Part shown: piece by piece, positions 1-64,000 of the stretch | Position numbering within the stretch: position 1 is the stretch's first letter | How the letters are laid out: the number at the start of each line of letters is the position of its first letter | Origin: Escherichia phage KKP 3954 | DNA: 64,000 bases | Sequence record: OR067838.1 | Direction: 5' to 3' (one strand) | Made by a program: the position numbers and the translations under genes | Notes under the pieces: model-generated | What the model saw: the letters and a program-made list of their open reading frames with translations, nothing else | What the model was told of the DNA's origin: nothing | Databases searched by the model: none

Positions 1-117
1 TGCTACATCATCAATACCGAACAGAGCATCAGTCCAAATCAGAACTTTAGCAGCATCGGCAGCTTCAGCTTTAGCAGCTTCAGTGTTGTCAGCTTTCAGG
101 ATAGAACCAATTTTCAT
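1..117 (-). CDS. partial CDS, candidate major capsid protein N-terminus (runs off window start)
   Basis: ATG at 117-115 (minus) open to position 1; MKIGSILKADNTEAAKAEAADAAKVLIWTDALFGIDDVA; CTG/GCT/GGT-rich codons; lies after scaffold gene in head module. Confidence 0.3.
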   Translation of the reverse strand, partial: MKIGSILKADNTEAAKAEAADAAKVLIWTDALFGIDDVA

Positions 118-242
118 GGTTGCTGTTTTAACCAGGTTAACTTCACGTATACACAGTGTCCAAGGTCAGAGCTAAACACTCCACCCAGAACCAGGTGTCC
201 GAATTCCTGGCGAGAGTTAGATAAAGTAATTCCTTTAGCCAT
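114..242 (-). CDS. small hypothetical protein (42 aa)
   Basis: AGGAGA RBS upstream of ATG at 242-240; stop overlaps next ATG (ATGA); could instead be a frame-disrupted capsid N-terminus. Confidence 0.3.
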   Translation of the reverse strand: MAKGITLSNSRQEFGHLVLGGVFSSDLGHCVYVKLTWLKQQP

Positions 243-261
243 TTAATTTAATCTCCTAAGA

Positions 262-1377
262 TTATTGTTTCTGGGCTTTTTTAAGTTCAGCAGCTTTCTG
301 ACTAATCAGTTCAGAAGAAGATTTAGCTACAGGTTGAGTATTGATCACATCAACACCACGTTCTGCTCCAAATTCTTTCTTAACTGCGTCCACTTCTGCA
401 CGTGCTTTTTCGAATGCTTTGACGATAGTTTCAGCGATATCTTTATTATCTACCAGATATTTAACGAGAGCTTCAACTTTGTCTTCTTCTACGAAAGAAT
501 AGGATTTAACAACAGTTGTATATTCTTCTTCGATACGAGCTTGTTCAGCTTTACGAAGTTCTTCTGCTTCCTGTTCTGCCTTAGCGATTTTTTCCTGTGC
601 TTCAAGTTCTGCGGCTGCACGTGCATCTGCGGCTGCTTTTTCTACAGCTTCAGCGATCTGTGCTTTCATCAGTTCTTGGAATTCAGCAGATTTCAGGAAT
701 TCTTCTTTGTTGATATTTTCCAAAGGGGTTTCTCCTTTATTGATTCCAGTTGTGTTTGCAGATTTATCACCTGCGGGGTTAGCCTCTGCATCCACAGAGT
801 TTGTATTAGCTTTAGCGTGAGCTTTCACTAAATAATCTTTAACTTGACTTTGTTTCAAGGAACTCTTAACGAGATTACTCAAAGCATCGTCTAAAACGTC
901 CTCAAAGAAATCAATGGAGATCATTACATCACCATCAACAACTTGATAATCAGTAACACGAACAACAGGTTTAGCAACCTCTTCAACTTCAACATTCAGT
1001 CCGTCAACTTTAAAGCCAACAGAGAACATACCGTTATCTGAACAGAAAATTGCAACGTTCGCATCGAAGTCAGCATCAATAACGTAAACCCAATCCCAAC
1101 CAGCTTCAAATTTTTCACGCACTTTTTCAGAGATGCGATCCATCACTTGTTGAATATAGCTTTTACGTAACTCTGTAACATCTTCTCCCATTTTAGTGAG
1201 AGCTTCTAACTTTTCAAAAGTTATGTCTGGAGATCCGTCTGACTTAAATAAAAGGGGGGTATTATAACCAGATGCCGCTCCACCTTGAAAATCAAAAGTG
1301 TAAGCAATATGAGCACCTAGTGACTCTTCCGTAGCTTTTCCTGAAAAGTCTACGTTAGTTAAATATGTATTTGCCAC
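262..1377 (-). CDS. putative head scaffolding protein
   Basis: 371 aa; C-terminal half Ala/Glu/Lys-rich coiled-coil-like (AEAVEKAAADARAAAELEAQEKIAKAEQEAEELRKAEQ); position between portal-side and capsid-side genes. Confidence 0.5.
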   Translation of the reverse strand: MANTYLTNVDFSGKATEESLGAHIAYTFDFQGGAASGYNTPLLFKSDGSPDITFEKLEALTKMGEDVTELRKSYIQQVMDRISEKVREKFEAGWDWVYVIDADFDANVAIFCSDNGMFSVGFKVDGLNVEVEEVAKPVVRVTDYQVVDGDVMISIDFFEDVLDDALSNLVKSSLKQSQVKDYLVKAHAKANTNSVDAEANPAGDKSANTTGINKGETPLENINKEEFLKSAEFQELMKAQIAEAVEKAAADARAAAELEAQEKIAKAEQEAEELRKAEQARIEEEYTTVVKSYSFVEEDKVEALVKYLVDNKDIAETIVKAFEKARAEVDAVKKEFGAERGVDVINTQPVAKSSSELISQKAAELKKAQKQ

Positions 1378-1379
1378 GA

Positions 1380-1859
1380 TTAGTCCTTCTTGACTTTAAC
1401 GCCCATTGCGCCTATACTCAAACCTTTAAGAACGCCGTCTTTACGAGCTTGATATAATTCAGGGTCGTTGAATTGGATTTTAACGAGGGGAGTTCCTTCC
1501 ACAACGAGTTCGTCACCAATGTAACAATCGACTTCATTTACCCAAGCTTTAATTGGAGAAAACTTATCGGTGTTCTTCATGTGACCAAGATTACCACTAA
1601 TGTTGGTAATATTCTCATTGAAGTTGTCAACCATCTTCCTGATTTCCAAATCAGACATGCGCTCTCCGTGGAGATCGTCTTCTTCAGGTGGACAATACAA
1701 GACCTCAATAACCTGCATCTTTTCTTCATCAAATTTATTTTGTTTGACTAAAGTTTCAGGTTTTTGAGATGGTATAGAATCTTGTTGGGATTCAGAATTC
1801 TCTTTAAAACCAGCGAAGGTTTTGAAGAGTTCCCACAGTGTATCTTTATTGAGTTCCAT
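1380..1859 (-). CDS. head-module hypothetical protein (possible prohead protease or assembly factor)
   Basis: 159 aa ORF between portal and scaffold genes, 3-nt gap to scaffold; no motif recognised. Confidence 0.4.
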   Translation of the reverse strand: MELNKDTLWELFKTFAGFKENSESQQDSIPSQKPETLVKQNKFDEEKMQVIEVLYCPPEEDDLHGERMSDLEIRKMVDNFNENITNISGNLGHMKNTDKFSPIKAWVNEVDCYIGDELVVEGTPLVKIQFNDPELYQARKDGVLKGLSIGAMGVKVKKD

Positions 1860-1952
1860 TTGAAACCTCTTAAAAACAGATATCCCATAAATCTTAGTCT
1901 ACAGGATATTTGTTGTTTTGTCAATAGAAAAATTAAAAAATATTAAATATTT

Positions 1953-3518
1953 TTAATTCGACAGGTTTTGTGCTGAAGGATCTAAAGCAGAAACAGTATC
2001 AGATGTTCCAGTCCCTGCTGTAGCTAAACCATCTCCTGATCGTGAAGTTTTGTCAGGCATATAGTTATCCATGAATTCAAAGAATTTCTCTTTATTGGCA
2101 ACAATATCGTCAGGGATGCGATATTCAAAACCAATTTTTTCAAGGAACTCGTTAATAACTTCTGGGGTTAAAGGTATTGCACCAGAGGCTACCAACTGTT
2201 GAATAGCTTTAGCATTTACTTCAATATCAGGATCACCCATTTCACCACTGACAAACTTAGGCATATCTTCATCAGAAAGGAAGATATTGTTTAGTCGTAG
2301 TGTTTGAGGGATTAGTTGAGAGTTTATAGCTTCTACAACAATATCTACATCTCGCTCAATAAAATGAGACAATAGTGTTTGTTTGTTGTCAGAAAGCGCA
2401 AAACTTCCTGCATCACCATCACCCATAATCAACACACCCGCACCAAAGCGGTTATAAATATCTAGTTTGCGTTGTTTGATTAGTGCTTGAGTGTCAAACT
2501 GTTTACCCGTGCCATCAACACCTTGGAATACAAGATCGTATTGACGCATCACTGTACCTTCATAAACGTCTGAAGGCAATACCATGTAGGCTTGCTCACC
2601 AGAGTGCAGGTTAGCGATGTTGGCTTGGAGAACTCGAAGAGATTGTGCTTCATCCCCAGCAGGATCTAAAGATGCCCTGTTTAGAATGTCACTTGGAACC
2701 TTAAGAACTGGCATACCGCCTAAATCTTTAGATACCCCAATAACCTCAAATTCCTGAATAAGAGATTTTTCACGCCAGCTACGATATACAGCTAAAAGCG
2801 GACTAACTCCTAGTGGGTTATTCTCTGTAATGTTGCTACCAACAAATAAAACTTTACTGAAAGGAATTTCTTTAATACCCGTTTCTAAAGTTGTATTACC
2901 TGGGGCTAACATTGTATTGGTGATATTCTGGTTAACAGACAAGATAGAACGTCCGTCTGCCGAATATGTAAAAGGTTGAGCCATGTGAAGAGTATCTTGT
3001 GGTCTAAAAGCCAGCTTAGTTAATCGCCAATACCCAAAGTAAGGACTCTTAGGATCTTCATCCAACTCATAAACTTTTTCTGCGAATGCAAACCCGTATT
3101 GCTTATATGTCAAAAGTGATCTAACATATTGACGTAGAGGGGCTTGCATATTACGTAACATATAATCAATAAACTTAGCAGCTTTTCTTGACTTTGCCGA
3201 GCTTACATTGTATTTTATCTTAAAATCAAAGAATGCTCTATCTACAAAGATATACGTAGCATCAAGAGCAGTAGCTACATCAGGGTCTTCACCCATCTCT
3301 TTAAAAGTTCGAATACATTCTGGGAAACGAGTCTCATAAGGCTGCATGAAATTCGTAAATGCTTTGATTGAGTTTAATCCGATCGTTCCTATTTCAGGTG
3401 ACAGGAGTAACGTTTTCTCTTTCTCTGCTTCTTTTGTTGGAGAGAGAGCAGCTTTATTTGCAGCACCTTTGTCCCAGTATTCTGACTTTTTAGTATACGT
3501 TCTTTTTCCTGTTGACAC
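1953..3518 (-). CDS. putative portal protein
   Basis: 521 aa ORF immediately downstream of large terminase; size and position typical of portal; no motif-level proof. Confidence 0.55.
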   Translation of the reverse strand: MSTGKRTYTKKSEYWDKGAANKAALSPTKEAEKEKTLLLSPEIGTIGLNSIKAFTNFMQPYETRFPECIRTFKEMGEDPDVATALDATYIFVDRAFFDFKIKYNVSSAKSRKAAKFIDYMLRNMQAPLRQYVRSLLTYKQYGFAFAEKVYELDEDPKSPYFGYWRLTKLAFRPQDTLHMAQPFTYSADGRSILSVNQNITNTMLAPGNTTLETGIKEIPFSKVLFVGSNITENNPLGVSPLLAVYRSWREKSLIQEFEVIGVSKDLGGMPVLKVPSDILNRASLDPAGDEAQSLRVLQANIANLHSGEQAYMVLPSDVYEGTVMRQYDLVFQGVDGTGKQFDTQALIKQRKLDIYNRFGAGVLIMGDGDAGSFALSDNKQTLLSHFIERDVDIVVEAINSQLIPQTLRLNNIFLSDEDMPKFVSGEMGDPDIEVNAKAIQQLVASGAIPLTPEVINEFLEKIGFEYRIPDDIVANKEKFFEFMDNYMPDKTSRSGDGLATAGTGTSDTVSALDPSAQNLSN

Positions 3519-3619
3519 TTGTTCCTCCAGTCAGGTATAAAATCGTTAAGGCAAGGCTGTATTATATACAACCTCACCTATCTAGTTATAATACACTTTA
3601 AAGTGACTTTTGTCAACAA

Positions 3620-5695
3620 TTATCTTTTACGGACACTATACGGTTGGTGAAATCCGCTGTTCATTCTACTGTATCCTGTAGGAGCATTTGTTGTTGTAGG
3701 AATAGCTACTGCCTTGAAAGTATTCTCTTTTGACAGAGTATTGAAACAAGAAGCAGCAGCATCGGGAATGTCATCTTTAATAGTGGCTGTAGATCTTTCA
3801 CCATTGAAAGATTCCAATTCTTTATAAAAGTGGGTTAGAGTTTCCACATTAGGGAAAGAATCTTCAACAATATAAACAAAACCATTTTGACACGCACTAC
3901 TAAAAGGCATAAAACGCTGAAGCTTTTTCTTGTTGCCTGGCATAGCATCTGGTTTAACAACAAAACCTTCTAGAATAAGTTTCTTTGCAGACTCTGTATA
4001 TTCTATTGTTCCAGCACCAGATGGGTCTTTAGGAAGCACTACTGTAACTTCTGGTCCATCAATCTTACATTGATTAAGAATCAGATTATCCCTTTCCCCA
4101 GGTAGTCTTCTAAACCTTCCGAAAATTTTACTTTTCTCATCCACAGCGTCATAGTCATAGTCACCAAAGATGTAGATATTACCATCCTGATCTTTACCCA
4201 TTTTGACAGACGTTGTATAGTCTGGATAACGATAAGTTTCTGTAGGAACTGAAACAGCTTTATCCCAGGCTCGCATTAGTTTAAGATTGTTAGGAACATC
4301 TTTATAAGATATTTTATGTAACCATTCACGTTGAAAGAAAGATTCTTTCTGAATACGTGCAAACCAACAACCATCCAGAAGCTGTGCTCTTTTAATTGCT
4401 GTTTGTGATTTAAGCTGTGCTAAGTAATTAGGGTTAAGCCTAATCAGTTCTGGGTTATCAAATATTGTCCCACCAATAAATACGAAAGTTTGTGGTTCAA
4501 TAACAACTGTCTCCCCTGTATTAGGGTTTTCCATGAAACAGTTTTCTGGATATTTTTCTTTCAGTTCTTCAGGTGTGTCAGCAAAAACAGGTTCATCGTT
4601 AACAATGATGAAATATTTTTGTTTACCACACATATCTTCTCTAGGATAACCACCCTCATCAAGATAAGGTAACACCCAATTCAAAACCCAACTATCTGCA
4701 TCGGGGTTACATGTGCACAACATGAAGCTTGTTTCTGATTCTGAACGCATACGTCCCAGAAGATAGAGCATTTCATATTGCGTGAAGTGGGTTAACTCGT
4801 CAAAACCTACCATTGAATACTGTATACCCTGATGGTTTGTTTCTGCTGTTACGTTATCATTTTCCAAATGGTCGAATTTGAGGGTTCCACCACCAGTGGC
4901 TTCAAAAATGATATCCATTGTACTTTCTTTTACGTGCGGTTGTAAAGGAAGATACAAACGTTTTGCTTCTGTAAACAGACCACCTGGTTTACGGTGAGCA
5001 GTGGTGTTCTTACGAAAAAGTATTCCACCAAACAAAGGATCTTTGTAGGCGTATTTTAAAGCTTTCAGCAATAGCAGACGAGACTTGCCGCTATTCCCAG
5101 TAACGAAGCAGTGATCGCCACGTCTAAAGACAATATAGCTGCTTGGAGTCTCAAAACAATATTTCTTATCATCTGTTGAAATAACCTCGTGTATTTTTAA
5201 GTAAGTGCTCTTTTTACCAGGTATGTTAAAAGGAACACGTTTACCGAATGGATTTTCTACATAACCTTGAAGGGGTTTTCCTATTTGCTGTAATGCAATA
5301 AGATCTCCTACAAGAATCTCGAAATGTTTCTTTGATTTCTTTTTCTTATAGAATACAAAACGGTGTTCCATACTAAGTTCTTGGAACAATCCTACACCAT
5401 TTGTTATTCTGTATAGGTTATCTCCATTTAAATCGTATTCTACAAAATAAGGTGTTACCAATTCTAAACGCTTATTCTTAGGATTGTATTGGTAAATATC
5501 CTCTCCTGAATATTCACTAATCTGTCTCCAACCATCTTTTGTAAGATATTCCGTTTCAGCAGAAACACATCCAGCGGCACCACCATAAATCATAACTTCT
5601 GGCATTAAATCCATTGCAAGAGTCTGTTTACCTGGTTGAGCCTTTACTTCAATATCTACTCCAGCTAAACTACCTGCTGCCTTTTTCTTTGCCAC
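3620..5695 (-). CDS. terL: terminase large subunit, intein-containing precursor
   Basis: 691 aa; Walker A split as YGGAAG / SGKS around an insert; Walker B-like VGFDELTHF; LCTCNP coupling motif; C-terminal nuclease-like region. Confidence 0.85.
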   Translation of the reverse strand: MAKKKAAGSLAGVDIEVKAQPGKQTLAMDLMPEVMIYGGAAGCVSAETEYLTKDGWRQISEYSGEDIYQYNPKNKRLELVTPYFVEYDLNGDNLYRITNGVGLFQELSMEHRFVFYKKKKSKKHFEILVGDLIALQQIGKPLQGYVENPFGKRVPFNIPGKKSTYLKIHEVISTDDKKYCFETPSSYIVFRRGDHCFVTGNSGKSRLLLLKALKYAYKDPLFGGILFRKNTTAHRKPGGLFTEAKRLYLPLQPHVKESTMDIIFEATGGGTLKFDHLENDNVTAETNHQGIQYSMVGFDELTHFTQYEMLYLLGRMRSESETSFMLCTCNPDADSWVLNWVLPYLDEGGYPREDMCGKQKYFIIVNDEPVFADTPEELKEKYPENCFMENPNTGETVVIEPQTFVFIGGTIFDNPELIRLNPNYLAQLKSQTAIKRAQLLDGCWFARIQKESFFQREWLHKISYKDVPNNLKLMRAWDKAVSVPTETYRYPDYTTSVKMGKDQDGNIYIFGDYDYDAVDEKSKIFGRFRRLPGERDNLILNQCKIDGPEVTVVLPKDPSGAGTIEYTESAKKLILEGFVVKPDAMPGNKKKLQRFMPFSSACQNGFVYIVEDSFPNVETLTHFYKELESFNGERSTATIKDDIPDAAASCFNTLSKENTFKAVAIPTTTNAPTGYSRMNSGFHQPYSVRKR
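5093..5569 (-). other. mini-intein (Hint domain) inserted in the terminase P-loop
   Basis: Residues 43-201: starts Cys (CVSAETEYLTKDGW), ends FVTGN followed by Ser; removal gives canonical GAAGSGKS; about 159 aa, too small for a homing endonuclease domain. Confidence 0.7.
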
Positions 5696-5704
5696 ATTTC
5701 CTCC

Positions 5705-6031
5705 TTATTCAGCAATAATACCTTTTTCTTGCAGTGTTTTAATATATGTTTGTAAACCTAAAACCTTTCGTCTATCTTGCTCCCAAAGAGCGTTGTTTTG
5801 AGTTTGGTTGTTAACAACTTCAGATCTACTGACCCCTTTTGCAATTTGATTTTTAGTGTATGGCACAGGTGTCGATACTTTATCCATCAAGTCTGAATCT
5901 GGACCTTTAACCTTTTCTATGGCTACAGCCTTACACTCATCAATAAGAACTGGGGAAACTTTTGTTGATGATGAACAACCCGTCATCATTAGGGGCAAAG
6001 CAAGACATACTGCCAGAATTAGTTTTTGCAT
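5705..6031 (-). CDS. o-spanin (Rz1-like outer-membrane lipoprotein)
   Basis: Signal peptide MQKLILAVCLALPLMMTGCSSS with lipobox-like TGC; overlaps the 3' end of the i-spanin gene in another frame. Confidence 0.55.
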   Translation of the reverse strand: MQKLILAVCLALPLMMTGCSSSTKVSPVLIDECKAVAIEKVKGPDSDLMDKVSTPVPYTKNQIAKGVSRSEVVNNQTQNNALWEQDRRKVLGLQTYIKTLQEKGIIAE

Positions 6032-6332
6032 AATTCGTTGTATCCTCATTGATCGTTTGTTTCTTCTTCTCTAAATCTGCTTTTAATTGTGCATTGTTTT
6101 TAGACAAGTTGTTTATTTGAGTATTTAATAATGCTCTTTCTTCATCGGCTCTTTTTTGAAGAACATCAAAATCCTGTTTTGCTTTTGCTTGGGCTGCTTG
6201 ATATAATTGCGTTTGATAGGCAACACCATCTTTGTAGCCAGACTCACGTATCTTGTTATAAGCAAACATTCCGGTAAGAATAAGAACAACAATTAAAACA
6301 AAACCTAATACAGTTTTAGTCTTTAGATTCAT
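5940..6332 (-). CDS. i-spanin (Rz-like)
   Basis: N-terminal TM helix (TVLGFVLIVVLILTGMFAY) then coiled-coil periplasmic region; overlapping partner lipoprotein ORF. Confidence 0.55.
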   Translation of the reverse strand: MNLKTKTVLGFVLIVVLILTGMFAYNKIRESGYKDGVAYQTQLYQAAQAKAKQDFDVLQKRADEERALLNTQINNLSKNNAQLKADLEKKKQTINEDTTNYAKTNSGSMSCFAPNDDGLFIINKSFPSSY

Positions 6333-6531
6333 TATCTTCTGCTTCCTCATAAAATTTTATTTTAGGAAGAGAAGGGGCATTATTAACTATCTTCTTCACT
6401 TCCATTGGTTGAGCCTCCACTAGGATCTCTTCCCACGTCTTCTCTGTCATCATAAAGTTCTTCCTCCAAGTTCCAAGCCCGTGTGTAATCATTCTTTTTA
6501 TCTTTATGATAAGAAGAACGGTTAAAATCAT
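6316..6531 (-). CDS. hypothetical protein
   Basis: 71 aa ORF in track; start uncertain. Confidence 0.3.
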   Translation of the reverse strand: MILTVLLIIKIKRMITHGLGTWRKNFMMTEKTWEEILVEAQPMEVKKIVNNAPSLPKIKFYEEAEDNESKD

Positions 6532-6693
6532 TTTTAACTACAAAATTGCGCATATTTTATCCTCCTCATATCTGATCTTATCACAAAAGGATATACAATT
6601 GCAAGCATTAAAAATAAAAAAGCCCCTAACCTTTCGGAGAGGGGTGTTAAAAATAACAAGGAGGAGGGCCAAAGCCCCAAGAGAGGAGAGGGA

Positions 6694-6990
6694 TTAGATT
6701 ACGATCTTTTTAGGAACGTCATCTGTATTCTGCACGGCAGGGGTTTCTTCTTCCATAGCTTCATAATGTTCTTCTAACCATTCTTCTACTTGCTCTTTAA
6801 TAGCTTTAGCTGCTTGGAAGCGGAGAGGTTTTGCTGCATCCTTATCATTAACAAGTTCAACAATATACCGCATAGCTTCTAAATAATGCTCTGCAAATAA
6901 TTCTTTTACACTTGCTTGCGCCGCATCCATTGCGTAAATCTGTTGCATTTCGGCTGTTGGTCTTCCACGACCACGTTTTAGTTTAGGCAT
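6694..6990 (-). CDS. hypothetical protein (possible small DNA-binding or terminase-associated protein)
   Basis: 98 aa, basic N-terminus MPKLKRGRGRP; upstream of spanins and terminase on same strand. Confidence 0.45.
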   Translation of the reverse strand: MPKLKRGRGRPTAEMQQIYAMDAAQASVKELFAEHYLEAMRYIVELVNDKDAAKPLRFQAAKAIKEQVEEWLEEHYEAMEEETPAVQNTDDVPKKIVI

Positions 6991-7007
6991 AATAAAATCC
7001 TCCTAAA

Positions 7008-7040
7008 CTTTATCTTAACATATAAAAAATAATAAGTCAA
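7008..7040 (-). promoter_or_regulatory. putative sigma70-like promoter for the 6990 gene
   Basis: Minus-strand TTGACT (rc of agtcaa 7035-7040) with AT-rich -10-like element about 17 nt downstream. Confidence 0.3.
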
Positions 7041-7057
7041 GTTTTATTCAATAGATA

Positions 7058-7081
7058 GCAAAAAGCCTCCAATAAGGAGGC
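7058..7081 (-). terminator. rho-independent terminator after the tRNA cluster
   Basis: GCCTCC-AATAA-GGAGGC hairpin followed on the minus strand by a U-tract. Confidence 0.5.
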
Positions 7082-7197
7082 CAATAAATACTGTTAATTT
7101 GAAATGCTTTATTATGATTGTGCGTTAAGGAGTCGCACCCCTCCATCTTAGAAGGAACCAGGCAAGGTCTTCAAAGATACCGCTGGCAAGCGATATT

Positions 7198-7276
7198 TGG
7201 AGGCGGGAATTGGATTTGAACCAATGATCTCCAGCATATGAAACTGGCGAGGACGACCAGACTCCTCTATCCCGCT
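7198..7276 (-). tRNA. tRNA-Met (anticodon CAT)
   Basis: Manual cloverleaf: CCA encoded, acceptor GGCGGGA/TCCCGCT, T-arm ATTGG-ATTTGAA-CCAAT, anticodon loop rc TTCATAT; long D-loop. Confidence 0.6.
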
Positions 7277-7280
7277 ATCA

Positions 7281-7352
7281 TGTATCCCGTGCTGGATTCG
7301 AACCAGCGTCACAATAAATTGTGGATCTCTTATCCTGTAAGTCTAACGGGAA
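7281..7352 (-). tRNA. tRNA-like element, no canonical anticodon arm (possible pseudo-tRNA)
   Basis: Perfect T-arm GCTGG-ATTCGAA-CCAGC and 6/7 acceptor complementarity, but no 5-bp anticodon stem found by hand. Confidence 0.25.
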
Positions 7353-7354
7353 AC

Positions 7355-7428
7355 TGGTTGTTTCGACAAGAATCGAACTTGTGTCTCACGATTATCAGTC
7401 GTGGGTTCTACCATTGAACTACGAAACA
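7355..7428 (-). tRNA. tRNA-Ile (anticodon GAT)
   Basis: CCA encoded; acceptor TGTTTCG/CGAAACA; T-arm ACAAG-AATCGAA-CTTGT; anticodon stem CACGA/TCGTG, loop rc CTGATAA. Confidence 0.7.
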
Positions 7429-7434
7429 TTTAAT

Positions 7435-7511
7435 TGGTCGGAATTGCAGGATTCGAACCTGCGACCCTACGCTCCCAAAGCGTATGCTCTACCAAACTGA
7501 GCTAAATTCCG
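7435..7511 (-). tRNA. tRNA-Pro (anticodon TGG)
   Basis: CCA encoded; acceptor CGGAATT/AATTCCG; T-arm GCAGG-ATTCGAA-CCTGC; D-arm GCTC-TACCAAACT-GAGC; anticodon stem TACGC/GCGTA. Confidence 0.75.
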
Positions 7512-7516
7512 TTATA

Positions 7517-7592
7517 TGGCTGGTCTGTCTGGATTTGAACCAAACCTACGACAGTCAAAGTGTCGTGTGCTACCGGACTACACTACAAACCA
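7517..7592 (-). tRNA. tRNA-Gln (anticodon TTG)
   Basis: CCA encoded; T-loop ATTTGAA; anticodon stem CGACA/TGTCG, loop rc CTTTGAC; one mismatch each in T-stem and acceptor. Confidence 0.6.
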
Positions 7593-7690
7593 ATAAATCA
7601 TTTAATGAAGGGCAACCAGAAGAAGTGTGAGAGAAGGAGAAAACCATGAGTAAAAGAGAAAGTTTTCTGGCAACCCTTTATTAAATAATT

Positions 7691-7764
7691 TGGAGCGTTC
7701 TACGAGGATCGAACTCGTGCCGCCGACTTGGAAGGACGGAATGCTACCGCTACACCAAGAACGC
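7691..7764 (-). tRNA. tRNA-Gly (anticodon TCC)
   Basis: CCA encoded; acceptor GCGTTCT/AGAACGC; T-arm ACGAG-GATCGAA-CTCGT; anticodon loop rc CTTCCAA; one mismatch in anticodon stem. Confidence 0.55.
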
Positions 7765-7775
7765 CCTATATATTT

Positions 7776-7805
7776 ACTATACTACATTTTACTATTTGTT
7801 GTCAA
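7776..7805 (-). promoter_or_regulatory. sigma70-like promoter upstream of tRNA-Gly
   Basis: Minus strand TTGACA-N18-TATAGT, placing the start site a few nt before tRNA-Gly. Confidence 0.4.
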
Positions 7806-8077
7806 GACTTTTATTGATTGGGACAGTGACGAGTATCCCGTTGGGTGACTAGCCCTACGTTCGGTAAGCTAACTTAAAATAATACAAAACCAAAGTCAAA
7901 TATTATTCTTCGTTGCTGTCGATGGGAGAGCCGCTTCTCATTTTGCCCCATCCAACCCTACTCCGGTCAAGTTTCGGGTGACTCTTTTTGTGATCAACAC
8001 AATACTAAGAACACTGTCTTTCGAGCAGACCTTGTGCACAGGAACGACGATCAATCACAATGCTCTTAATGTTGTGT

Positions 8078-8152
8078 TGGTGCTCCCACACTGAATCGAA
8101 CAGAGATCCACGGATTACAAAACCGTTGTAATAGCCATTATACTATAGGAGC
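8078..8152 (-). tRNA. tRNA-Thr (anticodon TGT)
   Basis: CCA encoded; acceptor GCTCCCA/TAGGAGC; T-loop AATCGAA; anticodon loop rc TTTGTAA; single mismatches in T and anticodon stems. Confidence 0.6.
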
Positions 8153-8158
8153 AATGCT

Positions 8159-8235
8159 GGGACTCGGCAGGATTCGATACCTGCAATTCCAGAAGCCTAT
8201 TGGCGACTGGGGGTTTACCTTAACTCTACAAGTCC
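8159..8235 (-). tRNA. tRNA-like element, unresolved fold
   Basis: T-arm-like GCAGG-ATTCGATA-CCTGC (8-nt loop) and acceptor-like complementarity GGACTCG/CAAGTCC; no canonical anticodon arm found by hand. Confidence 0.25.
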
Positions 8236-8242
8236 ATAATTC

Positions 8243-8328
8243 TGGCGATGAGTATAGGATTCGAACCTATATTGTTCTTTCGAACACGGATTAACAGTCC
8301 GCCGCTTAAACCGTTCAGCCAACTCATC
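8243..8328 (-). tRNA. tRNA with anticodon GTT (Asn-type) and an atypical 15-nt variable region
   Basis: CCA encoded; perfect acceptor GATGAGT/ACTCATC; T-arm ATAGG-ATTCGAA-CCTAT; anticodon stem ACGGA/TCCGC, loop rc CTGTTAA; extra GTTC-TTTC-GAAC hairpin. Confidence 0.45.
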
Positions 8329-8334
8329 TTAATT

Positions 8335-8422
8335 TGGTGGTGAGTGATGGAGTCGAACCACCCGAATCGCAATGATAACAGATTTACAGTCTGCCCCGCT
8401 ACCCCTACGGAATTAACTCACC
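8335..8422 (-). tRNA. tRNA-Tyr (anticodon GTA)
   Basis: CCA encoded; acceptor GGTGAGT/ACTCACC; T-loop AGTCGAA; long variable arm (class II); anticodon loop rc CTGTAAA. Confidence 0.7.
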
Positions 8423-8553
8423 TAAATACTAATATTTAAATTCTTTTTAAAATAGCCAGTGTTCGCACCACTAACTATGAGTTATCGGTAAGATGGTGGG
8501 GGGCTATCTTCCGAAAGTTTACTCTATTAAAGTAAGCTACATTAAAAAGAACT

Positions 8554-8639
8554 TGGCGGTAGATGTAGGACTCGAACCTACACGCCGTTTCCGACTACAG
8601 TTTAGCAAACTGTCGTGGCTACCATTTCACCAATCTACC
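8554..8639 (-). tRNA. tRNA-Ser (anticodon GCT)
   Basis: CCA encoded; acceptor GGTAGAT/ATCTACC; T-arm GTAGG-ACTCGAA-CCTAC; anticodon stem ACAGT/ACTGT, loop rc TTGCTAA; long variable arm. Confidence 0.75.
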
Positions 8640-8644
8640 TAATC

Positions 8645-8735
8645 TGGCGGAAGGAGGGAGAGTCGAACTCCCAAGGCTCTTTCAAGCTCGGCGGTTTTCA
8701 AGACCGTTTTCGTCGCCACATCGATTTGCCCTTCC
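8645..8735 (-). tRNA. tRNA-Ser (anticodon TGA)
   Basis: CCA encoded; T-arm GGGAG-AGTCGAA-CTCCC; anticodon stem GCGGT/ACCGT (G-U), loop rc CTTGAAA; long variable arm. Confidence 0.7.
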
Positions 8736-8969
8736 ATACTTATAATCTAACATAAAATAATGATTGTTGTCAATACTTTTTTAAAACATTTTACCATGAA
8801 TGGTGACTCCACCAACCCCCGTTCTCCACGAACGGTGCTCTTCGAGCATTTATGTCTTCTAATATAACCGTGGCCTTTGTTTATAATGTCTGACATACTT
8901 GCCTCATTCTCTGCCACCATGATCAGTAGTGGGTTCAAATCACTTGAGCTAATTCATGTTAAAATGTTC

Positions 8970-9044
8970 TGGTGTCTTTACAAGGAATCGAACCTTGACT
9001 AAGAGTTTAGAAGACTCCTGTGCTATCCATTACACCATAAAGAC
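8970..9044 (-). tRNA. tRNA-Arg (anticodon TCT)
   Basis: CCA encoded; acceptor GTCTTTA/TAAAGAC; T-arm CAAGG-AATCGAA-CCTTG; anticodon loop rc CTTCTAA. Confidence 0.7.
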
Positions 9045-9046
9045 GT

Positions 9047-9121
9047 TGGTGGCCCTGGCTGGTTTCGATCCAGCTACCTATCGGTTATGAGCCGACAGCT
9101 CTCCCATTGAGCTACAGGGCC
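9047..9121 (-). tRNA. tRNA with anticodon CAT (second copy; initiator Met or lysidine-Ile)
   Basis: CCA encoded; acceptor GGCCCTG/CAGGGCC; T-arm GCTGG-TTTCGAT-CCAGC; D-arm GCTC-TCCCATT-GAGC; anticodon loop rc CTCATAA. Confidence 0.7.
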
Positions 9122-9368
9122 ATAAATGTGGTAACAGAGACGCTGACGATTGTAGAGAACCGCTACATTCTCTAAGACCAAGCCCAACTTTCAGCGTAAA
9201 AGTTCTTGAGCCGAGACTATTCCTTTTCCTCTTTGGTAGCTAACCTCTGAAGAAGTAGTCTCTAACACTATCCGCAGTGCAAGCCCCTCTTAACAAAAGT
9301 CAACGACCCTGTTACCACACTTGATGAACGTATCCTAACATATGAAGGATACGTTTGTCAATAGTTAT

Positions 9369-9617
9369 TTAAGCATATTCTGCTACTTCTTCACTATCTT
9401 TCTTTTCCAGAAGAGCAACAACCAAAGCTTCTGCGTTAAAAGTATTAATTTCAAGATCCATCTCTCGCATCAGAGCCAAGAAATCAATAACTTTAACATC
9501 TTTAGTGATTACAATAGAAGTTGTACCATTGTTTTCAGATGTGTATTTTTCTGGATGGAAAAGAAAAACTGCATTGCCGTTACCATCTTCAAACACGTGT
9601 TTTTCTAATAGAGACAT
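9369..9617 (-). CDS. hypothetical protein
   Basis: Track ORF 9369..9683; AGGAGG RBS supports start at MSLLEKHVFEDG (9617). Confidence 0.5.
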   Translation of the reverse strand: MSLLEKHVFEDGNGNAVFLFHPEKYTSENNGTTSIVITKDVKVIDFLALMREMDLEINTFNAEALVVALLEKKDSEEVAEYA

Positions 9618-9625
9618 TGTTCCTC

Positions 9626-9877
9626 CTAATCTGTTAGTTGTTCGTCCTCTACCAAGTTTGACACGAGAACGTCTGTTATACATTGATGCTGATAAACCCT
9701 TTCGGGACTATCATCAAAAGCCAAACCTGTGCAAATAGAACAGAGGTCTGATTCCTTGATGACTCCATTTTTATCACGTCTGGAGTGGTTTGTCAAATGC
9801 CTATTACAAGCACGGCACCTAAAATAAAAGCTATTTTGCATATATCCTTCGAACCCCAAATGGGGAGTGATCGGCAT
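9626..9877 (-). CDS. hypothetical Cys-rich (zinc-finger-like) protein
   Basis: 83 aa; CRACNRH ... CSIC cysteine pairs. Confidence 0.4.
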   Translation of the reverse strand: MPITPHLGFEGYMQNSFYFRCRACNRHLTNHSRRDKNGVIKESDLCSICTGLAFDDSPERVYQHQCITDVLVSNLVEDEQLTD

Positions 9878-9914
9878 CTCCTCACTTCTAGTTTAGCACG
9901 AAGGATATCTTAAG

Positions 9915-10100
9915 TCAACTAGGAATAATTTTATCCCTTTTGGTTTCATAACCAGTCCAATCTAAATCCTCCCAGCCTTCATCATCGTCTAACACATTGT
10001 CATCGTCATAAGATGCAATGTTATAAATAGAACGTGGATTACAAGACATACAATCTTTAATAGGCACATGATGCCATTTGCACGGATTATCACTAATCAT
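9915..10100 (-). CDS. hypothetical protein
   Basis: 61 aa ORF; GGAGG RBS upstream on minus strand. Confidence 0.45.
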   Translation of the reverse strand: MISDNPCKWHHVPIKDCMSCNPRSIYNIASYDDDNVLDDDEGWEDLDWTGYETKRDKIIPS

Positions 10101-10577
10101 TGCACACCTCCATTCTTGTTAAGATGTTTCATGTATTGTACTTCATACTAATCTATAGATCAAGTATTATTTATAATAATTTATTATTTTAATTGATAGA
10201 AGTTGATCTATACATACCAGTTCTGATACACTGTACCTGTTTGTTAGATCTAATAATTATTTATTATTAATATTTAATAATTATTAATCTAATACGAATG
10301 ACAATATTTGAGTATGAGAGTACTACATCAACAACCTAAAACCTTAACTCGCTGCGCTCGTTAATAGATTTCTAGGGTAGCATACTTCGAACACAAAAGT
10401 CAAGTGTTTTATTAAAATTATTTTCTGTGTGCAAAAACCTTGCTTAAACAGGTAGCAATAGTATAGCCTATAACATAAGCTTCATAAGAGGCTCGTAGAG
10501 CAAGTTTACTTACTAGGTAAGGTGATTTATCATCTTATATATAAAAAGTGCGTCAGAGACGCGTTTAGGAGGCTAGA
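10101..10577. promoter_or_regulatory. AT-rich divergent intergenic control region
   Basis: 477 bp non-coding between minus and plus gene blocks; 12-bp perfect palindrome GATCTATAGATC, AT-rich direct repeats, GCGTC-AGA-GACGC hairpin before first plus-strand RBS. Confidence 0.5.
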
Positions 10578-10901
10578 ATGAGATTTACAAGACAAGAGGT
10601 GGTTGTGCTGGACGAAGCAATGACAATGATCGTCTTTTACTATGAGGATATCTTCTGTGCAGCATATCATTTAAATGACATTCAGATTGAATGGCAGCAG
10701 ATAGCATTCCTGTTGGACAAGAGTAATCATTTAGATGGCTTTGAGTATTTGGAGTGGGATGGTGCAAAGGAAGTTAAAATTGTAGGGTTAAATCACGATC
10801 AGATTGTTGACATGCAATGTAAGTTGTGTCATTATCAGTTCTCAAATAAAGTTAAACTCGAAAGGCAACTGGAGGTAGTTAAAGATGATAGCACTAATTA
10901 G
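10578..10901 (+). CDS. hypothetical protein
   Basis: 107 aa; GGAGG RBS; first gene of plus block. Confidence 0.55.
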   Translation: MRFTRQEVVVLDEAMTMIVFYYEDIFCAAYHLNDIQIEWQQIAFLLDKSNHLDGFEYLEWDGAKEVKIVGLNHDQIVDMQCKLCHYQFSNKVKLERQLEVVKDDSTN

Positions 10902-10997
10902 TGAGCATCCAATCCTGGCAACAATTGTTCTGATTTTCGCCATTTGTGTGGTTCACGATGTTCTGGTAAGCTATTTTGACAACAAAGGAGGTAAGAA

Positions 10998-11192
10998 ATG
11001 AAAGACGTTATTCAAATGGTATTCCGTGTCACCCTGGATGATATTCATGTTGTTAAAGGCACCCAGAACTACACAGAAGCGAAAGAACATTTCCTGGAAT
11101 GGGTTGAGACGTTGAAGACACAAAACGTTTCCTACAACCGTGTGACGCTCACTGGCGACCATACCCCAATCATGGAGTACGTAAAGAAATGA
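10998..11192 (+). CDS. hypothetical protein
   Basis: 64 aa; AGGAGG RBS; co-oriented packing. Confidence 0.5.
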   Translation: MKDVIQMVFRVTLDDIHVVKGTQNYTEAKEHFLEWVETLKTQNVSYNRVTLTGDHTPIMEYVKK

Positions 11193-11428
11193 GCAAATAT
11201 CCAATTACAGGTGTAACCTATTCTTGTGTATCCAAAGGTGGCTTATATACGGTCGTGGAATTTCCAAAACCTGCCGGAATATCTAAAGTGTTTGATCCTG
11301 TTGTTATCTATGAAGATCTTAGAACAGGTCAACGTTATTGGAGATTTGTGAATGACTTTTTAGATCGTATGGAGGTAGTAAGTGGCGAAAACACCGAAGA
11401 AGTTATCAAAGCCAAAGAACGTTACTAA
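11189..11428 (+). CDS. hypothetical protein
   Basis: 79 aa; ATGA start/stop overlap with upstream gene. Confidence 0.5.
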   Translation: MSKYPITGVTYSCVSKGGLYTVVEFPKPAGISKVFDPVVIYEDLRTGQRYWRFVNDFLDRMEVVSGENTEEVIKAKERY

Positions 11429-11735
11429 GAAACCGAAAAACGAGGTTCTCAAAGTAGCCAAATCAGTTCCTAAGAAAGATAAATTTGATACGGAGGCATT
11501 CGTCTTTGACACACCAATCGAGAAGATTGAAGAAGCGTTGCAACGTCTTGAGGAGCAGGAGGCAGATCCAATGGCTGAACCACTCACGGCAGACCAAATT
11601 TATTGGTGGGGAATATGGACTTTGCAACTACCAGAAGCAAAAAGAAGAGGAATGACTTCAGTTCCTACTTGCGCAAAAGAAGCGGCTGTGTTAGGTTTGT
11701 ATGAGAAATCTAAAAAGAGGAGCAAAAAGAAATGA
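11382..11735 (+). CDS. hypothetical Lys-rich basic protein (possible nucleic-acid binding)
   Basis: 117 aa; GTG start after GGAGGT; N-terminal KKLSKPKNVTKKPKN and C-terminal KKRSKKK. Confidence 0.45.
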   Translation: MAKTPKKLSKPKNVTKKPKNEVLKVAKSVPKKDKFDTEAFVFDTPIEKIEEALQRLEEQEADPMAEPLTADQIYWWGIWTLQLPEAKRRGMTSVPTCAKEAAVLGLYEKSKKRSKKK

Positions 11736-12013
11736 TCAAGACTTTCCTGAAGTGTGTAAAAGCAACAGATAATGAGTGGTACTCTGGATTATTCACTGCT
11801 GGCAAGAAATACGAGATCCTCAACGGGACAGGCAAGAAGTTTTCTCTCGTTATAAACGATGAAGGCACGAAGCAAATGGTATTTGCTGAAAGTTCTGTTT
11901 ATGGTATTTTTGAAGTAGTGCAAGAAGGCTCTCCAATGATTCTGGAGTATCATGGCACTAATAAACCATATACTGCTATGGATGTTATCAACAATAAGAG
12001 GAATGCAAAATGA
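11732..12013 (+). CDS. hypothetical protein
   Basis: 93 aa; ATGA overlap with upstream stop. Confidence 0.5.
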   Translation: MIKTFLKCVKATDNEWYSGLFTAGKKYEILNGTGKKFSLVINDEGTKQMVFAESSVYGIFEVVQEGSPMILEYHGTNKPYTAMDVINNKRNAK

Positions 12014-12192
12014 TTTTACTTTATTCCGGTAAGGCGAAATACATGCAAGGTGTTAAACGTGTAGAGGTTACTAAGACAGTAACAATCGGAAAATCTTTTA
12101 TAGTTTATTATTTCATTATTAATGGGAAGGAGTATGCTGTAGCAAAGACCTTGGTTGATAATGGTAAAACGTGGAAAGTGGAGGCACTATGA
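12010..12192 (+). CDS. hypothetical protein
   Basis: 60 aa; ATGA overlap. Confidence 0.4.
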   Translation: MILLYSGKAKYMQGVKRVEVTKTVTIGKSFIVYYFIINGKEYAVAKTLVDNGKTWKVEAL

Positions 12193-12395
12193 TCCCTGTA
12201 GCTGGGTGGGTGGTATTGGCAACACTTAATGGGAATGTTACTGTGGAGACTAAAACCATCTTCAAAGCACCAGAAGATTGCTATAACTCCTTGGTAACTT
12301 GGCCTCGTGACGAGGATGATAAGGCAGAGTATCAGTGTTTTTACATTGAGGGTAAGCCTGTAGAATTTGAGGTTAAAGTGAAGGAGGAAAAATGA
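12189..12395 (+). CDS. hypothetical protein
   Basis: Track ORF 12171..12395; GGAGG RBS supports start at MIPVAGWV. Confidence 0.45.
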   Translation: MIPVAGWVVLATLNGNVTVETKTIFKAPEDCYNSLVTWPRDEDDKAEYQCFYIEGKPVEFEVKVKEEK

Positions 12396-12862
12396 GAATT
12401 AAAGTAACTAAAGCTTACGATGATAACCCGAAGTTTATCTCTTTGAATAAGAGTTATGGTGTCGAAAACGGCGATGAGTTCGAGGTTATCGATCTTTTTG
12501 AGGACCACGGTTATATTGTCAAAGCCCCAATCACAGAGCAGGCTATTATCATCTTACGCACAGAGGCTGTTGAGGTAGGTTCTGATGAGCCTCAATATGA
12601 CAGCCCATACATGACAGAGTGGATTGTGGCTGTAGATGTTGGAGGCAGGGTTTCTGTATTGAAAGCTCCTAATCTCCATCCTAGTTTTACAGAGAACGGT
12701 AAGACAGCTTTGGATTATGGGTTGCCAGAAGATGTTGAGAATACACCGCCAGGTATGTACCGTTGGATTTGCTCTTTCCATGAAGAGAAGGATTGGGAAT
12801 CAGGGCTTGTTGATGATTGGCATTTTGAAGTGGAAAGTTCTTTTTTAATCATGCCAGCTTAA
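12392..12862 (+). CDS. hypothetical protein
   Basis: 156 aa; ATGA overlap with upstream gene. Confidence 0.55.
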   Translation: MRIKVTKAYDDNPKFISLNKSYGVENGDEFEVIDLFEDHGYIVKAPITEQAIIILRTEAVEVGSDEPQYDSPYMTEWIVAVDVGGRVSVLKAPNLHPSFTENGKTALDYGLPEDVENTPPGMYRWICSFHEEKDWESGLVDDWHFEVESSFLIMPA

Positions 12863-12872
12863 AGGAGGTTAT

Positions 12873-13217
12873 ATGAAAGTTTGGATAGATGATATGCGGA
12901 ACCCAGCCGACTATGGACAGGAAGATGCAATTTGGTTTAAAACGTCACAAGAAGCTATGGCCTTTCTCAATGATCCTGCTAAACTGTATCGAAGAGTAAC
13001 CGAGTGGTCTTTTGACAATGATTTAGGTATGGAGTCAGACCAAGATGGGTATGATGTTTTCCTGCACCTGGAAGAACTTCTGGCGTTTGGTAAACCTTGC
13101 TTTGGTTCACCTACCATTTTCGTGCATACTTCTAATCCCGCCGCTGGGGATAAATTCATGCTTGCAAAAGAATCCATGCTGCGTTATGGTATTAAAATGA
13201 TTCGTGTGCACTACTAA
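12873..13217 (+). CDS. hypothetical protein
   Basis: 114 aa; AGGAGG RBS. Confidence 0.55.
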   Translation: MKVWIDDMRNPADYGQEDAIWFKTSQEAMAFLNDPAKLYRRVTEWSFDNDLGMESDQDGYDVFLHLEELLAFGKPCFGSPTIFVHTSNPAAGDKFMLAKESMLRYGIKMIRVHY

Positions 13218-13226
13218 GGAGAGAAC

Positions 13227-13370
13227 ATGCATCATTTGGTTTGGTCGGAACAAGAAGAGGACGAAGGTTACTTTATCTACCGAGAAGAAGAGGATTGGCC
13301 CGACACAAGTAATGATCTTTTACTTCCAGACACTAGTTTTTTCGAGGATAACTTAAGAGAGGAGGATTAG
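13227..13370 (+). CDS. small acidic hypothetical protein (47 aa)
   Basis: Not in track (<60 aa); AGGAGAGAAC RBS then ATG; fills the gap between flanking genes. Confidence 0.35.
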   Translation: MHHLVWSEQEEDEGYFIYREEEDWPDTSNDLLLPDTSFFEDNLREED

Positions 13371-13376
13371 GAAACA

Positions 13377-13733
13377 ATGAGTGGTATTGAAAACAACATT
13401 TGTTACCAACCTCTTACCTGGATGGGTGAGGGTCATTATGCGCAACGTGTTATCGTCTGTGCTGCAAATAAGTATATTTTGAATAATGGTGAAGAGTTAA
13501 TTATTCCTTGTGTTCGACATGCAAATCCTGTACTATATGCACAGTTAAACGTGTTGAAAGAAGCAGGTGTAATCAACAAAACTTTGTGCACACCAGATAA
13601 TCAAGGCTTTATCGATCAGTATTACAATTGGTGGAGTCGTGCGGATGCTTACATCATCGCGGAAAATGCTGACCAGATCGACCATGAGCGTAATGGTCAC
13701 GACCATGAATTATTTAGCGAGGGATTATACTAA
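13377..13733 (+). CDS. hypothetical protein
   Basis: 118 aa; GGAGG RBS. Confidence 0.55.
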   Translation: MSGIENNICYQPLTWMGEGHYAQRVIVCAANKYILNNGEELIIPCVRHANPVLYAQLNVLKEAGVINKTLCTPDNQGFIDQYYNWWSRADAYIIAENADQIDHERNGHDHELFSEGLY

Positions 13734-14284
13734 TGTTTATTACAAGCGATTTGCATTTTATGCATAAACGTATTCGAGAGTTTGCTCCTGAATATCGTCC
13801 CTGGGAAGATATGGACCACATGACAGAAGCCTTGATCGAAGCATGGAACAAATGTGCTACTACTCCTGGTGTTAAGATGTGGCATTTGGGCGACTTCTGT
13901 TTCGGAACTGAAGAAGATACCCGTAAAATTGCTTCCCGTCTCCAAGGAGATATCACCTACTGTGTTGGGAACCATGACTACAGCAAACACCGAGAAGTGC
14001 TTGCAGAGTATGGAGAAGTGGTGTATTATGACGAAGTGAAATATCAGAAGCTGTTCTTCGTCTTAAGCCATTACCCTATGGCCTCCTGGAATAAACAAGG
14101 TCGTGGATCAATCATGCTACACGGGCATTCCCACGGATCTTTCCCTGATGAAGCTTATGGTAAAATGTTAGATGTGGGTTGGGATGCACACGGAAAAATC
14201 TTGCATTTTGATGAGATAATTTCTATGATGAGTAAACGAGATATCGTGACTGTAGACCATCACAAAATAATCAAAGGAGAGTAA
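13733..14284 (+). CDS. calcineurin-like metallophosphoesterase
   Basis: 183 aa; phosphoesterase motifs HLGDFCFG, GNHD, HGHSHG; first gene of RNA-repair-like trio. Confidence 0.65.
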   Translation: MFITSDLHFMHKRIREFAPEYRPWEDMDHMTEALIEAWNKCATTPGVKMWHLGDFCFGTEEDTRKIASRLQGDITYCVGNHDYSKHREVLAEYGEVVYYDEVKYQKLFFVLSHYPMASWNKQGRGSIMLHGHSHGSFPDEAYGKMLDVGWDAHGKILHFDEIISMMSKRDIVTVDHHKIIKGE

Positions 14285-14285
14285 T

Positions 14286-15218
14286 GTGACTAAATTTAAT
14301 TGCGACGATTTGGTTGAAAAAGGTTTAGTTCATAAGAAAACATATAAAGAAGGAGAGTATTCTGGTCTATCTGTTCTTAAGTATAAGAACAAAGTTTTCT
14401 GGGATAACTTATGGAGCATTGATTCTCGTCTTCTAGAATGTCGCGGAATCGTTGTTGATGCTGATGACAATGTTGTTATTTGGCCTTTCACTAAGATTTT
14501 TAATCGTTTTGAGAATGGCACAGATCTACCATTGGATGAACTTGTAGATGTGGTTCGTAAAGTAAATGGTTTTATGGCCTCTGTAGGTGTATATAAAGGT
14601 CAACTTATTGTATCGACAACAGGAAGCCTTGAATCAGATTTTGCAAGTATTGCAAAGAATCGTATTGTTTCAGAGTGTGATGACATAGAACATTTCATCA
14701 AATGGACAGAGAGTGCAAAAGCAACTTTCCTTTTTGAAATCTGTGATCCTTCTGATCCGCATATTGTCGAAGAAGAACCAGGTGCATACTTAATTGGTGC
14801 CAGAATTCAAAATCCTGATGGGACAAGTTTTATGTTACCTGAAGGTGCTCTTGATGGAATTGCTTCTGTCACCAAATTTAAGCGTCCTGAAGTTCATCCA
14901 ATGGTTAAGTTTTCAGATGTTGTTGAAATGTCTAAACATTGTAAACACGAAGGGTTTATTGTTCGTGAAACAAACTGTCCGTTTAACTTACTTTTAAAGA
15001 TTAAGTCACCATACTATCTTACTAAGAAGTTTCTTATGCGTGGTGGAGATAAGAAGTGGGATCTTATTTGGGATAATCCAAAAAATGCCAAACAAATTGT
15101 TGACGAAGAATATTACACTTTGTTAGAATGGATTCGAAATAATTTTACGAAGACTCAATGGGCTGCTTTAAATCAGCAAGAGCGACGTGAAGAAATCGAA
15201 AACTTCTTTGGAGGATAA
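14286..15218 (+). CDS. nucleotidyltransferase of the ligase family (RNA-ligase-like)
   Basis: 310 aa; GTG start after AGGAGAG; motif I-like KVNG, motif IV-like EGFIV, motif V-like LKIK. Confidence 0.5.
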   Translation: MTKFNCDDLVEKGLVHKKTYKEGEYSGLSVLKYKNKVFWDNLWSIDSRLLECRGIVVDADDNVVIWPFTKIFNRFENGTDLPLDELVDVVRKVNGFMASVGVYKGQLIVSTTGSLESDFASIAKNRIVSECDDIEHFIKWTESAKATFLFEICDPSDPHIVEEEPGAYLIGARIQNPDGTSFMLPEGALDGIASVTKFKRPEVHPMVKFSDVVEMSKHCKHEGFIVRETNCPFNLLLKIKSPYYLTKKFLMRGGDKKWDLIWDNPKNAKQIVDEEYYTLLEWIRNNFTKTQWAALNQQERREEIENFFGG

Positions 15219-15623
15219 ATGAAACAACTTATCATTTTACGTGGTGTTTCAGGTGCTGGTAAATCTACAGTAGCAGAAATTATTTCTGAAGGTTATTGGC
15301 CTATCTGCGAGGCAGATCAATATCATTACACAGAAAGTGGTGTTTACGATTGGAAGCCAGAAAATGTAGGTAAAGCACACGCATGGTGTCAGAGTATTGT
15401 TCGTGATGCTATGGCGTCTAATCTTAACAAGATTATTGTTTCTAACACTTCAACCACAGAGAAAGAACTTAAACCTTATCTAGCTCTTGCTGAAGAGTTT
15501 GGTTATCAAGTTATCTCTTTAGTTGTTGAAAATAGGCACGGTAATGATTCAATTCACGAGGTTCCACAATATATCCGTGATCAGCAAGAGAAACGTCTTC
15601 GTGGTTCACTTAAACTTCAATAA
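15219..15623 (+). CDS. polynucleotide 5'-kinase (P-loop, T4 Pnk kinase-domain-like)
   Basis: 134 aa; Walker A GVSGAGKST; IVSNTSTTEKE resembles the T4 Pnk IISDTN region. Confidence 0.6.
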   Translation: MKQLIILRGVSGAGKSTVAEIISEGYWPICEADQYHYTESGVYDWKPENVGKAHAWCQSIVRDAMASNLNKIIVSNTSTTEKELKPYLALAEEFGYQVISLVVENRHGNDSIHEVPQYIRDQQEKRLRGSLKLQ

Positions 15624-15632
15624 GGAGAAATA

Positions 15633-15959
15633 ATGCAGATTTATACAGATGATCGTAAATATGAGACAATTTTAGATGAAGATACTGGACGAATTACCGT
15701 TCTCCGTCACGGTGAAGAGTGGCGTGATGAAACGGGAGACAATTATATCTTGTCTCTGATTCATCTTATTGAACAAATGCGTGATGATTACGCTGAACTG
15801 CATTATGAAAATGAGGCGAATAAAGTAAAATTTGAAAATGAATTAGAAGAGAAAGAATCTGAAATGGTATATCTAAAAGAAGAGATCTCCCGTTTGGAGG
15901 AAGAGATTGATGCTCTTCAGGAAGAGATTTACGAACTCAACAGCGAACTGAATGCTTAA
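15633..15959 (+). CDS. hypothetical coiled-coil protein
   Basis: 108 aa; heptad-like C-terminus EISRLEEEIDALQEEIYELNSEL. Confidence 0.5.
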   Translation: MQIYTDDRKYETILDEDTGRITVLRHGEEWRDETGDNYILSLIHLIEQMRDDYAELHYENEANKVKFENELEEKESEMVYLKEEISRLEEEIDALQEEIYELNSELNA

Positions 15960-15968
15960 GGATGAATT

Positions 15969-16157
15969 ATGAAAAAAGATATCGTTGTTGATTGGCTGAC
16001 TTGTCCTTGTGGCAGTCATGAAATCTCTGTAAACACAGAAGGTGATAAACATTATTTGTTCTATGGTGATAAAATCACTTGCCTTTCTTGCGGACGCATT
16101 GGTATTATAGAAACAGATGATTGCTGTGTTTTTGAATCTTGGGATGAAGATGAATGA
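15969..16157 (+). CDS. hypothetical zinc-ribbon protein
   Basis: 62 aa; CPCGSHE ... CLSCGR. Confidence 0.45.
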   Translation: MKKDIVVDWLTCPCGSHEISVNTEGDKHYLFYGDKITCLSCGRIGIIETDDCCVFESWDEDE

Positions 16158-16375
16158 GTACTGCATTTTATGTTCGTAGCGGAGACGAGGATTTTCTAGC
16201 TACTTTTGATGACGGTGATCTTGAAGATATGTATGAAGATATGCTTGACTATGCCAAAGGGCAAGGTTTCACAAGCATTGATTATATGTTGGCAACATCT
16301 ACAACGTTACTCGACGCAGATTTGGATGAAGTGTGTAACAGATTGAAAATTTCAGTTTTTAAATGGGAGGACTAA
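16154..16375 (+). CDS. hypothetical acidic protein
   Basis: 73 aa; ATGA overlap. Confidence 0.45.
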   Translation: MSTAFYVRSGDEDFLATFDDGDLEDMYEDMLDYAKGQGFTSIDYMLATSTTLLDADLDEVCNRLKISVFKWED

Positions 16376-17490
16376 TGCAACAAACAAATCAAACGCTGTA
16401 TGGTAAAGATTCAAAAGGAAAACTTAAACAGTGGACAGTGTATACAGATGGTGCAGTTGTTACTGTAGCTCATGGAAGGGTAGGTGGAAAAATCACAGAA
16501 AAATCTTATACAGCAGAAGCAAAAAACATTGGTCGTTCCAATGAAACAACACCGGAAGAACAAGCTGAACTTGAAGCTTTTGCCAAATGGACAAAACAGT
16601 TAAAGAATGGCTATTATAAAACAAAAGAAGAAGCTGAAAACCATGTTCCTTCTACACCAATGAAATGCCAGGATTATAAAGATTATCCTGAAAGGGTTGT
16701 GTTCCCTGGTTATGCACAATACAAACTGAACGGGTTACGTTCTATGATTAACATGAAAGGGGAGTGTTTATCAAAAGCTGGGGAAGTGTATAACCTGCCA
16801 CCTCATTGGGAAGGTATTCCAAACTTTATTAGTGAAGTTGTTGGTCATCCTCTTGATGGTGAAGTGTTTGCTGGGTTAGGTGTCCTTAGTCTGCAACAAA
16901 TTAACAGTGCCTGGAAGAAGCATAATGCAAATACACCTTTGCTGAATTATTACGTATACGATATTCCAGTTCCAGATCTACCGTTTGAAAAACGTGTTGA
17001 TGTTCTGGCTGCTCTTAAGGCAGTAGTGGAAGATTATGGTCTTGATGAGCTTATTTGTGTAGTTCATACAGAGTATATTGAAAACCAAGAACAGTTTGAT
17101 GCTTTCTATGAAAAAGCTTTACTTGAAAAGGCTGAAGGTGTAGTATATCGTAATGCTCGCGGAGTTTACGAATTTGATAAACGTTCTTATGACGTTATTA
17201 AACGTAAGCCTCGCCACACCCTTGAAGTTAAAGTAACAAATTCAAAAAGTGATAAAAATGGCGATGGAGTGTTGACAGGTGAGATGGAAAATGGTAAAGT
17301 AGTCGAATTCTTAATGCGTAAAGATGCTCATGAGACTATCAATTATCGTAAAGCAGAGAATGCTTCTACCTTGATTAATCAGTTCGTTGAAATAGAGTAT
17401 GAAGAATTTTCAGATGAAGGTATTCCAACAAAACCTGTTGGTGTTCGTATTCGAGAAATGATCCCAGGCACTTGGGAACCAGCAGAATAA
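16375..17490 (+). CDS. ATP-dependent DNA ligase (minimal type)
   Basis: Track ORF 16363..17490; GGGAGG RBS supports MQQTNQ start; motif I KLNGLR, III LDGEVF, IV EGVVYR, V VIKRK. Confidence 0.55.
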   Translation: MQQTNQTLYGKDSKGKLKQWTVYTDGAVVTVAHGRVGGKITEKSYTAEAKNIGRSNETTPEEQAELEAFAKWTKQLKNGYYKTKEEAENHVPSTPMKCQDYKDYPERVVFPGYAQYKLNGLRSMINMKGECLSKAGEVYNLPPHWEGIPNFISEVVGHPLDGEVFAGLGVLSLQQINSAWKKHNANTPLLNYYVYDIPVPDLPFEKRVDVLAALKAVVEDYGLDELICVVHTEYIENQEQFDAFYEKALLEKAEGVVYRNARGVYEFDKRSYDVIKRKPRHTLEVKVTNSKSDKNGDGVLTGEMENGKVVEFLMRKDAHETINYRKAENASTLINQFVEIEYEEFSDEGIPTKPVGVRIREMIPGTWEPAE

Positions 17491-17499
17491 GGAGGAAAA

Positions 17500-17694
17500 A
17501 TGTTCTTAGCCATTCTAATCGTTTTCAGTGTGCTTTCTTTTTATTGTATGAATGCTTCTGAAAACTTTCCTAAGAATTCAAAGAAAAGAACCGTATGTAT
17601 TGCGATTGATTCATGTATGTCTGGAGTTGGGTATGCGGTAGTTTCTTGTTTCTTAGCTTATCATTGTGCAAAATACCTGGAGGCATTTTTATGA
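17500..17694 (+). CDS. small membrane protein
   Basis: 64 aa, hydrophobic N-terminus. Confidence 0.4.
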   Translation: MFLAILIVFSVLSFYCMNASENFPKNSKKRTVCIAIDSCMSGVGYAVVSCFLAYHCAKYLEAFL

Positions 17695-17873
17695 TAATTT
17701 TAGCAACAATTCTTATGATGTTGATAGCCATTGCTATTGTAATTCTGGCATCTTTTCCGGCGGATAAATGGTATTTCAATATTCCACGTATGCTTGTTTT
17801 CGGTTTCGCAGGAATTTACATGGGTGAGACTGTAGTAAATATTAGCAACTTTCTAGAAAGCTATTTTAAATAA
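17691..17873 (+). CDS. small membrane protein
   Basis: Track ORF 17613..17873; GGAGG RBS supports start MIILATILMM; two hydrophobic segments. Confidence 0.45.
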   Translation: MIILATILMMLIAIAIVILASFPADKWYFNIPRMLVFGFAGIYMGETVVNISNFLESYFK

Positions 17874-17882
17874 GGAGTTATA

Positions 17883-18608
17883 ATGATCGAGAATTTTTTT
17901 AAAGATATTAAATTCGATACTGAATTTTTCAAAAATGCAGCAAAGCACGTGATTGACTGGAATGCCAAAGCACGAGGTGGTGAACAACCGGAATTCACTC
18001 AAGAGCTATTTATGTCCCAAATCGGGTTCGTTCGTGAAGAGCTTAAAGAGTATGAAACAGCCGCGAAAGTAAACGATCATGTAGAACTCTTGGATGCAGC
18101 AGCGGATATTTTTGTAGTATCAAGTTATCTGACTTACATGTTCTTTGGTGAAGAACATACGATGAATTTCTTGGACTATGCTGTAGGCGATGTTTTTACT
18201 CCAACTGTGTATACTGATTTTGATGCTTTGGAACAAACATTTACAGAGCCAGTTCAAATGGCACTAATGGCTGCTGGTATTATGCGTATGTCTCGTGACA
18301 CTCTAATCCGTTCAAAATATCCAGAAAAGAAAGTTATTAAAGAGGTATTGAAAAGTAATGATTCCAAGTATCCAACTAAACAACAGTTGCTGAAAACTTG
18401 GAAAACTTCAGATATCGATTCAGCCATTGCACAAGAATGCACTGCAATTGAAGAACGAAATGCCAATCGTCCAGAAGGAGCATACACTGGTGTTCATGCT
18501 GTTTATAATGAAAAACAGAAAGTGTATGTGTTCTTTGATGATAAAGGTAAGATCATGAAACCATCGACCTTTGTCAAACCTAATATTGCAGGTATTATTA
18601 ATAAGTAA
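17883..18608 (+). CDS. putative all-alpha NTP pyrophosphohydrolase (MazG/dUTPase-like)
   Basis: 241 aa; EELKEYETA ... ELLDAAADIF resembles the MazG EExxE/ExxD metal-binding pattern; weak. Confidence 0.35.
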   Translation: MIENFFKDIKFDTEFFKNAAKHVIDWNAKARGGEQPEFTQELFMSQIGFVREELKEYETAAKVNDHVELLDAAADIFVVSSYLTYMFFGEEHTMNFLDYAVGDVFTPTVYTDFDALEQTFTEPVQMALMAAGIMRMSRDTLIRSKYPEKKVIKEVLKSNDSKYPTKQQLLKTWKTSDIDSAIAQECTAIEERNANRPEGAYTGVHAVYNEKQKVYVFFDDKGKIMKPSTFVKPNIAGIINK

Positions 18609-18664
18609 TGTTGTAAGCCGCCCTTTATGGGCGGTAATGTGAGATGTATTAAATAGGAGGAAAC

Positions 18665-19543
18665 ATGTTTGTAAAATCTTTTAAATCCGCTCTGCCTATG
18701 GTTGTTGGTGACAATGCTTCTGTAGCATCCCTTAACAGCATTACAGATATTCCTCTGGAATTTGTAACAGCAGAAGGCTCCCAGTCACACACTATCGGTC
18801 TTGTTCGTTTCGAAGATGACTCTAAATTTGTAAAAGAGTTTTCAGATCTTGAACTGCTTAATGTAGGTCAATCTGTGAAGAAGGTAGATAAAAAGAAAGT
18901 TAAACGTATTCTGAATGAACGTCTAGAAGAAATGCGTCAGGACATGGAGAGCGAAGGTAAAGAGTTTTATGTCGATAAAGAAGTAGTCAAAGCAATGAAG
19001 GAAGATATTGAATTTGCACTATTGCCTGAAACAGAACCTGAAGATTTCTTTAACTATGTTGTCTTGGATAAAACTACGAATCTTCTTTATGTTCTTAATG
19101 GAAGTAAAAAGGTTGCAGAAGAGATTACTTCTTTCCTCCGTTCCGTTCTGGGGACTTTCCCTTCGGTAGGTTTTAGTGTGCACGAAGAAGCTATTGTAAA
19201 AGGTTTTGGTGAATTGCTGGAGAATCACGAAGCAGATCGTATTACTCTCGGAAATTATATCAAAATGGAGGATAGCGAGGGCGTTGTTGTTTGGAGTAAA
19301 GAATCTCTATACGAGTCTAAAGCTGTCGAACTAAAAGAAGATGGTAAAGATGTGGTTGCAATTGGTCTTGAATATGACGGTGTTGTAGATTTTGTAGTGG
19401 ATAAAGAGTTTAAACTTTCTAAACTACGTTTTCCGAAATATTTTGCAGACGAAGAAGGTAGTATTGAAGCTTCAGTTCTTCTGTGCTTCAATGAGATTCG
19501 AGGTCTGATGGAAGATTTAACCAAAGCAACAATCCTTAAATAA
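18665..19543 (+). CDS. hypothetical protein
   Basis: 292 aa; AGGAGG RBS. Confidence 0.6.
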   Translation: MFVKSFKSALPMVVGDNASVASLNSITDIPLEFVTAEGSQSHTIGLVRFEDDSKFVKEFSDLELLNVGQSVKKVDKKKVKRILNERLEEMRQDMESEGKEFYVDKEVVKAMKEDIEFALLPETEPEDFFNYVVLDKTTNLLYVLNGSKKVAEEITSFLRSVLGTFPSVGFSVHEEAIVKGFGELLENHEADRITLGNYIKMEDSEGVVVWSKESLYESKAVELKEDGKDVVAIGLEYDGVVDFVVDKEFKLSKLRFPKYFADEEGSIEASVLLCFNEIRGLMEDLTKATILK

Positions 19544-19547
19544 GTTC

Positions 19548-19605
19548 TTGACTTGCGGGATTAGTTATGATATTATGCCTACCTACTTAATGAGGTAGGC
19601 TTTTT
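19548..19605 (+). promoter_or_regulatory. composite promoter / terminator-like hairpin
   Basis: TTGACT-N17-TATTAT directly followed by GCCTACCT-loop-AGGTAGGC hairpin plus TTTTT, then RBS of the 19616 gene. Confidence 0.4.
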
Positions 19606-19615
19606 AGGAGGCGTT

Positions 19616-19825
19616 ATGAAAAAGATTCTGACAGTCGTTCTTTTAGCTTTTAGTTTCACAGTAGCAGCAGGTCAAATTACTTTAATCTTGTCTGATTCTG
19701 AAGTTAATGGCAACACAAAATATTGCTACTATTCTAACGCTAACCAAGATGAAGTTATAGCAATCCCGAAAAGTCGTCAATGTCCGTATACTAAAACATT
19801 CTCAACAGAGGATGACGATGAATAA
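19616..19825 (+). CDS. small secreted protein
   Basis: 69 aa; signal peptide MKKILTVVLLAFSFTVAAGQ. Confidence 0.5.
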   Translation: MKKILTVVLLAFSFTVAAGQITLILSDSEVNGNTKYCYYSNANQDEVIAIPKSRQCPYTKTFSTEDDDE

Positions 19826-19837
19826 TTAGGGGGAAAT

Positions 19838-20956
19838 ATTAGCGGTTATATTTTAATTAAACCTGAAGATCTTCATTTATATGTCAACGAAGAAACAATA
19901 GCTGCAATTGATTATGATCAGATCGCTTTCCAAGCAGCGTCTGCATTAGAGAAAAGAACAATCATTGCGAAGCACATCCCTTCGGGTGCTCAAAAGGAAT
20001 TTAAAAATAAGACAGAGTTTTGGGGTAAAAGCAAGACTAAAATTGGAGGTTGGCTAGGAGATACAAATGCAGAAAGAGCCTCCAAAAACAAACGTCCCTT
20101 CACAAAGGAAGAGTTCGAAATCATTGATAAGCAATACCCGCCAGAAGATATCGGACACACCTTCCAAGCAGCTAAAACAAAAGTCTTAGGTATTCTAAAA
20201 CATCTACGTTTAGAAAAATATTGCGGAGTTATTGGCGTAGGAAAAACTTTCAGACACGCCTTCAAAATGCCCGTAGAATATAAATCTGAACGGTTAGATA
20301 TCAAACCACTTCAGCTTTCAGAAACCAAAGATTATCTTGTGGAATTCCACAATGGTGATGTTGTTACTGTAATAGAGGCTGACGATGAGTTGGAGAAATA
20401 TGGTTTCCAGGGTTATAAAGATTATAAAAGGACGGGTAAATTTTCTTATATCGTAGTGTCTATCGATAAAGATAGTTTACATACTCCTAGTATCCTTTTT
20501 AATTTCTACAAAGAAGATGGAGTCTTTAAAAACCCAGATATAATTCTTATTGATGAATCTATTGGCGACATATGGATCGTAGATAAAGGTAAAAAGAAAG
20601 AAGTTAAAGGTTGGGGCAGTTACTGGTTAGCATATCAAATGCTAATGGGAGATAAAACAGATAGTATCCGACCTTATCAAGATTTTGATATTAAGTTTGG
20701 AGATATTACTTGTTTTAATCTTCTTTCAGCTTGTAAAACTCAAGCAGAGCTTTTCCAAACAGTTAAAGATACTTACTACTCATGGTTCCCAGATGGTGTT
20801 AATTTTACTTCTTGGGATGGAGAAGAAGTCCATATGACAACAGATGAATGGATAGAAACAATTTTCCAGTTGGTATACATGAAACGCTGGGATAATGACG
20901 ATACAACATTTGAGAGTATGCTTCAGTCATACATCTCACAACAGGAGGCAGAGTGA
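19838..20956 (+). CDS. rnh: RNase H / 5'-3' exonuclease (T4 rnh-like), apparent non-AUG start
   Basis: Frame open from 19826; IAAIDYDQIA, EADDELEKYG, VVSIDKDS, LMGDKTDSI resemble T4 RNase H acidic clusters; no ATG/GTG/TTG in frame before 20267; GGGGG RBS then ATT. Confidence 0.55.
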   Translation: MSGYILIKPEDLHLYVNEETIAAIDYDQIAFQAASALEKRTIIAKHIPSGAQKEFKNKTEFWGKSKTKIGGWLGDTNAERASKNKRPFTKEEFEIIDKQYPPEDIGHTFQAAKTKVLGILKHLRLEKYCGVIGVGKTFRHAFKMPVEYKSERLDIKPLQLSETKDYLVEFHNGDVVTVIEADDELEKYGFQGYKDYKRTGKFSYIVVSIDKDSLHTPSILFNFYKEDGVFKNPDIILIDESIGDIWIVDKGKKKEVKGWGSYWLAYQMLMGDKTDSIRPYQDFDIKFGDITCFNLLSACKTQAELFQTVKDTYYSWFPDGVNFTSWDGEEVHMTTDEWIETIFQLVYMKRWDNDDTTFESMLQSYISQQEAE

Positions 20957-21603
20957 GCAGATTAACAGAAGAGCAGAAAGCAGATATCCTTAGTATGAGT
21001 GCAGAGGGTATGTCTTCTCGCAATATTGCAGCAATTGTTTTAGGTAGTCCAACAAGAAAAAGCACAGTAAATGATTTCCTTGCACGTTTCGGTGCAAGTA
21101 AACAAGAGCCAGTTAAAAAGAAACAACCAGTTATTAAAATTATTGATGTTGAAACTGCACCAGAGATTGCATATACTTTCCGTCGATTCAAAGCCTTCAT
21201 TTCTCCAGACCAGGTAATTCGTAGGGGTTATTTGTTATCTTACTCTTCTGCTGATTTGTATACAGGTGAAGTAGAAGGTAAGAACTTATCTTCTTATCCT
21301 CTTTTCGATATCGATCATACAGACGATTGGGAGCTTTGCCAAGATCTTTGGAACCTTCTGAATGAGGCAGATGTAGTTGTGGCACACAACGGGTATAAGT
21401 TTGACCGTGCATACATTAACCAACGATTTGCATATCACGATATGGCTCCTCCTTCTAATTATGTAGTTGTTGATACATTGAAGGCAGCTAAGAAACAATT
21501 TGCACTTCCTTCCAACTCCCTTAAAGAAATGGGAGCATATTTCGAAACAGAAAGTGAAAAACTGGATAACGAGGGGTTCCCCTTTATGGAAAGCATGTTG
21601 TGA
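20953..21603 (+). CDS. DEDDy-type 3'-5' exonuclease with N-terminal HTH, N-terminal part (frame-disrupted)
   Basis: Exo I IDVETAPE, Exo II VVAHNGYKFD; reading frame ends at 21603 before Exo III. Confidence 0.55.
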   Translation: MSRLTEEQKADILSMSAEGMSSRNIAAIVLGSPTRKSTVNDFLARFGASKQEPVKKKQPVIKIIDVETAPEIAYTFRRFKAFISPDQVIRRGYLLSYSSADLYTGEVEGKNLSSYPLFDIDHTDDWELCQDLWNLLNEADVVVAHNGYKFDRAYINQRFAYHDMAPPSNYVVVDTLKAAKKQFALPSNSLKEMGAYFETESEKLDNEGFPFMESML

Positions 21604-21913
21604 AGGTGATCGTGATGCTTTTGAACGTATGCAGATTTACAATGATGGCGATGTTGTTTCACTCCGTGATTTGTATATGAAAATCCTTCCGTGGATTCCA
21701 CAGCATCCTAACTTATCCGCTTATTACCCAGATGAGAAGGTCCGTTGTTCTCGTTGTGGCAGTGATCACGTTCACGTTGTTACTGGTAAACAATACCACA
21801 CTGCGGTAAGTTCTTTCGATATCATTCGTTGTGAATCTTGCGGAGGTTTGTCACGTAGTAGAGCAAACACCAGATCCAAGGATAAACGAGCAGCAACTAT
21901 CATCGGAATCTAA
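21500..21913 (+). CDS. C-terminal part of the same exonuclease in another frame
   Basis: Exo III-like YNDGD; Cys-rich zinc-ribbon tail CSRCGSDH ... CESCGG. Confidence 0.45.
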   Translation: MHFLPTPLKKWEHISKQKVKNWITRGSPLWKACCEGDRDAFERMQIYNDGDVVSLRDLYMKILPWIPQHPNLSAYYPDEKVRCSRCGSDHVHVVTGKQYHTAVSSFDIIRCESCGGLSRSRANTRSKDKRAATIIGI

Positions 21914-21919
21914 TAATAA

Positions 21920-21945
21920 GGGAGCTTCTTGCTCCCTTTTTTATT
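21920..21945 (+). terminator. rho-independent terminator
   Basis: GGGAGC-TTCTT-GCTCCC hairpin followed by TTTTTTATT. Confidence 0.6.
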
Positions 21946-21972
21946 GACAAAAATTTGATATTAGTGTATACT
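21944..21972 (+). promoter_or_regulatory. sigma70-consensus promoter
   Basis: TTGACA-N17-TATACT. Confidence 0.5.
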
Positions 21973-21999
21973 CTGCTAACCACAATAAAAGGAGGAAAT

Positions 22000-22227
22000 A
22001 TGAGCATTACATTAACAGGTAACGAAATTTTCGAACTGTTTGAAATGTTAGGTTTGAACTATACCATCGAGAAAGACCCAGATTTACTTGACGTTGAAAT
22101 AACAATTCAAGAAGATACAGCAATCTACAATGACGATGGTGATGTTATCTATCAAGGTAGGGTAGCTTATTATACAGACTACCCAGAAGAAGGCGCAGTA
22201 GGAATTCAGGAGGAAAATTATGTCTAA
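22000..22227 (+). CDS. hypothetical protein
   Basis: Track ORF 21955..22227; AGGAGG RBS supports start MSITLTGNE. Confidence 0.5.
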   Translation: MSITLTGNEIFELFEMLGLNYTIEKDPDLLDVEITIQEDTAIYNDDGDVIYQGRVAYYTDYPEEGAVGIQEENYV

Positions 22228-22615
22228 TGCTTTTGATAATCAGGTTGACGGTGATCACTACACAAAAATGGCAATGCAACCTATCGAATTAGCTTATTTG
22301 GTTGGTGGCACACCTTGTTTTTGCAAATTGGCAAAATACGCAACACGTATTAAAGGTGAGCGTCAGATTAACCTGGATAAAGCTATCCATTGTATTGAAC
22401 TGGAAAGAACGCTCATGGAAAATAACACGTATATGGTTCGTGAAAATTATCCGTCTATGACTAGTGCAGCTAAACATGATCAAGCTATGCTTCTTATCGA
22501 TTTCTTCACAAAAGATCCTTTAATCCGAGTAGCACTGAAACACATGTATAACTCTTCTTATGTAGATGCAATCGAAGCTATTAAACAACTTAAGGAACGT
22601 ATTAGTGGCGAGTAA
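22220..22615 (+). CDS. hypothetical protein
   Basis: 131 aa; ATGtctaATG overlap with upstream gene. Confidence 0.5.
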   Translation: MSNAFDNQVDGDHYTKMAMQPIELAYLVGGTPCFCKLAKYATRIKGERQINLDKAIHCIELERTLMENNTYMVRENYPSMTSAAKHDQAMLLIDFFTKDPLIRVALKHMYNSSYVDAIEAIKQLKERISGE

Positions 22616-22788
22616 TACTAAACAATATGGAGCAGGAGAAGTTTATAAAATATTCAACCGCAAAGGTGATAAACTTTTACTAACTTTGACTATTCCAGAA
22701 ACAATGTGCAAGGCGGGGTTAGACCGCCTTTTGTTTTTTAAACATAATATCCCACCAGGGGAATATACAGCTAAAAAGGTGAGCAATA

Positions 22789-23364
22789 TTGGCAGGTGAA
22801 CCAAAAATAATGTGGGGTGAAGGAACACCCTGGAAAACACAAGCTGAATTTTATACTTATCTTAGGGGATGTTTTAGAAAAGCATGGATGAGACACCCTA
22901 ATAAAATTAAGGTTATCAATGCAAGGCGTTTTAAAGTTGATCGTGTAGATAAAGACGGCAATGTAATGATAGACAAGAAAACTGGAAAACCAAAACAAGT
23001 TTGGAATTGTGAGTGTGAAATATGTGGACATAGAGGAGGAATGAAAGACTTCCAAGTGGATCATATTCACGCAGCAAAACAACTTCAATGTTTTGATGAT
23101 ATTCCTCTTTTTGTTTTCCGTTTAATCTATGTGAAAGAAGAAGATTTGCGCATGGTTTGTAAATTGTGCAACTCTATTCTTGCTTATGCAGACAAACAAG
23201 GTATATCTTTTGAAGAAGCGAAAGCTGAAAAAGAGGCGATAGCTTTGTGTAGAGCTAAGAAAGATAAAGCTTGGTTGAAGAAGCGTAAAATAGAACCTGA
23301 AAGCACAGTAGCAAAACGCCGTAAACAAATAGTCAAAATCCTATTGCAGGAAATTGAAAGTTAG
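22789..23364 (+). CDS. HNH endonuclease
   Basis: 191 aa; CECEICGH ... FQVDHIHA ... CKLCN zinc-binding HNH motif; start uncertain. Confidence 0.6.
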   Translation: MAGEPKIMWGEGTPWKTQAEFYTYLRGCFRKAWMRHPNKIKVINARRFKVDRVDKDGNVMIDKKTGKPKQVWNCECEICGHRGGMKDFQVDHIHAAKQLQCFDDIPLFVFRLIYVKEEDLRMVCKLCNSILAYADKQGISFEEAKAEKEAIALCRAKKDKAWLKKRKIEPESTVAKRRKQIVKILLQEIES

Positions 23365-23400
23365 TATAAGATAACTATACTAAAAGAGAGAGGAGGTTTT

Positions 23401-24009
23401 ATGCAGATAGTATGTGATTGGGATTTAGTTGTGGCTCCGTTAGATGTTGCTTGGTTAGAATGGTTGAATAAGATTAGTGGCCTTGGTGTTAAAATCGACA
23501 CATTCACAAAAAATGCAGATTATGATCTTACCAACTATTTTCCTGGTTTCAGGGAAGAGTTCAACATAGATCCTTACGGATTTCTGGATAATCCTCATCT
23601 CTACGATACAATGGGTTTTGTTCCAGGTATGCCAGATTTCTTAAAGTATGTTTCAAGGAAAGGTAGCAATCTTTTGATCGCGAGTGTGACAAAAGGTGGT
23701 CACTTAAGTTCTAAACATAAACATGTTTTAAGAACATTAGATACGATTGATTTTAGCAAAGGATCTGGTAACGGCTTTTTTGCTACGAAAGAAAAATACT
23801 TATTACCTTGTGATATAGCAATAGATGACAGGGCTGATAACCTATTATATTTTCCAGATGAAGTAGTTAAAATATATTTTAATACACCTTATAAAGATAA
23901 CCATCTAGAAGAACTAAAGAAAAAACCAAATGTTGTGATCACAGGTTTAGAAGATCAGTGGCTAACATGTTTGGATGTTTTTAACACTTTGAACAATTTT
24001 AAAAACTAA
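23401..24009 (+). CDS. 5'(3')-deoxyribonucleotidase (HAD superfamily)
   Basis: 202 aa; HAD motif I VCDWDLVV (DxDxV) and C-terminal AIDDRADN. Confidence 0.55.
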   Translation: MQIVCDWDLVVAPLDVAWLEWLNKISGLGVKIDTFTKNADYDLTNYFPGFREEFNIDPYGFLDNPHLYDTMGFVPGMPDFLKYVSRKGSNLLIASVTKGGHLSSKHKHVLRTLDTIDFSKGSGNGFFATKEKYLLPCDIAIDDRADNLLYFPDEVVKIYFNTPYKDNHLEELKKKPNVVITGLEDQWLTCLDVFNTLNNFKN

Positions 24010-24019
24010 GGAGAAAAAA

Positions 24020-24433
24020 ATGACAAAACAGATTTCGGCTAGTATTATTGCACATTCCATCACTGAAGACGGAAAAGAGATTGTAACTTTCGAACTTGAA
24101 TATCCACGTATTATTCATTCAGAACTGATGACTCACCGCCTGTTCAGTCGTAACGCTGCTTCTAGCCGTGCTATACCTGTTAAAACACTGATCGAAATGG
24201 TGCGAAATCAGCCTGCTCGTCCTTATCGTTTTGGTGCTAACCAACCTGGTATGCAGGACAAAGGTGTTGACCATGATGCTCTTATTGATGCAGGTTATAC
24301 TGCTCAAGAGTGGTGGGATCTTGCCGCGCTTAGCGCAGCACGTTTTGCAGAAGAATTCTCTTTGGCAGGGAATACCACAAACAAGTTGCAAACCGTCTTC
24401 TGGAACCTTTCCAACGAATTAAAACAGTTCTGA
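24020..24433 (+). CDS. ThyX-like protein, N-terminal reading frame
   Basis: THRLFSRNAASSRAIP resembles the ThyX RHRxxSxxxxSxR motif; frame ends at 24433. Confidence 0.45.
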   Translation: MTKQISASIIAHSITEDGKEIVTFELEYPRIIHSELMTHRLFSRNAASSRAIPVKTLIEMVRNQPARPYRFGANQPGMQDKGVDHDALIDAGYTAQEWWDLAALSAARFAEEFSLAGNTTNKLQTVFWNLSNELKQF

Positions 24434-24501
24434 CAGCAACAGAATATGAAAATTTCTGGTGGCTACGTGATGACAAAGAAGCCGATCCTACTATCGAAGC
24501 T

Positions 24502-25020
24502 TTGGCTAAAGAGATGCACAAAGAGTATGAAGAATCTACACCAGAAGTGCTGAAACCAGGGCAATGGCACACACCTTATGTAGACCATTTCTATGATAAT
24601 ATTGGCACAGAAGGTGACGATCATTTTGTTTTTGGTGGATACTACGTTCAAGATGAATCTGGAGAAGTTGTTGTGCTTACTTTGGAAGAAGCTAAAGCTA
24701 TTTCAGCTTCGTGTTGTGCACAGGTTAGCTATCGTCGTTTGAATGCAACTAAAGATAAAGCTTTAGATATTTATGGTCGTTTGCTAACTGGGCGCAAGGT
24801 TCATGCTTCTCCATTTGAACATCAAGCCACCCCAATGCAAGAAACATGCGAACAATACGGAGAGAACTGTTTTGAAGATTTGTTTATCAATGCTCCTTGG
24901 GATTTTAACTCTTGGGAACCAGGTATTACCCATGTAGATCGTAATGGTAAGTTTTGGTCTGGCAATTTCAAAGGTTGGATTCAACATCGTCAACTTTTAA
25001 CAAATCATACTAAATGGTGA
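24502..25020 (+). CDS. ThyX-like protein, C-terminal reading frame
   Basis: Frame open from 24334, overlapping upstream frame by about 100 nt; ENFWWLRDDKEADPTIEAL and HASPFEHQ are ThyX-like. Confidence 0.45.
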   Translation: MAKEMHKEYEESTPEVLKPGQWHTPYVDHFYDNIGTEGDDHFVFGGYYVQDESGEVVVLTLEEAKAISASCCAQVSYRRLNATKDKALDIYGRLLTGRKVHASPFEHQATPMQETCEQYGENCFEDLFINAPWDFNSWEPGITHVDRNGKFWSGNFKGWIQHRQLLTNHTKW

Positions 25021-25036
25021 TCTGTTTAAATAGTTA

Positions 25037-25064
25037 TTGACTTTAGTATTAGTTTTAGTATAAT
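25037..25064 (+). promoter_or_regulatory. sigma70-consensus promoter
   Basis: TTGACT-N16/17-TATAAT upstream of the 25119 gene. Confidence 0.5.
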
Positions 25065-25118
25065 ATAGCACAATACTGGGAGGAGGTGAGTCCTCCCATT
25101 CAAAACGAAGGAGAAAAT

Positions 25119-25529
25119 ATGTCATTAGTAAATACTACAACTTGGGCTACCGTAAGCATGTCTACTGTAATGTCTACCCCTATCTGGAAACTAGAATCAA
25201 ATAAACACAATGGCAATATCCCACACGAGAAACAAAATGCTGTTATTAGAGCGTCGCTTGTAATGCTGGGTATGGCTGAAGATTCACACTATTCTGTTGA
25301 GCGTAATGTGAATATCCGAAGCAATAACGATAAGCGAGTAGTGTTTGCAAATACAACGCTTTTCACTTTCCCTGTTTCACCTAATTGTGGTTTTAAACGA
25401 ATCTATCAAGAAAATGATATTTTTCATTTTGGTGATGAAGAATTTACAGGTTGGGGTGCGTCACATATTAAGATGGATGATTTCGGTAACTCTTATGATC
25501 CTGCGAAAGCAGATGATACTAATCAATGA
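25119..25529 (+). CDS. hypothetical protein
   Basis: Track ORF 25086..25529; AAGGAG RBS supports start MSLVNTTTW. Confidence 0.5.
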   Translation: MSLVNTTTWATVSMSTVMSTPIWKLESNKHNGNIPHEKQNAVIRASLVMLGMAEDSHYSVERNVNIRSNNDKRVVFANTTLFTFPVSPNCGFKRIYQENDIFHFGDEEFTGWGASHIKMDDFGNSYDPAKADDTNQ

Positions 25530-25780
25530 GAGGGACAATGACTGATAATAAATATGAAGGCTGTGAAATCGAAGTCTATTTTGATGAAACTGTTGGTTGT
25601 AATGTAACTGTAATTCTAGACACTTCAAAACGTTTATCTCCTAAAAGACAAGAAGCAGATCGTCGAGCAAAAGCAAAAGGGTTTGATGACATAACTCATT
25701 TTGAAGGTTTTCTATATGCTAATGGACTTTTTAATGAAATGAAGTTCGGTTATGATGTAGATGTTTTGAATATGCATTAA
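25526..25780 (+). CDS. hypothetical protein
   Basis: 84 aa; ATGA overlap. Confidence 0.5.
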   Translation: MRGTMTDNKYEGCEIEVYFDETVGCNVTVILDTSKRLSPKRQEADRRAKAKGFDDITHFEGFLYANGLFNEMKFGYDVDVLNMH

Positions 25781-25796
25781 TAATAGGGAGGAGAAG

Positions 25797-28037
25797 TTGA
25801 TTCGTTTTGTAACTAAATCTAATGGTAAGACAGAGGAGTTTAACCCAGAAAAACTTCGCAAGTGGTCTGAATTTGCAGCAGGTAAACTAAACTGGTCTGA
25901 AATTGAATTAGAAGCTGTGAAGCGGTGTTATGACGGTGTGTCTACACGTGATCTGCATAAAGCAATGATTGCAGCGTGTATTGACAAGAAAACACAAGCT
26001 TACAGTGATATGGCAGGAAGACTTCTTCTAGGTATGATTTACAAACAGGCTCATGGGGGATACCACAGTATCCCTTCACTGAATACCTTTTATCATGATA
26101 TGGTAGAACGTGGACACTGGGCTAAAATGGATTATACTGATGAAGAGATCAAAGAAATCGGTAAGATTGTAAAGCATAATAAAAATCTAACTTATGGTTA
26201 TTCTGTTTTACGTCAGATGGTAGATAAATATCTTATTCGAGATGCAGTAAACGATGTGGTGCATGAGTCTCCACAGTTTCTTTTCATTGGTATCGCAATG
26301 AAGGTTATGGAGATCCAACCAAAAGAACGCCGTATAGAAGATATTAAAAAACTTTATACTTATGTTAGCGATCTTAAGATTAATCTGCCATCGCCGTATC
26401 TGACAACTCTACGAACTCCAATCAAAGGAAGTGCGTCTTGTTGTTTATTCCGTGCAGATGATACGGCAGAGTCTTTAGCCATTGCTAATTACTTAGCTCA
26501 TGAGTATACATTGAATAACGCAGGTATTGGTGTTAATCTTCAAACTCGTGCCACAGGTCAAGGTGTTAAGAATAATCGTATTATTCACGGTGGTCTTCTT
26601 CCGTATCTGAAATGGATGGAAGATAGTGTTGGAGCTTCAAAGCAAGCAAGCCGTGGAGGTAGTGCTACAGTTACCTTTACCATACTTGAACCAGACTTCG
26701 ACGATCTGATTCGACTGAAGAATCCAACAACACCTATAGATAAACGAGTGGATAAACTAGATTATTCTATTGTTGTTAACCGTTCGTTCTTGCGTCGAGC
26801 AGCAAAAAACGAAGACTGGATGTTAGTTAGTTGTGATGATGCTCCTGAACTTTATGAAGCTTTATATAAAAGTGAAGAAGAGTTTGATGCAGTTTATGAC
26901 AAAGTAAGTCGTCGTCGCATTAAGAAAAAATTTGTTAAGGCTCGTGATCTTCTGACAGAGATTATTGTTCAACGTGCAGAAACAGGACGTATTTACATGT
27001 TCTTTGCTGACAACGTTAACAACCATACACCTTTCTTGGATACGGTGTATCAATCAAACCTGTGTCAAGAGATCTTCTTGCCAACTAAAGCTTTCCACAG
27101 TATGCCGGATCTCTTTACTGGTGAGAATACAGAAGATCAAGAATTGGCTTTATGCTTCTTATCTTCTATTGTTGCTGGTCGTGTATTACCTGAAGAATAT
27201 GAGGATGTTGCATACTACACTGTATTGACAATTGACAACGTTATTGAAACAATGGATTATCCATTTAAACATAACGAAATAACTGCTAAAGCACGTAGAT
27301 CTATTGGTGTAGGTATTACAAACTTAGCGCATTACTTGGCAAGTAATTTTGTAAATTATTCAGATGCTTATGCTAAAAAATTAATGCATGAACTTGCAGA
27401 ACGTCATTACTTTTGGTTGGCAAAAGCCTCTCTGCGTCTGGCTAAGGAAAAAGGTAATGCGGAATGGATCGATAAGACAAAATGGCCTCAAGGTTGGCTA
27501 CCAATTGACACCTATGCTAAAACAGTAGATAGTATCGGTAATTTTGATCTTAAAATGGACTGGGAAGGCTTACGTGCTGAAATCATTGAACAAGGTGGTA
27601 TCCGTAACAGTGTATTGGCTGCTATTGCACCTAATGAGTCCAGCAGTTTGGTAAGCAATACTACTAACTCTCTGTATCCTGTTCGTGATACCATTATGTA
27701 TAAACAAAGTCAGAAAGGTAGTGTATTATTTATTGTTCCAGACTACGAAAAACTGAAAATGTTCTACCAATCTGCCTGGGATACTCCGGCTAAAGACCTT
27801 GCAGAAATGTATGGTATCTTTACCAAGTTTACTGACCAAGGAATTTCTTGTGATTCTTGGCTAGATTATTCTAAATTGGTAGGTGGACGTTTATCCGTGA
27901 AAGCTGAGATGCAGTTTATTTTGAATTTTGCTAGACTGGGTGGCAAATCATTGTATTACCTTAATAGTAGAACAAAATCAGCAGACTCTTTAGCACAAGA
28001 AGATTCTGATGGTGGTTGTGAAGCTTGCAAGATGTGA
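25797..28037 (+). CDS. nrdA: ribonucleotide reductase class Ia alpha subunit
   Basis: 746 aa; TTG start after GGAGGAG; N-terminal ATP-cone VTKSNGKTEEFNPEKL; active-site SNLCQEI; C-terminal CEACKM. Confidence 0.85.
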   Translation: MIRFVTKSNGKTEEFNPEKLRKWSEFAAGKLNWSEIELEAVKRCYDGVSTRDLHKAMIAACIDKKTQAYSDMAGRLLLGMIYKQAHGGYHSIPSLNTFYHDMVERGHWAKMDYTDEEIKEIGKIVKHNKNLTYGYSVLRQMVDKYLIRDAVNDVVHESPQFLFIGIAMKVMEIQPKERRIEDIKKLYTYVSDLKINLPSPYLTTLRTPIKGSASCCLFRADDTAESLAIANYLAHEYTLNNAGIGVNLQTRATGQGVKNNRIIHGGLLPYLKWMEDSVGASKQASRGGSATVTFTILEPDFDDLIRLKNPTTPIDKRVDKLDYSIVVNRSFLRRAAKNEDWMLVSCDDAPELYEALYKSEEEFDAVYDKVSRRRIKKKFVKARDLLTEIIVQRAETGRIYMFFADNVNNHTPFLDTVYQSNLCQEIFLPTKAFHSMPDLFTGENTEDQELALCFLSSIVAGRVLPEEYEDVAYYTVLTIDNVIETMDYPFKHNEITAKARRSIGVGITNLAHYLASNFVNYSDAYAKKLMHELAERHYFWLAKASLRLAKEKGNAEWIDKTKWPQGWLPIDTYAKTVDSIGNFDLKMDWEGLRAEIIEQGGIRNSVLAAIAPNESSSLVSNTTNSLYPVRDTIMYKQSQKGSVLFIVPDYEKLKMFYQSAWDTPAKDLAEMYGIFTKFTDQGISCDSWLDYSKLVGGRLSVKAEMQFILNFARLGGKSLYYLNSRTKSADSLAQEDSDGGCEACKM

Positions 28038-28045
28038 TGAAACTA

Positions 28046-28067
28046 GGGGCTTCGGCCCCTTTTTATT
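28046..28067 (+). terminator. terminator hairpin GGGGC-UUCG-GCCCC plus U-tract
   Basis: Perfect 5-bp GC stem with UUCG tetraloop then TTTTTATT, right after nrdA stop. Confidence 0.55.
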
Positions 28068-28081
28068 GAGGAGAATTTTAA

Positions 28082-29170
28082 ATGGCAGCAATTAATTTAC
28101 ACAATGAAGTTTACAAAACAGGAAAATATCCAGTATTTTTAGGGGAACAATTAGGGATCTTTGATTCTGTTAACGTAACTTATCCAGAGATGCACAAACT
28201 CTACAAACTTCAAAAAGCACAAGATTGGGATGAGAATGAAGTCAATCTGGATCAGACACGTAAAGATTTCGTAGCTTGTTCTAAAAACAACTATGATGTT
28301 ATGATTAAAAACTTATCGTTCCAATGGGAAAATGATTCTCTTGCAAAATCAATCATCACTTTGTTCTCTCCATTCTTGAGTAACAATGAAGCCTGTGCTA
28401 TGATGATGAAGCAGAGTGAAATGGAAGTTCTCCATGCGTTAACGTATTCTGAAATAATCCGTCAATGTACTCCAGATCCAATCGAAGTCATCAATCAGAT
28501 TATGATTAATGATAAAATTTTCAATCGTATGGGTATCATTGCTGATATCATGGGTCAGTTGGAAGAAGCTGGTCATAAGTATGCTCTAGGATTGATTGAA
28601 GCTAACGATGAACTTCGACTGCTGATTCTTAAAGGGATGGTAGCCCTGATTGGATTAGAAGGTATTCAGTTTATATCTTCCTTCTCTGCTACTTTTGCTA
28701 TGGCAGAACAACAACTGTTTGTTGGGGCTTGTAAACTGATCCAGAAAATTATGCTAGATGAAATCTTGCATGTTAAGATGGATTATGCTGTAATTGATGC
28801 ATTGATGCATGACCCAATTTGGCGTAAAATTTACGAAGACAATATTGAAGAGTTGACTTTGATCCTCGACACTGTTGTTGAACAAGAGGAACAGTGGTGT
28901 GACTACCTGTTTAGTGAAGGTCGTTTTATTGTAGGTCTTAACGCCGAATTGTCTAAACAGTGGGTTTATTTCAATGCTGCTCCTATTTATCGTCGATTGA
29001 AAATGAAAGCCAAGTTTAAAGCACCTAAACATAGCCCTTTAGCTTGGATGGAAAAATGGTTGAATCCTGATTTGATTCAGTCAGCAGCCCAAGAGATTCA
29101 GTTAACTAACTACAAATTGAATTCAGCTAACAAAGATCTCTCTGATGATGAGGAGCTTGACTTCGAATGA
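28082..29170 (+). CDS. nrdB: ribonucleotide reductase class Ia beta subunit
   Basis: 362 aa directly downstream of nrdA; ferritin-like helical protein with conserved Glu/His spacing. Confidence 0.75.
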   Translation: MAAINLHNEVYKTGKYPVFLGEQLGIFDSVNVTYPEMHKLYKLQKAQDWDENEVNLDQTRKDFVACSKNNYDVMIKNLSFQWENDSLAKSIITLFSPFLSNNEACAMMMKQSEMEVLHALTYSEIIRQCTPDPIEVINQIMINDKIFNRMGIIADIMGQLEEAGHKYALGLIEANDELRLLILKGMVALIGLEGIQFISSFSATFAMAEQQLFVGACKLIQKIMLDEILHVKMDYAVIDALMHDPIWRKIYEDNIEELTLILDTVVEQEEQWCDYLFSEGRFIVGLNAELSKQWVYFNAAPIYRRLKMKAKFKAPKHSPLAWMEKWLNPDLIQSAAQEIQLTNYKLNSANKDLSDDEELDFE

Positions 29171-29376
29171 TTTTGAAATGTGTTGGTATAATCGACACAT
29201 TCAAAGACGTTTTTGATAAAGGGGCTTCTTATGAAGCCTCTGAAATGAAGAATGGTTTTTGTGATGTATTCGGTAAACGCCTGAAGAAAAACGGCGATCC
29301 TTGGCTAGGAGTTATGTCTTGTGGTCATATTATTGTAAATGGTGTTGCCAAATTTGAAATAATTAAGGAGGAATAG
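29167..29376 (+). CDS. hypothetical protein
   Basis: 69 aa; ATGA overlap with nrdB stop. Confidence 0.45.
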   Translation: MILKCVGIIDTFKDVFDKGASYEASEMKNGFCDVFGKRLKKNGDPWLGVMSCGHIIVNGVAKFEIIKEE

Positions 29377-29528
29377 TGGCTGAAAAACTTATTTTTTGTC
29401 CTGTGTGCGGTGGGACGGGACAGATGGAAGTGGAAATTATGGTAACATTTCCTTGCCTGAATTGTCATGGTGAGGGACGAGTAGTAGTCTTTGAAAAAGA
29501 AGGGTTGGAGGTAGAAGATGGAGAGTGA
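29376..29528 (+). CDS. small zinc-ribbon protein (about 50 aa)
   Basis: GTG start after AGGAGG; CPVCGG ... CLNCHG; not in track. Confidence 0.35.
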   Translation: MAEKLIFCPVCGGTGQMEVEIMVTFPCLNCHGEGRVVVFEKEGLEVEDGE

Positions 29529-29682
29529 AAAAGAGTATGTCCGCATTCCACGAGAATTAACAGATCACATTGCAGAAGCAATAGCTTTCGAAGCTAGATG
29601 TTGTGGAGGTATTGCTTACGATATTTATGAAGCAATTATTAAAGCTGCTCAAGAAGAGGAGGAGATGAATAATGGGTATTGA
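29518..29682 (+). CDS. small hypothetical protein (54 aa)
   Basis: ATG overlapping upstream gene end; not in track. Confidence 0.3.
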   Translation: MESEKEYVRIPRELTDHIAEAIAFEARCCGGIAYDIYEAIIKAAQEEEEMNNGY

Positions 29683-29998
29683 TATCGAATGGCGTATGTT
29701 ACAGGGTGCACCATATGATAAATGGAAAGAAATATTTGGAGACGACCCACAAGTTGAAGACCAGTTCGATGGGGACTTTAATTGGTTTCTCTGCGAAGGT
29801 TTGGGCTTGGAAAACATTTCCCCGTGGTACGATGCAGATCCTGAAGATTGTGTCTTCGGTGTCAAGCTGTGTAGCGGTTGTGGTGCTTGTGCCATAGACC
29901 TCACAAGCTTAAATAAAAAAGCAAATGAGATCTATTTTGAACTACTTAATAAGTATAATATTGAAACTGAAACATTAGTGTCACAAAACGTCTGGTAA
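29672..29998 (+). CDS. hypothetical protein
   Basis: 108 aa; GGAGGAG RBS. Confidence 0.5.
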   Translation: MGIDIEWRMLQGAPYDKWKEIFGDDPQVEDQFDGDFNWFLCEGLGLENISPWYDADPEDCVFGVKLCSGCGACAIDLTSLNKKANEIYFELLNKYNIETETLVSQNVW

Positions 29999-30007
29999 GG
30001 AGAACTG

Positions 30008-30493
30008 ATGCGCTATCTGGTAACAGGTGGTCTTGGTTTTATTGGGAGCGCCGTGGTGCGCTCTCTTTGTCAAGATCCTAATAACGAAGTTTTTATCATT
30101 GATAAAATGGGTTATGCAGCAGACATTGAGAATGTAGGTGATATCACTCACGCTAAACTAAGCATGACAGATTTGGCAAACGAAGCCCAGGTCAAAAGTT
30201 TAGTAGTAGAGTGCAATCCCGATTTCATCATTCACTTAGCGGCAGAGAGCCATGTGGATAATTCTATCAAGAATCCACGAGCTTTCATCGACTCCAATAT
30301 TATTGGTACATACAATTTATTGGAAGCTGCAAGGCTCCTCCCAAAGAATAAACTGAAGATGTTCATACACGTCTCCACAGACGAAGTGTATACGGTGATA
30401 TGGCAGACTCTGGCGTTCCCTTTACCGAAGAGACAGCTTATGCCCCTTCAAGCCCGTACAGTGCGTCTAAGGCAGCATCTGACCATCTTGTGA
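30008..30493 (+). CDS. rmlB: dTDP-glucose 4,6-dehydratase, N-terminal part (frame-disrupted)
   Basis: VTGGLGFIGS Rossmann motif; HVSTDEVY then frame loss. Confidence 0.65.
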   Translation: MRYLVTGGLGFIGSAVVRSLCQDPNNEVFIIDKMGYAADIENVGDITHAKLSMTDLANEAQVKSLVVECNPDFIIHLAAESHVDNSIKNPRAFIDSNIIGTYNLLEAARLLPKNKLKMFIHVSTDEVYTVIWQTLAFPLPKRQLMPLQARTVRLRQHLTIL

Positions 30494-31002
30494 AAGCTTG
30501 GCACCGTACCTACGATTTACCTGTTGTGATAACCAACTGCTCCAATAACTTTGGACCCTATCAACATCCAGAAAAGCTGATCCCAAAAATCATCACAAGT
30601 ATCTTGACGAATAAAGAGATTCCGGTGTATGGTAAAGGCGATCAGGTGCGAGACTGGCTTTTTGTTGAGGATCATGCGCGAGCTATTCTTCAAGTGGCAA
30701 CAGGTGGAGAACCAGGTAAAACGTATAATGTGGGAACACGTAATCCCAAAACCAATATGGAGATCATCTATATGGTTTGTGACTACATGGATGCTGTACA
30801 TCCAGAAGCAGGAACCTACCCTTCTTCCAACTTGATAACTTTTGTTGAAGATCGTAAAGGGCATGACTTGCGTTATGAAATCAATCCTTCTAAGATAGAG
30901 TTTGAACTGGGTTGGAGTGCAAACTCTACATTTGAACAAGATCTCTACTCAACGATTGAATGGTACTTAAACAACCCTCAATGGTGGAGTGGGAAGATTT
31001 AA
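30400..31002 (+). CDS. rmlB: dTDP-glucose 4,6-dehydratase, C-terminal part in second frame
   Basis: [32 protein letters not shown] (catalytic YxxxK region) open from about 30388; about 2 nt extra at GTGTATACGG. Confidence 0.65.
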
Positions 31003-31010
31003 GGAGGGCT

Positions 31011-31889
31011 ATGAAAGGTATTATTTTGGCGGGAGGAAGTGGAACCCGCCTTCATCCGGTAACACGCAGTGTGAGCAAGCAATTGCTCCCTGTGTATGAC
31101 AAACCCATGATCTACTACCCTTTATCGGTATTGATGTTGGCTGACATTAAGGATATCTTAATCATTACCACACCAGGCGATCAGGAAGACTTTGAGTATC
31201 TTCTCGGAGATGGGTCTATGTTTGGGATAAAACTCACTTACGCAATCCAATCCGAGCCACGAGGTCTTGCGGACGCTTTCATCATCGGTAAAGATTTTAT
31301 CGGAGAAGACTCTGTTGCTCTTATTTTAGGTGACAACCTATTCTTCGGACAAAGCTTTGGTAAACTACTGATTAACGCCAGTGAGATGGTAGATGTTTGT
31401 GGCGGAGCTTGTATCTTCGGGTATTTGGTGAAAGATCCTGAACGATTCGGTGTGGTTGAATTTGGGAGTAATCGTCAAGCTATTTCTATTGAAGAGAAAC
31501 CTGAAAATCCTAAATCAGATTATGCTGTCACAGGTTTGTATTTCTATGATAACTCTGTTGTTCAACGTGCATTAGAAGTAACCCCTTCCGCGCGTGGAGA
31601 ACTGGAGATCACAGATATCAATCGCAGCTACCTCGAAGACAGGAAGTTACAAGTGGAAGTTCTCGGACGAGGATTTACTTGGCTTGACACAGGAACACAC
31701 GCCAGTCTGATGGAAGCTGGTCAATTCGTGCAGACTATTGAGAACCGTCAAGGATTGAAGATTGCGTGCCTGGAAGAAATTGCTTTCAAAAAAGGGTGGA
31801 TTTCTTTAGAGACTTTGTTGTATCATGGAAACTCACTGAAGAAAACAGAATACGGGCAATACCTACTCAAATTAGCGGAGAGAAAATGA
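31011..31889 (+). CDS. rmlA: glucose-1-phosphate thymidylyltransferase
   Basis: Track ORF 30960..31889; AGGAGGG RBS supports start [14 protein letters not shown]. Confidence 0.8.
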
Positions 31890-32452
31890 AAGTAGAAAAA
31901 ACAAAAATTGAAGGTGCGGTAATTATCAAACCAGACGTTTATAAAGATGATCGTGGTTTCTTTTTAGAAACATATAATGAACAAAAATACGAAGATATCA
32001 TTGGTAGACAAACTTTCGTTCAAGATAACATGTCTAAATCAAACTTCGGTGTTTTGCGAGGAATGCACTTTCAAACAAATAATCCGCAAGGTAAGCTTGT
32101 TCGTTGTGTAAGTGGGGAAGTATTGGATTTCGCTGTAGACCTACGTAAAGATAGTCCTACTTACGGTGCTTGGGACGGTGTTGTTCTTCGTGCACGACAC
32201 CATACACAGTTCTGGCTTCCACCTGGTTTGGCACATGGTTTTATAGTGCTGAGTATGGATGCTATCTTCGAATACAAATGCACAACTCCATACGACCCTT
32301 CCAGCGAACAAAGTTTACGTTGGGATGATCCTGATATAGGGATTGATTGGGGCTTCGATATGATTTTTGACGAAGATTTTAAACCTATCTTATCAACAAA
32401 AGATGCAATGGCTAAGTCTTTTCAACAGCTACGTAGCGAGGGTGTATGCTAA
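31886..32452 (+). CDS. rmlC: dTDP-4-dehydrorhamnose 3,5-epimerase
   Basis: Track ORF 31766..32452; start [10 protein letters not shown] overlaps rmlA stop (ATGA); cupin-type motifs DDRGFF and RGMHFQ. Confidence 0.75.
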
Positions 32453-33288
32453 CATATCTGGTATTGGGTGGTAATGGACAACTGGGACAAGCTTTACGTA
32501 AAGTGGCTCCTTCAAATGTGTCTTTAATTTATCCTAAAGAACGTGTAGATATTACAAATTTTGAAGCTGTGCGAAACGCTATTGTTGAAGATTATGTAGA
32601 TGGTGTTATTAATTGCGCTGCTTATACGGCTGTAGATAAAGCAGAACATGATTTTGCTACTGCTTTGGCTGTTAATGCCTATGGCCCTGCAAATACTGCG
32701 GCAGTGTGCAGCAAACTTAAAATTGATTTTGTGCATATTTCTACAGACTATATTTTTAATTATTCTCATCCTATTTTTGAAGATACTACACCTAACCCAA
32801 TAAACAATTATGGGTATACGAAAGAACTTGGTGAAAAAATGGTGCGAGGAGTTAACCCAAATGCATATATTATTCGAACAGCCTCGGTATATAGCGAATT
32901 TGGAAATAACTTTCTAAAAACCATGTTGTCTCGCTATAATGATGGACAACGTGATTTTATTATTGTTGCTGATCAGTTCTCTTGTCCAACATATGCCCCA
33001 GATTTAGCAGAAGCTATTTTTGAAGTATTAAAAACAGGTTGGTCAAGATCTGTAAAGACTTACCATTTTGCAGGAAGCCATCTTATTTCTTGGGCGGAGT
33101 TTGCGGAAAAGATCTTGACACAGATGCCAGAACCTGTTAAGATATCGGCGGTATCAGCTTCAACCTATAATGCTCCAGCAGCACGTCCGGTGAAGTCACA
33201 ATTAGTAACCAGTCACTATCTTACAAAATCAGATTTAAATAAAGGTATTGAACGGTCTTTAGCAGTATTACTTAATAAGGAGAGGTAA
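32446..33288 (+). CDS. rmlD: dTDP-4-dehydrorhamnose reductase
   Basis: 280 aa; N-terminal LGGNGQLG Rossmann motif; completes B-A-C-D order. Confidence 0.75.
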   Translation: MLTYLVLGGNGQLGQALRKVAPSNVSLIYPKERVDITNFEAVRNAIVEDYVDGVINCAAYTAVDKAEHDFATALAVNAYGPANTAAVCSKLKIDFVHISTDYIFNYSHPIFEDTTPNPINNYGYTKELGEKMVRGVNPNAYIIRTASVYSEFGNNFLKTMLSRYNDGQRDFIIVADQFSCPTYAPDLAEAIFEVLKTGWSRSVKTYHFAGSHLISWAEFAEKILTQMPEPVKISAVSASTYNAPAARPVKSQLVTSHYLTKSDLNKGIERSLAVLLNKER

Positions 33289-33548
33289 TGGAATTTGTAA
33301 TTTTTGGTAAACCTAACTGTCAATTTTGCGAAATGTCAAAACAACTATTAACCATGCGCAATAAACAGTTTGAATATTTAAGTCTTGACCAAGACTACGA
33401 TTTAGAATCAATGACTAAAACAGTTGTTGATCTTACCGGAGTTCCTCCACGCACATTTCCACAAATTCTGTCTGAAGTGAACGGGGAGGTAACATACGTA
33501 GGCGGTTTTACCGAACTGCGTGATCTCATGGCTCAAATTGCGGAGTAA
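33288..33548 (+). CDS. glutaredoxin / NrdH-like thioredoxin (T4 NrdC-like)
   Basis: 86 aa; CQFC active site near N-terminus; ATGA overlap with rmlD. Confidence 0.7.
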   Translation: MEFVIFGKPNCQFCEMSKQLLTMRNKQFEYLSLDQDYDLESMTKTVVDLTGVPPRTFPQILSEVNGEVTYVGGFTELRDLMAQIAE

Positions 33549-33553
33549 CAATT

Positions 33554-33703
33554 ATGAAAAGTAAACAGAAACGTAAGATCTTTTCTCGTGCTTTGGCAAA
33601 TGAGCTGAAGTCCAACATAAAGAAAACGAAACCAAAACGTGAAACTTCTCCAGAACACCTGTTGTTTAACGAGTTGGATCACGGAGTAGGAGACGACGAA
33701 TAG
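33554..33703 (+). CDS. small basic hypothetical protein (49 aa)
   Basis: Not in track; weak RBS; MKSKQKRKIFSR. Confidence 0.25.
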   Translation: MKSKQKRKIFSRALANELKSNIKKTKPKRETSPEHLLFNELDHGVGDDE

Positions 33704-33710
33704 GAAGTAA

Positions 33711-34211
33711 ATGGCTAAAGTAGTAGATGAGTTTGATATGCTACGAGTCGATGAAGGACTGAAGCTTACTGTTTATCAAGACCATCTTGGTTATTGGACA
33801 GTCGGCATAGGACACCTTCTGACTAAAATAAAAGATAAAGCAAAGGCTATTCAAATCTTAGATAATCTCCTTGGTCGTAAGACCAATGGAGTTATCACAG
33901 AAAAAGAAGCCCGTCAAATCTTTGCTGACGATGTTGCAAAAGTGAAGAGAGACATAAAAAACAGTGCTATCTTATCACCAATCTATGATAAGGTGAGTGA
34001 TACTCGTAAATTGGGAATAATCAACATGGTTTTCCAGTTGGGGTTAAAAGGTGCTGAAGGGTTTCAAAATAGCTTGACTTTAATCAGCAATGCATATTAT
34101 ACTCAAGCAGGTAAAAACATGCGTAAAAGCCGATGGTATAGCCAGACGCCAAACCGTGCTGAACGAGTAATTAAAGTTCTGACTTCTGGAACTTTAGATG
34201 CTTACAACTAA
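33711..34211 (+). CDS. T4-type lysozyme (endolysin)
   Basis: 166 aa; EGLKLTVYQDHLGYWTVGIGHLLTK (catalytic Glu/Asp region), NGVITE, INMVFQLG, SRWYSQTPNRAERVI all T4 lysozyme-like. Confidence 0.9.
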   Translation: MAKVVDEFDMLRVDEGLKLTVYQDHLGYWTVGIGHLLTKIKDKAKAIQILDNLLGRKTNGVITEKEARQIFADDVAKVKRDIKNSAILSPIYDKVSDTRKLGIINMVFQLGLKGAEGFQNSLTLISNAYYTQAGKNMRKSRWYSQTPNRAERVIKVLTSGTLDAYN

Positions 34212-34215
34212 TAAA

Positions 34216-34229
34216 GGGGCTTCGGCCCC
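34216..34229 (+). terminator. GGGGC-UUCG-GCCCC hairpin (weak U-tract)
   Basis: Same 14-nt hairpin as at 28046 and 46308, right after lysozyme stop. Confidence 0.4.
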
Positions 34230-34248
34230 TTCTAAAAGGAGTGCTACT

Positions 34249-35007
34249 ATGGGAAATAAAACCGCAGCTAAAACACAACGGCAGAAACTGGCTAATTCAG
34301 CAAAGATTGAAAGCCGTTATGCAGCAAAAGCGGTAGGTAATGACGATTACCGTTTAGATGAATTTATGCCTGAAGGGGACCAAAATAAGATTGTTCAAAG
34401 CATGATTTGGAATGATCTGACTGTTGTAAATGCTCCGGCAGGGACTGGTAAAACCTCTGTTGCTTTATGGAAAGCTTTGCAGATGCTTCGTTCAGGAGAC
34501 TTCCGTAAACTACTTTTTATCAAGAACCCTACTGAAGTCGGAGATGATCAGATTGGTTTCTTGTCTGGGGATAAAACAGATAAACTAGCAGCACACTATG
34601 AATCTACAAAACGTATTTTCCAGCAATTCATGACAGCCAACAAATTGGAAAACGATATTGGATCAGGTAAGATCGAATTGAATATTCCTAACTATTTGTT
34701 GGGAGCTACCCTGGATAATACAATTGTCATTATTGACGAAGCACAACTTATGTCAACAGAAACACTTAAACTTCTTATTGAACGTGCAGGTATTAATACG
34801 CATGTTATTGTATTAGGCGATGTTCGCCAGACATATGCAATTAAAAAACGTAGCAATGGTCTGCATCAAATTTTGGAACTTTTATATCCAGAAAATGAAG
34901 AAGGTGTTCGTGAGCCAATTGTAGATTTTATTGGATATGTTGAACTGACAACGGACGATAATAAACGTGGACGTTTGTCTAAACTGATTACTGAAGTGTT
35001 TATTTAA
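34249..35007 (+). CDS. phoH: PhoH-like ATPase
   Basis: Track ORF 34198..35007; AAGGAG RBS supports start MGNKTAAK; Walker A NAPAGTGKTSVAL; Walker B VIIDEAQL. Confidence 0.8.
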   Translation: MGNKTAAKTQRQKLANSAKIESRYAAKAVGNDDYRLDEFMPEGDQNKIVQSMIWNDLTVVNAPAGTGKTSVALWKALQMLRSGDFRKLLFIKNPTEVGDDQIGFLSGDKTDKLAAHYESTKRIFQQFMTANKLENDIGSGKIELNIPNYLLGATLDNTIVIIDEAQLMSTETLKLLIERAGINTHVIVLGDVRQTYAIKKRSNGLHQILELLYPENEEGVREPIVDFIGYVELTTDDNKRGRLSKLITEVFI

Positions 35008-35039
35008 TAACGTGGCAGGGAAGCCATTTATAAGGAGGA

Positions 35040-35543
35040 TTGATGGGTGTAGCAACAATAGCTATCGGAAGAAGCGGTATAGATGAGTGCTATCAAACGG
35101 GACTCGTAAAACCTAACGAATTTCGTCAAATTTGTGTAAACCATATTGAAAAAGAGATTGCTCTTACTTTAGAGAATATGACCCTCCGAGATAAACTGGA
35201 AATGTTTAAATGTTGGTGTCTAGGAGAAGATTGGCTTTTAAACCATTTTCAAGAACTTTCTGATAGTAAAGAAAGCTTGTTTGATTGTATAATAGGAATA
35301 GCTGGCTCCGATCCTAGCCTTCTGCACATAACAGAAGAAGAGGCGAAGTTACTGTTCTTAAGTAATTTGTTTAATAAGAAAGCACTGCTTGTTCGTGATT
35401 GCAGTGATCTTCTTAATAACCCGCTCGCAACGTCTGATCAAATTTTTGTTGACAAAGAGACACTACGTGCGATAGAATACATCTGCAAATATGTGAATGG
35501 CGGGAAAGCGGTTCTTAAAACATTAACAGAGGAGGAAGAATAG
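35040..35543 (+). CDS. hypothetical protein
   Basis: 167 aa; AGGAGG RBS. Confidence 0.55.
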   Translation: MMGVATIAIGRSGIDECYQTGLVKPNEFRQICVNHIEKEIALTLENMTLRDKLEMFKCWCLGEDWLLNHFQELSDSKESLFDCIIGIAGSDPSLLHITEEEAKLLFLSNLFNKKALLVRDCSDLLNNPLATSDQIFVDKETLRAIEYICKYVNGGKAVLKTLTEEEE

Positions 35544-36235
35544 TGACGACAATTATTGCAACCAAAAATAAGATTTTGAGTGACGGTAAGGTAACTTTTG
35601 GTGGACGTGTAGATTCTATTAATTTCAAAAAGGTCCGAAAAATTGGAGATTACCTTGTAGGTGGTGCTGGTCGTCTGACCTCCGTGCTTTCTTTCTTTCA
35701 ATGGTTTGAACAAAATCTACAGTGCGAAGCAGCACGTGATGCTGTCCCTGGTTTGATGATTCACTCTGATCCAGATAAAGAAGATGAAGAGTTTATTGCA
35801 CTTGTTGTTCATCCTGACGGACGTATTTTCCTGCACGAAGGTAACAACCCAACACGTGCATATCCGATTGATGAAGAATATTATGCGGTAGGAAGCGGGT
35901 CAGACTTTGCTTTAGCTGCTCTTGATGCAGGGGCAACACCAGAACAGGCTATGGAAGTAGCTAAAAAGCGAGATGCTTTTTCTGGTGGTGAAACATTTGT
36001 TGAAGAACAAGATGAGATTATTGAATTAACAGACGATGATTTAGAAAACTTCTCCAAAGAAGAATTGATCAATCTTTTGAAATTCGGTAATCCCTACGGT
36101 GAAGAAGAACCTCGTAACGTGGCAGGTAACGAGGCGGATACTGAAGAAAAATCTGTTGCAGAAAACAACTTGACTTCTAAATCTGAAAATATTAATCTCG
36201 TAAATGTGGCGGATTTCGAAGGAACCGCTATTTAA
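35543..36235 (+). CDS. HslV-like (proteasome beta-type, Ntn-hydrolase) peptidase
   Basis: 230 aa; GTG start giving M-TTIIA (N-terminal Thr nucleophile); GGAGRLTS and AVGSGSDFALAALDAG resemble HslV; acidic C-terminal extension. Confidence 0.6.
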   Translation: MTTIIATKNKILSDGKVTFGGRVDSINFKKVRKIGDYLVGGAGRLTSVLSFFQWFEQNLQCEAARDAVPGLMIHSDPDKEDEEFIALVVHPDGRIFLHEGNNPTRAYPIDEEYYAVGSGSDFALAALDAGATPEQAMEVAKKRDAFSGGETFVEEQDEIIELTDDDLENFSKEELINLLKFGNPYGEEEPRNVAGNEADTEEKSVAENNLTSKSENINLVNVADFEGTAI

Positions 36236-36241
36236 CAAACT

Positions 36242-36255
36242 GCCCCTTCGGGGGC
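36242..36255 (+). terminator. GCCCC-UUCG-GGGGC hairpin
   Basis: Stem-inverted variant of the recurrent UUCG hairpin, right after the HslV-like gene. Confidence 0.4.
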
Positions 36256-36280
36256 ATTTCTTAAACATAGGAGATTAATA

Positions 36281-36716
36281 ATGTTACAAGTTCCTGCTAA
36301 GTTTGTTGAAGGCGCTATCCACTCTTACCGTCAAACATGTAAGAGGGCAAGAAACTGTTTAGATGGTCTGGTGGCAAAAACCTATACTGTTGAAAAAGAA
36401 AAAACGTTGGTTTGGCAAAGATGTTTACGAAGTTAATATTTTTGGTGAACATAAACTAAACCACGATACTCCTGAAAACATGTTAGAAATATTTCTAAGA
36501 GATGACAAAATATCTCCTATGGATTACCAACTTTTAAAATTTTATGATTCTTCTTTGGCTATTGATAAGTTTGTTGAAGATATTCTGTCTAGAAAAACAG
36601 ATAAAAACACTTATCCTCTAGAGGCTGATCAAATAGGATTATTAAACGAGATTTCATCCTTTAAAGAGTTGGATAATATTACAAAAGAGGAGATTTTAGA
36701 TGGCATTAGATTATGA
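36281..36716 (+). CDS. hypothetical protein, frame-disrupted at a poly(A) run
   Basis: Strong RBS TAGGAGATTAATA-ATG at 36281 (frame open to about 36436); track ORF 36363..36716 in another frame; frames overlap across AAAAAGAAAAAA. Confidence 0.45.
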
Positions 36717-37209
36717 TCGCCCAACGAGCGATTATTATCCGACACCGCAAAAAGCAATCAACAGTTTGTTTAGTGTTATAGATTTCAAAAATCTAAAGGA
36801 AGAAGGTTGGGTTTTTGCAGAACCTTGTAGAGGTGAAGCTGAAGCGATTTATCGCCATTTTCCTGAAGGTTCAGAATATTGTGAACTTGAAGAAGGTAAA
36901 GATTATTTTAGTCATGAATGGGAAAATCGTCCCGACATTATAATCACAAATCCTCCATTCAAGTTAGCAATGGAGTTCTTGGAAAAGAGCTTAAAAGAGG
37001 CGGATGTTTGTATTTATCTTCTTCGGTTGGGCTTCTTGGAGTCAAAGAAACGACGAGAGTTCCATCAAAAGAATCCACCAACAAACCTTATAGTCCTTTC
37101 AGAACGGCCTTCGTTTGTTGCAGGTGGAACAGATAAGACAGCATACGCTTGGTATGTATACGACCCAAAGAATCGTTTGGGCCTCTCTCAACCATTTTAT
37201 TTTGTTTAA
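36700..37209 (+). CDS. DNA N6-adenine methyltransferase (small phage Dam-like)
   Basis: 169 aa; catalytic IIITNPPF (NPPF motif IV); AGAGGAG RBS. Confidence 0.55.
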   Translation: MALDYDRPTSDYYPTPQKAINSLFSVIDFKNLKEEGWVFAEPCRGEAEAIYRHFPEGSEYCELEEGKDYFSHEWENRPDIIITNPPFKLAMEFLEKSLKEADVCIYLLRLGFLESKKRREFHQKNPPTNLIVLSERPSFVAGGTDKTAYAWYVYDPKNRLGLSQPFYFV

Positions 37210-37221
37210 GGAGTGTGAACT

Positions 37222-37458
37222 ATGGGTAAACTAATTATGACAGTGGCTATTGATTTTGATGAAGTAGATGAAAGCCTCAACCTTTCACTTTCTACTGATG
37301 TAGAGGGTGAAATGGATAATATTGAAGCAGCTACTGCTCTTTTCTTCAAAAAGGCCATTGAAGTTTATGCCGAACATGCTGCAAATCAGGCAGTAGATTA
37401 CGGTGGTATCGTGCGAGCTTTGGTTCACTCTACCGAGGACAATGACTGGGAAGACTAA
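37222..37458 (+). CDS. hypothetical acidic protein
   Basis: 78 aa. Confidence 0.5.
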   Translation: MGKLIMTVAIDFDEVDESLNLSLSTDVEGEMDNIEAATALFFKKAIEVYAEHAANQAVDYGGIVRALVHSTEDNDWED

Positions 37459-37661
37459 TGGCTTACAATTATTACTGCATTTATGCACATGAAAAGAAGA
37501 AAGGTGACACTGGGACTAACGTTTATGCGGAGTCTGAATCTCATGCAAAAGAGATTGGTGCTATCCTTTTATCACGCTGGACTGGAAATAATTACAGTGC
37601 AGAAGATATGTTTGCAGAAGTGGATTCTAGTATCCAAGAAGGCAACATAACAACTACGTGA
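37458..37661 (+). CDS. hypothetical protein
   Basis: 67 aa; ATGA overlap. Confidence 0.45.
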   Translation: MAYNYYCIYAHEKKKGDTGTNVYAESESHAKEIGAILLSRWTGNNYSAEDMFAEVDSSIQEGNITTT

Positions 37662-37707
37662 TATACTTATACTCCCTTCTCGGAGGGAGTATTTTTAAGG
37701 AGGGATT

Positions 37708-37902
37708 ATGCAGAGCGGAGAAGAACTTTTAGAGAAACAATTCTCAACGCGTCAACAAGCTTTAAGTTATATGGTTTTTCTAAGCAATCTTGATGTGAAT
37801 GAGATACTTTTACGGCGCGAAGGTAATTTCTGGAGCGTTAAATACCATGCAACAAGATCTGTAATCTACCTAGAAGAGGCGGAATTCTCTTTGGTAGAAT
37901 GA
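37708..37902 (+). CDS. hypothetical protein
   Basis: 64 aa; AGGAGGG RBS; preceded by hairpin plus T-run. Confidence 0.45.
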   Translation: MQSGEELLEKQFSTRQQALSYMVFLSNLDVNEILLRREGNFWSVKYHATRSVIYLEEAEFSLVE

Positions 37903-37916
37903 TCCGAGGAGTAGTT

Positions 37917-38489
37917 ATGCGTTCAACTTTCACTGGCAAAATAAACGCTGGTTTAATTTTTACCGCAGTAAGCATTCTTAGCAAAAAGTTTAAAGTTGTT
38001 AACTTACCTGTGTGTGTCGATTTCGATCATGTCTTTGATCCTTCGAACCCCACTCGTTGCATAGTAAGGAGTAATGTTGAAAACCCAACAGAAAATCTTT
38101 TTTATGTAACAAAACCATCTCAAAGCATACTTAACCAGGTTGAGGCGAAATTGATACCTAACGGTAAATATTACTCCTTTTTACCTTGCAAGTCGGTTGA
38201 AGTAGAGAATAGCAATACTTTCGCTAACAACTTGTCTGTATTCGTTTTCTTTGTTTCGCACGAAGATGAAACAGATGAAATGGTAGCAACAGTGAGATCA
38301 CTTTATGACTCTTTAGGGGTTGTTTATAGACAACAAGTGTGCGAAAATAATAAAGCTTGTGTAGATTTCATTATCAACGGTATTTGTGTTTGTAGAGTAG
38401 AATCTTTTTGGCTGCACGATACATATGTGACTGTAGCAGAGGTTATATCTGAACCAAAATTTAGTCATGCGGTTTCGTTAATAATTTGA
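37917..38489 (+). CDS. hypothetical protein
   Basis: Track ORF 37899..38489; GAGGAG RBS supports start MRSTFTGK. Confidence 0.5.
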   Translation: MRSTFTGKINAGLIFTAVSILSKKFKVVNLPVCVDFDHVFDPSNPTRCIVRSNVENPTENLFYVTKPSQSILNQVEAKLIPNGKYYSFLPCKSVEVENSNTFANNLSVFVFFVSHEDETDEMVATVRSLYDSLGVVYRQQVCENNKACVDFIINGICVCRVESFWLHDTYVTVAEVISEPKFSHAVSLII

Positions 38490-38499
38490 GGAGGAAGGA

Positions 38500-38829
38500 A
38501 TGGAAATTACTACAGAACAAGCCCTTATCGACGAGGGTCGTAAAATCTTAGAAAAGCATTTAGGGGAGATTCATAAAACTCCTGGCTATTTGGGTTGGAG
38601 AATTGTTGAAGCTGTAGATTTCCTTCCTCGTAACAGTAAAAGCGTCGAAATGCGATCTCTTTTCTTATTAGTAAAGGTGGATGGGGATACACCTTTTAAA
38701 GATGCCGCAGAGCATATTGAAAAAGTTGAAGAGAAAGCTTATGCAGAATTTGCCGATCTTGTTTTAGAACAAAAGATTGAAGGAAAGGTGAATATTTTTA
38801 TTTTCTTAGATTTTGAGGAGGATAAGTGA
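38500..38829 (+). CDS. hypothetical protein
   Basis: 109 aa; GGAGGAAGG RBS. Confidence 0.55.
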   Translation: MEITTEQALIDEGRKILEKHLGEIHKTPGYLGWRIVEAVDFLPRNSKSVEMRSLFLLVKVDGDTPFKDAAEHIEKVEEKAYAEFADLVLEQKIEGKVNIFIFLDFEEDK

Positions 38830-39569
38830 TCATACATAGAGAAATTACTGTTAAAAGCGATCAAGATCTTTTTATAATTGGAGATCTACACGGTTGTTAT
38901 AATTTGTATGAAAAAGGAAAGGCAAAGTTAGGTATCCGAGATACAGATGTAGTTGTATCTTTAGGAGATCTTACTGACCGTGGAAAGCAAAACTTTCGTT
39001 GTGTTTTAGAATTTACTCGTAAACACAATCGCTACGCTATTCGTGGAAATCATGAAGACATGATGATTAAAGGTATGCTGGAAGGAGATCGTAGCTACTT
39101 CGAGTGTTGGTATCAAAATGGAGGATATACAGTCCTTGAAGAATGTGGTGAAGAAGGAGCTACAGCCTTAGCAATGATGACAGAAGATTTACCTGTTGTT
39201 CTCATTGTTAACTACAGAGGCATGAAACTTGCGTTTATTCATGGTGGGTATCCATCTTCTTTGGAATATCTCCCTGTAACAGATATTCCAGAATACACTT
39301 TGAAGATGACAAAAACACAGGAAAACCGTTTTGCTGAAGCACTTATGTGGGACAGAGATATGGTGGACTGTGCTAAAGAGGGAATGAAACTTCCTGTTGT
39401 GATGGGTGTGGACTATGTGTTTCATGGACACTCTTATGTAAAAACACCTATTATCAATGCGAATCGTGTTTATATGGATACTGGATCTGTGTTCAATAAT
39501 AACTTAACATTTGCTTATTTCGATATGGACGGTGGTCTTCAATTTTATTCAACTCTTGAGGAGGATTAA
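38826..39569 (+). CDS. Ser/Thr protein phosphatase (PPP family, lambda-phosphatase-like)
   Basis: 247 aa; GTG start; motifs GDLHG, GDLTDRG, RGNHE. Confidence 0.75.
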   Translation: MIIHREITVKSDQDLFIIGDLHGCYNLYEKGKAKLGIRDTDVVVSLGDLTDRGKQNFRCVLEFTRKHNRYAIRGNHEDMMIKGMLEGDRSYFECWYQNGGYTVLEECGEEGATALAMMTEDLPVVLIVNYRGMKLAFIHGGYPSSLEYLPVTDIPEYTLKMTKTQENRFAEALMWDRDMVDCAKEGMKLPVVMGVDYVFHGHSYVKTPIINANRVYMDTGSVFNNNLTFAYFDMDGGLQFYSTLEED

Positions 39570-39877
39570 TGTATAAGATTACAATTATTCAAAGTGTAGG
39601 TAATATCCGTAAAGAAGTTATCTTAGAAACAGAAGATGTTAATCTTGTTCGTGAGATTGTTTTTAAGGAAGATAACCTGCAAGCTGTAGAATCGGATGCA
39701 CCGAATCTTATGGTGGATCAAGAATATTCTGAACTTCGTCGTATTTTTGAAGAGATTCAGAAGAAAGAAACACAACCTACCATAAAACCTTTTGGTCCTT
39801 ATGATCCGAGCAATCCTAGCAGTCCTTGGATCATGAGAAATACAGAACCATATACACCTTTTGAAATTACTTGCTGA
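39569..39877 (+). CDS. hypothetical protein
   Basis: 102 aa; ATGA-type overlap. Confidence 0.5.
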   Translation: MYKITIIQSVGNIRKEVILETEDVNLVREIVFKEDNLQAVESDAPNLMVDQEYSELRRIFEEIQKKETQPTIKPFGPYDPSNPSSPWIMRNTEPYTPFEITC

Positions 39878-39884
39878 GGTGTTT

Positions 39885-40466
39885 ATGGCAGAATTGTTTT
39901 ATACGGGAGTTGGAAGTAGAGACATCTCCGAAGAAGAGTGGGCTTTGATGGTAGGCATAGGGAAATGGCTTTCCAACCTTGGGTTTAAATTAAGGTCTGG
40001 GAAGGCAGAGGGTAGTGATTCTGCTTTTGAAACAGGTGTCCAAGAGTCTGAAAATCCTACTAACAAGGAGATTTATGTTCCTTGGGAAAATTTCAAAGGT
40101 AATCAGATTCCAGGTGATGTTATTGTTCTTGCAAAACCAGATACAATGAACTATGCTATCTCTGTGCAATGGATCAAAGATGTTCACCCAGCTTATGAAA
40201 AGCTTAAGCAGGGTGCTAGAAAATTGCACCAACGTAATGTGCATCAGGTGTTAGGTAAAGATTTGGAGAATCCTGCTCCATCATGTTTCTTGTTGGCTTG
40301 TGCCGATACTGATAAACACGGAGATGCAAAAGGCGGAACAGCTACGGCTTGGAAGATAGCTAAAGCAAATAATGTTCCTTGTTTAAACATTCGTGGGAGA
40401 ACAAAACAAGAGATTTATGATTTTCTACGACCTTTGGTAATGAGGGCAATAACAAGTGATTCCTAA
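39885..40466 (+). CDS. DprA/SLOG-like Rossmann-fold protein
   Basis: Track ORF 39861..40466; GAGGTG RBS supports start MAELFYTG; YTGVGSRD then LRSGKAEGSDSAFETG resembles DprA/Smf. Confidence 0.4.
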   Translation: MAELFYTGVGSRDISEEEWALMVGIGKWLSNLGFKLRSGKAEGSDSAFETGVQESENPTNKEIYVPWENFKGNQIPGDVIVLAKPDTMNYAISVQWIKDVHPAYEKLKQGARKLHQRNVHQVLGKDLENPAPSCFLLACADTDKHGDAKGGTATAWKIAKANNVPCLNIRGRTKQEIYDFLRPLVMRAITSDS

Positions 40467-40968
40467 ACGTAAACGTGGTGAACAAAGAACAAACTTGGCA
40501 GAAATCTTAGATTACAACATGGTTAATGATGTGACAAAAGAAATTCTCCCTGTTGTAGAAGATATTCTTCGTAGAGGGTTACGATTCTGCTCGGATCGGG
40601 TGCATTTCATGTGGACACATAAAAGTGATTCCGCTTTGAATTTCTATCCTTTAGACTACACTCTGAACAATGCAGAGATGAAAGATATTAACAAATATTT
40701 AATGGGGTATAAAGATATAACCGAAACTGTTCTTGGAGAATTGGCAGAAATCTTGGCTAACGATATCCTTAGAAATATTAATAAGGCTCTTGACAGAAGC
40801 CCAGAAGGAGTAGTAGTATCTTTTGCTGTGCCAGATATGGTTAAATATGAGTCTACAATACCTAATAAAGCTTATGCCTTTCTTCGGAGAGACGTTCGTG
40901 GAAATGTGTTGGAGATGGAGTCAAACTACAAGATTGAGGAGGTTTTATGGCAGAGTTCGGATCAGTAA
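40456..40968 (+). CDS. hypothetical protein
   Basis: 170 aa. Confidence 0.5.
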   Translation: MIPKRKRGEQRTNLAEILDYNMVNDVTKEILPVVEDILRRGLRFCSDRVHFMWTHKSDSALNFYPLDYTLNNAEMKDINKYLMGYKDITETVLGELAEILANDILRNINKALDRSPEGVVVSFAVPDMVKYESTIPNKAYAFLRRDVRGNVLEMESNYKIEEVLWQSSDQ

Positions 40969-41237
40969 CAAGTTTTGAAAGTAACTTCGTTACAGCTTGG
41001 GAAGCTTGGGATGAAATGGGTGTTGGGGAACTTTATTTTTACAATGTAACATTACGTCCAGAGTATGCTTACCTGGTACCAGAAGGAACAGTTCAAATTG
41101 GCATGTATTTGTCTTCTCAAGACGGTGTTGTTCAATTTGAGTTTTATTCGAACACAACGGACAACGAATTTACATATCGTGCATTTCATGTCACCATGTC
41201 TTTAGGAGAGGAGAAATTTTATGACGACCAAGTTTAA
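40947..41237 (+). CDS. hypothetical protein
   Basis: 96 aa. Confidence 0.45.
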   Translation: MAEFGSVTSFESNFVTAWEAWDEMGVGELYFYNVTLRPEYAYLVPEGTVQIGMYLSSQDGVVQFEFYSNTTDNEFTYRAFHVTMSLGEEKFYDDQV

Positions 41238-41418
41238 AACAGTAGAAGAAGCCGTAAAAGCAGCTTATGAGGCTTTAGCGGAAGCAGAGCAGTTAGCAGA
41301 TGAGACTGGTAAAGGTTTCCGTTTCTCCCCTGAATATGGGATGGGTGGCTATTATGATCCAGAAGATGAAAATGAGAATACTGGAACAAATTGGCATCCA
41401 TCTTCTTTAAGTTGTTAA
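41221..41418 (+). CDS. small protein, C-terminal W-x-SS-x-C family member 1
   Basis: 65 aa ending NWHPSSLSC. Confidence 0.5.
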   Translation: MTTKFKTVEEAVKAAYEALAEAEQLADETGKGFRFSPEYGMGGYYDPEDENENTGTNWHPSSLSC

Positions 41419-41429
41419 TAGGAGGTAAA

Positions 41430-41705
41430 GTGGGAATCGAAGATATCAAAGGTTATAAGGCGCATACTGACGATAAGATTGGCAAGGTTAACGCTATTAA
41501 AGATGCAGAAGAGCGTTTAGGTTTAATCTTCAAAGCTTTAGAGGAAGAGTATTGTGAAGCATATCATGGGTCTTTTGACGGCACAGAAAAAGAATTAGAT
41601 CTTGCATACGAACGTATTGATCAAATCCGTTGTGCTATTAAACATTTAAAAGAAGCTAGTATGTGGGCTTGTCGTTCAGTTTTCCAACCAGAGGAGAAAT
41701 ACTAA
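41430..41705 (+). CDS. hypothetical protein
   Basis: Track ORF 41391..41705; TAGGAGG RBS supports GTG start at 41430. Confidence 0.45.
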   Translation: MGIEDIKGYKAHTDDKIGKVNAIKDAEERLGLIFKALEEEYCEAYHGSFDGTEKELDLAYERIDQIRCAIKHLKEASMWACRSVFQPEEKY

Positions 41706-41923
41706 TGAGTGATCGTAATGTTGAAGAATTAACTGAAAAAGCCCAAGCTATTATGGCTTTAGTGGACGAACTTACAAAAGAAGCTGAAGATGCTGGTTTT
41801 GGTCTTAGTTTAGAAAATGACGCAATCTGTTTTGAAGATTGGCAATCCTCTTCTTGTTATGGTGAAGGTGATGATGGTTTCGTCGTTAATTCTCAAGGCG
41901 TTTGGCACAGTAGTAGCTGTTAA
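41705..41923 (+). CDS. small protein, C-terminal W-x-SS-x-C family member 2
   Basis: Track ORF 41663..41923; GAGGAG RBS supports start MSDRNVEEL; ends GVWHSSSC. Confidence 0.5.
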   Translation: MSDRNVEELTEKAQAIMALVDELTKEAEDAGFGLSLENDAICFEDWQSSSCYGEGDDGFVVNSQGVWHSSSC

Positions 41924-41932
41924 GGAGAGATT

Positions 41933-42205
41933 GTGGAGTCTGAAGGCGAACTGCTGATAAAAAAGAAAGTTAAAGAGATGGAACAAGCACAAAGAAAGTT
42001 TCGTAAGGAGATTGAAGAACTTTGTGAACAGTTTCAGGAACAAGCTTGGATAGGTGACTACGGTAACGGAGAAACTTATTACCCTACAGGAACGCCAGCC
42101 GCAGATCACTATATTGATTTCATTTGTGAAGATTATGGTGTAGAGTTGGATGAAAATGGTTTAACCACAAGAGGTGTTTGGATCTCTTCTTCCTCAATGT
42201 GTTAG
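41933..42205 (+). CDS. small protein, C-terminal W-x-SS-x-C family member 3
   Basis: 90 aa; GTG start after AAGGAG; ends GVWISSSSMC. Confidence 0.5.
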   Translation: MESEGELLIKKKVKEMEQAQRKFRKEIEELCEQFQEQAWIGDYGNGETYYPTGTPAADHYIDFICEDYGVELDENGLTTRGVWISSSSMC

Positions 42206-42215
42206 TAAATAATAA

Positions 42216-42239
42216 CCCGCTTCGGCGGGTTTTTTTATT
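42216..42239 (+). terminator. rho-independent terminator
   Basis: CCCGC-UUCG-GCGGG hairpin followed by TTTTTTTATT. Confidence 0.65.
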
Positions 42240-42266
42240 GACAGGAATCTGGAAGCTTGATAAACT
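42238..42266 (+). promoter_or_regulatory. sigma70-consensus promoter
   Basis: TTGACA-N17-TAAACT. Confidence 0.5.
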
Positions 42267-42296
42267 TAACCTATCAACCAATAGAGGAGAAATATT

Positions 42297-43240
42297 ATGG
42301 TGTTAATTGGTAGCCGTGCATTGCAAATTCATGCTATGGACATGGGAAAAGACTTGTATCGCCCTTGTGTAGATTTAGATTACCTGTGTATACAGAACAA
42401 GAGTGGGAAGAATTATCAAAAATGTTCTCTCAAGAGGAGTTTGTTGAACTTGTAGAACGTAAAGGAAACAAAGGCCATGTCAAAATGATAGCTGGTGCAC
42501 ATTTGGAATACGATATTGCTTCTCAAGGAGATAGCACAGAAGCTTTGATTAGTTATTGTGAAGATTCTGATGATGTTCGTCGAACTTACGCTGGACATGT
42601 TGTTGCTCCTTTAGATGTGCTCTACCTTCTTAAAATGAGTCATCGTTTTAAAAAGGATAGTCCTCACTTCTTTAAAACTATGAAAGATATTCATTTCATG
42701 CGATCACTAGGTGCAAAGATCCCAGAAAATCTTAAGAGTATTTATGAGTTGCGTGAGAAAGAAACATACACTTACTCTCATCCAAACTTAAACGTGAGAA
42801 GTAAAGACTTCTTTAAAGGTGATGAGGTTCCGTATGTTTATGATCATGACTCTATTCATGAAGCAATCGCAGTAATGGATGCTCCAGCATATAAATCTTA
42901 TATGAAAGATGGAAGTGAAGTTATGACCAGCAAAGAAAAGTTTTTTGCTCAACCAAAACATGTGCGCCTGTTAGGTGTTTATGAAGAAGCGTGCGTTTTG
43001 GCTTTGGAACGTTCACAAATTCCTTTCGGTGAAGAGATCGGAGGTCCAACCCCTAAGCAAAGTTTTATGATGGCTTTATCTAAAGTTTGCACATCTATCA
43101 CTAGTGGTTGGTTTAGGGAATATGCTTGGGAGAACTTTTATATTGTTACTAAACTATATGAAAACATGGGTGAAAACGACTATGTTGAACGTTTTAAAGC
43201 TAATCAACATGTAGTTAAGCCTTTTGAAGGAGGTTATTAA
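42297..43240 (+). CDS. hypothetical protein, frame-disrupted near its 5' end
   Basis: Strong RBS AGAGGAGAAATATT-ATG at 42297 (frame 0, about 52 codons); main 291-aa ORF 42365..43240 in another frame, open from 42314. Confidence 0.45.
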
Positions 43241-43637
43241 TATGTGTGGATATCTTTCAGAAAGTTATTTCAAAGTGACGCATGAGGATTTAGAAAAAGC
43301 ACGATTGAAATTGACAGCTATTATTGAATACTCTAATACTGTTGATCACAGATTAAAGACTACTAAAGTATCTGTTCCTTGTTGGTTAGGTTTACGGCAT
43401 AAAACAATGTCTCAACATGATCATGTTGTTCGAGAGATGCATGGTTGGTGTTGGTTTCACGATGTGGCTTTGCATTTTGGTTATATTACAGAAGAAGAAC
43501 ATAGATTCTGTGAACTAACGTATCGTATTCCAACCCTTCACGATCTAGATTTGTGGAAGAAAGCAAACGAGATTTTTCTTACAGAAAGTGATTGGCGTAA
43601 AGTTATGGCTTGTCTTGAATGGAGGGGTAATGAGTAA
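43224..43637 (+). CDS. hypothetical protein
   Basis: 137 aa; GGAGG RBS. Confidence 0.5.
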   Translation: MKEVINMCGYLSESYFKVTHEDLEKARLKLTAIIEYSNTVDHRLKTTKVSVPCWLGLRHKTMSQHDHVVREMHGWCWFHDVALHFGYITEEEHRFCELTYRIPTLHDLDLWKKANEIFLTESDWRKVMACLEWRGNE

Positions 43638-44313
43638 AACAGTTTTGTCTATGTTTGACGGATCTGGGATCATGGTGTTACGTTATGCCGAAGCAGGTCA
43701 CAAGTGTTTTTGTGTAAACGCTGATGAAGGGGACCACGGTAAATACGAGGTTAGGATGGAGCACCCAAACATAACCTATGTGAATGCTTGGATAGATTCT
43801 ACATTCAACCCTGAAGATCATGGAATACCTAAACCCGATATTATTTTTGGATTTCCACCTTGCACTATGTTAGCAGGTAGTGGTAGCAAACACGAACGCA
43901 GCACAGAGGAATTAGATGAAGCTTTAGCTAATATTCGTGTAGTGGAAGCTTTGGGTAACAAATACAATGTTCCTTGGATGATTGAGAACCCAGTAGGTAA
44001 ACTTTCAACCTTATGGCGTAAACCCGATTTTTACTTTGATCCTTATGAGTATGGTGGGTATTTGTTTGAAGAGGAAGGAAGCTTTCATCCTAAAATGCCT
44101 ACCCGTGATGGGTATACAAAGAAAACTTGTATTTGGCACGGGAATGGTTTTGTTCAACCAGTGAAGAAACCAGTAGATCATATAGGCTGTTTCTGGGGTT
44201 GGAAAAGCTTAGGCGGAGCTAGTGCAAAAACAAAACAACTTAGATCACTAACCGCACGTGGTTTTGCTCGTGCAGTGTTTTTGTCTAACAATCTTCTAGA
44301 TAAGGAGAAATAA
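43630..44313 (+). CDS. DNA (cytosine-5)-methyltransferase-like protein
   Basis: Track ORF 43588..44313; GGAGGGG RBS supports start MSKTVL; motif I-like SMFDGSG, motif IV FGFPPC, motif VI ENP. Confidence 0.55.
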   Translation: MSKTVLSMFDGSGIMVLRYAEAGHKCFCVNADEGDHGKYEVRMEHPNITYVNAWIDSTFNPEDHGIPKPDIIFGFPPCTMLAGSGSKHERSTEELDEALANIRVVEALGNKYNVPWMIENPVGKLSTLWRKPDFYFDPYEYGGYLFEEEGSFHPKMPTRDGYTKKTCIWHGNGFVQPVKKPVDHIGCFWGWKSLGGASAKTKQLRSLTARGFARAVFLSNNLLDKEK

Positions 44314-44966
44314 TGTCAAATTCAAAACCAGTAGTTGCTTATCAAGTAGATCGTAATGATGGTGAAGGAAGTGTTGTTATTTTCAGCACACACGGTCTTG
44401 AGGCTCGTCGAAAAGGTGCGTATCGTTTAGAATGTGAGTTTGAAGACTGCACAAGCCACCGTGTCAAACAATTTGATCAATATGCTGATAAAGGCTTCGT
44501 CCCTATCAAAGCTTTACTGGAAGATGGTTGGTGGGTATATTCTGCTTTTGATTACTCAAAACTGGAAGAGTCAGCTTCGTGCGCCTCCGAGATCGAATAT
44601 GATGATTACTATGACACTCTCTACCTTCCAGAATGGCTTGTCTTTTCCCCTGATGAGAGAAGCGTCTGGAAAACTTGGGAAGAAATGGAGAGACATGCAT
44701 ATAGCATCAATGAAGCCTTAGATCGTAAAGCTTGGTTTATTGAGGCAGTAAAGGCGGCATACCCTCAATTTTCATTCTGTGATTTCACTGGTGGCCCAGG
44801 GTACATTACACATACAGCCTCTTTTGAGTTCCCTGGTTCACGTTATAAAGGTAACGTTTATTGGGATTGGGATGAAAATAAACAACCTTCGGCTCAAGAC
44901 TTCCGTTGCTATGTTTGTCAAGGTGATCAAGAAGCCCTTGACAAATACCTACAAAGTCTGGTATAG
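44313..44966 (+). CDS. hypothetical protein
   Basis: 217 aa; ATGA overlap. Confidence 0.55.
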   Translation: MSNSKPVVAYQVDRNDGEGSVVIFSTHGLEARRKGAYRLECEFEDCTSHRVKQFDQYADKGFVPIKALLEDGWWVYSAFDYSKLEESASCASEIEYDDYYDTLYLPEWLVFSPDERSVWKTWEEMERHAYSINEALDRKAWFIEAVKAAYPQFSFCDFTGGPGYITHTASFEFPGSRYKGNVYWDWDENKQPSAQDFRCYVCQGDQEALDKYLQSLV

Positions 44967-45024
44967 TGCCAACATCTGAACAAAGCTTCCTGTTTCAGGG
45001 GGCTTTTCTTTTATAGGAGGGAAT

Positions 45025-45498
45025 ATGTTTCAAGTAAATATCAATGTGCATAATAGTTACTCTGATTGTGAAACGTGTGGCTATAATTCATCTAATGTTG
45101 TTCGTATTAGTGGCGATTTAGGAGAAGCTTCTTTTGGAGAAGAAGCAAGTTGCTTTAGTGGTATGGATGCAGAATGGAATGATATTGCACATTGGTTGGT
45201 GAGCAAACTAAAAGAAAAAGAGAAACCATTTCCTACTCTGCTTGATCGTTCTCTTGTAGAAGATGCAGGTAAAGCATATGCAGACTATGCGTATGCAGAC
45301 GGGAAATATTTGGAAGATGATAAGGCTAACCATTTGCTTTATGTTTACTATGAAGCTGAATCTGCCTACGATAATTATTATAGCATGTCTAACATCCTCC
45401 GTCTATTTGCAGAGTTTGATATTTATTTCGAAGTAGAATTTTCAGAAGACGATACTTACGAATATGATTCTTATGATCCATTTGAGGAGGACGAATAA
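45025..45498 (+). CDS. hypothetical acidic protein
   Basis: 157 aa; GGAGGG RBS. Confidence 0.5.
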   Translation: MFQVNINVHNSYSDCETCGYNSSNVVRISGDLGEASFGEEASCFSGMDAEWNDIAHWLVSKLKEKEKPFPTLLDRSLVEDAGKAYADYAYADGKYLEDDKANHLLYVYYEAESAYDNYYSMSNILRLFAEFDIYFEVEFSEDDTYEYDSYDPFEEDE

Positions 45499-46298
45499 TG
45501 CCAAGACGTGTATATTTTATTAGTGGTGCGGGACTAAGTGCTGACAGCGGAATCCAAACATTTCGCACAGAAACAGATTCTGGAAAGGCATTATGGGATG
45601 AATATGATTTAACAGAAGTCTGTGACATTTTCAACTTCCGTGACGGTTATCAGCAAGAACAGGGTATTCCTGATGCTATGGGTGGCTTAGATGTGGAAGG
45701 ATATAACCTCTACCGTAAAACTCACGACTTCTACAATAAACGTCGCGTGGAATTAGAGAAAGTTGACCCGAATCCAGCACATCTTCAGATTGGAGAATGG
45801 TTCGAAAAATACGGTGCAGAAAGGATTATTAACATTACTACTAACGTTGACGATCTATTAGAACGCGCTGGAATCGATAGAGAAGAAATATTGCACGTTC
45901 ATGGTTTCTTGCCAGAAGTTGTTGTTGATAACAAAATTATCAAAGATGTGGGTTACGCAGCTATTGATGTAGACGATTACAAATATGTGAAGCCTAATGT
46001 GGTGTTTTTTGGTGAGAATGCACCACTCTACACAGACATGTATCACAAACTGGATCAACTAACATCACAAGATATGGTTATCGTTGTAGGCTGCTCTAAC
46101 CAAGTAATCAACTTCAACTGGGAACTCTTCCCTGCCCTGAATATTGGGGTTAAGATGGTTGTAGTTAACCCAGGTTTGAATTTTGTAGAACAAACTCTCT
46201 ACGAAGAACGTGGAGTGCTTGTCTACCGAGAGAAAGCAGGAACAGTCTTCAGTGATGAAGGCTTTATCAAAATGGTTGAAGACCATTTAAACAAATAA
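45498..46298 (+). CDS. sirtuin-like (SIR2 family) NAD-dependent protein without zinc ribbon
   Basis: 266 aa; FISGAGLSADSGIQTFR, NPAH, TTNVDDL, HVHG, VVFFGE, VVGCS in SIR2 order; no Cys4 module. Confidence 0.6.
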   Translation: MPRRVYFISGAGLSADSGIQTFRTETDSGKALWDEYDLTEVCDIFNFRDGYQQEQGIPDAMGGLDVEGYNLYRKTHDFYNKRRVELEKVDPNPAHLQIGEWFEKYGAERIINITTNVDDLLERAGIDREEILHVHGFLPEVVVDNKIIKDVGYAAIDVDDYKYVKPNVVFFGENAPLYTDMYHKLDQLTSQDMVIVVGCSNQVINFNWELFPALNIGVKMVVVNPGLNFVEQTLYEERGVLVYREKAGTVFSDEGFIKMVEDHLNK

Positions 46299-46307
46299 AC
46301 CACTCAA

Positions 46308-46327
46308 GGGGCTTCGGCCCCTTTCTT
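46308..46327 (+). terminator. GGGGC-UUCG-GCCCC hairpin plus T-rich tract
   Basis: Third copy of the identical 14-nt hairpin, right after the sirtuin-like gene. Confidence 0.45.
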
Positions 46328-46341
46328 ATTAGGAGAATAAA

Positions 46342-46614
46342 ATGACTGAAGAAATCCGTGATTACTACCTTGCACATTACGTTTACTACTTTGCTAATGC
46401 TACACAAAAAGGGGAAGGTAATCTTTACTTGGCAACAGGACATGGAACAGGTGTTAGGAAATCAAATATTGATAATGCCTTGGCTCAAGTGGCTGCTGGG
46501 CTAGAAGATAAACTTCAAACGCCTGTAGTTGTAGTGATGCAAAATATAAGTTACCTAGCAAGTTGTACTGAAACCGAATTTAACGCATCTGAAACGCAAT
46601 CTAACGAAGAATAA
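46342..46614 (+). CDS. hypothetical protein
   Basis: 90 aa; AGGAG RBS; last plus-strand gene before strand switch. Confidence 0.5.
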   Translation: MTEEIRDYYLAHYVYYFANATQKGEGNLYLATGHGTGVRKSNIDNALAQVAAGLEDKLQTPVVVVMQNISYLASCTETEFNASETQSNEE

Positions 46615-46620
46615 AACAAA

Positions 46621-46649
46621 GGCACCCAAGTGGGTGCCTTTTCTATTTT
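46621..46649. terminator. bidirectional terminator at convergent gene junction
   Basis: GGCACCC-AAGT-GGGTGCC hairpin with T-runs on both sides. Confidence 0.55.
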
Positions 46650-46683
46650 AGAGCGTCTCTGTTCGATTTAGGTGGGTTCTAGC

Positions 46684-46914
46684 TTACTTGTGTAGTGCTC
46701 TCTCGTATAACTCAATGATCAATTCATCCTCTACTGTAATACGCGCCATTTGATCCGTCTTAAGTATTGTTGGTTGGTAGTAGTGCATTTCGCTATTGAT
46801 ACTACAATCCCATTCGTCATTACCTAAATACTCTCCTACATGGATCTTAACCATAAACGGAAACGGGTTATCTACCAAAAATGCCATACAACCTTCTTCG
46901 ATTTTATTTAACAC
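46684..46914 (-). CDS. hypothetical protein
   Basis: 76 aa; track ORF. Confidence 0.45.
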   Translation of the reverse strand: MLNKIEEGCMAFLVDNPFPFMVKIHVGEYLGNDEWDCSINSEMHYYQPTILKTDQMARITVEDELIIELYERALHK

Positions 46915-47005
46915 ACGACCTCCTATTGCTACAGATATGAAAAAACCCGCCGAAGCGGGTTCTATTGCTACGATAGAATCACTATCCTATAGTATTGTTT
47001 CTGTG

Positions 47006-47287
47006 TCAAGCCTTAGCGTAGAAAAACTTCTCATATTCAGCTTTTGTTACGATTGTGGGGCAACCTTTTGTTCCATCCTCGATAACAGGGGCTTCTACCA
47101 TTCTGGTGTTGAATAAGCAATAAGTTCCACGCATATAAATACCCAGTTTTGTTTGTACAATGTGCTCTTTACTTACGCTTGAAAACTTAATCTCACCATC
47201 GGAGTCTCTTATAGCAATAAGCGCATGTTCGGGCCAATCTTTTCCTTTTGCTCCTAAAGCATTATACAGTTCTTGAACGAGTTCCAT
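47006..47287 (-). CDS. hypothetical protein
   Basis: 93 aa; GGAGG RBS on minus strand. Confidence 0.5.
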   Translation of the reverse strand: MELVQELYNALGAKGKDWPEHALIAIRDSDGEIKFSSVSKEHIVQTKLGIYMRGTYCLFNTRMVEAPVIEDGTKGCPTIVTKAEYEKFFYAKA

Positions 47288-47299
47288 ATTACCTCCTTA

Positions 47300-47476
47300 T
47301 TAAATAACAAATTTTTCTTCTTCTTCTGGTTTATCGTAATCTGGAGAATAAACATGTGCGGGATTAAAACCTTTAAAATTTCCGCGACCTTTACGTGGAC
47401 AATTGAATGTGCGAGCTTGATGATCCCCAAAAGATTTCCCACAATGCATACATTTAAAATCAGTGCGTTTAGTCAT
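47300..47476 (-). CDS. small zinc-ribbon protein
   Basis: Track ORF 47300..47503; AAGGAGA RBS supports start MTKRTDF; CMHCG ... CPRKG. Confidence 0.45.
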   Translation of the reverse strand: MTKRTDFKCMHCGKSFGDHQARTFNCPRKGRGNFKGFNPAHVYSPDYDKPEEEEKFVI

Positions 47477-47639
47477 GCCGTATCTCCTTTTAAAAGGCTG
47501 CACCTATTGAAGATGCAGCTTTGATAGATTATTTAGATGAGTCTAAAATGTCTTTTACTTTTGCCGTGATAACGTCTTGATATTTGTTAATAAGATAGCC
47601 TACAACTACACCTACGATAAATGAAACCATTATTTCTCC

Positions 47640-48248
47640 TTACTTAAGTGGTGAGAGAACAATCTCTCGGTTTTTTAAGAACCAAAGCATGTCATCTTGA
47701 TCATAATCTGATCCCTCTGTAGTAGAATTTTTGATAGAATCAAAAAACCAACGAGGTATACCAAAACAACTTCCAGATGACTGCATGTCTTTCTGCGACA
47801 TTTTAAATGTGATTGGAAAATCACAATTATCAATCTCTCGGATATCTGCTGAAGATAAGATTGTAACTTCAACCAGTTCGTCGTTAGATGTAGTATCGTT
47901 GTCTTCCTGAATAATGTCAAATGCTTTTTGCACATCTTTTGCATCTAATGTTAAACCTGTGGCTTTCTGAAAAGCCGAGACAAAAATTAGAGCTTCTTCA
48001 GAGCAAGGGGCTTCCAGCAAATGAGCCATAATAGGTGACAAGCAAATGTTAAGATCTTTGTCATACCAACGAACAATCCACACAGGCGTTGCTCCGTTTT
48101 GTTTGTCACGAGCCAAAATTGTAACGTGCTGACCTTCTTCTGGTATATGATACAAACCAGAAAAACCAGGACCTGTAGTAGATTTTTTGACACGCGCTAC
48201 GTGTCCAACTTCTAAAGGATCTTTACCATCCCAAATCTTCTCTTCCAT
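47640..48248 (-). CDS. hypothetical protein
   Basis: 202 aa; GGAGG RBS. Confidence 0.55.
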   Translation of the reverse strand: MEEKIWDGKDPLEVGHVARVKKSTTGPGFSGLYHIPEEGQHVTILARDKQNGATPVWIVRWYDKDLNICLSPIMAHLLEAPCSEEALIFVSAFQKATGLTLDAKDVQKAFDIIQEDNDTTSNDELVEVTILSSADIREIDNCDFPITFKMSQKDMQSSGSCFGIPRWFFDSIKNSTTEGSDYDQDDMLWFLKNREIVLSPLK

Positions 48249-48256
48249 ATAACCTC

Positions 48257-48520
48257 CTAAATAACATCTTTGAAATAGTGAATCACTTCAATATTATGGT
48301 ACAAAGTGCTTCGCTCTTTTGTATACTCTGTTTTAGTAACAAACACTTTTGCAATACCGTATTTATGCGCTGGTAGATTTGGATTGGTTTGCATAATTTC
48401 TTTCACTACACTTATAGTTTCGTGCTCGGATTCCCAATAAGTGAAGTAACCCTCACTATCAACGATTAAAGACTCGTTTTCAAGATCTACAAAACAGAAA
48501 AATATTGACGGATGGCTCAT
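48257..48520 (-). CDS. hypothetical protein
   Basis: 87 aa. Confidence 0.5.
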   Translation of the reverse strand: MSHPSIFFCFVDLENESLIVDSEGYFTYWESEHETISVVKEIMQTNPNLPAHKYGIAKVFVTKTEYTKERSTLYHNIEVIHYFKDVI

Positions 48521-48680
48521 TCTTTTTCTTCAACCTTCCTCAAAGCTTTTTGATCGAATATAGCGTGTTGCAACTCCCCGTTTTCATCAAACCAAGTTAC
48601 TTTACAAGATTCGCCATAACTTTCTATTACTGTCATTTGTTTGTTTGCACCTTTAAGACAAACCACATCACCTACTTGCA

Positions 48681-49130
48681 TCATGATTGAGTTCCTTTTT
48701 GTTTTTCAATAGCTGCACGAATTTCTGCTAAAGGTTCTGCTACCAGATCTTCAACTTCTTGGATTTGTTCATTCATTACGTCACGAACCATTTGAATCCG
48801 CTCTTCAAGGGAAACAGCAAGTTCATCTGCATAAGCCATATTAAGAACGTGGTAGAAATTTTCTTGTGCACTTAAAGCACCAGATAACAAATAATCCTGA
48901 TCTTCCTCTGGTAAAAGCATGTGTTGCTCATATTCAGCAAAAGTGTTTTTGTTAATCTCAAGCAAAGCACCCATCATAACATCATACTGATAATCTTTAT
49001 GACCAGGGTTGTTTAAAATAACATCTTCAAAGATATTAAGAAGAATCTTAGTAACAAAAGCATTGTTTTCGGCACCTTCCATCTGACGGATTACCGTGAT
49101 TACTTCTTTTTCTTTAGCGTTTTGGCTCAT
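48681..49130 (-). CDS. hypothetical protein
   Basis: 149 aa. Confidence 0.55.
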   Translation of the reverse strand: MSQNAKEKEVITVIRQMEGAENNAFVTKILLNIFEDVILNNPGHKDYQYDVMMGALLEINKNTFAEYEQHMLLPEEDQDYLLSGALSAQENFYHVLNMAYADELAVSLEERIQMVRDVMNEQIQEVEDLVAEPLAEIRAAIEKQKGTQS

Positions 49131-49320
49131 AGTGTTTCTCCTCTGATTCTATTTGGATATAACCTGTGGTTTTGCACGGGTTACACTCGTAAATTTGACC
49201 TACATCCGCCATAACATATCCTGCACCACCACAATAGGGACAAGGCATAGGAGGACAAGGTATGGACGTAGTGATTGTTACGACATTATCAATTTCCAAC
49301 ATTTTCGCCATTATTACCAT
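49114..49320 (-). CDS. small Cys-rich protein (CxxCxGxG zinc-finger-like)
   Basis: 68 aa; CPYCGGAGYV ... CNPCKTTGYI. Confidence 0.45.
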   Translation of the reverse strand: MVIMAKMLEIDNVVTITTSIPCPPMPCPYCGGAGYVMADVGQIYECNPCKTTGYIQIESEEKHYEPKR

Positions 49321-49562
49321 TCCGCTATTAACGTCAAACCAAGTGCATCGTTAAAACGCTCAACATTTGAGTATAGATATGGAGGGGTTATTTGCTCTAA
49401 AATTTGTGCTGCTTCCACTTGGTGTTCTATGTTTTGAGAAGTTCGGGCATAAACTAAGACGCCCATTTTATTCAAAATAAAAACAGAATCAGACCCATCC
49501 AGCTTATCAACGGCTGCATACATTTTAGTCATATTTTCTCCTGGATTACCATTCAGCAACAA
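49314..49562 (-). CDS. hypothetical protein
   Basis: 82 aa. Confidence 0.45.
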   Translation of the reverse strand: MLLNGNPGENMTKMYAAVDKLDGSDSVFILNKMGVLVYARTSQNIEHQVEAAQILEQITPPYLYSNVERFNDALGLTLIAEW

Positions 49563-49761
49563 GACTAGGATTCATAGCAAAAGCTTTGAAAGTTGTTATG
49601 TCATGACTAACATTAAAACTAACACCTTTTACTTTCTCTAGTATTTGAACTTTCGTCTCTCCGTCCCACGGTAGGATGATAACACCATCTACTGTGATCA
49701 ACCACCAATGGTTCTCTCCATCTCGTGAATCTTTTGCTTTGTATAGAAAATTGGAACTCAT
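49546..49761 (-). CDS. hypothetical protein
   Basis: 71 aa; GGAGGAAGA RBS. Confidence 0.45.
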   Translation of the reverse strand: MSSNFLYKAKDSRDGENHWWLITVDGVIILPWDGETKVQILEKVKGVSFNVSHDITTFKAFAMNPSLVAEW

Positions 49762-50121
49762 TCTTCCTCCTGTTCGGTATTATTCACCTGTGAGACACAA
49801 TGTAACACAAGCTTTGTGAGTTTGTCAAGGATCTAATTACATTCTACAGAAGAAGATGGTTAATAACTATAGGAATAGTCTTACTATAGGTGCAATACTA
49901 GTTAAGAGTTAGATTGATAGGTAAGACTTATCTTAAACAGATAATTGATAGGTGAGTCAGCATTGACTTTTTCAAAAAAATATGGTACCCTAAACATATG
50001 TTTACGAGCGATAGCGAGTAGTAGATTTCTATATAATAATGTTTCATGTTACTCACGATAGTGAGGTATGAAACGTAAGTGAAGGTAGATAAACTATGAT
50101 CATCTATCTACCATCTATTAA
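49762..50121. promoter_or_regulatory. intergenic region rich in inverted and direct repeats
   Basis: 360 bp non-coding inside minus gene block; TTGATAGGT x2, ACTATAGG x2, GGTAGATA-N13-TATCTACC, GTTTCAT ... ATGAAAC palindrome. Confidence 0.4.
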
Positions 50122-50331
50122 TCAATATAGATCTAATGTTAGACTAACAGTTATCCAACAAACAATAGCAGTCCATATAACAAGTAATGATCTACAAACT
50201 ACATCCCATTCAAATACATTGTATGTTAACCATTCTCCCATCACAACAGAAGAACCCAACCAACATCCAACAACAACTATAATCCAATAAAAGAATCCTA
50301 CAGTAGAGTATACAGCAAAAGCTTTTAACAT
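50122..50331 (-). CDS. small membrane protein
   Basis: 69 aa, two hydrophobic segments; GGAGGA RBS. Confidence 0.45.
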   Translation of the reverse strand: MLKAFAVYSTVGFFYWIIVVVGCWLGSSVVMGEWLTYNVFEWDVVCRSLLVIWTAIVCWITVSLTLDLY

Positions 50332-50744
50332 CTTTCCTCCAGAAGTTGTTCAACAGTTTGACGAGTATGATTGTCCCAGTAAACCTTAGTGAAGTCAAGA
50401 GTTCCTTGTTCGTTTCTCTTAGTTTCGAAGAAGTATCCGCCTTCTCTTTCTACTCTGTCTCTAATGTGCTCTATGAGGTGCTTCTTACAAGATGCTGATA
50501 AACAGTGGTCATACTCCCCACGAAGTAACGCTATAGCTGCAAGTCTGTTATCACCAACTTGAGATATTGTCCAAGAAAGCATACTACCTTCTATACCTAA
50601 AGGTGTTTGTCGAATGGAATATCCACCATGCCGACTGATAGAAATTATGGCAAGTGGTTCTCCTGTTAGAGATCTTCCTAATGCACCTTCTGTTGGACTT
50701 CCTTCAACAATACGTTTGAAAAAAGCTTTGATCTTACCTAACAT
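50325..50744 (-). CDS. hypothetical protein
   Basis: 139 aa. Confidence 0.5.
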   Translation of the reverse strand: MLGKIKAFFKRIVEGSPTEGALGRSLTGEPLAIISISRHGGYSIRQTPLGIEGSMLSWTISQVGDNRLAAIALLRGEYDHCLSASCKKHLIEHIRDRVEREGGYFFETKRNEQGTLDFTKVYWDNHTRQTVEQLLEERC

Positions 50745-50761
50745 AAGTCCCCCTTAAAAAT

Positions 50762-50896
50762 TTACTTGTTTAAAGTATCTCTTACTTGTTCTGCTTGACG
50801 TTTAGTAATAAAAGTCCCAACCGAAACGTTAAACTCATTGACTACAGAGAACGATCCATCACGGTTCTCACGAATATTAAACAATTTCTTACTCAT
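50762..50896 (-). CDS. small hypothetical protein (44 aa)
   Basis: Not in track; GGAGG RBS then ATG; MSKKLFNIRENRDG. Confidence 0.3.
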   Translation of the reverse strand: MSKKLFNIRENRDGSFSVVNEFNVSVGTFITKRQAEQVRDTLNK

Positions 50897-51092
50897 TTCT
50901 ACCTCCTTCAATGCTTTGTGCCATATCATCCCAAGCCATTAGAATGTTTTCCAATAGTTCACGAGGCTCTTTAAACCAAACTTCCATTTCATCAAGAATC
51001 TCGTCCGTGTCGTAAGTATAACCTGGAACACCAAGTTCACATTTCTTAATATAACTTTCTAACCAACGATGATAAGTCTTAGCCCCATTCAT
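50889..51092 (-). CDS. hypothetical protein
   Basis: 67 aa. Confidence 0.45.
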   Translation of the reverse strand: MNGAKTYHRWLESYIKKCELGVPGYTYDTDEILDEMEVWFKEPRELLENILMAWDDMAQSIEGGRNE

Positions 51093-51465
51093 ACTGTGCT
51101 ACCTTTTCTTTTACCCAATCTACGCGATCTTTGTCATAATGTTGAGTGCCAAGGAAAAGACCATTGTGGAAACTTTCCTCACCGAAAGGATAAATTGGAT
51201 CTAAACCATCTTCTTCAAACAACATTTTTAATCTGTTTGATGTAGATTTCTTAGTTTCTGAATTGTAGTTTGTGGTTATAAGCCAATCTTCCAAACAACG
51301 ACACAAGCCTTGACGAGAATCCCAAGGAAAAACACAATCTCCGACAGGAGCTTGTTCCGCCCATTTCAACCAACCTTTAAAAAAGTTATACAGTATATAG
51401 TCTTCAGTGTAATACATTAGCTCCTCCTTTACATATACAATAACACCCCGCAGAACGGGGTGCAA
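51079..51465 (-). CDS. paralog family A member 1 (GLC / PF / WVKDR motifs)
   Basis: 128 aa; FFKGWLKWA, GLCRCL, PIYPFGE, RVDWVKEKV. Confidence 0.55.
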   Translation of the reverse strand: MHPVLRGVIVYVKEELMYYTEDYILYNFFKGWLKWAEQAPVGDCVFPWDSRQGLCRCLEDWLITTNYNSETKKSTSNRLKMLFEEDGLDPIYPFGEESFHNGLFLGTQHYDKDRVDWVKEKVAQYEWG

Positions 51466-51468
51466 CTA

Positions 51469-52080
51469 TTATTTAATCTGTTTAAAAATTTCGTTTGGAA
51501 CGGTACCGTTTAAAATACCTTCTACGATCTCTTGTGCAGATGTGTAAGAGAGTCCAAAAGAAGCTACGCCTAAAATTGCCTCCTTCAAAGGATCTGGTAA
51601 GGGTTCAAAATTACCTGCAACAAATCCTCCCGCACAAGCAGCACCTTCATCATCCCAGAAAACAACTGCTACTTCATTACCATGTGAAGTTGTGCGATGT
51701 GCAAGAACTTCAACTTCAGTACCTTCTTTAGGAATAGAATAAGAGGTGTCCCAGGAGTATCTTTCTAAATCGGGGACAAAAATAACCTTCTCACCTACTG
51801 GCGGCAGTTCACAACGATAATACCAAGAATTTTTTTCGTTCATTGTTTTATTTTCCTCCACGTCTTCAAAAGTAACGATCCAATCGTAGCCGTAAGAAAA
51901 CGGATATTTTAGATCTAAAGAATAAGTTTGACCTAGATCGTCCTCAACAAGAACCATCCTGTCAAAGTTTGCGATGTTAGGATTATGTTTAATGACAGGG
52001 TATGTTTCCCCTACAGTAAATTGTCCCAAATGGTAAAGTTCGTCTCTCCAAGTGATTTTGATACGAGTGCATTGAATCAT
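51469..52080 (-). CDS. hypothetical protein
   Basis: 203 aa. Confidence 0.55.
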   Translation of the reverse strand: MIQCTRIKITWRDELYHLGQFTVGETYPVIKHNPNIANFDRMVLVEDDLGQTYSLDLKYPFSYGYDWIVTFEDVEENKTMNEKNSWYYRCELPPVGEKVIFVPDLERYSWDTSYSIPKEGTEVEVLAHRTTSHGNEVAVVFWDDEGAACAGGFVAGNFEPLPDPLKEAILGVASFGLSYTSAQEIVEGILNGTVPNEIFKQIK

Positions 52081-52084
52081 AAAA

Positions 52085-52327
52085 TTACCCCCAAGAAATA
52101 GCTATGTATCTTACAATGTTTGCACTGTCTAAAGCCATGTTTGCACCACACCCACGCTCGCGCCAGTAACTAACAATACCTTCACAAATACTCTCTTGTA
52201 TCTTCTTATCATTTGGCATTTCTAATATAAGACTTGGGTTGTGGATGTTTATGTTATAATATCCTTCCTCTGCGGCTTGAGCTACCAATTTACTCACTTT
52301 TTCAAAATACAGGGGAATTAGTGGCAT
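52085..52327 (-). CDS. hypothetical protein (YWRxxGC motif, possible family C)
   Basis: 80 aa; IVSYWRERGCGAN. Confidence 0.45.
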   Translation of the reverse strand: MPLIPLYFEKVSKLVAQAAEEGYYNINIHNPSLILEMPNDKKIQESICEGIVSYWRERGCGANMALDSANIVRYIAISWG

Positions 52328-52357
52328 CTGCTATTGTTTTTAAGGTTTGTCTATCCA

Positions 52358-52756
52358 TTATTCTGCCTCATCATAGAAGAAATCCAACTCTTGTTCCAGT
52401 TGTTTAACTCGATCCTTAACCCACTGTACACGTTTTTCATTAAACATGCAACGTTTTTCCTTACACTCTTGCTCAAAAGATTTTGCTGTGTTAAATGGGA
52501 AAGTTGTATCTAAGCCAGCGTTTTCAAAACTGGCTAATTGCATACCATAAACAGAATATGCTAAAGAATGCTCGGCCCGAAATTCATCACTTATATACAT
52601 ACGTAGACCTCGGCATAAGCCAACATCAGCGTAACCACTTTCTCTTGGAAAGAGACGGAGGTGTTCTAACCAATTATTATAGAAATCTAAAAGAATCCTC
52701 TTACACTTCAAATCGATTGTCATAAAAAGTTTCTCCTTCATCGAACAAGTTGGCAA
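52358..52756 (-). CDS. paralog family A member 2
   Basis: 132 aa; FYNNWLEHL, GLCRGL, TFPFN, RVQWVKDRV. Confidence 0.55.
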   Translation of the reverse strand: MPTCSMKEKLFMTIDLKCKRILLDFYNNWLEHLRLFPRESGYADVGLCRGLRMYISDEFRAEHSLAYSVYGMQLASFENAGLDTTFPFNTAKSFEQECKEKRCMFNEKRVQWVKDRVKQLEQELDFFYDEAE

Positions 52757-53123
52757 GATTGTTCACGGCAATCTGGGTGGAAAGAAGACAACTGTTTGCA
52801 GACACATAAGCACGAGCTATTTTGTAAACATAGGCTTTCGTATTACAATTGTCTAGGATCGGAAGACTTTCGTCGATAGCATCTATAACACTAAACATCA
52901 CATCTAAAACTTTAATGGTGAGTGTTGTATTTGTATCTTCGTAACCTTTTTCAATCCGACCTGAATAGAAAGCATAGTCCTCAACAGTTCGTCGTTTAAA
53001 CTGGCGCATAAAATCGGAACCATCTGTAGCAGAATTGAACAAATTTTCAAAAAATACCTCCCATCCGGCAAAAAGGGCTGACAGCATGATTAAGTGATCT
53101 ACAGATTCATTTTCTTGTTTCAT
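52701..53123 (-). CDS. hypothetical protein
   Basis: 140 aa. Confidence 0.5.
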   Translation of the reverse strand: MKQENESVDHLIMLSALFAGWEVFFENLFNSATDGSDFMRQFKRRTVEDYAFYSGRIEKGYEDTNTTLTIKVLDVMFSVIDAIDESLPILDNCNTKAYVYKIARAYVSANSCLLSTQIAVNNLANLFDEGETFYDNRFEV

Positions 53124-53131
53124 ATCCTCTC

Positions 53132-53809
53132 CTATTTAATGTTCAATCTAGCACACAAGCGAGAAACAGTTTTAGCATCCCACTTACCACCACGTGCTGT
53201 TGCGATTTTCTTACTATTGAATTTTTCAGCAATAGTTTTGTAAGGTGTATTTAAATCTCTAAGGATTTCTAAGCGTTCACGGAATGTCTCTGCAAAAGCG
53301 TCTGCTTTAACAGAATTGTATTCCATTTTTCCTTTTCTACGTGCAGCAGCAGTTTTAGGATTAGCACTGCCTAATAAAACACCTTTGCTTTTTGCTACAG
53401 CAAGACCCTTTTTAATACGATCAGCAATACCTCTAACTTCTTGTTCAGCCAGAACAGACAGAAGCTGTATAACCATTTTATCTGCGTCTGGCATGATGGC
53501 TATCTTAACATCGATCATTTCTAGAAGAGTTGCTACGGAGGCGTTGTTACGACCCAAGCGGTCAACTTTAGCTACCAATAAAGTTGCTCCGGTAGCTTTA
53601 CACATTTCAACCGCTTTAACCAGTTCCTTACGTTGCTTCCAATCGCCCTTACCCGAATAGTATTCAGAAAATTGACCAATAACTTCCGCATCAGGTACAG
53701 AGTCTAAGAAGTAACGGATATCGTTCTCTTGGCTCTCCATACCATATTGTGCCTCACCTTTTTTCTGTTTAGAAAGACGACTGTAAACAACAAACTTTTT
53801 CATAACCAC
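53132..53809 (-). CDS. small serine recombinase (resolvase/invertase family)
   Basis: 225 aa; catalytic VYSRLSKQ ... SQ, VAKVDRLGRN, C-terminal HTH-like region. Confidence 0.7.
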   Translation of the reverse strand: MVMKKFVVYSRLSKQKKGEAQYGMESQENDIRYFLDSVPDAEVIGQFSEYYSGKGDWKQRKELVKAVEMCKATGATLLVAKVDRLGRNNASVATLLEMIDVKIAIMPDADKMVIQLLSVLAEQEVRGIADRIKKGLAVAKSKGVLLGSANPKTAAARRKGKMEYNSVKADAFAETFRERLEILRDLNTPYKTIAEKFNSKKIATARGGKWDAKTVSRLCARLNIK

Positions 53810-53873
53810 TCCTAAACCATTGCTGTATTCTCACTTTACAAAACGAATAAACACTTGTCAAGGTATTTATTAT

Positions 53874-54086
53874 TTACAGCCATTCTACTCTTAAGCAGTA
53901 TTCCTCGACATGTTGTTTACGCTTGTTTTTGTCTATGTAAGTGTATTCAACAAATGTCCCAAGATAGTCCTTGTCTACATTGTGTGGGCTATTGATTGGA
54001 CATTTAGTACGACAAACCCGTTGCCACTGACGAAGAATTACGGCTTTGTTTTTAGGATCAAACGGATGAGGGTAATGTACCTTCAT
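53874..54086 (-). CDS. hypothetical protein
   Basis: 70 aa. Confidence 0.45.
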   Translation of the reverse strand: MKVHYPHPFDPKNKAVILRQWQRVCRTKCPINSPHNVDKDYLGTFVEYTYIDKNKRKQHVEEYCLRVEWL

Positions 54087-54410
54087 TCACGCCCCCTGTT
54101 TTAGTCGAAAAATATTTTGAATAACTAGAGATGTATAGTTATCACTTAGTCCCATAAGTTCTACTTCCAAGTTTCGAATATCTTCCACCGTAGGAGGATA
54201 TGTTGGTAAAAATGCTTGAGCATTGCCAGATCCAACCTCATTGCTGTAAGCAGTTGTAAAATTGTAAGATACAAAACATGAAACACCTTTTTGTCGGTAC
54301 CCGATTAATCGACGAATACACCAGATAAGAGCCAAACCTATGAGAACACCTCCTAAACCAGCTAACAAGAAGGATAAGTTTATAATAGCTTCGTTAACAA
54401 CTGCTTGCAT
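54087..54410 (-). CDS. hypothetical membrane protein
   Basis: 107 aa; N-terminal TM segment LAGLGGVLIGLALIW. Confidence 0.5.
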   Translation of the reverse strand: MQAVVNEAIINLSFLLAGLGGVLIGLALIWCIRRLIGYRQKGVSCFVSYNFTTAYSNEVGSGNAQAFLPTYPPTVEDIRNLEVELMGLSDNYTSLVIQNIFRLKQGA

Positions 54411-54420
54411 TCTTTTCTCC

Positions 54421-54720
54421 TTAGTTATGTAAACCCAAATGTGCTACAACTTCTCTACGATAAGATAACTGCATAGCAATTTTATAGCCAGGATGAAAAC
54501 CATTTACATCAATATCATCAAACCAAACCTCAAACGAACCGTGCTTAAGAGTCATTAAATTGATATACCATTCAATAGTATAATGATCGTCGGCAATACC
54601 TTCGATGTAAAATTCTCGGCAACAGTGAGATAAGTCTTCACTTGTTTCACGTTTCCAATCCTTAATAGCCCCTTTCTCTTTGGCTTTGTTCAGAATGTTG
54701 ATCAGGTCTTCAACTTGCAT
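54421..54720 (-). CDS. hypothetical protein
   Basis: 99 aa. Confidence 0.5.
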   Translation of the reverse strand: MQVEDLINILNKAKEKGAIKDWKRETSEDLSHCCREFYIEGIADDHYTIEWYINLMTLKHGSFEVWFDDIDVNGFHPGYKIAMQLSYRREVVAHLGLHN

Positions 54721-54773
54721 ATCTATCTCCTTTGTGGTTAATCTTTATATTTTAAATATTATACCGTCTTCTA

Positions 54774-55226
54774 TCAAATAGCCTCTTTCTCTAAAACAAC
54801 TCTTTGGATCACAACATCTTCAATGTTTGCCAAACAATGACCCAAAGTCAATCCTGCTTTGAAAGGTGCTTGTAGTTTGGACTCAGCTTCTACGCGAATA
54901 GAATGTTCCGCTCCGCACATGGTGTAATCTACACGGTAAACGTTTAAACCTAAGAACATAGATTCTTCTTCCTCACAACAAGGATTGAGTTCAGCCCATT
55001 CCCAAGCATCTCCTTCTAAAGCAAACGGGGTGTTGTAATTGAAGAAAGTGCAGCGCGGATACTCCCCGTTGAAAGAATCTTTCAACAAGATATATTTCTT
55101 ACCGTTTGCGTGGAAGAGTTCTCCTTTGATAACCTTGCCTACAAGGATATCACTGTTAGTAGAACGGGTGCAGATAAACTTTTTCATGATTTTCTCCTCT
55201 TTGTTTTGATGAGATGAGTATGACAA
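54774..55226 (-). CDS. hypothetical protein
   Basis: 150 aa. Confidence 0.5.
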   Translation of the reverse strand: MSYSSHQNKEEKIMKKFICTRSTNSDILVGKVIKGELFHANGKKYILLKDSFNGEYPRCTFFNYNTPFALEGDAWEWAELNPCCEEEESMFLGLNVYRVDYTMCGAEHSIRVEAESKLQAPFKAGLTLGHCLANIEDVVIQRVVLEKEAI

Positions 55227-55249
55227 AGACAGATCCTTCTGTCAACGAT

Positions 55250-55489
55250 TTATTTCCACTCGCCTTGATGTTCTTTGATCTCGTAAGAGTAGTATTCGAA
55301 CATGCTCATACAAACCACACCTGCCATTTCTAAACAAAAAGGTTTGTCATTATAGAAGGCACTTACTGCTCTTCCTGCTTTATGTGCTGCTTCTTCGGAA
55401 TCACAACCGCAAACGTTATGCACCCAAGGATCAGGGCCATCATATTTAAGACGTACAATCCACATGATCATTCTTCCATCTCGAACCAT
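55250..55489 (-). CDS. hypothetical protein
   Basis: 79 aa. Confidence 0.45.
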   Translation of the reverse strand: MVRDGRMIMWIVRLKYDGPDPWVHNVCGCDSEEAAHKAGRAVSAFYNDKPFCLEMAGVVCMSMFEYYSYEIKEHQGEWK

Positions 55490-55695
55490 TCAGGGAACAC
55501 TTTGTGGAAGACACGTGTTGTTTCTAAGAGAAATTCCAACTCTTTTTCCAAATCTGCGTTCCAACCGTTTATTTTAACACGGATTGCCAATGCACTTGCA
55601 CGGCGACTCAATTCTTGACAGATTGGATCACGCAGAACTATTGAGTCATAAAACTGACAAACAGCCTCAAGTTCATACCAGTTATAATCCGACAT
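55468..55695 (-). CDS. hypothetical protein
   Basis: 75 aa. Confidence 0.45.
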   Translation of the reverse strand: MSDYNWYELEAVCQFYDSIVLRDPICQELSRRASALAIRVKINGWNADLEKELEFLLETTRVFHKVFPEWFEMEE

Positions 55696-56021
55696 TATTC
55701 ATCCTCCTCTGCAATACGATCTCTTACCCAATTAATCCTGTCCACGTTCAGGTGACATACCTTTGCATCTGATTCTAAGACATATGCATCGTAGTTCTCA
55801 TTGAAAGGGAGTTCTTGACTCAACCCTTTGTGGTAAAACTGTGCGTGCATTTCATCTGACAAGGTTGTTATAATGGGGTTGTAATTACCTCTGTGCACAT
55901 AATCGAACAAGTTGGCACACAAACCACAATCCCGCCGAAAAGGTTTACCATCAGGAGCACCAACATCAATCCATGCTAGATAAATTTTATAAAACTCCAT
56001 CAAATCTTTACTTGTTTTCAT
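55695..56021 (-). CDS. paralog family A member 3
   Basis: 108 aa; FYKIYLAWI, GLCANL, ELPFNE, RINWVRDRI. Confidence 0.55.
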   Translation of the reverse strand: MKTSKDLMEFYKIYLAWIDVGAPDGKPFRRDCGLCANLFDYVHRGNYNPIITTLSDEMHAQFYHKGLSQELPFNENYDAYVLESDAKVCHLNVDRINWVRDRIAEEDE

Positions 56022-56092
56022 TATTTTACCTCGATCACGTTGATAAATACATCTTCACGACAATCTTTATCGTCCCCGTAGATTTGACCTAA

Positions 56093-56437
56093 TCATACAC
56101 ATGCGTTAAAGGCGGATTTTGCGGGAATTTGATATTTACGGACAGGACCATTGTCTTTTGTGTAGGAAACCTCAAAGAGACGAATAGTGTCATCCTCAAT
56201 TACATGAAACCGACCACAATCCATAATCAAAGAGATACACAGGGTATCCCCTTCTTCGTCTGTAATATAAAACAAACCTGGATTATCTATAACTTGGGAA
56301 GCTAGATACTGCTTACCCTCTTTAAGGAACTCGACAGAAGACTCTGCACATAAAAGTTTAATCATTTTTCTCCTCCTTATCTGTGTTGATAATGTATGTA
56401 TACCATACATAAAAGAAATGTCAAGGTTTATCGACAC
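56093..56437 (-). CDS. hypothetical protein
   Basis: 114 aa. Confidence 0.5.
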   Translation of the reverse strand: MSINLDISFMYGIHTLSTQIRRRKMIKLLCAESSVEFLKEGKQYLASQVIDNPGLFYITDEEGDTLCISLIMDCGRFHVIEDDTIRLFEVSYTKDNGPVRKYQIPAKSAFNACV

Positions 56438-56628
56438 AGATAGTTGTAACGATCCGCTTTATCCTCTGCTTCAGCAAAGTCAGCAATCAAGGAAGTTTTG
56501 AGTTCTTCCAACTCTTTCACCCAAGAGTCGTAATCGTTCTGTGTTTCTCCAATAGTTTGGAGAAAACAATCGTCGTAGCCAATAGACATGGCTAACTCGA
56601 TAATACGTTCCAGTTTTTCTTCCATCAC
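56428..56628 (-). CDS. hypothetical protein
   Basis: 66 aa. Confidence 0.45.
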   Translation of the reverse strand: MMEEKLERIIELAMSIGYDDCFLQTIGETQNDYDSWVKELEELKTSLIADFAEAEDKADRYNYLCR

Positions 56629-56987
56629 TTCTCTCCTTCTACAGACTTCTGTTTAACATAAAAGTAAGCACCACGAGCAAGATACAAATCATGTTCAATA
56701 TCGCTCACAGGAAAACCATCTGGATTTTTAAAACCATCTTCTACAGCCAAAATGAGAGATCGTAAACTGATAGCTAACAACTCCATTTGATCTTGTAGTT
56801 TTCTATTTTCTGCATAAAGGTTTTTGCATTTTTGTTCTGCATTTTTCCATTGTTCTAATGCGTGATCATAGTTTCGCATAAGAATAGCTTTTTCTTGTTC
56901 ACGTTTAAAGGTTTCTTCACAAATGAAACCTGTGCCTAAACCAGTTTCTTCATCTTTGACAAACATTTCAACAAAATCTTTAGACAT
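56625..56987 (-). CDS. hypothetical coiled-coil protein
   Basis: Track ORF 56625..57119; AGGAGA RBS supports start MSKDFVEMF. Confidence 0.45.
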   Translation of the reverse strand: MSKDFVEMFVKDEETGLGTGFICEETFKREQEKAILMRNYDHALEQWKNAEQKCKNLYAENRKLQDQMELLAISLRSLILAVEDGFKNPDGFPVSDIEHDLYLARGAYFYVKQKSVEGEK

Positions 56988-56988
56988 A

Positions 56989-57252
56989 TTATCTCCTATT
57001 TGCTTTTGGATACTCCCAACCCTCTGGGAGATCTTCTTTACACATCCACTCAAAAGGCCAGCGACAATAACTGTGCCACTTTCCATCGAGATACAAGCAA
57101 TCTTCATCCACTGGTCCACATGGGTTGATAACTACAACACACCCTTTCGCTCGCCAATATTGAACTATTTCAGGGTAAAAACAAGAAACGTCGGTCCACT
57201 CCCAAATACGCTCATCATTCAAACGATATGCTGCTGGCAATGTTTCTTCCAT
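56989..57252 (-). CDS. hypothetical protein (YWRxxGC motif, possible family C)
   Basis: 87 aa; IVQYWRAKGCVVV. Confidence 0.45.
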   Translation of the reverse strand: MEETLPAAYRLNDERIWEWTDVSCFYPEIVQYWRAKGCVVVINPCGPVDEDCLYLDGKWHSYCRWPFEWMCKEDLPEGWEYPKANRR

Positions 57253-57256
57253 ATTA

Positions 57257-57703
57257 TTAAACCTCTGTCAAAGAGAAACGCCAATCCTTACTACTACCTA
57301 CGCCAAGGAAGATATAGTCTCCGGTACTAACGGAAATACGCCAAGCGGGAATCCAATCAGGAATCTCTGGCTTATGGCTGTAACCATAACGATCACCATT
57401 CGAGTCTGTTGCAATATAATTAACAAATTCAGGAACATCTAAAGTTTCACCTTGATACTCTACACGCTTGAAGCCATCTTCCACTTCTTTCTCACCTTCT
57501 ACCAGACAAGCAAGAAGTTTGATGTGAGGGCAAGTGAAATCTTGTCCTGGATAACGTGAACGGATATCAGTTAACAATGCGATTACAGCATCCGATAACT
57601 CTTTATAATCCTCATATCTTACAAATGTGCCTTCTGTCGGATCATCAGGACACAAACGCCAAGCATCGTTGCAGTTTACAGCGTAATGCCTCACTTTAGT
57701 CAT
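57257..57703 (-). CDS. hypothetical protein
   Basis: 148 aa. Confidence 0.5.
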   Translation of the reverse strand: MTKVRHYAVNCNDAWRLCPDDPTEGTFVRYEDYKELSDAVIALLTDIRSRYPGQDFTCPHIKLLACLVEGEKEVEDGFKRVEYQGETLDVPEFVNYIATDSNGDRYGYSHKPEIPDWIPAWRISVSTGDYIFLGVGSSKDWRFSLTEV

Positions 57704-57713
57704 AAATCCCCCC

Positions 57714-58112
57714 TTATCGTTGCGTACAATCAGCTTCTAGAGTAAGAACATTCGTTATTGTTTTATCATTTTTTAGAAATGCAAACCAAGCTAAAGTATC
57801 TCGATACTCTGTGCGCATCATCACAACTTCGGTAGTGCCAATAAACTGCTGTGAACCGTACATAGAACTTCCATCTTTACTCTTTCCTCCTGTGTTTTGA
57901 AGAATACCGCTCATCAAAGCACCACCCGAATTTTTAAGGATAAAGGAGTTGTCTTTATTAATGACAACAGAAGCCATTTTCTTAGGACCAGAAATCACTT
58001 CACCTTTCAGATTTTTAACAACTACGTCTGATACACACTCATAAACTTGAGATGCATTCGCTGTTCCAAGAGATGCAATGAGTAACAATAAACCTACGAT
58101 AATCTTTTTCAT
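57714..58112 (-). CDS. secreted/periplasmic hypothetical protein
   Basis: 132 aa; signal peptide MKKIIVGLLLLIASLGTANA; followed by hairpin plus T-run. Confidence 0.55.
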   Translation of the reverse strand: MKKIIVGLLLLIASLGTANASQVYECVSDVVVKNLKGEVISGPKKMASVVINKDNSFILKNSGGALMSGILQNTGGKSKDGSSMYGSQQFIGTTEVVMMRTEYRDTLAWFAFLKNDKTITNVLTLEADCTQR

Positions 58113-58207
58113 ATAAACTCTCCTCTTTATTTACCCGACGCGCCCCTGTTGGGCGGAAAGGGTTATACGCAAAATTTTTAGCTCCAATCGTCGGGTGTCC
58201 CGACTCC

Positions 58208-58414
58208 TTACGCTTTTAATGTTTTAACAGAATGACAAGCTTTGCAAACCATAACTGGAACAAGTTCATCTCCATTATCCGCATAAATCACTGTTTTCTT
58301 CATTCTGCTACCACATGAACAATACACTGTATGATCTACTGGAATATTAAATATTCCGTAATCACTTTCATACTGTTTCTTACACATGGATACTGCTTTT
58401 GTAAAACAAGACAT
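58208..58414 (-). CDS. small Cys-rich protein
   Basis: 68 aa; CSCGSR ... CKACH. Confidence 0.45.
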   Translation of the reverse strand: MSCFTKAVSMCKKQYESDYGIFNIPVDHTVYCSCGSRMKKTVIYADNGDELVPVMVCKACHSVKTLKA

Positions 58415-58416
58415 AC

Positions 58417-58638
58417 CTACTCCGCAAGAACATTCACTTCGTCAGAGAAAAATACGTAATCACAACCTTCCCAAACATCTTCTTCAAACCACTCCCATCC
58501 CTCAACTTTGGACATTTCTTCTATCGTAACAAAGAATGTTGCCATATCCTCACTAACAAGATGTGCTTCAACAACAAAAGGAATCTGAACATTCTCAAAA
58601 CCAACATAACCCAATACATCACAAACTCTAATTTTCAT
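58417..58638 (-). CDS. paralog family B member 1
   Basis: 73 aa; EWFEEDVWEGCDYVFFSDE. Confidence 0.5.
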   Translation of the reverse strand: MKIRVCDVLGYVGFENVQIPFVVEAHLVSEDMATFFVTIEEMSKVEGWEWFEEDVWEGCDYVFFSDEVNVLAE

Positions 58639-58639
58639 A

Positions 58640-58840
58640 TTATGCTCCTTTGTAGATTATGTTGGTGCGTTCACACTCTGCCACCAGCAAGCGATTAGCA
58701 ATGTTGTCCATAGGAACATCAATCTCTACGCTCCAGGCGTTGATATACACTTCTTCAATCTTTGCTCCAAGCATTTGTGCGATCAAGGCAACAGCCCCAG
58801 CATATTCAAGTTTAATCTCAATTACCATTTTGCACCTCAA
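58640..58840 (-). CDS. hypothetical protein
   Basis: 66 aa. Confidence 0.45.
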   Translation of the reverse strand: MRCKMVIEIKLEYAGAVALIAQMLGAKIEEVYINAWSVEIDVPMDNIANRLLVAECERTNIIYKGA

Positions 58841-58842
58841 GG

Positions 58843-59079
58843 TTATTTATCTTGCTTGTATCTTACAAGGCGATCACACTCCAGGTCAAGAAATTTCTCC
58901 GCATTTCGTTCATGTTTGAGCACAATACATTGTTCTTTCAAGTCTGTAGCTCTTTGCTGCGCGGCTCCTGGGTCAAAATCCCAAAGCCATGCAGCGAAAA
59001 GAACCACCATAACAATTGCCAAGAAAACAAACACTATAGGCATTGCACATCCTCCTGTGTGGCATGATCTTTTACCCAT
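58843..59079 (-). CDS. hypothetical membrane protein
   Basis: 78 aa; TM segment IVFVFLAIVMVVLFAAWLW. Confidence 0.45.
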   Translation of the reverse strand: MGKRSCHTGGCAMPIVFVFLAIVMVVLFAAWLWDFDPGAAQQRATDLKEQCIVLKHERNAEKFLDLECDRLVRYKQDK

Positions 59080-59348
59080 TTTATACGAGCAGCATTCAAA
59101 TGTAGCAGCCCGTTTCTTTGTGCAAAATCATATTTAAACCAATCCCCATCATCAAACGGGTATTCTTCAGACAAACCTGCTTCGCGGAATTGCATTTGCA
59201 TTTCATAATTTAGGTCATCATAACCACCAGACCAAAGATATAGGCAGCTACATAACCCTTTATCATGCCAGAAAGGATTATTATCTGGAGCACCAGCTAA
59301 CAGCCAGTTATGATATGCCTGATAAAATTCTTTAAGTTCCTCTGACAT
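59034..59348 (-). CDS. paralog family A member 4
   Basis: 104 aa; FYQAYHNWL, GLCSCL, EYPFDD, RIKWVKDH. Confidence 0.55.
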   Translation of the reverse strand: MSEELKEFYQAYHNWLLAGAPDNNPFWHDKGLCSCLYLWSGGYDDLNYEMQMQFREAGLSEEYPFDDGDWFKYDFAQRNGLLHLNAARIKWVKDHATQEDVQCL

Positions 59349-59591
59349 TTAACCTCCTGTGTGCAGTGTTGAAAGATACACAGCAAAAGCATTCTCGGCT
59401 GTTTTCACCTCCTCTTCAAGATCTTCACGCTCTGCTGGTGTTAGTGCATTTCGCACAGCAGCGTCTGCTTCTCGGATTTTTCTTACTAAACGTGAAACAT
59501 CTTTCAGTTGTTGAAAAGTAGCCATAATCTTTCTCCTGGAATCTCTGTGATCTCCCCTTTGCGGGTTTCGAAGATGGTATCCCCTTTTCAA
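59349..59591 (-). CDS. hypothetical protein
   Basis: 80 aa. Confidence 0.45.
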   Translation of the reverse strand: MKRGYHLRNPQRGDHRDSRRKIMATFQQLKDVSRLVRKIREADAAVRNALTPAEREDLEEEVKTAENAFAVYLSTLHTGG

Positions 59592-59806
59592 TTAGTCGGA
59601 TTTTCATATCGTGCTTCCTTCAATGCGAGTAATGCGTTCACCAGATTATCAACACCTTGATCATCCAGTGCGATAACATCGAAGTTAAACCCTGTATCAG
59701 TTGGGACTTTACGTTTTATGGTGTAATAGTCTCCTTCATGACGTTCAACATACGCGTATGGGTAACTGCTGTTTGGATCATGTTTCACGCGAATAGATGT
59801 TTTCAT
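59588..59806 (-). CDS. hypothetical protein
   Basis: 72 aa. Confidence 0.45.
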   Translation of the reverse strand: MKTSIRVKHDPNSSYPYAYVERHEGDYYTIKRKVPTDTGFNFDVIALDDQGVDNLVNALLALKEARYENPTN

Positions 59807-59821
59807 GTTTTGTTCTCCTCT

Positions 59822-60121
59822 TTAGTCAAACCAGTCGTATTCAGAAGGGTAACGAGCGTAGTTTGGCTTATACCCCAGTCTTTTCATCTTAACAGACATA
59901 CGAGTGAAGCCAAAGGTTGTTTTGCCCTTAGACATAAACTTCTTCCCGCTCTTCATTGGCTTCTTAGGGTTTTTGATCGTCTGGTGTAACGCTCGCGCAA
60001 GCCACAGAGTGTATGCGCTCGGCACTTGATTAACTTTCATCTTGTTACCTTTCATCGAAACCTCCTTAGTGAACTTCGTGCCAAGTGCCAAACTCTTCTG
60101 CTGATACTTTAGGAACGGCAT
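59822..60121 (-). CDS. hypothetical basic protein
   Basis: 99 aa, Lys-rich. Confidence 0.45.
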   Translation of the reverse strand: MPFLKYQQKSLALGTKFTKEVSMKGNKMKVNQVPSAYTLWLARALHQTIKNPKKPMKSGKKFMSKGKTTFGFTRMSVKMKRLGYKPNYARYPSEYDWFD

Positions 60122-60293
60122 GAGTTTCTCGGTATTTGTTTAAAGCTTTCTCAACGGCTGTAGCAAAAACATCTTGTGATTTATGAGGCATATAATAAGA
60201 GCGCCCCATATATGCTACTGCATCACGTAATTCTTCTGCTTGCTCTTGTGTAACTGTCAATGTGATAGTAACCATTATTTCACCTCCGACCAA
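60066..60293 (-). CDS. hypothetical protein
   Basis: 75 aa. Confidence 0.4.
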   Translation of the reverse strand: MVGGEIMVTITLTVTQEQAEELRDAVAYMGRSYYMPHKSQDVFATAVEKALNKYRETHAVPKVSAEEFGTWHEVH

Positions 60294-60574
60294 TCAATAG
60301 TGATCCACTCGTATGCCCCATTCAGATCCATTTCTTTATAAACAATAAGCCCACGCTCACGAAGAATTGCTACTGCTTCATCCATCCACTTCACCTGATT
60401 GTAGATCGCCCCTGGGTGGGTAGGGGAATTATCCAGACCAAAATCAGATGGCGTGAAATTTCTTGAAGAGTTTCCCGCTCGTGCTTCAGCAAAACATGTC
60501 TCGATCACTTCTTCAACAGGGAAGTTGAAGGAAGCTTCTTTTGCAATACGGCGTAACTGTTCGGTCAGATTCAT
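60275..60574 (-). CDS. hypothetical protein
   Basis: 99 aa. Confidence 0.5.
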   Translation of the reverse strand: MNLTEQLRRIAKEASFNFPVEEVIETCFAEARAGNSSRNFTPSDFGLDNSPTHPGAIYNQVKWMDEAVAILRERGLIVYKEMDLNGAYEWITIDWSEVK

Positions 60575-60601
60575 CTTATTCTCCTTTCGTTGTGCGAAAC
60601 A

Positions 60602-61039
60602 TTATAACAGATCTAATGCTTTCAATTCTTCTTTCAATGATTCAGGCAAGTCACATTCAATGTCAATCAGGGATAACAAGTGACCAACAATGCCTTCCAG
60701 ATGTTGATACTCACTATAACTTATAAATTCAGAATTGTAAACAGAAACATCCTTAGTTTCTTTCACAACTTCCCCCGCAGACACGCACATAAAAAAGTTA
60801 CGCTCTCCGCGAGCTAACAATATCTCCCAACTTCTGAACGGATACTGTCCAGCTTCAATAATATCTCCGCTGTCCAATAAAGTCAATGAGCAAACAGACC
60901 CTGATTCACTAACATCTTCGACGCGGAAACAAGACCCTTCAATCAAAGCTGCCATTTTGAAATTTTCATCAGAGATCATAGAGAAAGCTTCACAGGCAGC
61001 TTTAGTTTTGAAACAGTAAACAGCATTAACTTTAAACAT
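60602..61039 (-). CDS. hypothetical protein
   Basis: 145 aa. Confidence 0.5.
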   Translation of the reverse strand: MFKVNAVYCFKTKAACEAFSMISDENFKMAALIEGSCFRVEDVSESGSVCSLTLLDSGDIIEAGQYPFRSWEILLARGERNFFMCVSAGEVVKETKDVSVYNSEFISYSEYQHLEGIVGHLLSLIDIECDLPESLKEELKALDLL

Positions 61040-61051
61040 AACATTCCCCTT

Positions 61052-61510
61052 TTAAACAAAAGATACGCCGATGGTAGCAACAACCAAACGTTTATAAACT
61101 TCAACCTCTTCTGTAGGATTAGCCATTTTATGCTCTGCTGCTTCTTTCAAAGCTTCTTCATAACTTTGAGATCCAGAGATACAGGTGTCACCAGTCATTA
61201 CAACATACCACTCTTCTTTTGTTGTATCAACAGGCTCTTCTTGGGGTTTTCCACGACCACCACGAACACCGCCGTCAACAAAATAATCTATATGAGCAGA
61301 ATTGATTATGTAACGATCCCCATCGCCAGCAGTGATAATACCGTCCCTCATACCTATCACAACCATTGACAAGATATTACCATTTGTATCAGTGCTCAAC
61401 ACCTCGAAAAAATTCTCTCCGATGATAGCTGCAATACTGTTATCAAAGGTAGAATATAGTCGCATATAATCCTCATCCTGGAAACGGTAGACATGACCTT
61501 CTTTAAACAT
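61052..61510 (-). CDS. hypothetical protein
   Basis: 152 aa. Confidence 0.5.
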   Translation of the reverse strand: MFKEGHVYRFQDEDYMRLYSTFDNSIAAIIGENFFEVLSTDTNGNILSMVVIGMRDGIITAGDGDRYIINSAHIDYFVDGGVRGGRGKPQEEPVDTTKEEWYVVMTGDTCISGSQSYEEALKEAAEHKMANPTEEVEVYKRLVVATIGVSFV

Positions 61511-61964
61511 TGTTCTCTCCTCCTAACCCATCATACCATTTCAAAGCGTCTTTTGGAAGCATACCAAAATCTTCTTTCAGTTCTTTTTCAATCTCTTCTT
61601 GCATTTCCATCAGCATTTTCAATTGACGAACTTTTTTGTGCATAGCCACATTCCTTTCATTAAGGTTTGTCACTACATTATTTGCACGACTCGGTGGAAA
61701 CGACAAAGGTTTCACGGGAAGATAATCTTCGATATTATCTAGCGCGTTACGAAAATTATGATCCAAGAAACGCACATCTACACGATTGTAATCGGCAGCT
61801 ACAACAGTGAACACTTTAAACGGCACATTGGATAAAGTATGTTGCACACAGACAATACCCATATTGCCTTCAATTTTACTATTAACTTCCAGCAAACCTG
61901 TATGAGCACTAACATAATCGTGAACACATTGCACATAAGCTGCCAGTATAGAGAATTGTCTCAT
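61503..61964 (-). CDS. hypothetical protein
   Basis: 153 aa. Confidence 0.5.
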   Translation of the reverse strand: MRQFSILAAYVQCVHDYVSAHTGLLEVNSKIEGNMGIVCVQHTLSNVPFKVFTVVAADYNRVDVRFLDHNFRNALDNIEDYLPVKPLSFPPSRANNVVTNLNERNVAMHKKVRQLKMLMEMQEEIEKELKEDFGMLPKDALKWYDGLGGENNV

Positions 61965-62182
61965 TTTCTACCTCCCCATAATGCTAACATTTTATTGAAA
62001 ATGGAAACGCGTCGTGCGCGAGATGCCATATCATAATTCATTCTTTCCGTCTCTGCAAGAAATTGATCTACTGTAATCAACGCTTCTGTCTTCTCTTTCA
62101 GAGTTTGCATATTCATCCATTCACATTCAGAAGTACCAATTATCGAAATACAAACTATCGAGAAGATCCATTGCTGCTTCAT
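61961..62182 (-). CDS. hypothetical protein
   Basis: 73 aa. Confidence 0.45.
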   Translation of the reverse strand: MKQQWIFSIVCISIIGTSECEWMNMQTLKEKTEALITVDQFLAETERMNYDMASRARRVSIFNKMLALWGGRK

Positions 62183-62213
62183 TCTGTTGTGGTGTGATCA
62201 TTGCACACAACCC

Positions 62214-62444
62214 TTAATAGACAATTTCATATTCGTGAGGAAAGAAAACATAATCTTCCCCTTCTCGTGCATCTATCTCGTCCCAAAACCATTCCTGCAC
62301 TTCCATCATCTTCGAGAATCGCACATGAGCAAGCCCACTGTATTCCACAGTAGCTTCCAACACAAGTGGAAATTTTGCATGTGCCAATCCTTTATAACCA
62401 CCATCATTCTCAATACGAATTTTCATGCGTTTCATGTTATGCAT
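62214..62444 (-). CDS. paralog family B member 2
   Basis: 76 aa; EWFWDEIDAREGEDYVFFPHE. Confidence 0.5.
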   Translation of the reverse strand: MHNMKRMKIRIENDGGYKGLAHAKFPLVLEATVEYSGLAHVRFSKMMEVQEWFWDEIDAREGEDYVFFPHEYEIVY

Positions 62445-62646
62445 CCTTCAGACCCTTAATAAAGTAACGACCAACCAGATTCCCTCGGAAGTATTCGTTA
62501 ATGAAATCGATAACACACGTTTCACTGCCTGTCACAACGGACGGCTTAAAGTTTTGGAATTCTACAGCTACACGGCTGGCTTTAGCCAGTGCTTGCACAC
62601 GTGTAGGATCAGTCAAGAACATTGTGACAGTTTTCAAATTCTTCAT
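62437..62646 (-). CDS. hypothetical protein
   Basis: 69 aa. Confidence 0.45.
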   Translation of the reverse strand: MKNLKTVTMFLTDPTRVQALAKASRVAVEFQNFKPSVVTGSETCVIDFINEYFRGNLVGRYFIKGLKDA

Positions 62647-62695
62647 TTCATCTCCTCATTGGCTATCTGTTATGTCATCCATTATACAAACATCT

Positions 62696-63079
62696 TTATT
62701 CAATGCAAGCATTATTTACATCTTCAATCCGATCTTTCACCCACTGAAGACGTAACGTGTTGGTATGACACGCCAAGTTTATACACTCTGAAAGGTAATC
62801 CATGCAATCCACATTGAACGGAAGATTGTAGTCCAGCCCTGCACATGTAAATTGTTTCCTCATTTCATATTTCAAACGGTCCAACAAATGATCACGCCAT
62901 TTTCTATCTTCTTCTCTAGGTGTCTCACCAACAAAATCATCTACATAATCTACCAGACAACCACATAAGCCACTCGTTGTGCGATTCATTGCAGGATAGT
63001 TGGCAATCCATGCTTTATAGAAGCGAAGCAATGTTGCACTGCTCAACGGAATACTATTTGTCATCTTTCTCTCCTTCAT
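62696..63079 (-). CDS. paralog family A member 5
   Basis: 127 aa; FYKAWIANY, GLCGCL, NLPFNVD, RLQWVKDRI. Confidence 0.55.
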   Translation of the reverse strand: MKERKMTNSIPLSSATLLRFYKAWIANYPAMNRTTSGLCGCLVDYVDDFVGETPREEDRKWRDHLLDRLKYEMRKQFTCAGLDYNLPFNVDCMDYLSECINLACHTNTLRLQWVKDRIEDVNNACIE

Positions 63080-63398
63080 AATCTTGAATTCTATCTAGCA
63101 CCCATTGTATACGATGTTTGTTTTTATGGCAAATATGTTTTTTATGTTCAAAGGTGTATTCCTCATAACCACCTTCATTAAACGGGAAATTGTAATCCAA
63201 TCCTGCACCAATAAACTGTGATTTCATCTCCTGTTGTAGACGAGGTAACAGTTCATCAGGGTATGTTCCCTCTACATACTTAATCAAACATATGCACAAA
63301 CCACTCGTTGTGTGACCTTCTACCTCACCAGCAAGCCAAGCTTTGTAAAACTTCATTAGACGTAAACTACTTAACGGAACATTTTTACTCTCTTGCAT
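63054..63398 (-). CDS. paralog family A member 6
   Basis: 114 aa; FYKAWLAGE, GLCICL, NFPFNEG, RIQWVLDRI; overlaps member 5 by 26 nt. Confidence 0.55.
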   Translation of the reverse strand: MQESKNVPLSSLRLMKFYKAWLAGEVEGHTTSGLCICLIKYVEGTYPDELLPRLQQEMKSQFIGAGLDYNFPFNEGGYEEYTFEHKKHICHKNKHRIQWVLDRIQDYEGEKDDK

Positions 63399-64000
63399 GA
63401 TAATCTCCTCTCATCGTTAGCTATCTTTCATGGCAATCATCAATCACCAACATCATACGATCAATCTTAGGGAATTACAATCGAATTATCATAGGGGATT
63501 CCTATCAATTATCCCATATATACCGATTATTTTTGACACCCCACTCTTGTATAAAAAGTAACCCAAAATATCTACGGGAAGAGATTATTTCGACACACCC
63601 TGTTTCATGGCAAGCATGGCAAGAATATCTAATAGAATCAATATCATATGGCAAAAATCATGGCGCATACGTAAGAAGTGCTTAACGCGAATTTTCGGGC
63701 CGTCAGGTCCACGCAGCGACAATTCCCAAATATCATGAGAATGAGAATAATTATCATTCGTATTCAATGACTTATGCAAGGCTCATGCCAACATAGCGAC
63801 AAGGTGGCCCACCTGATTATAAATCACACAAACACTTATTTATCAATGGCTTGGCAACTTCATCATATGACGGAACAATGTCAACTGATCCCGCCCATGA
63901 CAAGCAGACTATTATTTATATGAGAATGATTATTATTTAAACGTTTATTAGCATATAAACTAAAATAAATCAAGAATTTTCTGATTTTATTTACGTTTAA
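63399..64000. repeat. non-coding region with CATGGCAA-type repeats
   Basis: About 600 bp without convincing ORF; TCATGGCAATC, tandem CATGGCAAG-CATGGCAAG, TCATGGCGC, CCCATGACAAGC; AT-rich tail to window end. Confidence 0.4.

Follow-up and report, generated by a model that had tools for sequence, protein, structure and literature searches.

Several tRNAs encoded by phage T5 help it to escape host defence: its Lys, Thr and Asn tRNAs act against the PARIS nuclease AriB, and its tRNA-Tyr acts against the retron Eco7 (PMC12409363; PMC11555353; PMC10264068). Host tRNA-Asn(GUU) is among the targets of AriB, and T5's own tRNA-Asn(GUU) helps to rescue infection from PARIS; in a T5 relative, the phage's own tRNA-Asn was insufficient against PARIS (PMC12409363). 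T5 also carries rna3, recorded as a 'putative tRNA-like RNA' (NC_005859, 33877-33949); its RNA1 and RNA2 are labelled 'tRNA-like stable RNA with unknown functions'. A further described system is found in nematodes, whose nev-tRNAs have a long variable (V) arm, bear Gly or Ile anticodons and are charged with Leu (PMC3333845).

The window analysed here is a 64,000-nt stretch of Escherichia phage KKP 3954 (OR067838.1). The source phage is a lytic E. coli myovirus of the phAPEC8-like type, a Phapecoctavirus with 98% nucleotide identity to phAPEC8-like E. coli phage genomes. Its tRNA gene cluster, at 7198-9121, comprises 12 tRNA genes and two tRNA-like genes, here named B1 and B2, all on the minus strand, as are the promoter- and terminator-like sites described below. 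ARAGORN called 10 tRNAs and no tmRNA; the Rfam model RF00005 (cut-off 29 bits) matched the same 10 at 50-72 bits and added a tRNA-Tyr(GTA) at 39 bits. A sequence-only reading had placed a series of tRNAs with an encoded CCA in this region; all of them were recovered at those positions, and CCA terminates 12 of the 12 tRNAs. Three isoacceptors used by T5 for escape, Asn-GUU, Thr-UGU and Tyr-GUA, are also encoded here. We moderately favour reading the whole region as a polycistronic tRNA cluster that includes a genuine long-arm tRNA-Asn and two conserved non-decoding tRNA mimics, B1 and B2.

Six members of the cluster were called by ARAGORN and scored well with RF00005: tRNA-Ile(GAT) (7355..7428, 72.2 bits), tRNA-Pro(TGG) (7435..7511, 70.8 bits), tRNA-Gln(TTG) (7517..7592, 54.9 bits), tRNA-Gly(TCC) (7691..7764, 56.1 bits), tRNA-Thr(TGT) (8078..8152, 55.6 bits) and the canonical tRNA-Arg(TCT) (8970..9044, 66.3 bits). 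The tRNA-Ser(GCT) at 8554..8639 (ARAGORN; 56 bits) is a class II tRNA with G73 and is 96.5% identical to its PHB05 orthologue. The class II tRNA-Tyr(GTA) at 8335..8422 was matched by RF00005 at 8338-8422 and was uncalled by ARAGORN within the window; relatives have this locus annotated as Tyr or pseudo-GTA. The tRNA-Ser(TGA) at 8645..8735, with the atypical D arm CAAAUCGAUGUGGCGACGAAAA, also received no ARAGORN call, and its only Rfam match, a tRNA-Sec-like one, reached 35.7 bits where the cut-off is 47. It was recognized by homology to the annotated T5-like tRNA-Ser2(GGA), with which it shares the D arm and from which it differs by compensatory changes in the remaining stems.

Two tRNAs carry the anticodon CAT. 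The one at 7198..7276 (ARAGORN; RF00005 50.1 bits) looks like an initiator. Its T5 counterpart in the alignment is annotated as the initiator tRNA fMet, and both the anticodon CAU and an unpaired 1:72 position are present (A1.C72 mismatch, followed by U73); position 1:72 is non-Watson-Crick in all three initiator-like tRNAs, with A.C in the window, C.C for PHB05 and U.U for T5 fMet. The three consecutive G-C pairs at the base of an initiator anticodon stem are absent from its stem, CCAGU/GCUGG. One public record labels this locus 'pseudo-CAT'. The second, at 9047..9121 (ARAGORN; RF00005 64.5 bits), aligns with the T5 gene annotated tRNAI2(CAU) (GGCCC.../...GGGCC-A-CCA) and is probably a tRNA-Ile2, the lysidine-dependent reader of AUA, with the isotype taken from homology.

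Three promoter-like sites were identified: TTGACA-N18-TG-TAGGAT at 9332..9361, a consensus match only, upstream of the first tRNA pair; TTGACA-N18-TG-TAGATT at 8744..8773, 9 nt upstream of tRNA-Ser(TGA) and kept in other Phapecoctaviruses; and TTGACA-N18-TATAGT at 7776..7805, upstream of tRNA-Gly with 11/12 matches. Shuffled sequence contained at least as many sites of this kind as the region does. A terminator-like hairpin followed by a T run lies downstream of the cluster at 7064..7082. The cluster is probably transcribed from the three sigma-70-type promoters into polycistronic precursors, which would then be cut by host RNase P and 3'-processing enzymes.

The tRNA(GTT) at 8243..8328 has G73, an encoded CCA and a long variable arm. 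ARAGORN called it Asn-gtt, and RF00005 matched it at 60.5 bits against the cut-off of 29, over model positions 1-71 and with a full cloverleaf. Its anticodon loop is the 7-nt CUGUUAA, and public phage records annotate it as tRNA-Asn. The variable region is 15 nt long and consists of GUUC-GAAA-GAAC, a 4-bp stem with a GAAA loop, plus AAU; the hairpin had been quoted earlier as GTTC-TTTC-GAAC, which is the plus-strand complement of GTTC-GAAA-GAAC. All four E. coli asn genes have a class I body whose variable loop is 5 nt long, a layout absent here (15 nt versus 5 nt in asnT). The claim that the locus is not of class I tRNA-Asn architecture was borne out. The sequence-only reading had left the choice between pseudo-tRNAs, tRNA-derived regulatory RNAs and tRNAs with unusual structure; for this locus the last applies, in view of ARAGORN, Rfam and the public tRNA-Asn records. 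It had also named canonical assignments by standard finders at all three atypical loci as evidence against it. Such an assignment was obtained at 8243-8328, because ARAGORN and Rfam both gave the fold and the anticodon GTT, and B1 and B2 remained uncalled.

The long variable arm is conserved well beyond this phage. A covariation alignment of 11 sequences from eight phage lineages had 99.2% of its cells paired and compensatory changes in 18 of 24 pairs, with covariation in every helix and in all four variable-arm pairs; none of 500 shuffles equalled this level of pairing and compensation. A pattern scan of IMG/VR found the architecture in at least 120 viral contigs, and the variable region folds as a hairpin in 88 of 91 distinct family members, mostly with stems of 3-4 bp. 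Among 5,426 E. coli genomes, none was found to have a long-arm tRNA-Asn. The arm is real, conserved and covarying, and the anomaly of this tRNA stands: it is a real tRNA with an unusual structure.

The base-paired variable arm is a feature that tRNA(GTT) shares with the bacterial class II tRNAs (Ser, Leu, Tyr and Sec). With tRNA-Ser it also shares G73, and the window copy has in addition a 3-bp D stem with G13.A22. However, it differs from class II tRNAs in its anticodon GUU, in the anticodon arm of a class I host tRNA-Asn, and, across the family, in mostly Asn-like acceptor stems and in the shortness of the variable stems. Positions 25-43 (19 consecutive nt) are exactly those of E. coli asnT, and an Erwinia phage homologue has the host-type 4-bp D arm as well. 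The identity of the anticodon arm and this one host-type D arm indicate that the lineage was derived from tRNA-Asn and is not a mutated tRNA-Ser. A tRNA-Asn lineage has probably acquired a short GNRA-capped hairpin in its variable region.

In E. coli, the asparagine identity set comprises the anticodon and G73, whereas serine identity is anticodon-independent and depends on the variable arm; bacterial tRNA-Ser conserves G1-C72 and G2-C71, and C2-G71 is a SerRS antideterminant (PMC9976931). The AsnRS identity set, G34-U35-U36 with G73, is complete in the window tRNA(GTT), and G73 occurs in 87/91 distinct family members. An alternative is that the host SerRS, reading the long variable arm and G73 and disregarding the anticodon, charges this V-arm tRNA(GUU), so that AAY codons are translated as serine. 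The phage would then encode a mistranslating tRNA comparable to the nev-tRNAs; nematode V-arm tRNAs bearing non-Leu/Ser anticodons are a precedent (PMC3333845). The window copy has the long variable arm, G73, C11-G24 and G1-C72, and its 15-nt variable region and GAAA loop match those of the phage's own tRNA-Ser(GCT). SerRS charging is compatible with the sequence because G1-C72, G73 and an arm of tRNA-Ser(GCT) length occur together. However, the window copy carries A2-U71 in place of G2-C71, and the family departs further from tRNA-Ser: the 1-72 pair is U-A in 58/91 members and G-C in 31/91, and the 2-71 pair is the antideterminant C-G in 36/91. By our reading of the sequences, the hairpin of tRNA(GTT) begins right after position 43 and leaves three unpaired 3' bases, an arrangement found in 36/91 members, and tRNA-Ser(GCT) has a different register. 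A proteome-wide Asn-to-Ser substitution would also affect the phage's own proteins. We therefore regard serine charging as quite improbable.

The family-wide U1-A72 and C2-G71 pairs point to asparagine over serine identity, and tRNA(GTT) is best read as a class-II-like tRNA-Asn and a genuine decoding tRNA. It most likely reads AAY as asparagine, topping up or replacing the host tRNA-Asn during infection. It resembles the nematode nev-tRNAs in placing a class II architecture on the anticodon of a class I amino acid and in being conserved within a clade. The nev-tRNAs, however, stem from tRNA-Leu, and it is their body that determines their mischarging, whereas the phage family looks like tRNA-Asn with an inserted arm and has kept the AsnRS identity set.

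The remaining two atypical loci, at 7281-7352 and 8159-8235, had been described as having T arms and acceptor-like ends without a canonical anticodon arm, and this description was accurate: both have perfect T arms and acceptor stems, and a 4-nt loop (UUUA and AAUA, respectively) stands where the anticodon loop is missing. B1 (7283..7352) consists of the acceptor stem UUCCCGU/ACGGGAU (6 bp plus U1.U72), a D-like hairpin CUUA-CAGGA-UAAG, a closed hairpin CACAA-UUUA-UUGUG, a canonical T arm GCUGG-UUCGAAU-CCAGC and the 3' tail A-CA. B2 (8159..8235) has a 7-bp acceptor stem GGACUUG/CGAGUCC, the D region UAGAGUUAAGGUAAACC, a closed hairpin CCAG..GCC-AAUA-GGC..CUGG and a T arm GCAGG-UAUCGAAU-CCUGC with an 8-nt loop. 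Neither B1 nor B2 encodes CCA in the window, and many relatives end in ACCA. Neither was called by ARAGORN, and in a local Rfam scan both fell below the RF00005 cut-off of 29 bits (24.3 bits for B1 and 20.3 bits for B2); these sub-threshold alignments were full-length with the anticodon loop missing. In both, the acceptor stem stacks on a T arm of the tRNA type, with a T loop closed by 5 bp, and their folding z-scores were -3.0 and -3.1, respectively. Readings of B1 and B2 as tmRNA or as extended-acceptor tRNAs (tRNA-Sec or allo-tRNA, 8/4 or 9/3) were rejected: ARAGORN called no tmRNA, and the apparent 9-bp acceptor stem of B1 in the window is lost in relatives.

Homologues of B1 were found in rV5-like phages, in the Vequintavirinae A7_1 and LTH01, and in an IMG/VR contig (L053), but no T5 homologue was found. 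In a hand-built helix alignment of six sequences from three lineages, in which loop placeholders bias towards pairing, 97.8% of cells were paired and 10/23 pairs showed compensatory change. For B2, the hand-curated alignment, with the same bias, gave covariation in 14/17 pairs, and RNAalifold independently gave 11/16. Across 596 Gb of genome sequence from bacteria and archaea, the exact B2 motif had only chance-like matches. B2 is homologous to T5 rna3: both have the AUUG junction, a T loop of the AUCGAAU type and the motif GUAGAGUUAAG(G)UAAACC, and in both an acceptor is followed by a D region, then a closed hairpin and finally a T arm. The D-region motif, the AUUG junction and three covarying helices, which together define the rna3 family, are all present in B2. 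Both RNAs lie directly downstream of a tRNA-Asn in a phage tRNA cluster. They differ by compensatory changes in three helices (acceptor stem, central hairpin and T stem) and at the 3' end, which is A-CCA in T5 rna3 and C-AGC in B2, and the upstream tRNA-Asn is class I in T5 but long-arm in the window. T5 rna3, under its 'putative' label, is the only member of the B1/B2 kind annotated in public records.

That sole annotation, the lack of both an anticodon loop and an encoded CCA in the window, and the variation of 3' tails among close relatives (ACAU, ACCU, CCAA, ACCA) would agree with B1 and B2 being functionless, decaying pseudo-tRNAs carried in a conserved cluster. Against this, every helix is intact through compensatory substitutions across subfamilies and families, and the central hairpin remains closed despite complete sequence turnover. 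B2 is 96% identical to its PHB05 counterpart, the ordinary tRNAs of the two genera being 62-74% identical, and it is among the three most conserved elements when Phapecoctavirus is compared with Justusliebigvirus. Decay is thus very improbable; being conserved and tRNA-shaped, B1 and B2 are not sequencing or decay artefacts. The compensatory changes in both indicate conserved non-decoding tRNA mimics. Among the earlier options, 'tRNA-derived', in a non-decoding sense, fits B1 and B2 best, and the pseudo-tRNA option is unlikely given the distant homologues and compensatory changes.

We give almost no credence to B1 and B2 being decoding tRNAs with non-standard anticodon loops, such as triloop or 8-nt-loop readers. 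The central arm of B1 in rV5-like phages does match an anticodon arm in length, at exactly 17 nt, and the L053 homologue is forced by ARAGORN into a 'tRNA-Val(aac)' call. However, the 7-nt anticodon loop, U33 and purine 37 are missing, and the central hairpin ranges from 14 to ~44 nt across homologues without a conserved loop. Loops of 3-6 nt or long inserts differ by lineage, being UAU, UCU, AAC, UUUA or CUUA in B1 and AAUA, AAGA, CAACCA, UUCG or much longer inserts in B2.

The structural parts best preserved in B1 and B2 are the helices of the acceptor and T arm, the ones that RNase P recognises. Both lie between tRNAs with spacers of 2-7 nt, and B2 follows tRNA-Asn in T5-like and phAPEC8-like phages alike. 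They could accordingly be tRNA-shaped processing handles with no other task, providing RNase P and 3'-end cleavage sites for the maturation of their neighbours (Asn and Thr; Ile and the initiator-like tRNA). We consider this rather unlikely. The adjacent true tRNAs provide RNase P sites even without B1 and B2, and several B2 relatives lack a canonical T loop. The D-like sequences, CUUACAGGAUAAGA in B1 and UAGAGUUAAG(G)UAAACC in B2, are strongly conserved across distant phages and are needless for such a handle. The D region of B2 appears invariant partly because an exact pattern was used in the search. Distant B2 relatives (L035, L038) have no flanking tRNAs called by ARAGORN.

As tRNA-derived non-decoding RNAs, B1 and B2 keep the acceptor/T-arm half and a D-like core, with the anticodon arm swapped for a closed hairpin that drifts freely in length and sequence and leaves them unable to read codons. 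Processing probably yields each as a stable RNA some 70-77 nt long. We infer that they may bind proteins recognising the tRNA body as competitors or decoys outside translation; the decoy idea is speculation. Other tRNA-like, non-decoding RNAs are mascRNA, the gammaherpesvirus vtRNAs and the T4 species 1 and 2 RNAs, in which, as in B1 and B2, the top half is tRNA-shaped and the anticodon region is shortened or closed, and which are excised by tRNA-processing enzymes; they are not known to be related to B1 and B2 in sequence. The Rfam mascRNA model matched only tRNA-Arg(TCT), at 20.3 bits against a cut-off of 42.5, and neither B1 nor B2.

An RNA-repair cassette comprising cREC, a phosphoesterase, an Rnl1 ligase and a kinase lies near the cluster and shows an investment by the phage in counteracting damage to tRNAs. 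Where AriB cleaves (UAAUC|C), the anticodon stem of tRNA(GTT) is unchanged from the host sequence; evasion of the nuclease by this tRNA, if any, would therefore be steric. In the escape variants described so far, the anticodon stem-loop is the part that carries substitutions, whereas the window tRNA-Asn combines the host anticodon stem-loop with an added arm. The extra arm may alter the recognition of tRNA(GTT) by tRNA-binding enzymes, including host nucleases that cut tRNA-Asn. We also entertain, as clearly unlikely, a combined proposal in which the long-arm tRNA(GUU) has a dual or switched identity through SerRS, or its arm is a steric shield against AriB-type nucleases, with B1 and B2 soaking up the same effectors that bind the tRNA body. 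If SerRS charging were true, some AAY codons would be decoded as serine in infected cells. If either reading were true, phages would remodel tRNA architecture, beyond the sequence of the anticodon loop, as a weapon.

The cluster region (2.3 kb) showed 98% identity to many genomes of Phapecoctavirus, the phAPEC8-like E. coli myoviruses with genomes of about 150 kb, and all of its genes lie on the minus strand. ARAGORN predicted 10 tRNAs, and the Rfam tRNA model agreed with scores of 50–72 bits. Beyond these ten, we added tRNA-Tyr(GTA) (8338–8422, minus strand; 39 bits with the same model) and tRNA-Ser(TGA) (8645–8735, minus strand). The latter received no ARAGORN call and had a sub-threshold tRNA-Sec-like Rfam match (35.7 bits); it is clearly homologous to the tRNA-Ser2(GGA) annotated in T5-like phages, with an unusual D arm (CAAAUCGAnnUGGCGACGAAAA) common to both and compensatory changes in the other stems. 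CCA was encoded at the 3' end of all 12 tRNAs. Thus, the observation made in the sequence-only reading was borne out in full. The two CAT tRNAs aligned with T5 genes annotated as tRNA-Ile2(CAU) (9047–9121) and initiator tRNA-fMet (7198–7276), and all three initiator-like relatives carried a 1:72 mismatch (A.C in the window, C.C in the Justusliebigvirus phage PHB05, U.U in T5). Judged by this homology, the first is probably a tRNA-Ile2 that reads AUA and the second probably an initiator-like tRNA. Such a pair is ordinary for large phages.

Three promoter-like sites with a perfect TTGACA were located in the three large gaps that precede groups of tRNA genes, and the last cluster gene was followed by a terminator-like hairpin; both assignments are consensus matches only. 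The tRNA-Ser(TGA) gene starts 9 nt past a promoter-like −10 box. The D arm that it shares with T5-like tRNA-Ser2(GGA) has a 3-nt linker and a stem opening with an A.C pair. Four tRNA-free gaps of 130–310 nt (7765–8077, 8423–8553, 8740–8969 and 9122–9340) were poorly conserved in Justusliebigvirus; in comparable gaps, the T5 record annotates several 'stable RNAs of unknown function'. The 98-nt spacer between the Gln and Gly tRNAs (7593–7690, minus strand) could form a long imperfect hairpin (GGGUUGCCAGAA ... UUCUGGUUGCCC), and a 12-codon ORF with AGGAG ahead of it lies on the opposite strand. A tRNA-Arg(UCU)-like gene without a D arm was found in Justusliebigvirus and rV5-like relatives (L004:1610–1688, L005:1442–1520 and L006:1364–1442) and had no copy in the window. 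It contains a 7-nt UAUCUCA where the D arm belongs, and its variable region of 23 nt includes a hairpin; it scored 34–40 bits with the Rfam tRNA model and was not called by ARAGORN.

In textbook bacterial tRNAs, a long variable arm is confined to Ser, Leu, Tyr and Sec. The tRNA(GUU) gene at 8243–8328 encodes a well-formed tRNA (60.5 bits, Rfam tRNA model) with the anticodon loop CUGUUAA, the discriminator G73 and a 15-nt variable region, in which the hairpin GUUC-GAAA-GAAC is followed by AAU. Its positions 25–43 match E. coli asnT with no differences, and a host-type 4-bp D arm is also present in the Erwinia phage homologue. On both grounds, the lineage looks like a tRNA-Asn that acquired a hairpin, not a tRNA-Ser with a mutated anticodon. 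The tRNA-Asn of T5 proper belongs to class I, and its anticodon stem is altered.

Long-arm homologues of 83–87 nt were found in Justusliebigvirus, T5-like Salmonella and Escherichia phages, Proteus Novosibvirus, Klebsiella Marfavirus, Karamvirus (as 'tRNA-Asx'), Erwinia Henunavirus and a Pseudomonas jumbo phage. In an alignment of 11 sequences, 99.2% of the cells were paired, and 18 of 24 pairs showed compensatory change, including all four variable-arm pairs; none of 500 shuffles matched this covariation. We then scanned IMG/VR for host-type Asn anticodon arms with a long spacer after them. The pattern matched at least 120 contigs, and ARAGORN identified all 106 genes recovered among the matches listed as Asn-gtt (79–91 nt). 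No copy turned up when 5,426 E. coli genomes were searched by BLAST. Public records label the gene plain tRNA-Asn, once 'tRNA-Asx', and with such labels from annotation pipelines the long arm goes unnoticed. Literature searches on class II or long-arm tRNA-Asn in phages and on Phapecoctavirus tRNAs yielded no description of a long-arm phage tRNA-Asn.

The identity set of E. coli AsnRS consists of the anticodon and G73 (PMC9976931), and it is complete in the 8243–8328 tRNA. SerRS disregards the anticodon and relies on the variable arm, G73 and acceptor pairs (PMC9976931). In principle, two synthetases could therefore claim the long-arm tRNA, which makes it a naturally occurring test of the rules of tRNA identity. 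Bacterial tRNA-Ser conserves G1-C72 and G2-C71, and C2-G71 is a SerRS antideterminant (PMC9976931). Among 91 distinct members of the long-arm family, 87 had G73; the 1-72 pair was U-A in 58 and G-C in 31, and the 2-71 pair was C-G in 36. Given these counts, the acceptor end of the family as a whole looks like that of tRNA-Asn. The window copy itself is ambiguous, with G1-C72 and A2-U71. Its hairpin starts right after position 43 and leaves three 3'-side bases unpaired, an arrangement found in 36 of the 91 members and different from that of the phage's own tRNA-Ser(GCT). The Asn-like acceptor end of the family and this hairpin arrangement favour asparagine as the amino acid carried, and serylation by SerRS appears improbable. 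The long-arm tRNA-Asn of Pseudomonas phage BRkr (L012:125–211) has U1-A72, and all enterobacterial phage copies examined have G1-C72. U1-A72 is the pair used by GatCAB on Asp-tRNA-Asn. Anecdotally, the long-arm tRNA may match its host's route to Asn-tRNA.

Two further loci, B2 (8159–8235) and B1 (7283–7352), encode tRNA-like RNAs without an anticodon loop. The predicted B2 fold combines an acceptor stem of 7 bp with a D-arm-like segment (UAGAGUUAAGGUAAACC), a long, closed hairpin whose loop has 4 nt, and a T arm whose loop has 8 nt. B2 aligned end to end with the tRNA model at 20.3 bits, the anticodon loop being skipped. In the T5 RefSeq record, 'rna3, putative tRNA-like RNA' comes directly after tRNA-Asn, and its sequence is plainly that of a B2 homologue. 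Scanning IMG/VR with the motif shared by B2 and T5 recovered T5-like copies and divergent members on contigs of ~55 kb and ~262 kb, with a central hairpin of up to ~44 nt; several further matches were chance-like, and the invariance of the D region is partly a product of the exact-pattern search. MAFFT misaligned the length-variable central hairpin. In a hand-built, helix-only alignment of B2, 95.7% of the cells were paired and 14 of 17 pairs showed compensatory change; these three helices were also predicted independently by RNAalifold from the real sequences, and 11 of 16 pairs were compensated.

Between the window and PHB05, B2 was 96% identical, compared with 62–74% for 9 of the 12 tRNAs; the only tRNAs comparable to B2 were Ser-GCT (96.5%) and the initiator-like tRNA (94.9%). 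The 95–96.5% identity of these three elements (7198–7276, 8159–8235 and 8554–8639 in the window, compared with L004) between Phapecoctavirus and Justusliebigvirus suggests unusually strong constraint or recent exchange. The exact B2 motif had 18 matches in bacterial and archaeal genomes totalling 596 Gb; these are chance-like because none has acceptor pairing, and no credible copy was found. Within the window, a search for antisense targets of the D-region motif matched only B2 itself. Separately, IMG/VR contigs of ~55 kb (L019:815–1016, with equivalents on L041 and L031) carry arrays of irregular tRNA-like RNAs with CCA ends, AACAA separators and no ARAGORN calls; one element in these arrays is a B2-family member with a central hairpin of 26–44 nt.

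B1 scored 24.3 bits with the tRNA model. Its acceptor stem has 6 bp plus a U1.U72 mismatch, and its T arm is canonical; the fold also includes a D-like hairpin (CUUA-CAGGA-UAAG) and a hairpin of 5 bp whose loop is UUUA. Homologues in the Vequintavirinae phages A7_1 and LTH01 lie after tRNA-Tyr, and one on a 47-kb IMG/VR contig has an A-CCA 3' end; a pattern scan of IMG/VR returned only two already known loci. In this family, the sequence of the central hairpin turns over completely and the loop is always 3–4 nt (UAU, UCU, AAC, UUUA). In a small sample of six sequences from three lineages, 97.8% of the cells were paired and 10 of 23 pairs were compensated. An allo-tRNA-like 9-bp acceptor was rejected, as relatives do not keep the 9-bp pairing. 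ARAGORN's 'tRNA-Val(aac)' call for the IMG/VR homologue L053 was a forced fit.

Gathering and E-value scans of the window and related loci assigned B1 and B2 to no Rfam family other than tRNA; weak YrlA, mascRNA and plastid matches sit on true tRNAs. A tmRNA reading was rejected, since ARAGORN found none. We interpret B1 and B2 as RNAs of tRNA origin that are conserved, structured and restricted to phages and that cannot decode. The compensatory changes make simple decay unlikely. If the two RNAs served purely as RNase P 'punctuation', their sequence-conserved D-like regions would be left unexplained, and the neighbouring tRNAs would supply cleavage sites anyway. With low confidence, we prefer that B1 and B2 are cut out of the precursor like tRNAs and that the excised RNAs act as mimics, binding proteins that recognize the tRNA body. 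Competition of viral tRNAs for immune effectors has been raised as a possibility (PMC12409363). B1 and B2 have no public annotation apart from that of T5 rna3, and we found no description of B1/B2 mimics in the literature on T5 tRNA-like RNAs and Phapecoctavirus tRNAs. With B1 and B2, the class annotated in T5 as 'tRNA-like stable RNAs of unknown function' reaches other phage families; their covariation-supported models could be entered in RNA family databases and tested as decoys against tRNA-targeting immunity.

A complete four-gene RNA-repair cassette (12873–15623, plus strand) lies 4–6 kb from the tRNA cluster. It encodes a cyclic-phosphate-processing receiver (cREC) domain (12873–13217; PF20274, 6.7e-17), a metallophosphoesterase (13733–14284), a T4 Rnl1-type RNA ligase (14286–15218; PF09511, 3.5e-15) and an AAA_33 P-loop kinase (15219–15623). 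In the AV126 record, this stretch contains mostly hypothetical genes and no gene annotated as an RNA-repair enzyme. The cassette near the cluster shows that this phage is under selective pressure from tRNA damage. The PARIS nuclease AriB cuts host tRNA-Asn(GUU) between positions 40 and 41, and the T5 tRNA-Asn(GUU) contributes to rescue from PARIS (PMC12409363). With the host sequence retained at this cut site in the window tRNA-Asn, any protection would have to be steric. The long-arm tRNA-Asn could be a lead on how phages keep up translation when host defences cut tRNA-Asn, and the findings would carry much greater weight if the arm proved to alter amino-acid identity or to protect against nucleases.

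Follow-up and report, generated by a model that had tools for sequence, protein, structure and literature searches.

An AT-rich gap between divergent gene blocks of a phAPEC8-like phage: a conserved regulatory region, most likely a two-way transcription start

The gap, its neighbours and its predicted promoters

We analysed a 64,000-nucleotide stretch of sequence record OR067838.1, which we call the window, and focus here on a non-coding gap of 477 bp within it (10101-10577). The window belongs to a phAPEC8-like myovirus (Phapecoctavirus, Stephanstirmvirinae), and its positions 9000-12000 are 97-98% identical to ESCO25, SKA64 and about 60 other records. The gap is bounded by a minus-strand gene of 61 aa (9915-10100) on one side and a plus-strand gene of 107 aa (10578-10901) on the other. 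Leading leftward from it are small ORFs, at least 10 tRNAs (7198-9121), an Rz-like spanin, the large terminase, the portal and a protease-like protein; leading rightward are small ORFs, a metallophosphatase, an RNA ligase and a DNA ligase. Because tRNA, lysis, terminase and portal genes lie to the left and the metallophosphatase and ligases to the right, an earlier note on this DNA, made from the letters alone, was right to describe the gap as separating a minus-strand late/tRNA block from a plus-strand early block. The gap contains no ORF of 31 aa or more, and we reject a hidden gene since every ORF in it falls below that length. In the related records that we examined, neither a gene nor a regulatory signal is annotated in the equivalent gap; some records of the Olsen collection mark an unexplained 55-nt 'repeat_region' there.

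The features of the gap and its borders are the following, with scores and ranks taken from the promoter scan described below.

9915-10100, minus strand: first leftward gene, 61 aa, phrog_26411, at the head of the small-ORF/tRNA/lysis/head-packaging block; annotated as hypothetical in relatives
10135-10163, minus strand: predicted promoter P_L1, with TTGATC (10163 to 10158), a 17-nt spacer and TACAAT (10140 to 10135); score 11.9, rank 32; syntenic match in six of six taxa
10151-10160, no strand: perfect 10-bp palindrome ATCTATAGAT, overlapping the -35 hexamer and spacer of P_L1
10164-10202, no strand: AT tract of 39 bp between back-to-back -35 hexamers, including an AT-only run of 30 nt; its position is kept in all genera examined
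10203-10232, plus strand: predicted extended -10 promoter P_R1, with TTGATC, an 18-nt spacer ending in TGa and TACACT; score 11.2, rank 48; syntenic in six of six taxa
10242-10288, no strand: conserved GTTAGATCT block at the start of the predicted P_R1 transcript, followed by an AT-only run of 38 nt
10374-10403, minus strand: predicted extended -10 promoter P_box, with TTGACT, an 18-nt spacer ending in TGc and TACCCT; score 11.6, rank 39; present in six of six taxa
10505-10533, plus strand: weaker predicted promoter P_R2, with TTTACT, a 17-nt spacer and TATCAT; score 8.7
10550-10562, plus strand: hairpin GCGTC-AGA-GACGC close to the predicted 5' end, at about +10 to +22 of a P_R2 transcript and 4 nt before the RBS
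10567-10901, plus strand: RBS AGGAGG (10567-10572) and first rightward early gene, 107 aa, phrog_14390

The gap is strongly AT-rich. GC content is down to 17.3% in the 150 bp at 10145-10294, against 26% in the runner-up of that length in the window, and the equivalent segment is the lowest-GC stretch of the complete genome of the relative 536P1. Of all AT-only runs in the 64 kb, the one at 10251-10288 (38 nt) is the longest and the one at 10165-10194 (30 nt) the third-longest, so that the long AT-only runs with direct repeats noted earlier are indeed there, with TAATAATTATTTATTATT at 10251-10268. These direct repeats consist of low-complexity AT sequence, and the longer run is restricted to the phAPEC8 clade. 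The shorter one lies in the tract between the two -35 hexamers, which is a candidate shared UP element or easily melted spacer.

To locate promoters we scanned both strands of the 64 kb with a sigma-70 weight matrix, scoring about 640,000 candidate placements. Two-strand promoter prediction had been proposed in the earlier note as a check, and it places three gap sites among the 50 best matches of the window (ranks 32, 39 and 48). Two of these, P_L1 and P_R1, stand back to back, with -35 hexamers 39 bp apart around the pure-AT tract, and the pair belongs to a 30-nt imperfect inverted repeat. The third, P_box, faces P_R1, and the predicted start sites of the two are about 128 nt apart in the window.

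The hairpin in front of the first plus-strand RBS was described correctly in the earlier note: it occupies 10550-10562, and AGGAGG follows 4 nt on. It folds better than all of 200 shuffled sequences (z = -2.4), carries a G-U change in phiWec188 and, judged by eye, is replaced by hairpins of differing sequence at the same pre-RBS position in phi92 and Citrobacter phage Tr1. A prediction tool matched it as a minus-strand terminator, a role that we reject, since neither phi92 nor Citrobacter Tr1 has kept the T-run.

We now consider the palindrome and the GATC sites, on which the first reading of this DNA had laid its emphasis. The perfect 12-bp palindrome that was claimed, GATCTATAGATC, does not occur in the window; positions 10150-10161 read AATCTATAGATC, with one mismatch, leaving the perfect 10-bp core listed above. 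Perfect palindromes of at least 10 bp are not enriched in the window (64 observed vs 73 +/- 8 simulated). A perfect 14-mer, TGATCTATAGATCA, is found at this place in the sister phages ESCO13, nepoznato and anhysbys, phAPEC8 has TGATTTATAGATCA and phiWec has AGATCTAAAAGTCA, and in the other genera compared the palindrome is absent. Among the relatives the arm that contains the -35 hexamer TTGATC is invariant and the other arm varies, with G to A in the window and C to T in phAPEC8; what selection keeps would thus seem to be the hexamer and not the symmetry. GATC occurs at 10158, 10205 and 10247. The GATC repeats of the earlier note thus exist as sites, but they do not form an unusual cluster: the group of three ranks seventh in the window, where GATC as a whole is not depleted (observed/expected 0.94). 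The palindrome is no independent element, and neither are two of the three GATC sites: all belong to TTGATC -35 hexamers.

An operator or Dam-methylation switch acting over the divergent promoters is a very unlikely reading of these letters. It draws on the overlap of the palindrome with the -35 hexamer of P_L1, on TTGATC serving as both of the back-to-back -35 hexamers, on the perfect 14-mer of the three sister phages and on an AGATC downstream of P_R1 that is kept in all genera examined. However, each variant of the palindrome breaks only the arm outside the -35 hexamer, other genera have TTGACT or TTGACC, which hold no GATC, the P_R1 of phAPEC8 itself has TTGATA, and both palindromes and GATC occur at chance frequency. 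With its symmetry not conserved, its outer arm variable and the whole element missing from other genera, the palindrome is not supported as an operator, and the original stress on palindrome and GATC was partly a misreading.

Conservation of the promoters and the proposed divergent hub

For a comparative scan at a threshold score of 9 we used the window, phAPEC8, phiWec188, phi92 (Justusliebigvirus), Klebsiella phage phi1_175008 and Citrobacter phage Tr1, and located the homologous gaps through their 107-aa neighbour, a protein with homologues in 132 phage records. P_L1, P_R1 and P_box are found in all six taxa; counted from the left gene, their -10 elements lie at about +31-40, +131-151 and +243-275. 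The gap sequence surrounding them is barely alignable among the six; the hexamers are kept and the spacers have diverged. In phiWec, for example, P_R1 retains its -35 hexamer and TG-TAnnnT around a different spacer, and the TGnTACCCTA of P_box is invariant in every one of the six taxa. In every lineage P_R1 and P_box point towards each other; between 60 and 130 nt separate their predicted start sites, the distance varying with the genus, and their transcripts would therefore overlap in antisense. The fourth site, at the P_R2 position near the right gene, reaches a score of 9 in the Klebsiella phage (TTGACA-17-TATCAT) and in Citrobacter phage Tr1 (TTGACT-17-TACCAT) only. The comparison thus supports the bidirectional promoter region suggested in the earlier note, three predicted promoters being syntenic in six taxa despite the divergence of everything around them.

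The gap of phiWec also contains an annotated small gene of 70 aa inserted between P_box and P_R2, and by our own reading of its sequence the Klebsiella phage has a small gene in that interval too. The window seems to retain just an RBS-like remnant of this inserted gene.

We think it quite probable that the gap is a compound two-way start region for the host sigma-70 RNA polymerase, that is, a divergent hub of four promoters. The main support for this is the set of three syntenic predicted promoters across six taxa, the facing P_R1 and P_box among them. One pair would be formed by P_L1, directed leftward, and P_R1, directed rightward, with TTGATC hexamers flanking the pure-AT tract, which is probably an UP-like, easily bent or melted spacer serving both. 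A second pair would be formed by P_box, directed leftward, and P_R2, directed rightward, again back to back. The small hairpin, placed just before the RBS that serves the first early gene, would open the P_R2 transcripts, and P_R1 and P_box could interfere with each other. Rightward transcription would feed the early block; leftward transcription would supply the small ORFs and the tRNA cluster and, beyond these, the genes for lysis and head. At the other divergent switch, near 80.25 kb in 536P1, AATACTTGATCT is used again in the context of a leftward -35 hexamer. The hub also agrees with the related phage rV5, for which bidirectional promoters were predicted in silico at one of two equivalent strand switches (PMC3606486).

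Several observations stand against the four-promoter hub. A consensus promoter scan finds no excess of sites in the 9-12 kb interval (11 found vs 9.1 expected), and P_R2 is weak both in the window (8.7) and in phi92. As a -10 hexamer, TACCCT is poor and yet strictly invariant, which suggests a constraint beyond sigma-70. The record of ASO2A, for which nine promoters are counted in its paper, lists none among its features for the gap, and the EP57 record does not contain the -10 region of P_L1. For Stephanstirmvirinae we found no published transcription start mapping or transcript data.

Physical genome ends, either a terminal repeat or a pac site, would be another use for a long, non-coding, AT-rich gap that lies about 4.4 kb from the terminase gene, and the GenBank record of nieznany does begin just to the left of it. 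Record starts vary among relatives, though, and the one determination of termini that we found for the subfamily, a 342-bp direct terminal repeat in the Justusliebigvirus BME3 (PMC12210895), points elsewhere: the BME3 terminal region maps to the window equivalent of 62.4-63.8 kb, some 53 kb away, and has no match to the gap locus of phi92. We regard genome ends in the gap as scarcely credible.

The P_box module and its mini-hairpin

Downstream of P_box, on the same strand, lies ACGAGCGCAGCGAGT (10361 to 10347), the core of a predicted hairpin that we refer to as the box. Together, promoter and box make up a module that can be written as TTGACT, 17-18 nt, TGnTACCCTA, 10-11 nt, CGAGCG(N1-2)AGCGAG, and the window contains it twice.

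10344-10364, minus strand: mini-hairpin box TTAA-CGAGC-GCA-GCGAG-TTAA of copy 1, at about +4 to +24 of the predicted P_box transcript (predicted start near 10367), on the non-template strand
49963-50019, plus strand: copy 2 of the module, with TTGACT, a 17-nt spacer ending in TGg, TACCCTA, 11 nt and ACGAGCGATAGCGAGT

The chance expectation for the box pattern in the window is 0.00. The complete genome of 536P1 has exactly three copies of the module, at 10.5 kb (minus strand), 49.2 kb (plus) and 81.7 kb (plus), the third of which lies outside the window, about 115 nt upstream of an RBS and gene. These are paralogous copies that share the -35 hexamer, TGnTACCCTA and the box and differ in their spacers. 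Copy 1 has the same location and orientation in phi92, the Klebsiella phage, Citrobacter Tr1 and phiWec, and large Stephanstirmvirinae-like IMG/VR contigs carry three module copies each. This promoter-plus-mini-hairpin module is found throughout the subfamily, three per genome, and is unannotated in the relatives examined.

We collected 15 unique instances of the box from the subfamily, partly by synteny (allowing up to 2 mismatches) and partly by scanning for the exact pattern. The 12 core positions are invariant in 15 of 15 and just the middle base or bases of the loop change, the loops seen being GAA, GCA, GGA, GTA, GATA, GAAA and GGGA. Those instances found by exact pattern are invariant by construction, and it is the copies found by synteny that provide independent evidence. 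The mirror-like sequence fits a hairpin with tandem G.A/A.G pairs and a GNA/GNRA loop, predicted from the outside inward as an outer stem, C-G, the tandem G.A/A.G, G-C, C-G and the loop. In the outer stem, pair 1 is formed in 12 of the 15 instances (with A-T and C-G as alternatives) and pair 3 in all 15, four of them as G-T wobbles. Nearest-neighbour folding predicts the structure with a stability no better than that of shuffled sequences, whether as RNA or as DNA (z ~0).

A scan of viral contigs returned 48 loci, among which we look on just three sets as meaningful: Stephanstirmvirinae, an environmental phage group that has an inverted pair upstream of the terminase, and Vibrio phage GR28A. 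This last, unrelated phage has an identical 22-mer in an AT-rich divergent gap of its own, with the stem extended to AATTAA-box-TTAATT. A wide distribution of the module in unrelated viruses is rejected: several of the loci are singletons inside long ORFs and probably due to chance, and one (L045) is on a contig that resembles a eukaryotic virus.

What might such a module do? We take it to be a promoter-proximal control element acting as RNA or DNA or, less likely, a replication initiation signal. At the RNA level, the box could be a 5'-terminal hairpin with tandem G.A pairs and a GNA/GNRA loop, shared by three transcripts, that blocks decay dependent on the 5' end or binds a protein of the phage or host, as an antitermination or translational-control site would, with copy 2 at the head of a small RNA. 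We hold this possibility only tentatively. It fits with the hairpin lying always on the RNA-like strand, 10-17 nt past the -10 element, with flanks that continue to pair through A-T to C-G changes and G-T wobbles, with a loop base that varies between fixed core positions, and with the good folding of the copy-2 transcript 49998-50125 (z = -2.8). Against it, the predicted stability of the box is unremarkable, Rfam covariance models match neither the gap nor copy 2 nor any of eight further motif-bearing loci, and the boxes of Vibrio phage GR28A and of one further locus from the contig scan (L047) have no obvious promoter before them. Nor is the lambda-like boxA on the opposite strand conserved: only the phAPEC8 and phiWec clades carry CGCUCGUUAA on the plus strand, phi92 having CGCUCGGCG, and a lambda-type nut site (boxA CGCUCUUA plus boxB) is rejected on the same evidence.

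The earlier note had also offered a replication origin as a reading of the gap and cumulative GC skew as a check on it. With 536P1 rotated to the coordinates of the window, the genome divides into four strand blocks whose mean skews are +0.165, -0.138, +0.151 and -0.075. Cumulative GC skew reaches a minimum at each divergent switch, at 10.6 and at 80.4 kb, and a maximum at each convergent switch; once the curve is detrended, its global minimum is at 80.4 kb, the divergent switch other than the gap. The block skews show no reinforcement of the kind expected for forks leaving the gap in both directions. GC skew, in other words, follows transcription and does not identify an origin, which is also what the authors of the rV5 analysis concluded from skew changes that coincide with changes in transcription orientation (PMC3606486). 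The gap has no DnaA-box cluster, no iterons and no IHF core, and only weak look-alikes of the oriC 13-mer; a single isolated DnaA-box match (10428-10436, minus strand) is not conserved. Because the skew minima fall at both switches, the DnaA match stands alone, iterons are missing and the genome ends, as determined for BME3, map elsewhere, an origin of the classic type is unsupported, none of these tests having come out in its favour.

A different kind of origin would be compatible with the promoter hub. In a transcription-activated origin, P_box would open the DNA and the CGAGC-GNA-GCGAG hairpin on the non-template strand would be a single-strand initiation signal for PriA/primase of the host or for a phage primase-helicase, as in ColE1 (RNA II promoter, R-loop, ssiA) or T4 oriF/oriG; the AT tract 60-220 bp downstream would be the unwinding element. 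The order of the elements, from P_box through the box hairpin to the AT tract, matches an R-loop or ColE1-type layout, and the most AT-rich 150 bp of the genome lie just downstream of copy 1. The box fits the rule for mini-hairpin DNA, GCG(N)AGC or GCG(NN)AGC (PMC13037366). An exact 13-mer, CGAGCGCAGCGAG, is present downstream of the pMB1 origin, p15A has CGAGCGTAGCGAG, in which the loop base alone differs, and the F-G spacer of phiX174 has CAAGCGAAGCGCG, matching at 11 of 13 positions. A PriA assembly site that lies downstream of the origin, ssiA, becomes exposed when ColE1 replicates (PMC3167613), and PriA is able to act at R-loops (PMC5778457). On the other hand, the box that shares its 13-mer with pMB1 folds no better than its shuffles, copies 2 and 3 have no extreme AT tract, the strand block to the left of the gap has the weakest skew of the four (-0.075) and not an enhanced one, and relatives such as rV5 encode a primase-helicase of their own (PMC3606486). 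The absence of a DnaA-box cluster and of iterons counts against this origin as well. We consider it unlikely. An equally doubtful proposal, for the subfamily as a whole, is that the TGnTACCCTA promoter and its mini-hairpin, conserved in Stephanstirmvirinae at three per genome, act as a transcription-triggered replication initiation signal like those of ColE1 and phiX174, exposed on the non-template strand. Were that so, these lytic myoviruses would have three promoter-coupled origins, a type that is not described for large phages.

Significance and likeness to known systems

The gap is a real, strongly AT-rich and conserved regulatory region, and most likely an ordinary two-way transcription start region. 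Phages of Phapecoctavirus and Justusliebigvirus are widely isolated and are candidates for therapy, and in the literature we found no promoter, origin or regulatory RNA that had been mapped experimentally in either genus. The present analysis gives a concrete map of their main early/late switch region, with four predicted promoters, two hairpins and one facing pair in a layout conserved across genera. If the gap is a promoter hub and nothing else, the finding is an ordinary one, and mainly corrects the palindrome/GATC reading. The promoter-plus-mini-hairpin module is in addition a handle for finding replication origins or a new promoter-proximal control element, and the 13 nt that it shares unchanged with ColE1-type plasmids tie it to classic, poorly catalogued DNA hairpin signals.

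One close parallel is the bidirectional promoter region predicted between genes 10 and 11 of coliphage rV5 (Kropinski et al. 2013, PMC3606486), also a large myovirus with four transcription blocks, for which sigma-70-like and often extended -10 promoters were predicted at a divergent switch. Unlike our phage, rV5 belongs to a different subfamily; we found no similarity of gap sequence, no module of TACCCT plus box is described for it, and its promoters, like ours, are in silico predictions.

The box itself can be compared with mini-hairpin DNA, GCGNAGC or GCGNNAGC, which according to a 2026 review by Hirao is frequent at initiation sites of phage and plasmid replication or transcription, including the complementary-strand origins of G4, St-1 and alpha3, the ssiA of RSF1010 and the early promoters of N4 (PMC13037366). 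The cores of copy 1 (GCG-C-AGC) and copy 2 (GCG-AT-AGC) follow its rule, vary in the middle base or bases of the loop and lie at a predicted transcription start region. Here, in contrast, the mini-hairpin is set inside a longer invariant CGAG...CGAG frame and coupled to a predicted sigma-70 promoter in a myovirus with double-stranded DNA.

With the plasmids the likeness is one of sequence, through the identical 13-mer downstream of the pMB1 origin and its near matches in p15A and phiX174. The plasmid and phiX174 sites differ in having neither the outer stem nor an upstream TACCCT promoter, and the similarity covers 11-13 nt only. Judging from the direction of pMB1 replication, we infer that the plasmid box is on the displaced strand. 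The box sequence is one that we take to be part of pUC/pBR322-type vectors; the mapped PriA site of pBR322 presumably includes it, and the F-G spacer of phiX174 is, we assume, a PriA assembly site. A literature search with a 12-mer of the box matched papers unrelated to phages.

Two further likenesses concern arrangement. The temperate coliphages 186 (pR/pL) and P2 (Pe/Pc) have face-to-face promoter switches, and here too two promoters would converge, with transcripts overlapping by about 60-130 nt in an arrangement conserved across genera. Our phage is lytic, however, no repressor genes flank the gap, and interference between P_R1 and P_box is a prediction. In T4 oriF/oriG and in the primary origin of T7, a promoter is followed by an AT-rich unwinding element. 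Although those origins have no sequence relationship to the gap, and two more predicted promoters lie inside the tract here, P_box likewise points into the most AT-rich tract of its genome.

GTAC sites and a possible insertion hot spot in the gap

GTAC is the rarest 4-bp palindrome in the window relative to expectation, with 36 sites observed against 171 expected (observed/expected 0.21). In most Phapecoctavirus relatives, by contrast, we find 8-10 GTAC sites, chiefly as AGTAC, within roughly 200 bp of the non-coding gap between the divergent gene blocks (10101-10577), and this group is the densest GTAC cluster of those genomes. Seven of the relatives' sites have been lost in the window phage, in most cases to a single-base change that abolishes GTAC. 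Most of the divergence of its gap from those of the relatives comes down to these changes. The gap holds:

10138, 10233 and 10320: GTAC sites
10440-10500 (L008 1659-1871 and L014 ~1300-1440 in the related loci): stretch between P_box, the predicted leftward TACCCT promoter, and P_R2, the weaker predicted rightward promoter

The interval between these two promoters looks like a hot spot for insertions. In the phiWec phages it contains a 70-aa gene, which is annotated, and in the Klebsiella phage a putative gene of ~46 aa, read from the sequence by eye; in the window, only an RBS-like remnant (AAGAGG), with no start codon, seems to be left.

GATC sites cluster most tightly elsewhere in the window, at 38755-38900 (5 sites in 128 bp), more densely than in the gap.

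Predicted RNAs and genome ends

Three RNA features lie outside the gap:

49998-50125 (+): predicted transcript of the paralogous TACCCT promoter, a structured RNA of ~115 nt (z = -2.8)
8338-8422 (-): tRNA-like gene, found with Rfam and missed by ARAGORN
8649-8735 (-): tRNA-like gene, likewise found with Rfam and missed by ARAGORN

The predicted transcript, which has no match in Rfam, ends at a hairpin that it shares with a 69-aa minus-strand gene (50122-50331), and we consider it a candidate small or antisense RNA. The two tRNA-like genes correspond in position to the annotated tRNA-Tyr and tRNA-Ser(TGA) of ASO2A. The physical ends of the genome may lie at the right window edge or just past it, because the terminal region of BME3 (Justusliebigvirus; 342-bp direct terminal repeat) aligns to window ~62400-64000 and the last 100 nt (63901-64000) are 19% GC.

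Counterparts at other divergent regions

Related elements occur at two further divergent sites:

536P1 80222-80338 (rotated to window coordinates): second divergent strand switch, only ~115 bp long
Vibrio phage GR28A, L067 1050-1225: AATTAACGAGCGCAGCGAGTTAATT, in a divergent intergenic region

At the 536P1 switch, AATACTTGATCT is used again as leftward -35 context, and a rightward promoter-like site combines TTGACA, a 17-nt spacer and TAAGAT. In GR28A, AATTAACGAGCGCAGCGAGTTAATT adjoins a near-pure-AT block of ~110 bp. This phage belongs to an unrelated family (Ackermannviridae); 22 bases of the element are identical to window 10344-10365.

What the first reader, a model, noticed from the sequence alone, without database searches (positions are those of the whole stretch)
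13733..15623. Three-gene RNA-repair-like cassette: metallophosphoesterase, RNA-ligase-like enzyme, polynucleotide kinase
Three adjacent co-oriented genes encode a calcineurin-type phosphoesterase (HLGDFCFG, GNHD, HGHSHG), a ligase-family nucleotidyltransferase (KVNG, EGFIV, LKIK) and a P-loop kinase resembling the T4 Pnk kinase domain (GVSGAGKST, IVSNTSTTEKE). End-healing phosphatase, 5' kinase and sealing ligase are exactly what T4 Pnk plus Rnl1 and bacterial Pnkp/Hen1 use to repair tRNAs cut by anticodon nucleases. Here the activities are split into three proteins with a calcineurin-type rather than HAD-type phosphatase, next to a separate DNA ligase gene and near a large tRNA cluster. That suggests a counter-defence module against tRNA-cleaving host systems.
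Basis: partly seen in the sequence, partly recalled or inferred. Interest (0 to 1): 0.65.

Follow-up and report, generated by a model that had tools for sequence, protein, structure and literature searches.

The report
Phage RNA heal-and-seal gene cassette
Three abutting early genes of this E. coli phage (phAPEC8 group) encode a metal-dependent phosphoesterase, a T4-Rnl1-type RNA ligase and a small polynucleotide kinase, which together very probably mend RNAs such as tRNAs cut by host defence nucleases; this kind of module was already predicted by comparative genomics but has never been tested.

Summary
They encode a 183-aa dinuclear metallophosphoesterase (MPE), a 310-aa Rnl1-family RNA ligase and a 134-aa Pnk-type P-loop kinase. 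The window is a Phapecoctavirus (98% identical to phage Schickermooser/ESCO13), where GenBank already calls these genes phosphoesterase, RNA ligase and polynucleotide kinase.

The functional link is strong. Of 80 viral loci with a ligase relative, 71 have the kinase and 64 the MPE within 3 kb, in shuffled gene orders. Eleven viral loci fuse kinase and ligase in one reading frame. Cyanobacteria encode a single kinase-MPE-ligase protein. Where this ligase type is missing next to kinase+MPE, a different RNA ligase family sits there.

The 'would refute' outcome did not occur: the ligase is far from DNA ligases and capping enzymes, and the kinase matches polynucleotide kinases best.

The interpretation needs correcting on three points. 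A calcineurin-type healing phosphatase is not new (C. thermocellum Pnkp has one), although this MPE belongs to a different, uncharacterised clade. The module probably also includes an upstream cREC gene. Iyer et al. 2022 already described the equivalent rV5/Mydo neighbourhood. My verdict is a real, untested member of a known kind, of moderate interest.

The parts
13733..14284 (+). Dinuclear metallophosphoesterase (183 aa), the predicted 3'-end healing enzyme (2',3'-cyclic phosphodiesterase and/or 2'/3'-phosphatase)
14286..15218 (+). Rnl1-family ATP-dependent RNA ligase (310 aa, GTG start), the sealing enzyme
15219..15623 (+). Minimal Pnk-type 5'-OH polynucleotide kinase (134 aa)
   Evidence: AAA_33 E 2.4e-10, phrog_2071 E 2e-56 and phrog_505 'polynucleotide kinase' E 2.7e-8. 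The family profile hits Pnkp1 (4xrp, 8.6e-8), T4 Pnk (6e-5) and the CthPnkp kinase (7e-4) in the PDB. hhalign to T4 Pnk residues 1-149 gives probability 97.4%, E 1e-11, with K15/S16 and D33 matching catalytic D35. It is fused to the ligase in 11 viral loci.
12873..13217 (+). cREC protein (114 aa), a probable accessory member predicted in the literature to open cyclic phosphates
   Evidence: PF20274 cREC_REC E 6.7e-17. In rV5-like loci its homologue sits between the ligase and the kinase (order MPE..RNL-cREC-KIN). The prediction comes from PMC7824862 and PMC9503650. No enzyme activity has been shown.
13377..13733 (+). 118-aa ORF of unknown function (phrog_839), translationally coupled to the MPE gene; membership in the module is uncertain
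   Evidence: Its stop overlaps the MPE start. It has no Pfam, PDB or PADLOC hit. It is linked to the cassette only in close relatives and in L070. The GenBank label 'anti-restriction nuclease' has no support here.
13227..13370 (+). 47-aa ORF between cREC and phrog_839, function unknown
   Evidence: It is annotated in Schickermooser and ESCO5. It has a Shine-Dalgarno sequence and no Pfam hit.
45498..46298 (+). SIR2-family protein, a possible distant partner; its homologue is adjacent to the kinase in rV5-like phages
   Evidence: PF02146 E 1.4e-20. It is 54% identical to the sirtuin at L005 9724-10500, which directly follows the kinase there. PMC9503650 proposes a KptA/Tpt1-like role for this sirtuin.
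17883..18608 (+). MazG-like nucleotide pyrophosphohydrolase, listed in PMC9503650 as part of the rV5/Mydo neighbourhood; its role in RNA repair is not established
   Evidence: PF01503 E 2.9e-6 and phrog_671 E 7e-29. It is present downstream in the rV5-like loci.
19577..19600 (+). Intrinsic-terminator-like hairpin that probably ends the + strand transcription unit containing the cassette
   Evidence: An 8-bp GC-rich stem followed by a T-run. The same site is annotated as a terminator in MK373788.

Best explanation
The cassette is a phage-encoded RNA 'heal-and-seal' repair module. It is built from separate small proteins and is expressed with early and DNA-metabolism genes.

Proposed mechanism, all steps inferred. 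A host metal-independent ribonuclease, such as an anticodon nuclease or a HEPN or toxin RNase, leaves a 2',3'-cyclic phosphate and a 5'-OH. The 134-aa kinase transfers a phosphate from NTP to the 5'-OH. The metallophosphoesterase, possibly helped by the upstream cREC protein, opens or removes the cyclic phosphate to expose a 3'-OH. The Rnl1-type ligase adenylylates itself on Lys92, transfers AMP to the 5'-phosphate and seals the break. Translation needed for phage growth is thereby restored.

What is shown: the family assignments, intact catalytic residues, and the conserved linkage and fusion of the three activities.
What is inferred: the enzyme activities, RNA (tRNA) as the substrate, and the counter-defence role.
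For: Family identity:
- Kinase: the best PDB profile hits are polynucleotide kinases of RNA-repair systems, and hhalign to the T4 Pnk kinase domain gives probability 97.4%.
- MPE: all metal ligands are invariant.

Genomic coupling:
- In 80 IMG/VR loci with a ligase relative (40-88% identity), the kinase lies within 3 kb in 71, the MPE in 64 and both in 57. Gene orders are permuted: MPE-ligase-kinase 27 times, kinase-ligase-MPE 19 times, with cREC 10 times.
- Starting from the kinase, 51 of 80 loci carry the MPE and/or the ligase.
- Starting from the MPE, 40 of 80 loci carry the ligase and/or the kinase.

Fusions:
- Kinase and ligase share one reading frame in 11 viral loci, a 432-aa ORF in L055. 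Cardiobacteriaceae MAG contigs carry ~490-aa ORFs spanning both.
- Leptolyngbyaceae cyanobacteria carry ORFs of about 700-780 aa spanning kinase and ligase. The one scanned (L250, 732 aa) reads kinase-Metallophos-RNA_lig_T4_1. Its kinase and phosphatase parts match CthPnkp (4j6o E 5e-25, 4gp6 E 2e-9).

Non-orthologous displacement: in kinase+MPE loci that lack this ligase, the neighbouring ~375-aa gene is a PF09414 RNA ligase with a PHA02142 OB domain in 7 of 10 tested.

Precedent: T4 Pnk with Rnl1 (T4 record notes) and CthPnkp (PMC2190708). The rV5/Mydo neighbourhood was already predicted to be RNA repair (PMC9503650).
Against: - None of these proteins has been assayed, and I found no genetic data for this phage group.
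- The MPE clade (aq_1665/COG4186) has no known substrate. Half of its viral members have no RNA ligase or kinase nearby and no consistent partner.
- The kinase lacks counterparts of T4 Pnk Arg38 (His36 here) and, in the gapless alignment, of Arg126.
- The ligase has Thr112 where T4 Rnl1 has Lys119, and Asn94 where T4 has Asp101. It also lacks the T4 C-terminal domain that gives tRNA specificity (PMC6379707). A preference for tRNA is therefore not supported by homology.
- The window encodes a second, lambda-Pase-type MPE (38826-39569) that could equally heal 3' ends.
- The cassette sits among DNA-metabolism genes (DNA ligase, RdgC, exonucleases).
Confidence: 0.72

Rival explanations
1. Same module, but eukaryote-type chemistry. 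The 2',3'-cyclic phosphate is opened to a 3'-OH,2'-PO4 end by cREC or the MPE. The ligase needs or tolerates that 2'-phosphate, as fungal Trl1 does. The junction 2'-phosphate is then removed by the phage sirtuin acting like Tpt1/KptA, or by host KptA.
For: - The ligase clade has an invariant Asn in motif I (K92-V-N94-G), as in Trl1 (KENG), where T4 has KEDG.
- An invariant His159 falls in the same profile column as the Trl1 His of 'EEH' in HMM alignments (H227 in Chaetomium).
- Invariant Lys248 and Arg252 lie 8 and 12 residues after motif V. In Trl1, Arg334 and Arg337 lie at +9 and +12 (PMC6379707).
- Those Trl1 residues hold the sulfate that mimics the 2'-PO4, and R334/R337 give 2'-P specificity (PMC6379707, PMC12440814).
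- PMC9503650 proposes a KptA-like role for the sirtuin linked to the cassette in rV5-like phages. A homologue is in this window.
Against: - No 3D superposition was possible, so the residue equivalences rest on motif spacing and one profile alignment.
- The two Trl1 arginines are absent from plant Trl1, so they are not a universal signature (PMC12440814).
- Most ligase loci (about 65 of 80) have neither cREC nor a sirtuin nearby.
- The cyanobacterial fusion pairs this ligase clade with a CthPnkp-type phosphatase.
- By sequence profile the family hits T4 Rnl1 but not Trl1.
Confidence: 0.15
2. The three genes are neighbours without a common pathway. The MPE degrades nucleotides or cyclic-nucleotide signals, the kinase is a nucleoside or nucleotide kinase feeding phage DNA synthesis, and only the ligase acts on RNA.
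For: - Half of the MPE homologues occur with no ligase or kinase nearby, among replication and nucleotide-metabolism genes.
- 29 of 80 kinase loci have neither partner.
- The kinase also gives weak P-loop hits to gluconokinase, nicotinamide riboside kinase and a dNMP-kinase PHROG.
- The region is rich in nucleotide-metabolism genes.
Against: - Kinase-ligase fusions and a kinase-MPE-ligase fusion exist.
- Linkage is kept through permuted gene orders.
- A different RNA ligase family replaces this one next to kinase+MPE.
- The best profile matches of the kinase are polynucleotide kinases, with the catalytic Asp conserved.
Confidence: 0.08
3. The module repairs DNA ends rather than RNA. A kinase/phosphatase pair would clean 5'-OH/3'-phosphate DNA breaks for the adjacent DNA ligase, as eukaryotic PNKP does, or the ligase's main role would be tail-fibre attachment as reported for T4 gp63.
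For: - The cassette lies 0.75 kb upstream of an ATP-dependent DNA ligase and near RdgC and exonuclease genes.
- The T4 record notes tail-fibre attachment for gp63. Databases copy the label 'RNA ligase and tail fiber protein attachment catalyst' onto this gene.
Against: - The ligase fold and motifs are those of RNA ligases, and DNA ligases score far lower.
- The DNA ligase is not consistently linked outside the rV5/phAPEC8 groups, whereas kinase and MPE are.
- The module occurs as a single polypeptide on cyanobacterial chromosome-scale contigs, where tail-fibre assembly is irrelevant.
- The alternative partner ligases are also RNA ligases.
Confidence: 0.05

Closest known systems
Phage T4 Pnk (pseT) plus Rnl1 (rnlA, gp63) tRNA repair pathway
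   Different: - The phosphatase is a metallophosphoesterase, not the HAD domain fused to T4 Pnk.
- The kinase is a stand-alone 134-aa protein.
- The genes abut, whereas in T4 pseT and rnlA are 1.4 kb apart with four genes between them.
- The ligase has Asn94 and Thr112 in place of T4 Asp101 and Lys119. It lacks the T4 C-terminal tRNA-specificity domain and carries a ~70-aa helical tail of which about 50 residues find no structural match.
Bacterial Pnkp (Clostridium thermocellum Pnkp/Hen1; Capnocytophaga Pnkp1-Rnl-Hen1)
   Same: The domain content is kinase + dinuclear metallophosphoesterase + ATP-dependent RNA ligase. The best PDB hit of the kinase profile is Pnkp1 (4xrp, E 8.6e-8). Cyanobacterial kinase-MPE-ligase fusions join CthPnkp-like healing domains to a ligase of the window's clade.
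   Different: - Here there are three separate proteins and no Hen1 methyltransferase.
rV5/Mydo-type phage neighbourhood predicted to be RNA repair by Iyer, Burroughs, Anantharaman and Aravind 2022 (PMC9503650, section 3.7.3)
   Same: It has the same gene families: a T4-like tRNA ligase, cREC, a nucleotide kinase, MazG, 'occasionally' a calcineurin-like phosphoesterase, and a sirtuin. The rV5-like loci L005-L009 carry ligases 58-78% identical to the window's.
   Different: In this Phapecoctavirus the order is cREC-x-x-MPE-ligase-kinase, against MPE..ligase-cREC-kinase-sirtuin in rV5-like phages. The sirtuin is 30 kb away. The MPE is a constant member here and in most metagenomic relatives, not an occasional one.
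Fungal tRNA ligase Trl1 (LIG-KIN-CPD)
   Different: There is no 2H-type CPD domain, the C-terminal domain differs, and there is no evidence for a 2'-phosphate requirement. The kinase is not the GTP-dependent Trl1 KIN type as far as was tested.

Membership tests
Rnl1-type ATP-dependent RNA ligase (T4 Rnl1; Pfam PF09511) | Covalent nucleotidyltransferase motifs I, III, IV and V with a lysine nucleophile | tested here: met
   K92 (KVNG), E151, E222-G223 and K238/K240 are invariant in 24 homologues and align with T4 K99, E159, E227-G228 and K240/K242.
Rnl1-type ATP-dependent RNA ligase (T4 Rnl1; Pfam PF09511) | Rnl1-specific N-terminal sub-domain with Arg54, Lys75 and Phe77 equivalents | tested here: met
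   R53, K70 and F72 are invariant or nearly invariant and align to T4 R54, K75 and F77. PMC6379707 documents the role of R54 and K75.
Rnl1-type ATP-dependent RNA ligase (T4 Rnl1; Pfam PF09511) | Whole-domain score above the curated family threshold, and a fold closest to Rnl1 | tested here: met
Rnl1-type ATP-dependent RNA ligase (T4 Rnl1; Pfam PF09511) | T4-type C-terminal domain, which defines the Rnl1 clade in Shuman's scheme and confers tRNA specificity | tested here: not met
   Only about 260 of 310 residues align structurally. In alignment A5 the T4-like C-domain is shared by a separate viral clade but not by the window's clade. The clade definition is from PMC6379707.
Rnl1-type ATP-dependent RNA ligase (T4 Rnl1; Pfam PF09511) | Motif Ia Lys119 and motif I Asp101 of T4 Rnl1 | tested here: not met
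   They are aligned to invariant T112 and N94. The functional importance of K119 is recalled from the literature and was not checked here.
Rnl1-type ATP-dependent RNA ligase (T4 Rnl1; Pfam PF09511) | ATP-dependent sealing of 3'-OH/5'-PO4 RNA ends | not testable with these tools
   This needs an enzyme assay.
5'-OH polynucleotide kinase (T4 Pnk / CthPnkp kinase clade of P-loop kinases) | P-loop GxxGxGK(S/T) | tested here: met
   G9-VSGAG-K15-S16-T17, with G12, G14 and K15 invariant.
5'-OH polynucleotide kinase (T4 Pnk / CthPnkp kinase clade of P-loop kinases) | Catalytic Asp (T4 Asp35) that activates the 5'-OH | tested here: met
   D33 is invariant and aligned to T4 D35.
5'-OH polynucleotide kinase (T4 Pnk / CthPnkp kinase clade of P-loop kinases) | Arg38 and the lid Arg126 of T4 Pnk | tested here: inconclusive
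   Nearly invariant H36 aligns to R38. Invariant R106 aligns to R122 and D110 to R126 in the hhalign output. A shift of the lid segment cannot be excluded.
5'-OH polynucleotide kinase (T4 Pnk / CthPnkp kinase clade of P-loop kinases) | Closest characterised relatives are polynucleotide kinases rather than nucleotide kinases | tested here: met
   PDB profile search: Pnkp1 8.6e-8, T4 Pnk 6e-5, CthPnkp kinase 7e-4. Thymidylate and adenylate kinases score 0.05 or worse.
Dinuclear metallophosphoesterase (calcineurin-like) superfamily | Signature motifs DxH, GD, GNH(D/E), H, GH and GxH | tested here: met
   D6/H8, G53-D54, G79-N80-H81, H113, G131-H132 and H134 are all invariant in 29 sequences. The fold is confirmed.
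Lambda-Pase / CthPnkp phosphatase clade (the MPE clade with proven RNA end-healing activity) | Sequence and structural membership in that clade | tested here: not met
rV5/Mydo-type predicted RNA-repair neighbourhood (PMC9503650) | Co-occurrence of a T4-like ligase, cREC, a nucleotide kinase, MazG and a sirtuin (with or without a calcineurin-like PE) in one neighbourhood | tested here: met
   Ligase, cREC, kinase, MPE and MazG lie within 12873-18608. The sirtuin is present but 30 kb away, so that one element is unlinked here.

The most novel reading that the evidence does not exclude
The ligase belongs to a distinct Rnl1-like clade. That clade is shared with cyanobacterial kinase-phosphatase-ligase fusion proteins. 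Its invariant Asn94, His159, Lys248 and Arg252 would re-create the 2'-phosphate pocket of fungal Trl1.

On this reading the phage runs a eukaryote-type repair pathway in E. coli. The cyclic phosphate is opened to a 2'-phosphate by cREC or the MPE. The 5' end is phosphorylated. Sealing depends on the 2'-phosphate. The junction 2'-phosphate is then removed by the phage sirtuin or by host KptA. This would also give E. coli KptA, a Tpt1 homologue whose natural substrate is unknown (from my own knowledge, not checked here), a physiological substrate.
Probability: 0.15. Interest if true: 0.75.

Novelty: new member of a known kind. Interest (0 to 1): 0.4.

Why it matters
Many bacterial defences work by cutting tRNA or other RNAs, and the T4 Pnk/Rnl1 pair is the classic phage answer. 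This cassette is a compact alternative that is common in phages. It is present in the phAPEC8-like and rV5-like coliphage loci examined here and in many uncultured phages.

Knock-outs could be plated directly against PrrC, RloC, HEPN and toxin RNases. That would show which defences these phages evade by repair rather than by supplying their own tRNAs.

The parts are also of enzymological interest:
- a 134-aa polynucleotide kinase, smaller than the 171-aa CthPnkp and 181-aa T4 Pnk kinase-domain constructs in the PDB;
- the first functional context for the aq_1665/COG4186 phosphoesterase clade;
- an Rnl1-like ligase with a C-terminal module that matches no solved structure and some Trl1-like residues.

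Tried and rejected
- Single-sequence PDB searches gave only marginal hits for the ligase (T4 Rnl1 E 0.02) and only generic P-loop hits for the kinase. Family profiles were needed.
- I looked for a consistent partner of the MPE in the 40 viral loci that lack the ligase and kinase. A Pfam census of 133 neighbouring ORFs found none: mixed replication and nucleotide-metabolism genes and one RtcB.
- I considered that the cassette might be a defence or superinfection-exclusion system. PADLOC gave no significant hit for any member.
- I considered that the MPE is a CthPnkp or lambda-Pase orthologue and rejected this. A true lambda-Pase homologue lies elsewhere in the window.
- The 118-aa phrog_839 protein has no Pfam, PDB or PADLOC match, so it stays unassigned.
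- Burroughs and Aravind 2016 (NAR) could not be read because it is not held.
- A paper giving the T4 Rnl1 Lys119/Arg54 mutational data was not found. The Lys119 role is therefore from memory.
- A 3D superposition of the ligase model on Trl1 to test the 2'-phosphate pocket was not possible, because no coordinates were accessible.
- Literature searches for experiments on this phage group's RNA ligase or kinase found nothing.
Full report
IDENTITY OF THE WINDOW. The region 12800-17500 is 98% identical over its full length to Escherichia phages of the genus Phapecoctavirus (Stephanstirmvirinae), including vB_EcoM-Ro121lw, ESCO13, Schickermooser, ESCO5 and phAPEC8 variants. In all, 126 phage records match. 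The window is therefore a ~150-kb coliphage of the phAPEC8 group. G+C is about 38%, and the GC skew changes sign near 10 kb and 46 kb, which marks a long + strand block of early and metabolic genes.

THE OBSERVATION. Three ORFs lie exactly where reported: 13733-14284 (183 aa), 14286-15218 (310 aa, GTG start) and 15219-15623 (134 aa). Each is preceded by a Shine-Dalgarno sequence. The MPE stop and the ligase start are 1 nt apart, the ligase stop abuts the kinase ATG, and the stop of an upstream 118-aa ORF overlaps the MPE start (TAATG). Profile searches give the following:
- MPE: Metallophos E 3e-5, phrog_547 'phosphoesterase' E 6.5e-56.
- Ligase: PF09511 RNA_lig_T4_1 E 3.5e-15 across the whole model, phrog_562 E 1.6e-69.
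- Kinase: AAA_33 E 2.4e-10, phrog_2071 E 2e-56, phrog_505 'polynucleotide kinase' E 2.7e-8.

The DNA ligase (PF01068; 16363/16375-17490) and the cluster of ten tRNA genes (7198-9121, minus strand) are also confirmed. GenBank record MK373788 already labels the three genes putative phosphoesterase, putative RNA ligase and putative polynucleotide kinase.

THE LIGASE. An alignment of 24 homologues (49-86% identity) has these invariant residues: R53, K70, K92, N94, G95, G113, E151, H159, E222, G223, K238, K240, K248 and R252. Profile-profile alignment to T4 Rnl1 (probability 96%, E 4e-9) gives these equivalences:
- R53=R54, K70=K75 and F72=F77.
- K92=K99, the adenylylation nucleophile, and G95=G102.
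- E151=E159 and E222/G223=E227/G228.
- K238/K240=K240/K242.
- Two differences: N94 stands for D101 and T112 for K119.

Only about 260 of the 310 residues align, so roughly the last 50 residues of the helical C-terminal tail have no structural match. A wider alignment (A5) separates two clades of Rnl1-like ligases that sit next to the same kinase family:
- Clade A holds the window protein, the cyanobacterial fusions and the Cardiobacteriaceae fusions. It has KxNG, 'DPH' after motif III, K..R after motif V and a short tail.
- Clade B holds T4 Rnl1 and viral relatives of 342-397 aa. It has KxDG, 'NRIV' and the T4-type C-domain.

RNA ligase clades are defined by their appended domains, and the T4 C-domain confers tRNA specificity (PMC6379707). 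The window ligase is therefore Rnl1-like in its catalytic domain but is not a strict T4 Rnl1 orthologue. Specificity for tRNA cannot be inferred by homology.

THE KINASE. Single-sequence searches gave only P-loop noise. A profile of 25 homologues finds polynucleotide kinases of RNA-repair systems first: Pnkp1 of the Pnkp1-Rnl-Hen1 complex (4xrp, E 8.6e-8), T4 Pnk (6e-5) and the CthPnkp kinase domain (7e-4). Nucleotide kinases are insignificant. hhalign covers the whole T4 Pnk kinase domain, residues 1-149 (probability 97.4%, E 1e-11). K15/S16 and the catalytic D33 (=D35) are conserved. H36 stands at the R38 position, and an invariant R106 lies in the lid segment. At 134 aa it is a minimal stand-alone version of this domain.

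It belongs to a different clade from the only MPEs with proven RNA end-healing chemistry, CthPnkp and lambda-Pase, whose 2',3'-cyclic phosphodiesterase activity is shown in PMC2190708.

EVIDENCE THAT THE THREE ACT TOGETHER. Four lines of evidence apply.

(1) Conserved linkage with shuffled order. In 80 IMG/VR loci that encode a ligase relative (40-88% identity), the kinase is within 3 kb in 71, the MPE in 64 and both in 57. The orders are MPE-ligase-kinase (27), kinase-ligase-MPE (19), MPE-ligase-cREC-kinase (6), cREC-MPE-ligase-kinase (3) and others.
- Starting from the kinase, 23 of 80 loci have both partners, 20 have the MPE only and 8 the ligase only.
- Starting from the MPE, 40 of 80 loci have a partner.
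- The pattern scans of 2.9 million viral contigs confirmed 533 kinase and 571 MPE relatives among the 600 stretches returned.

(2) Fusions. Eleven viral loci encode kinase and ligase in one reading frame. In L055 this is a 432-aa ORF with AAA_33 at residues 16-115 and RNA_lig_T4_1 at 184-367. Cardiobacteriaceae MAG contigs carry ~490-aa ORFs that span the kinase and ligase matches and are followed by the MPE. About 28 Leptolyngbyaceae cyanobacterial genomes, including chromosome-scale contigs, carry ORFs of about 700-780 aa that span kinase and ligase matches. The one scanned against Pfam (L250, 732 aa) reads AAA_33 kinase - Metallophos - RNA_lig_T4_1. Its ligase part is 30-36% identical to the window family. 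Its kinase and phosphatase parts match CthPnkp (4gp6 E 2e-9; 4j6o E 5e-25).

(3) Non-orthologous displacement. In kinase+MPE loci that lack this ligase, the adjacent ~375-aa gene is an RNA ligase of another family in 7 of 10 tested. That family is PF09414 with an N-terminal PHA02142 OB domain, the architecture of the DraRnl/NgrRnl type.

(4) No member resembles a known defence protein.

Together these make a common RNA heal-and-seal function the best explanation. The weakest link is the MPE. Half of its viral relatives occur without a ligase or kinase and without any consistent neighbour.

WIDER ANATOMY. Upstream at 12873-13217 is a cREC protein (PF20274, E 6.7e-17). The cREC domain was defined by Iyer et al. 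as a receiver-like domain linked to RNA ligases and NAD/ADP-ribose enzymes. It is predicted, but not shown, to open cyclic phosphates (PMC7824862, PMC9503650). In rV5-like loci the cREC gene sits between the ligase and the kinase and is followed by a SIR2 gene, a DNA ligase and MazG.

[quoted passage not shown] The window holds a homologous sirtuin (54% identity; PF02146 E 1.4e-20), but at 45498-46298, 30 kb from the cassette. Between cREC and the MPE lie a 47-aa ORF and a 118-aa phrog_839 protein with no detectable relatives of known function. Its GenBank label 'anti-restriction nuclease' has no support here. A terminator-like hairpin at 19577-19600 probably ends the transcription unit.

MECHANISM AND RIVALS. 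The best-supported model is the classic pathway. The kinase makes the 5'-phosphate. The MPE, with or without cREC, converts the 2',3'-cyclic phosphate to a ligatable 3'-OH. The ligase seals through a Lys92-AMP intermediate. I put this at 0.72 for 'RNA heal-and-seal module'. I am less confident, at roughly an even chance, that the natural substrates are tRNAs cut by defence nucleases.

A variant deserves attention. The window's ligase clade shares several features with fungal Trl1:
- the motif I Asn (KxNG);
- a His that falls in the same profile column as Trl1 His227;
- basic residues 8 and 12 positions after motif V, compared with Arg334 and Arg337 of Trl1 at +9 and +12.

In Trl1 these residues hold the sulfate that mimics the 2'-phosphate. 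R334 and R337 confer 2'-phosphate specificity, and T4 Rnl1 will not join 2'-phosphate ends (PMC6379707, PMC12440814). Together with cREC and the sirtuin, this would fit a Trl1/Tpt1-like route.

Against this variant, the equivalences are not verified in 3D, and plant Trl1 lacks the arginines. Most clade-A loci have neither cREC nor a sirtuin nearby, and the sequence profile reaches T4 Rnl1 but not Trl1. I give it 0.15.

The other rivals are unrelated neighbours acting in nucleotide metabolism (0.08) and DNA-end repair or tail-fibre attachment (0.05). Both are disfavoured by the fusions, the ligase displacement and the fold ranking.

NOVELTY AND VERDICT. The system is of a known kind (T4 Pnk/Rnl1; bacterial Pnkp). 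Its rV5/Mydo version has been described computationally, and GenBank annotators have already named these genes. The finding is therefore a new member, not a new system.

The specific features are the aq_1665-clade MPE as a regular partner, the minimal kinase, the clade-A ligase with an unmatched C-terminal module and Trl1-like residues, and the cyanobacterial single-chain relatives. None of this has been characterised experimentally as far as the searchable literature shows. Interest is moderate, at 0.4. The result is not surprising to a specialist, but it is a clean and testable candidate counter-defence module in a group of coliphages.

Noticed in passing
window 45498-46298 (+): A SIR2-family gene (PF02146 E 1.4e-20) is 54% identical to the sirtuin that directly follows the kinase in rV5-like phages. 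Here it lies 30 kb from the cassette, at the end of the + strand block.
   Followed up: partly
window 38826-39569 (+): A second metallophosphoesterase of the lambda phosphatase type (1g5b E 9e-27). This is the clade to which the RNA-healing CthPnkp phosphatase belongs, so it could be an alternative or additional 3'-end healing enzyme.
   Followed up: partly
window 37899-38489 (+): A 196-aa ORF labelled 'histidyl tRNA synthetase' in RefSeq NC_048196 has no Pfam match. The label looks unreliable.
   Followed up: partly
L250:4714-6912 (also L261, L273, L271 and about 25 other Leptolyngbyaceae loci): Cyanobacterial genomes, some on chromosome-scale contigs, carry ORFs of about 700-780 aa spanning kinase and ligase matches. 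The one scanned (L250, 732 aa) is a single kinase-Metallophos-Rnl1-like ligase protein. Its CthPnkp-like healing domains are joined to a ligase of the phage clade rather than the Rnl4 type, and no Hen1 is adjacent in L250.
   Followed up: partly
L055:7536-8834 and ten other IMG/VR loci; L247:5446-6927: Kinase and Rnl1-like ligase share one reading frame in uncultured phages (a 432-aa ORF in L055). Cardiobacteriaceae MAG contigs carry ~490-aa ORFs spanning both matches.
   Followed up: yes
L171:6650-7783, L182:6954-8078, L183:7048-8178, L192, L213, L222, L191: Next to the same kinase+MPE pair, other phages carry a ~375-aa RNA ligase of another family (PF09414 with an N-terminal PHA02142 OB domain) in place of the Rnl1-like ligase.
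   Followed up: yes
window 13377-13733 (+): A 118-aa phrog_839 protein is translationally coupled to the MPE gene. It is labelled 'anti-restriction nuclease' in some records but has no Pfam, PDB or PADLOC match.
   Followed up: partly
window about 27-39 kb (+), mapped from NC_048196 positions 26-38 kb: The same + strand block carries rmlABCD-like dTDP-sugar synthesis genes, an HslV-like peptidase, PhoH, NrdAB, a glutaredoxin, a ThyX-like gene and two DNA methyltransferases, according to the RefSeq annotation.
   Followed up: no
one search hit list (MG065650.1, OP562383.1): Records named 'Campylobacter phage B15' and 'Acinetobacter phage vB_AbaM_ABPW7' are about 98% identical to this E. coli phage region. 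Their host labels are doubtful.
   Followed up: no
window 15633-15959 (+): A 108-aa coiled-coil protein (phrog_18076, labelled 'hol-like chemotaxis') lies immediately after the kinase. It is conserved in close relatives only, and its function is unknown.
   Followed up: no
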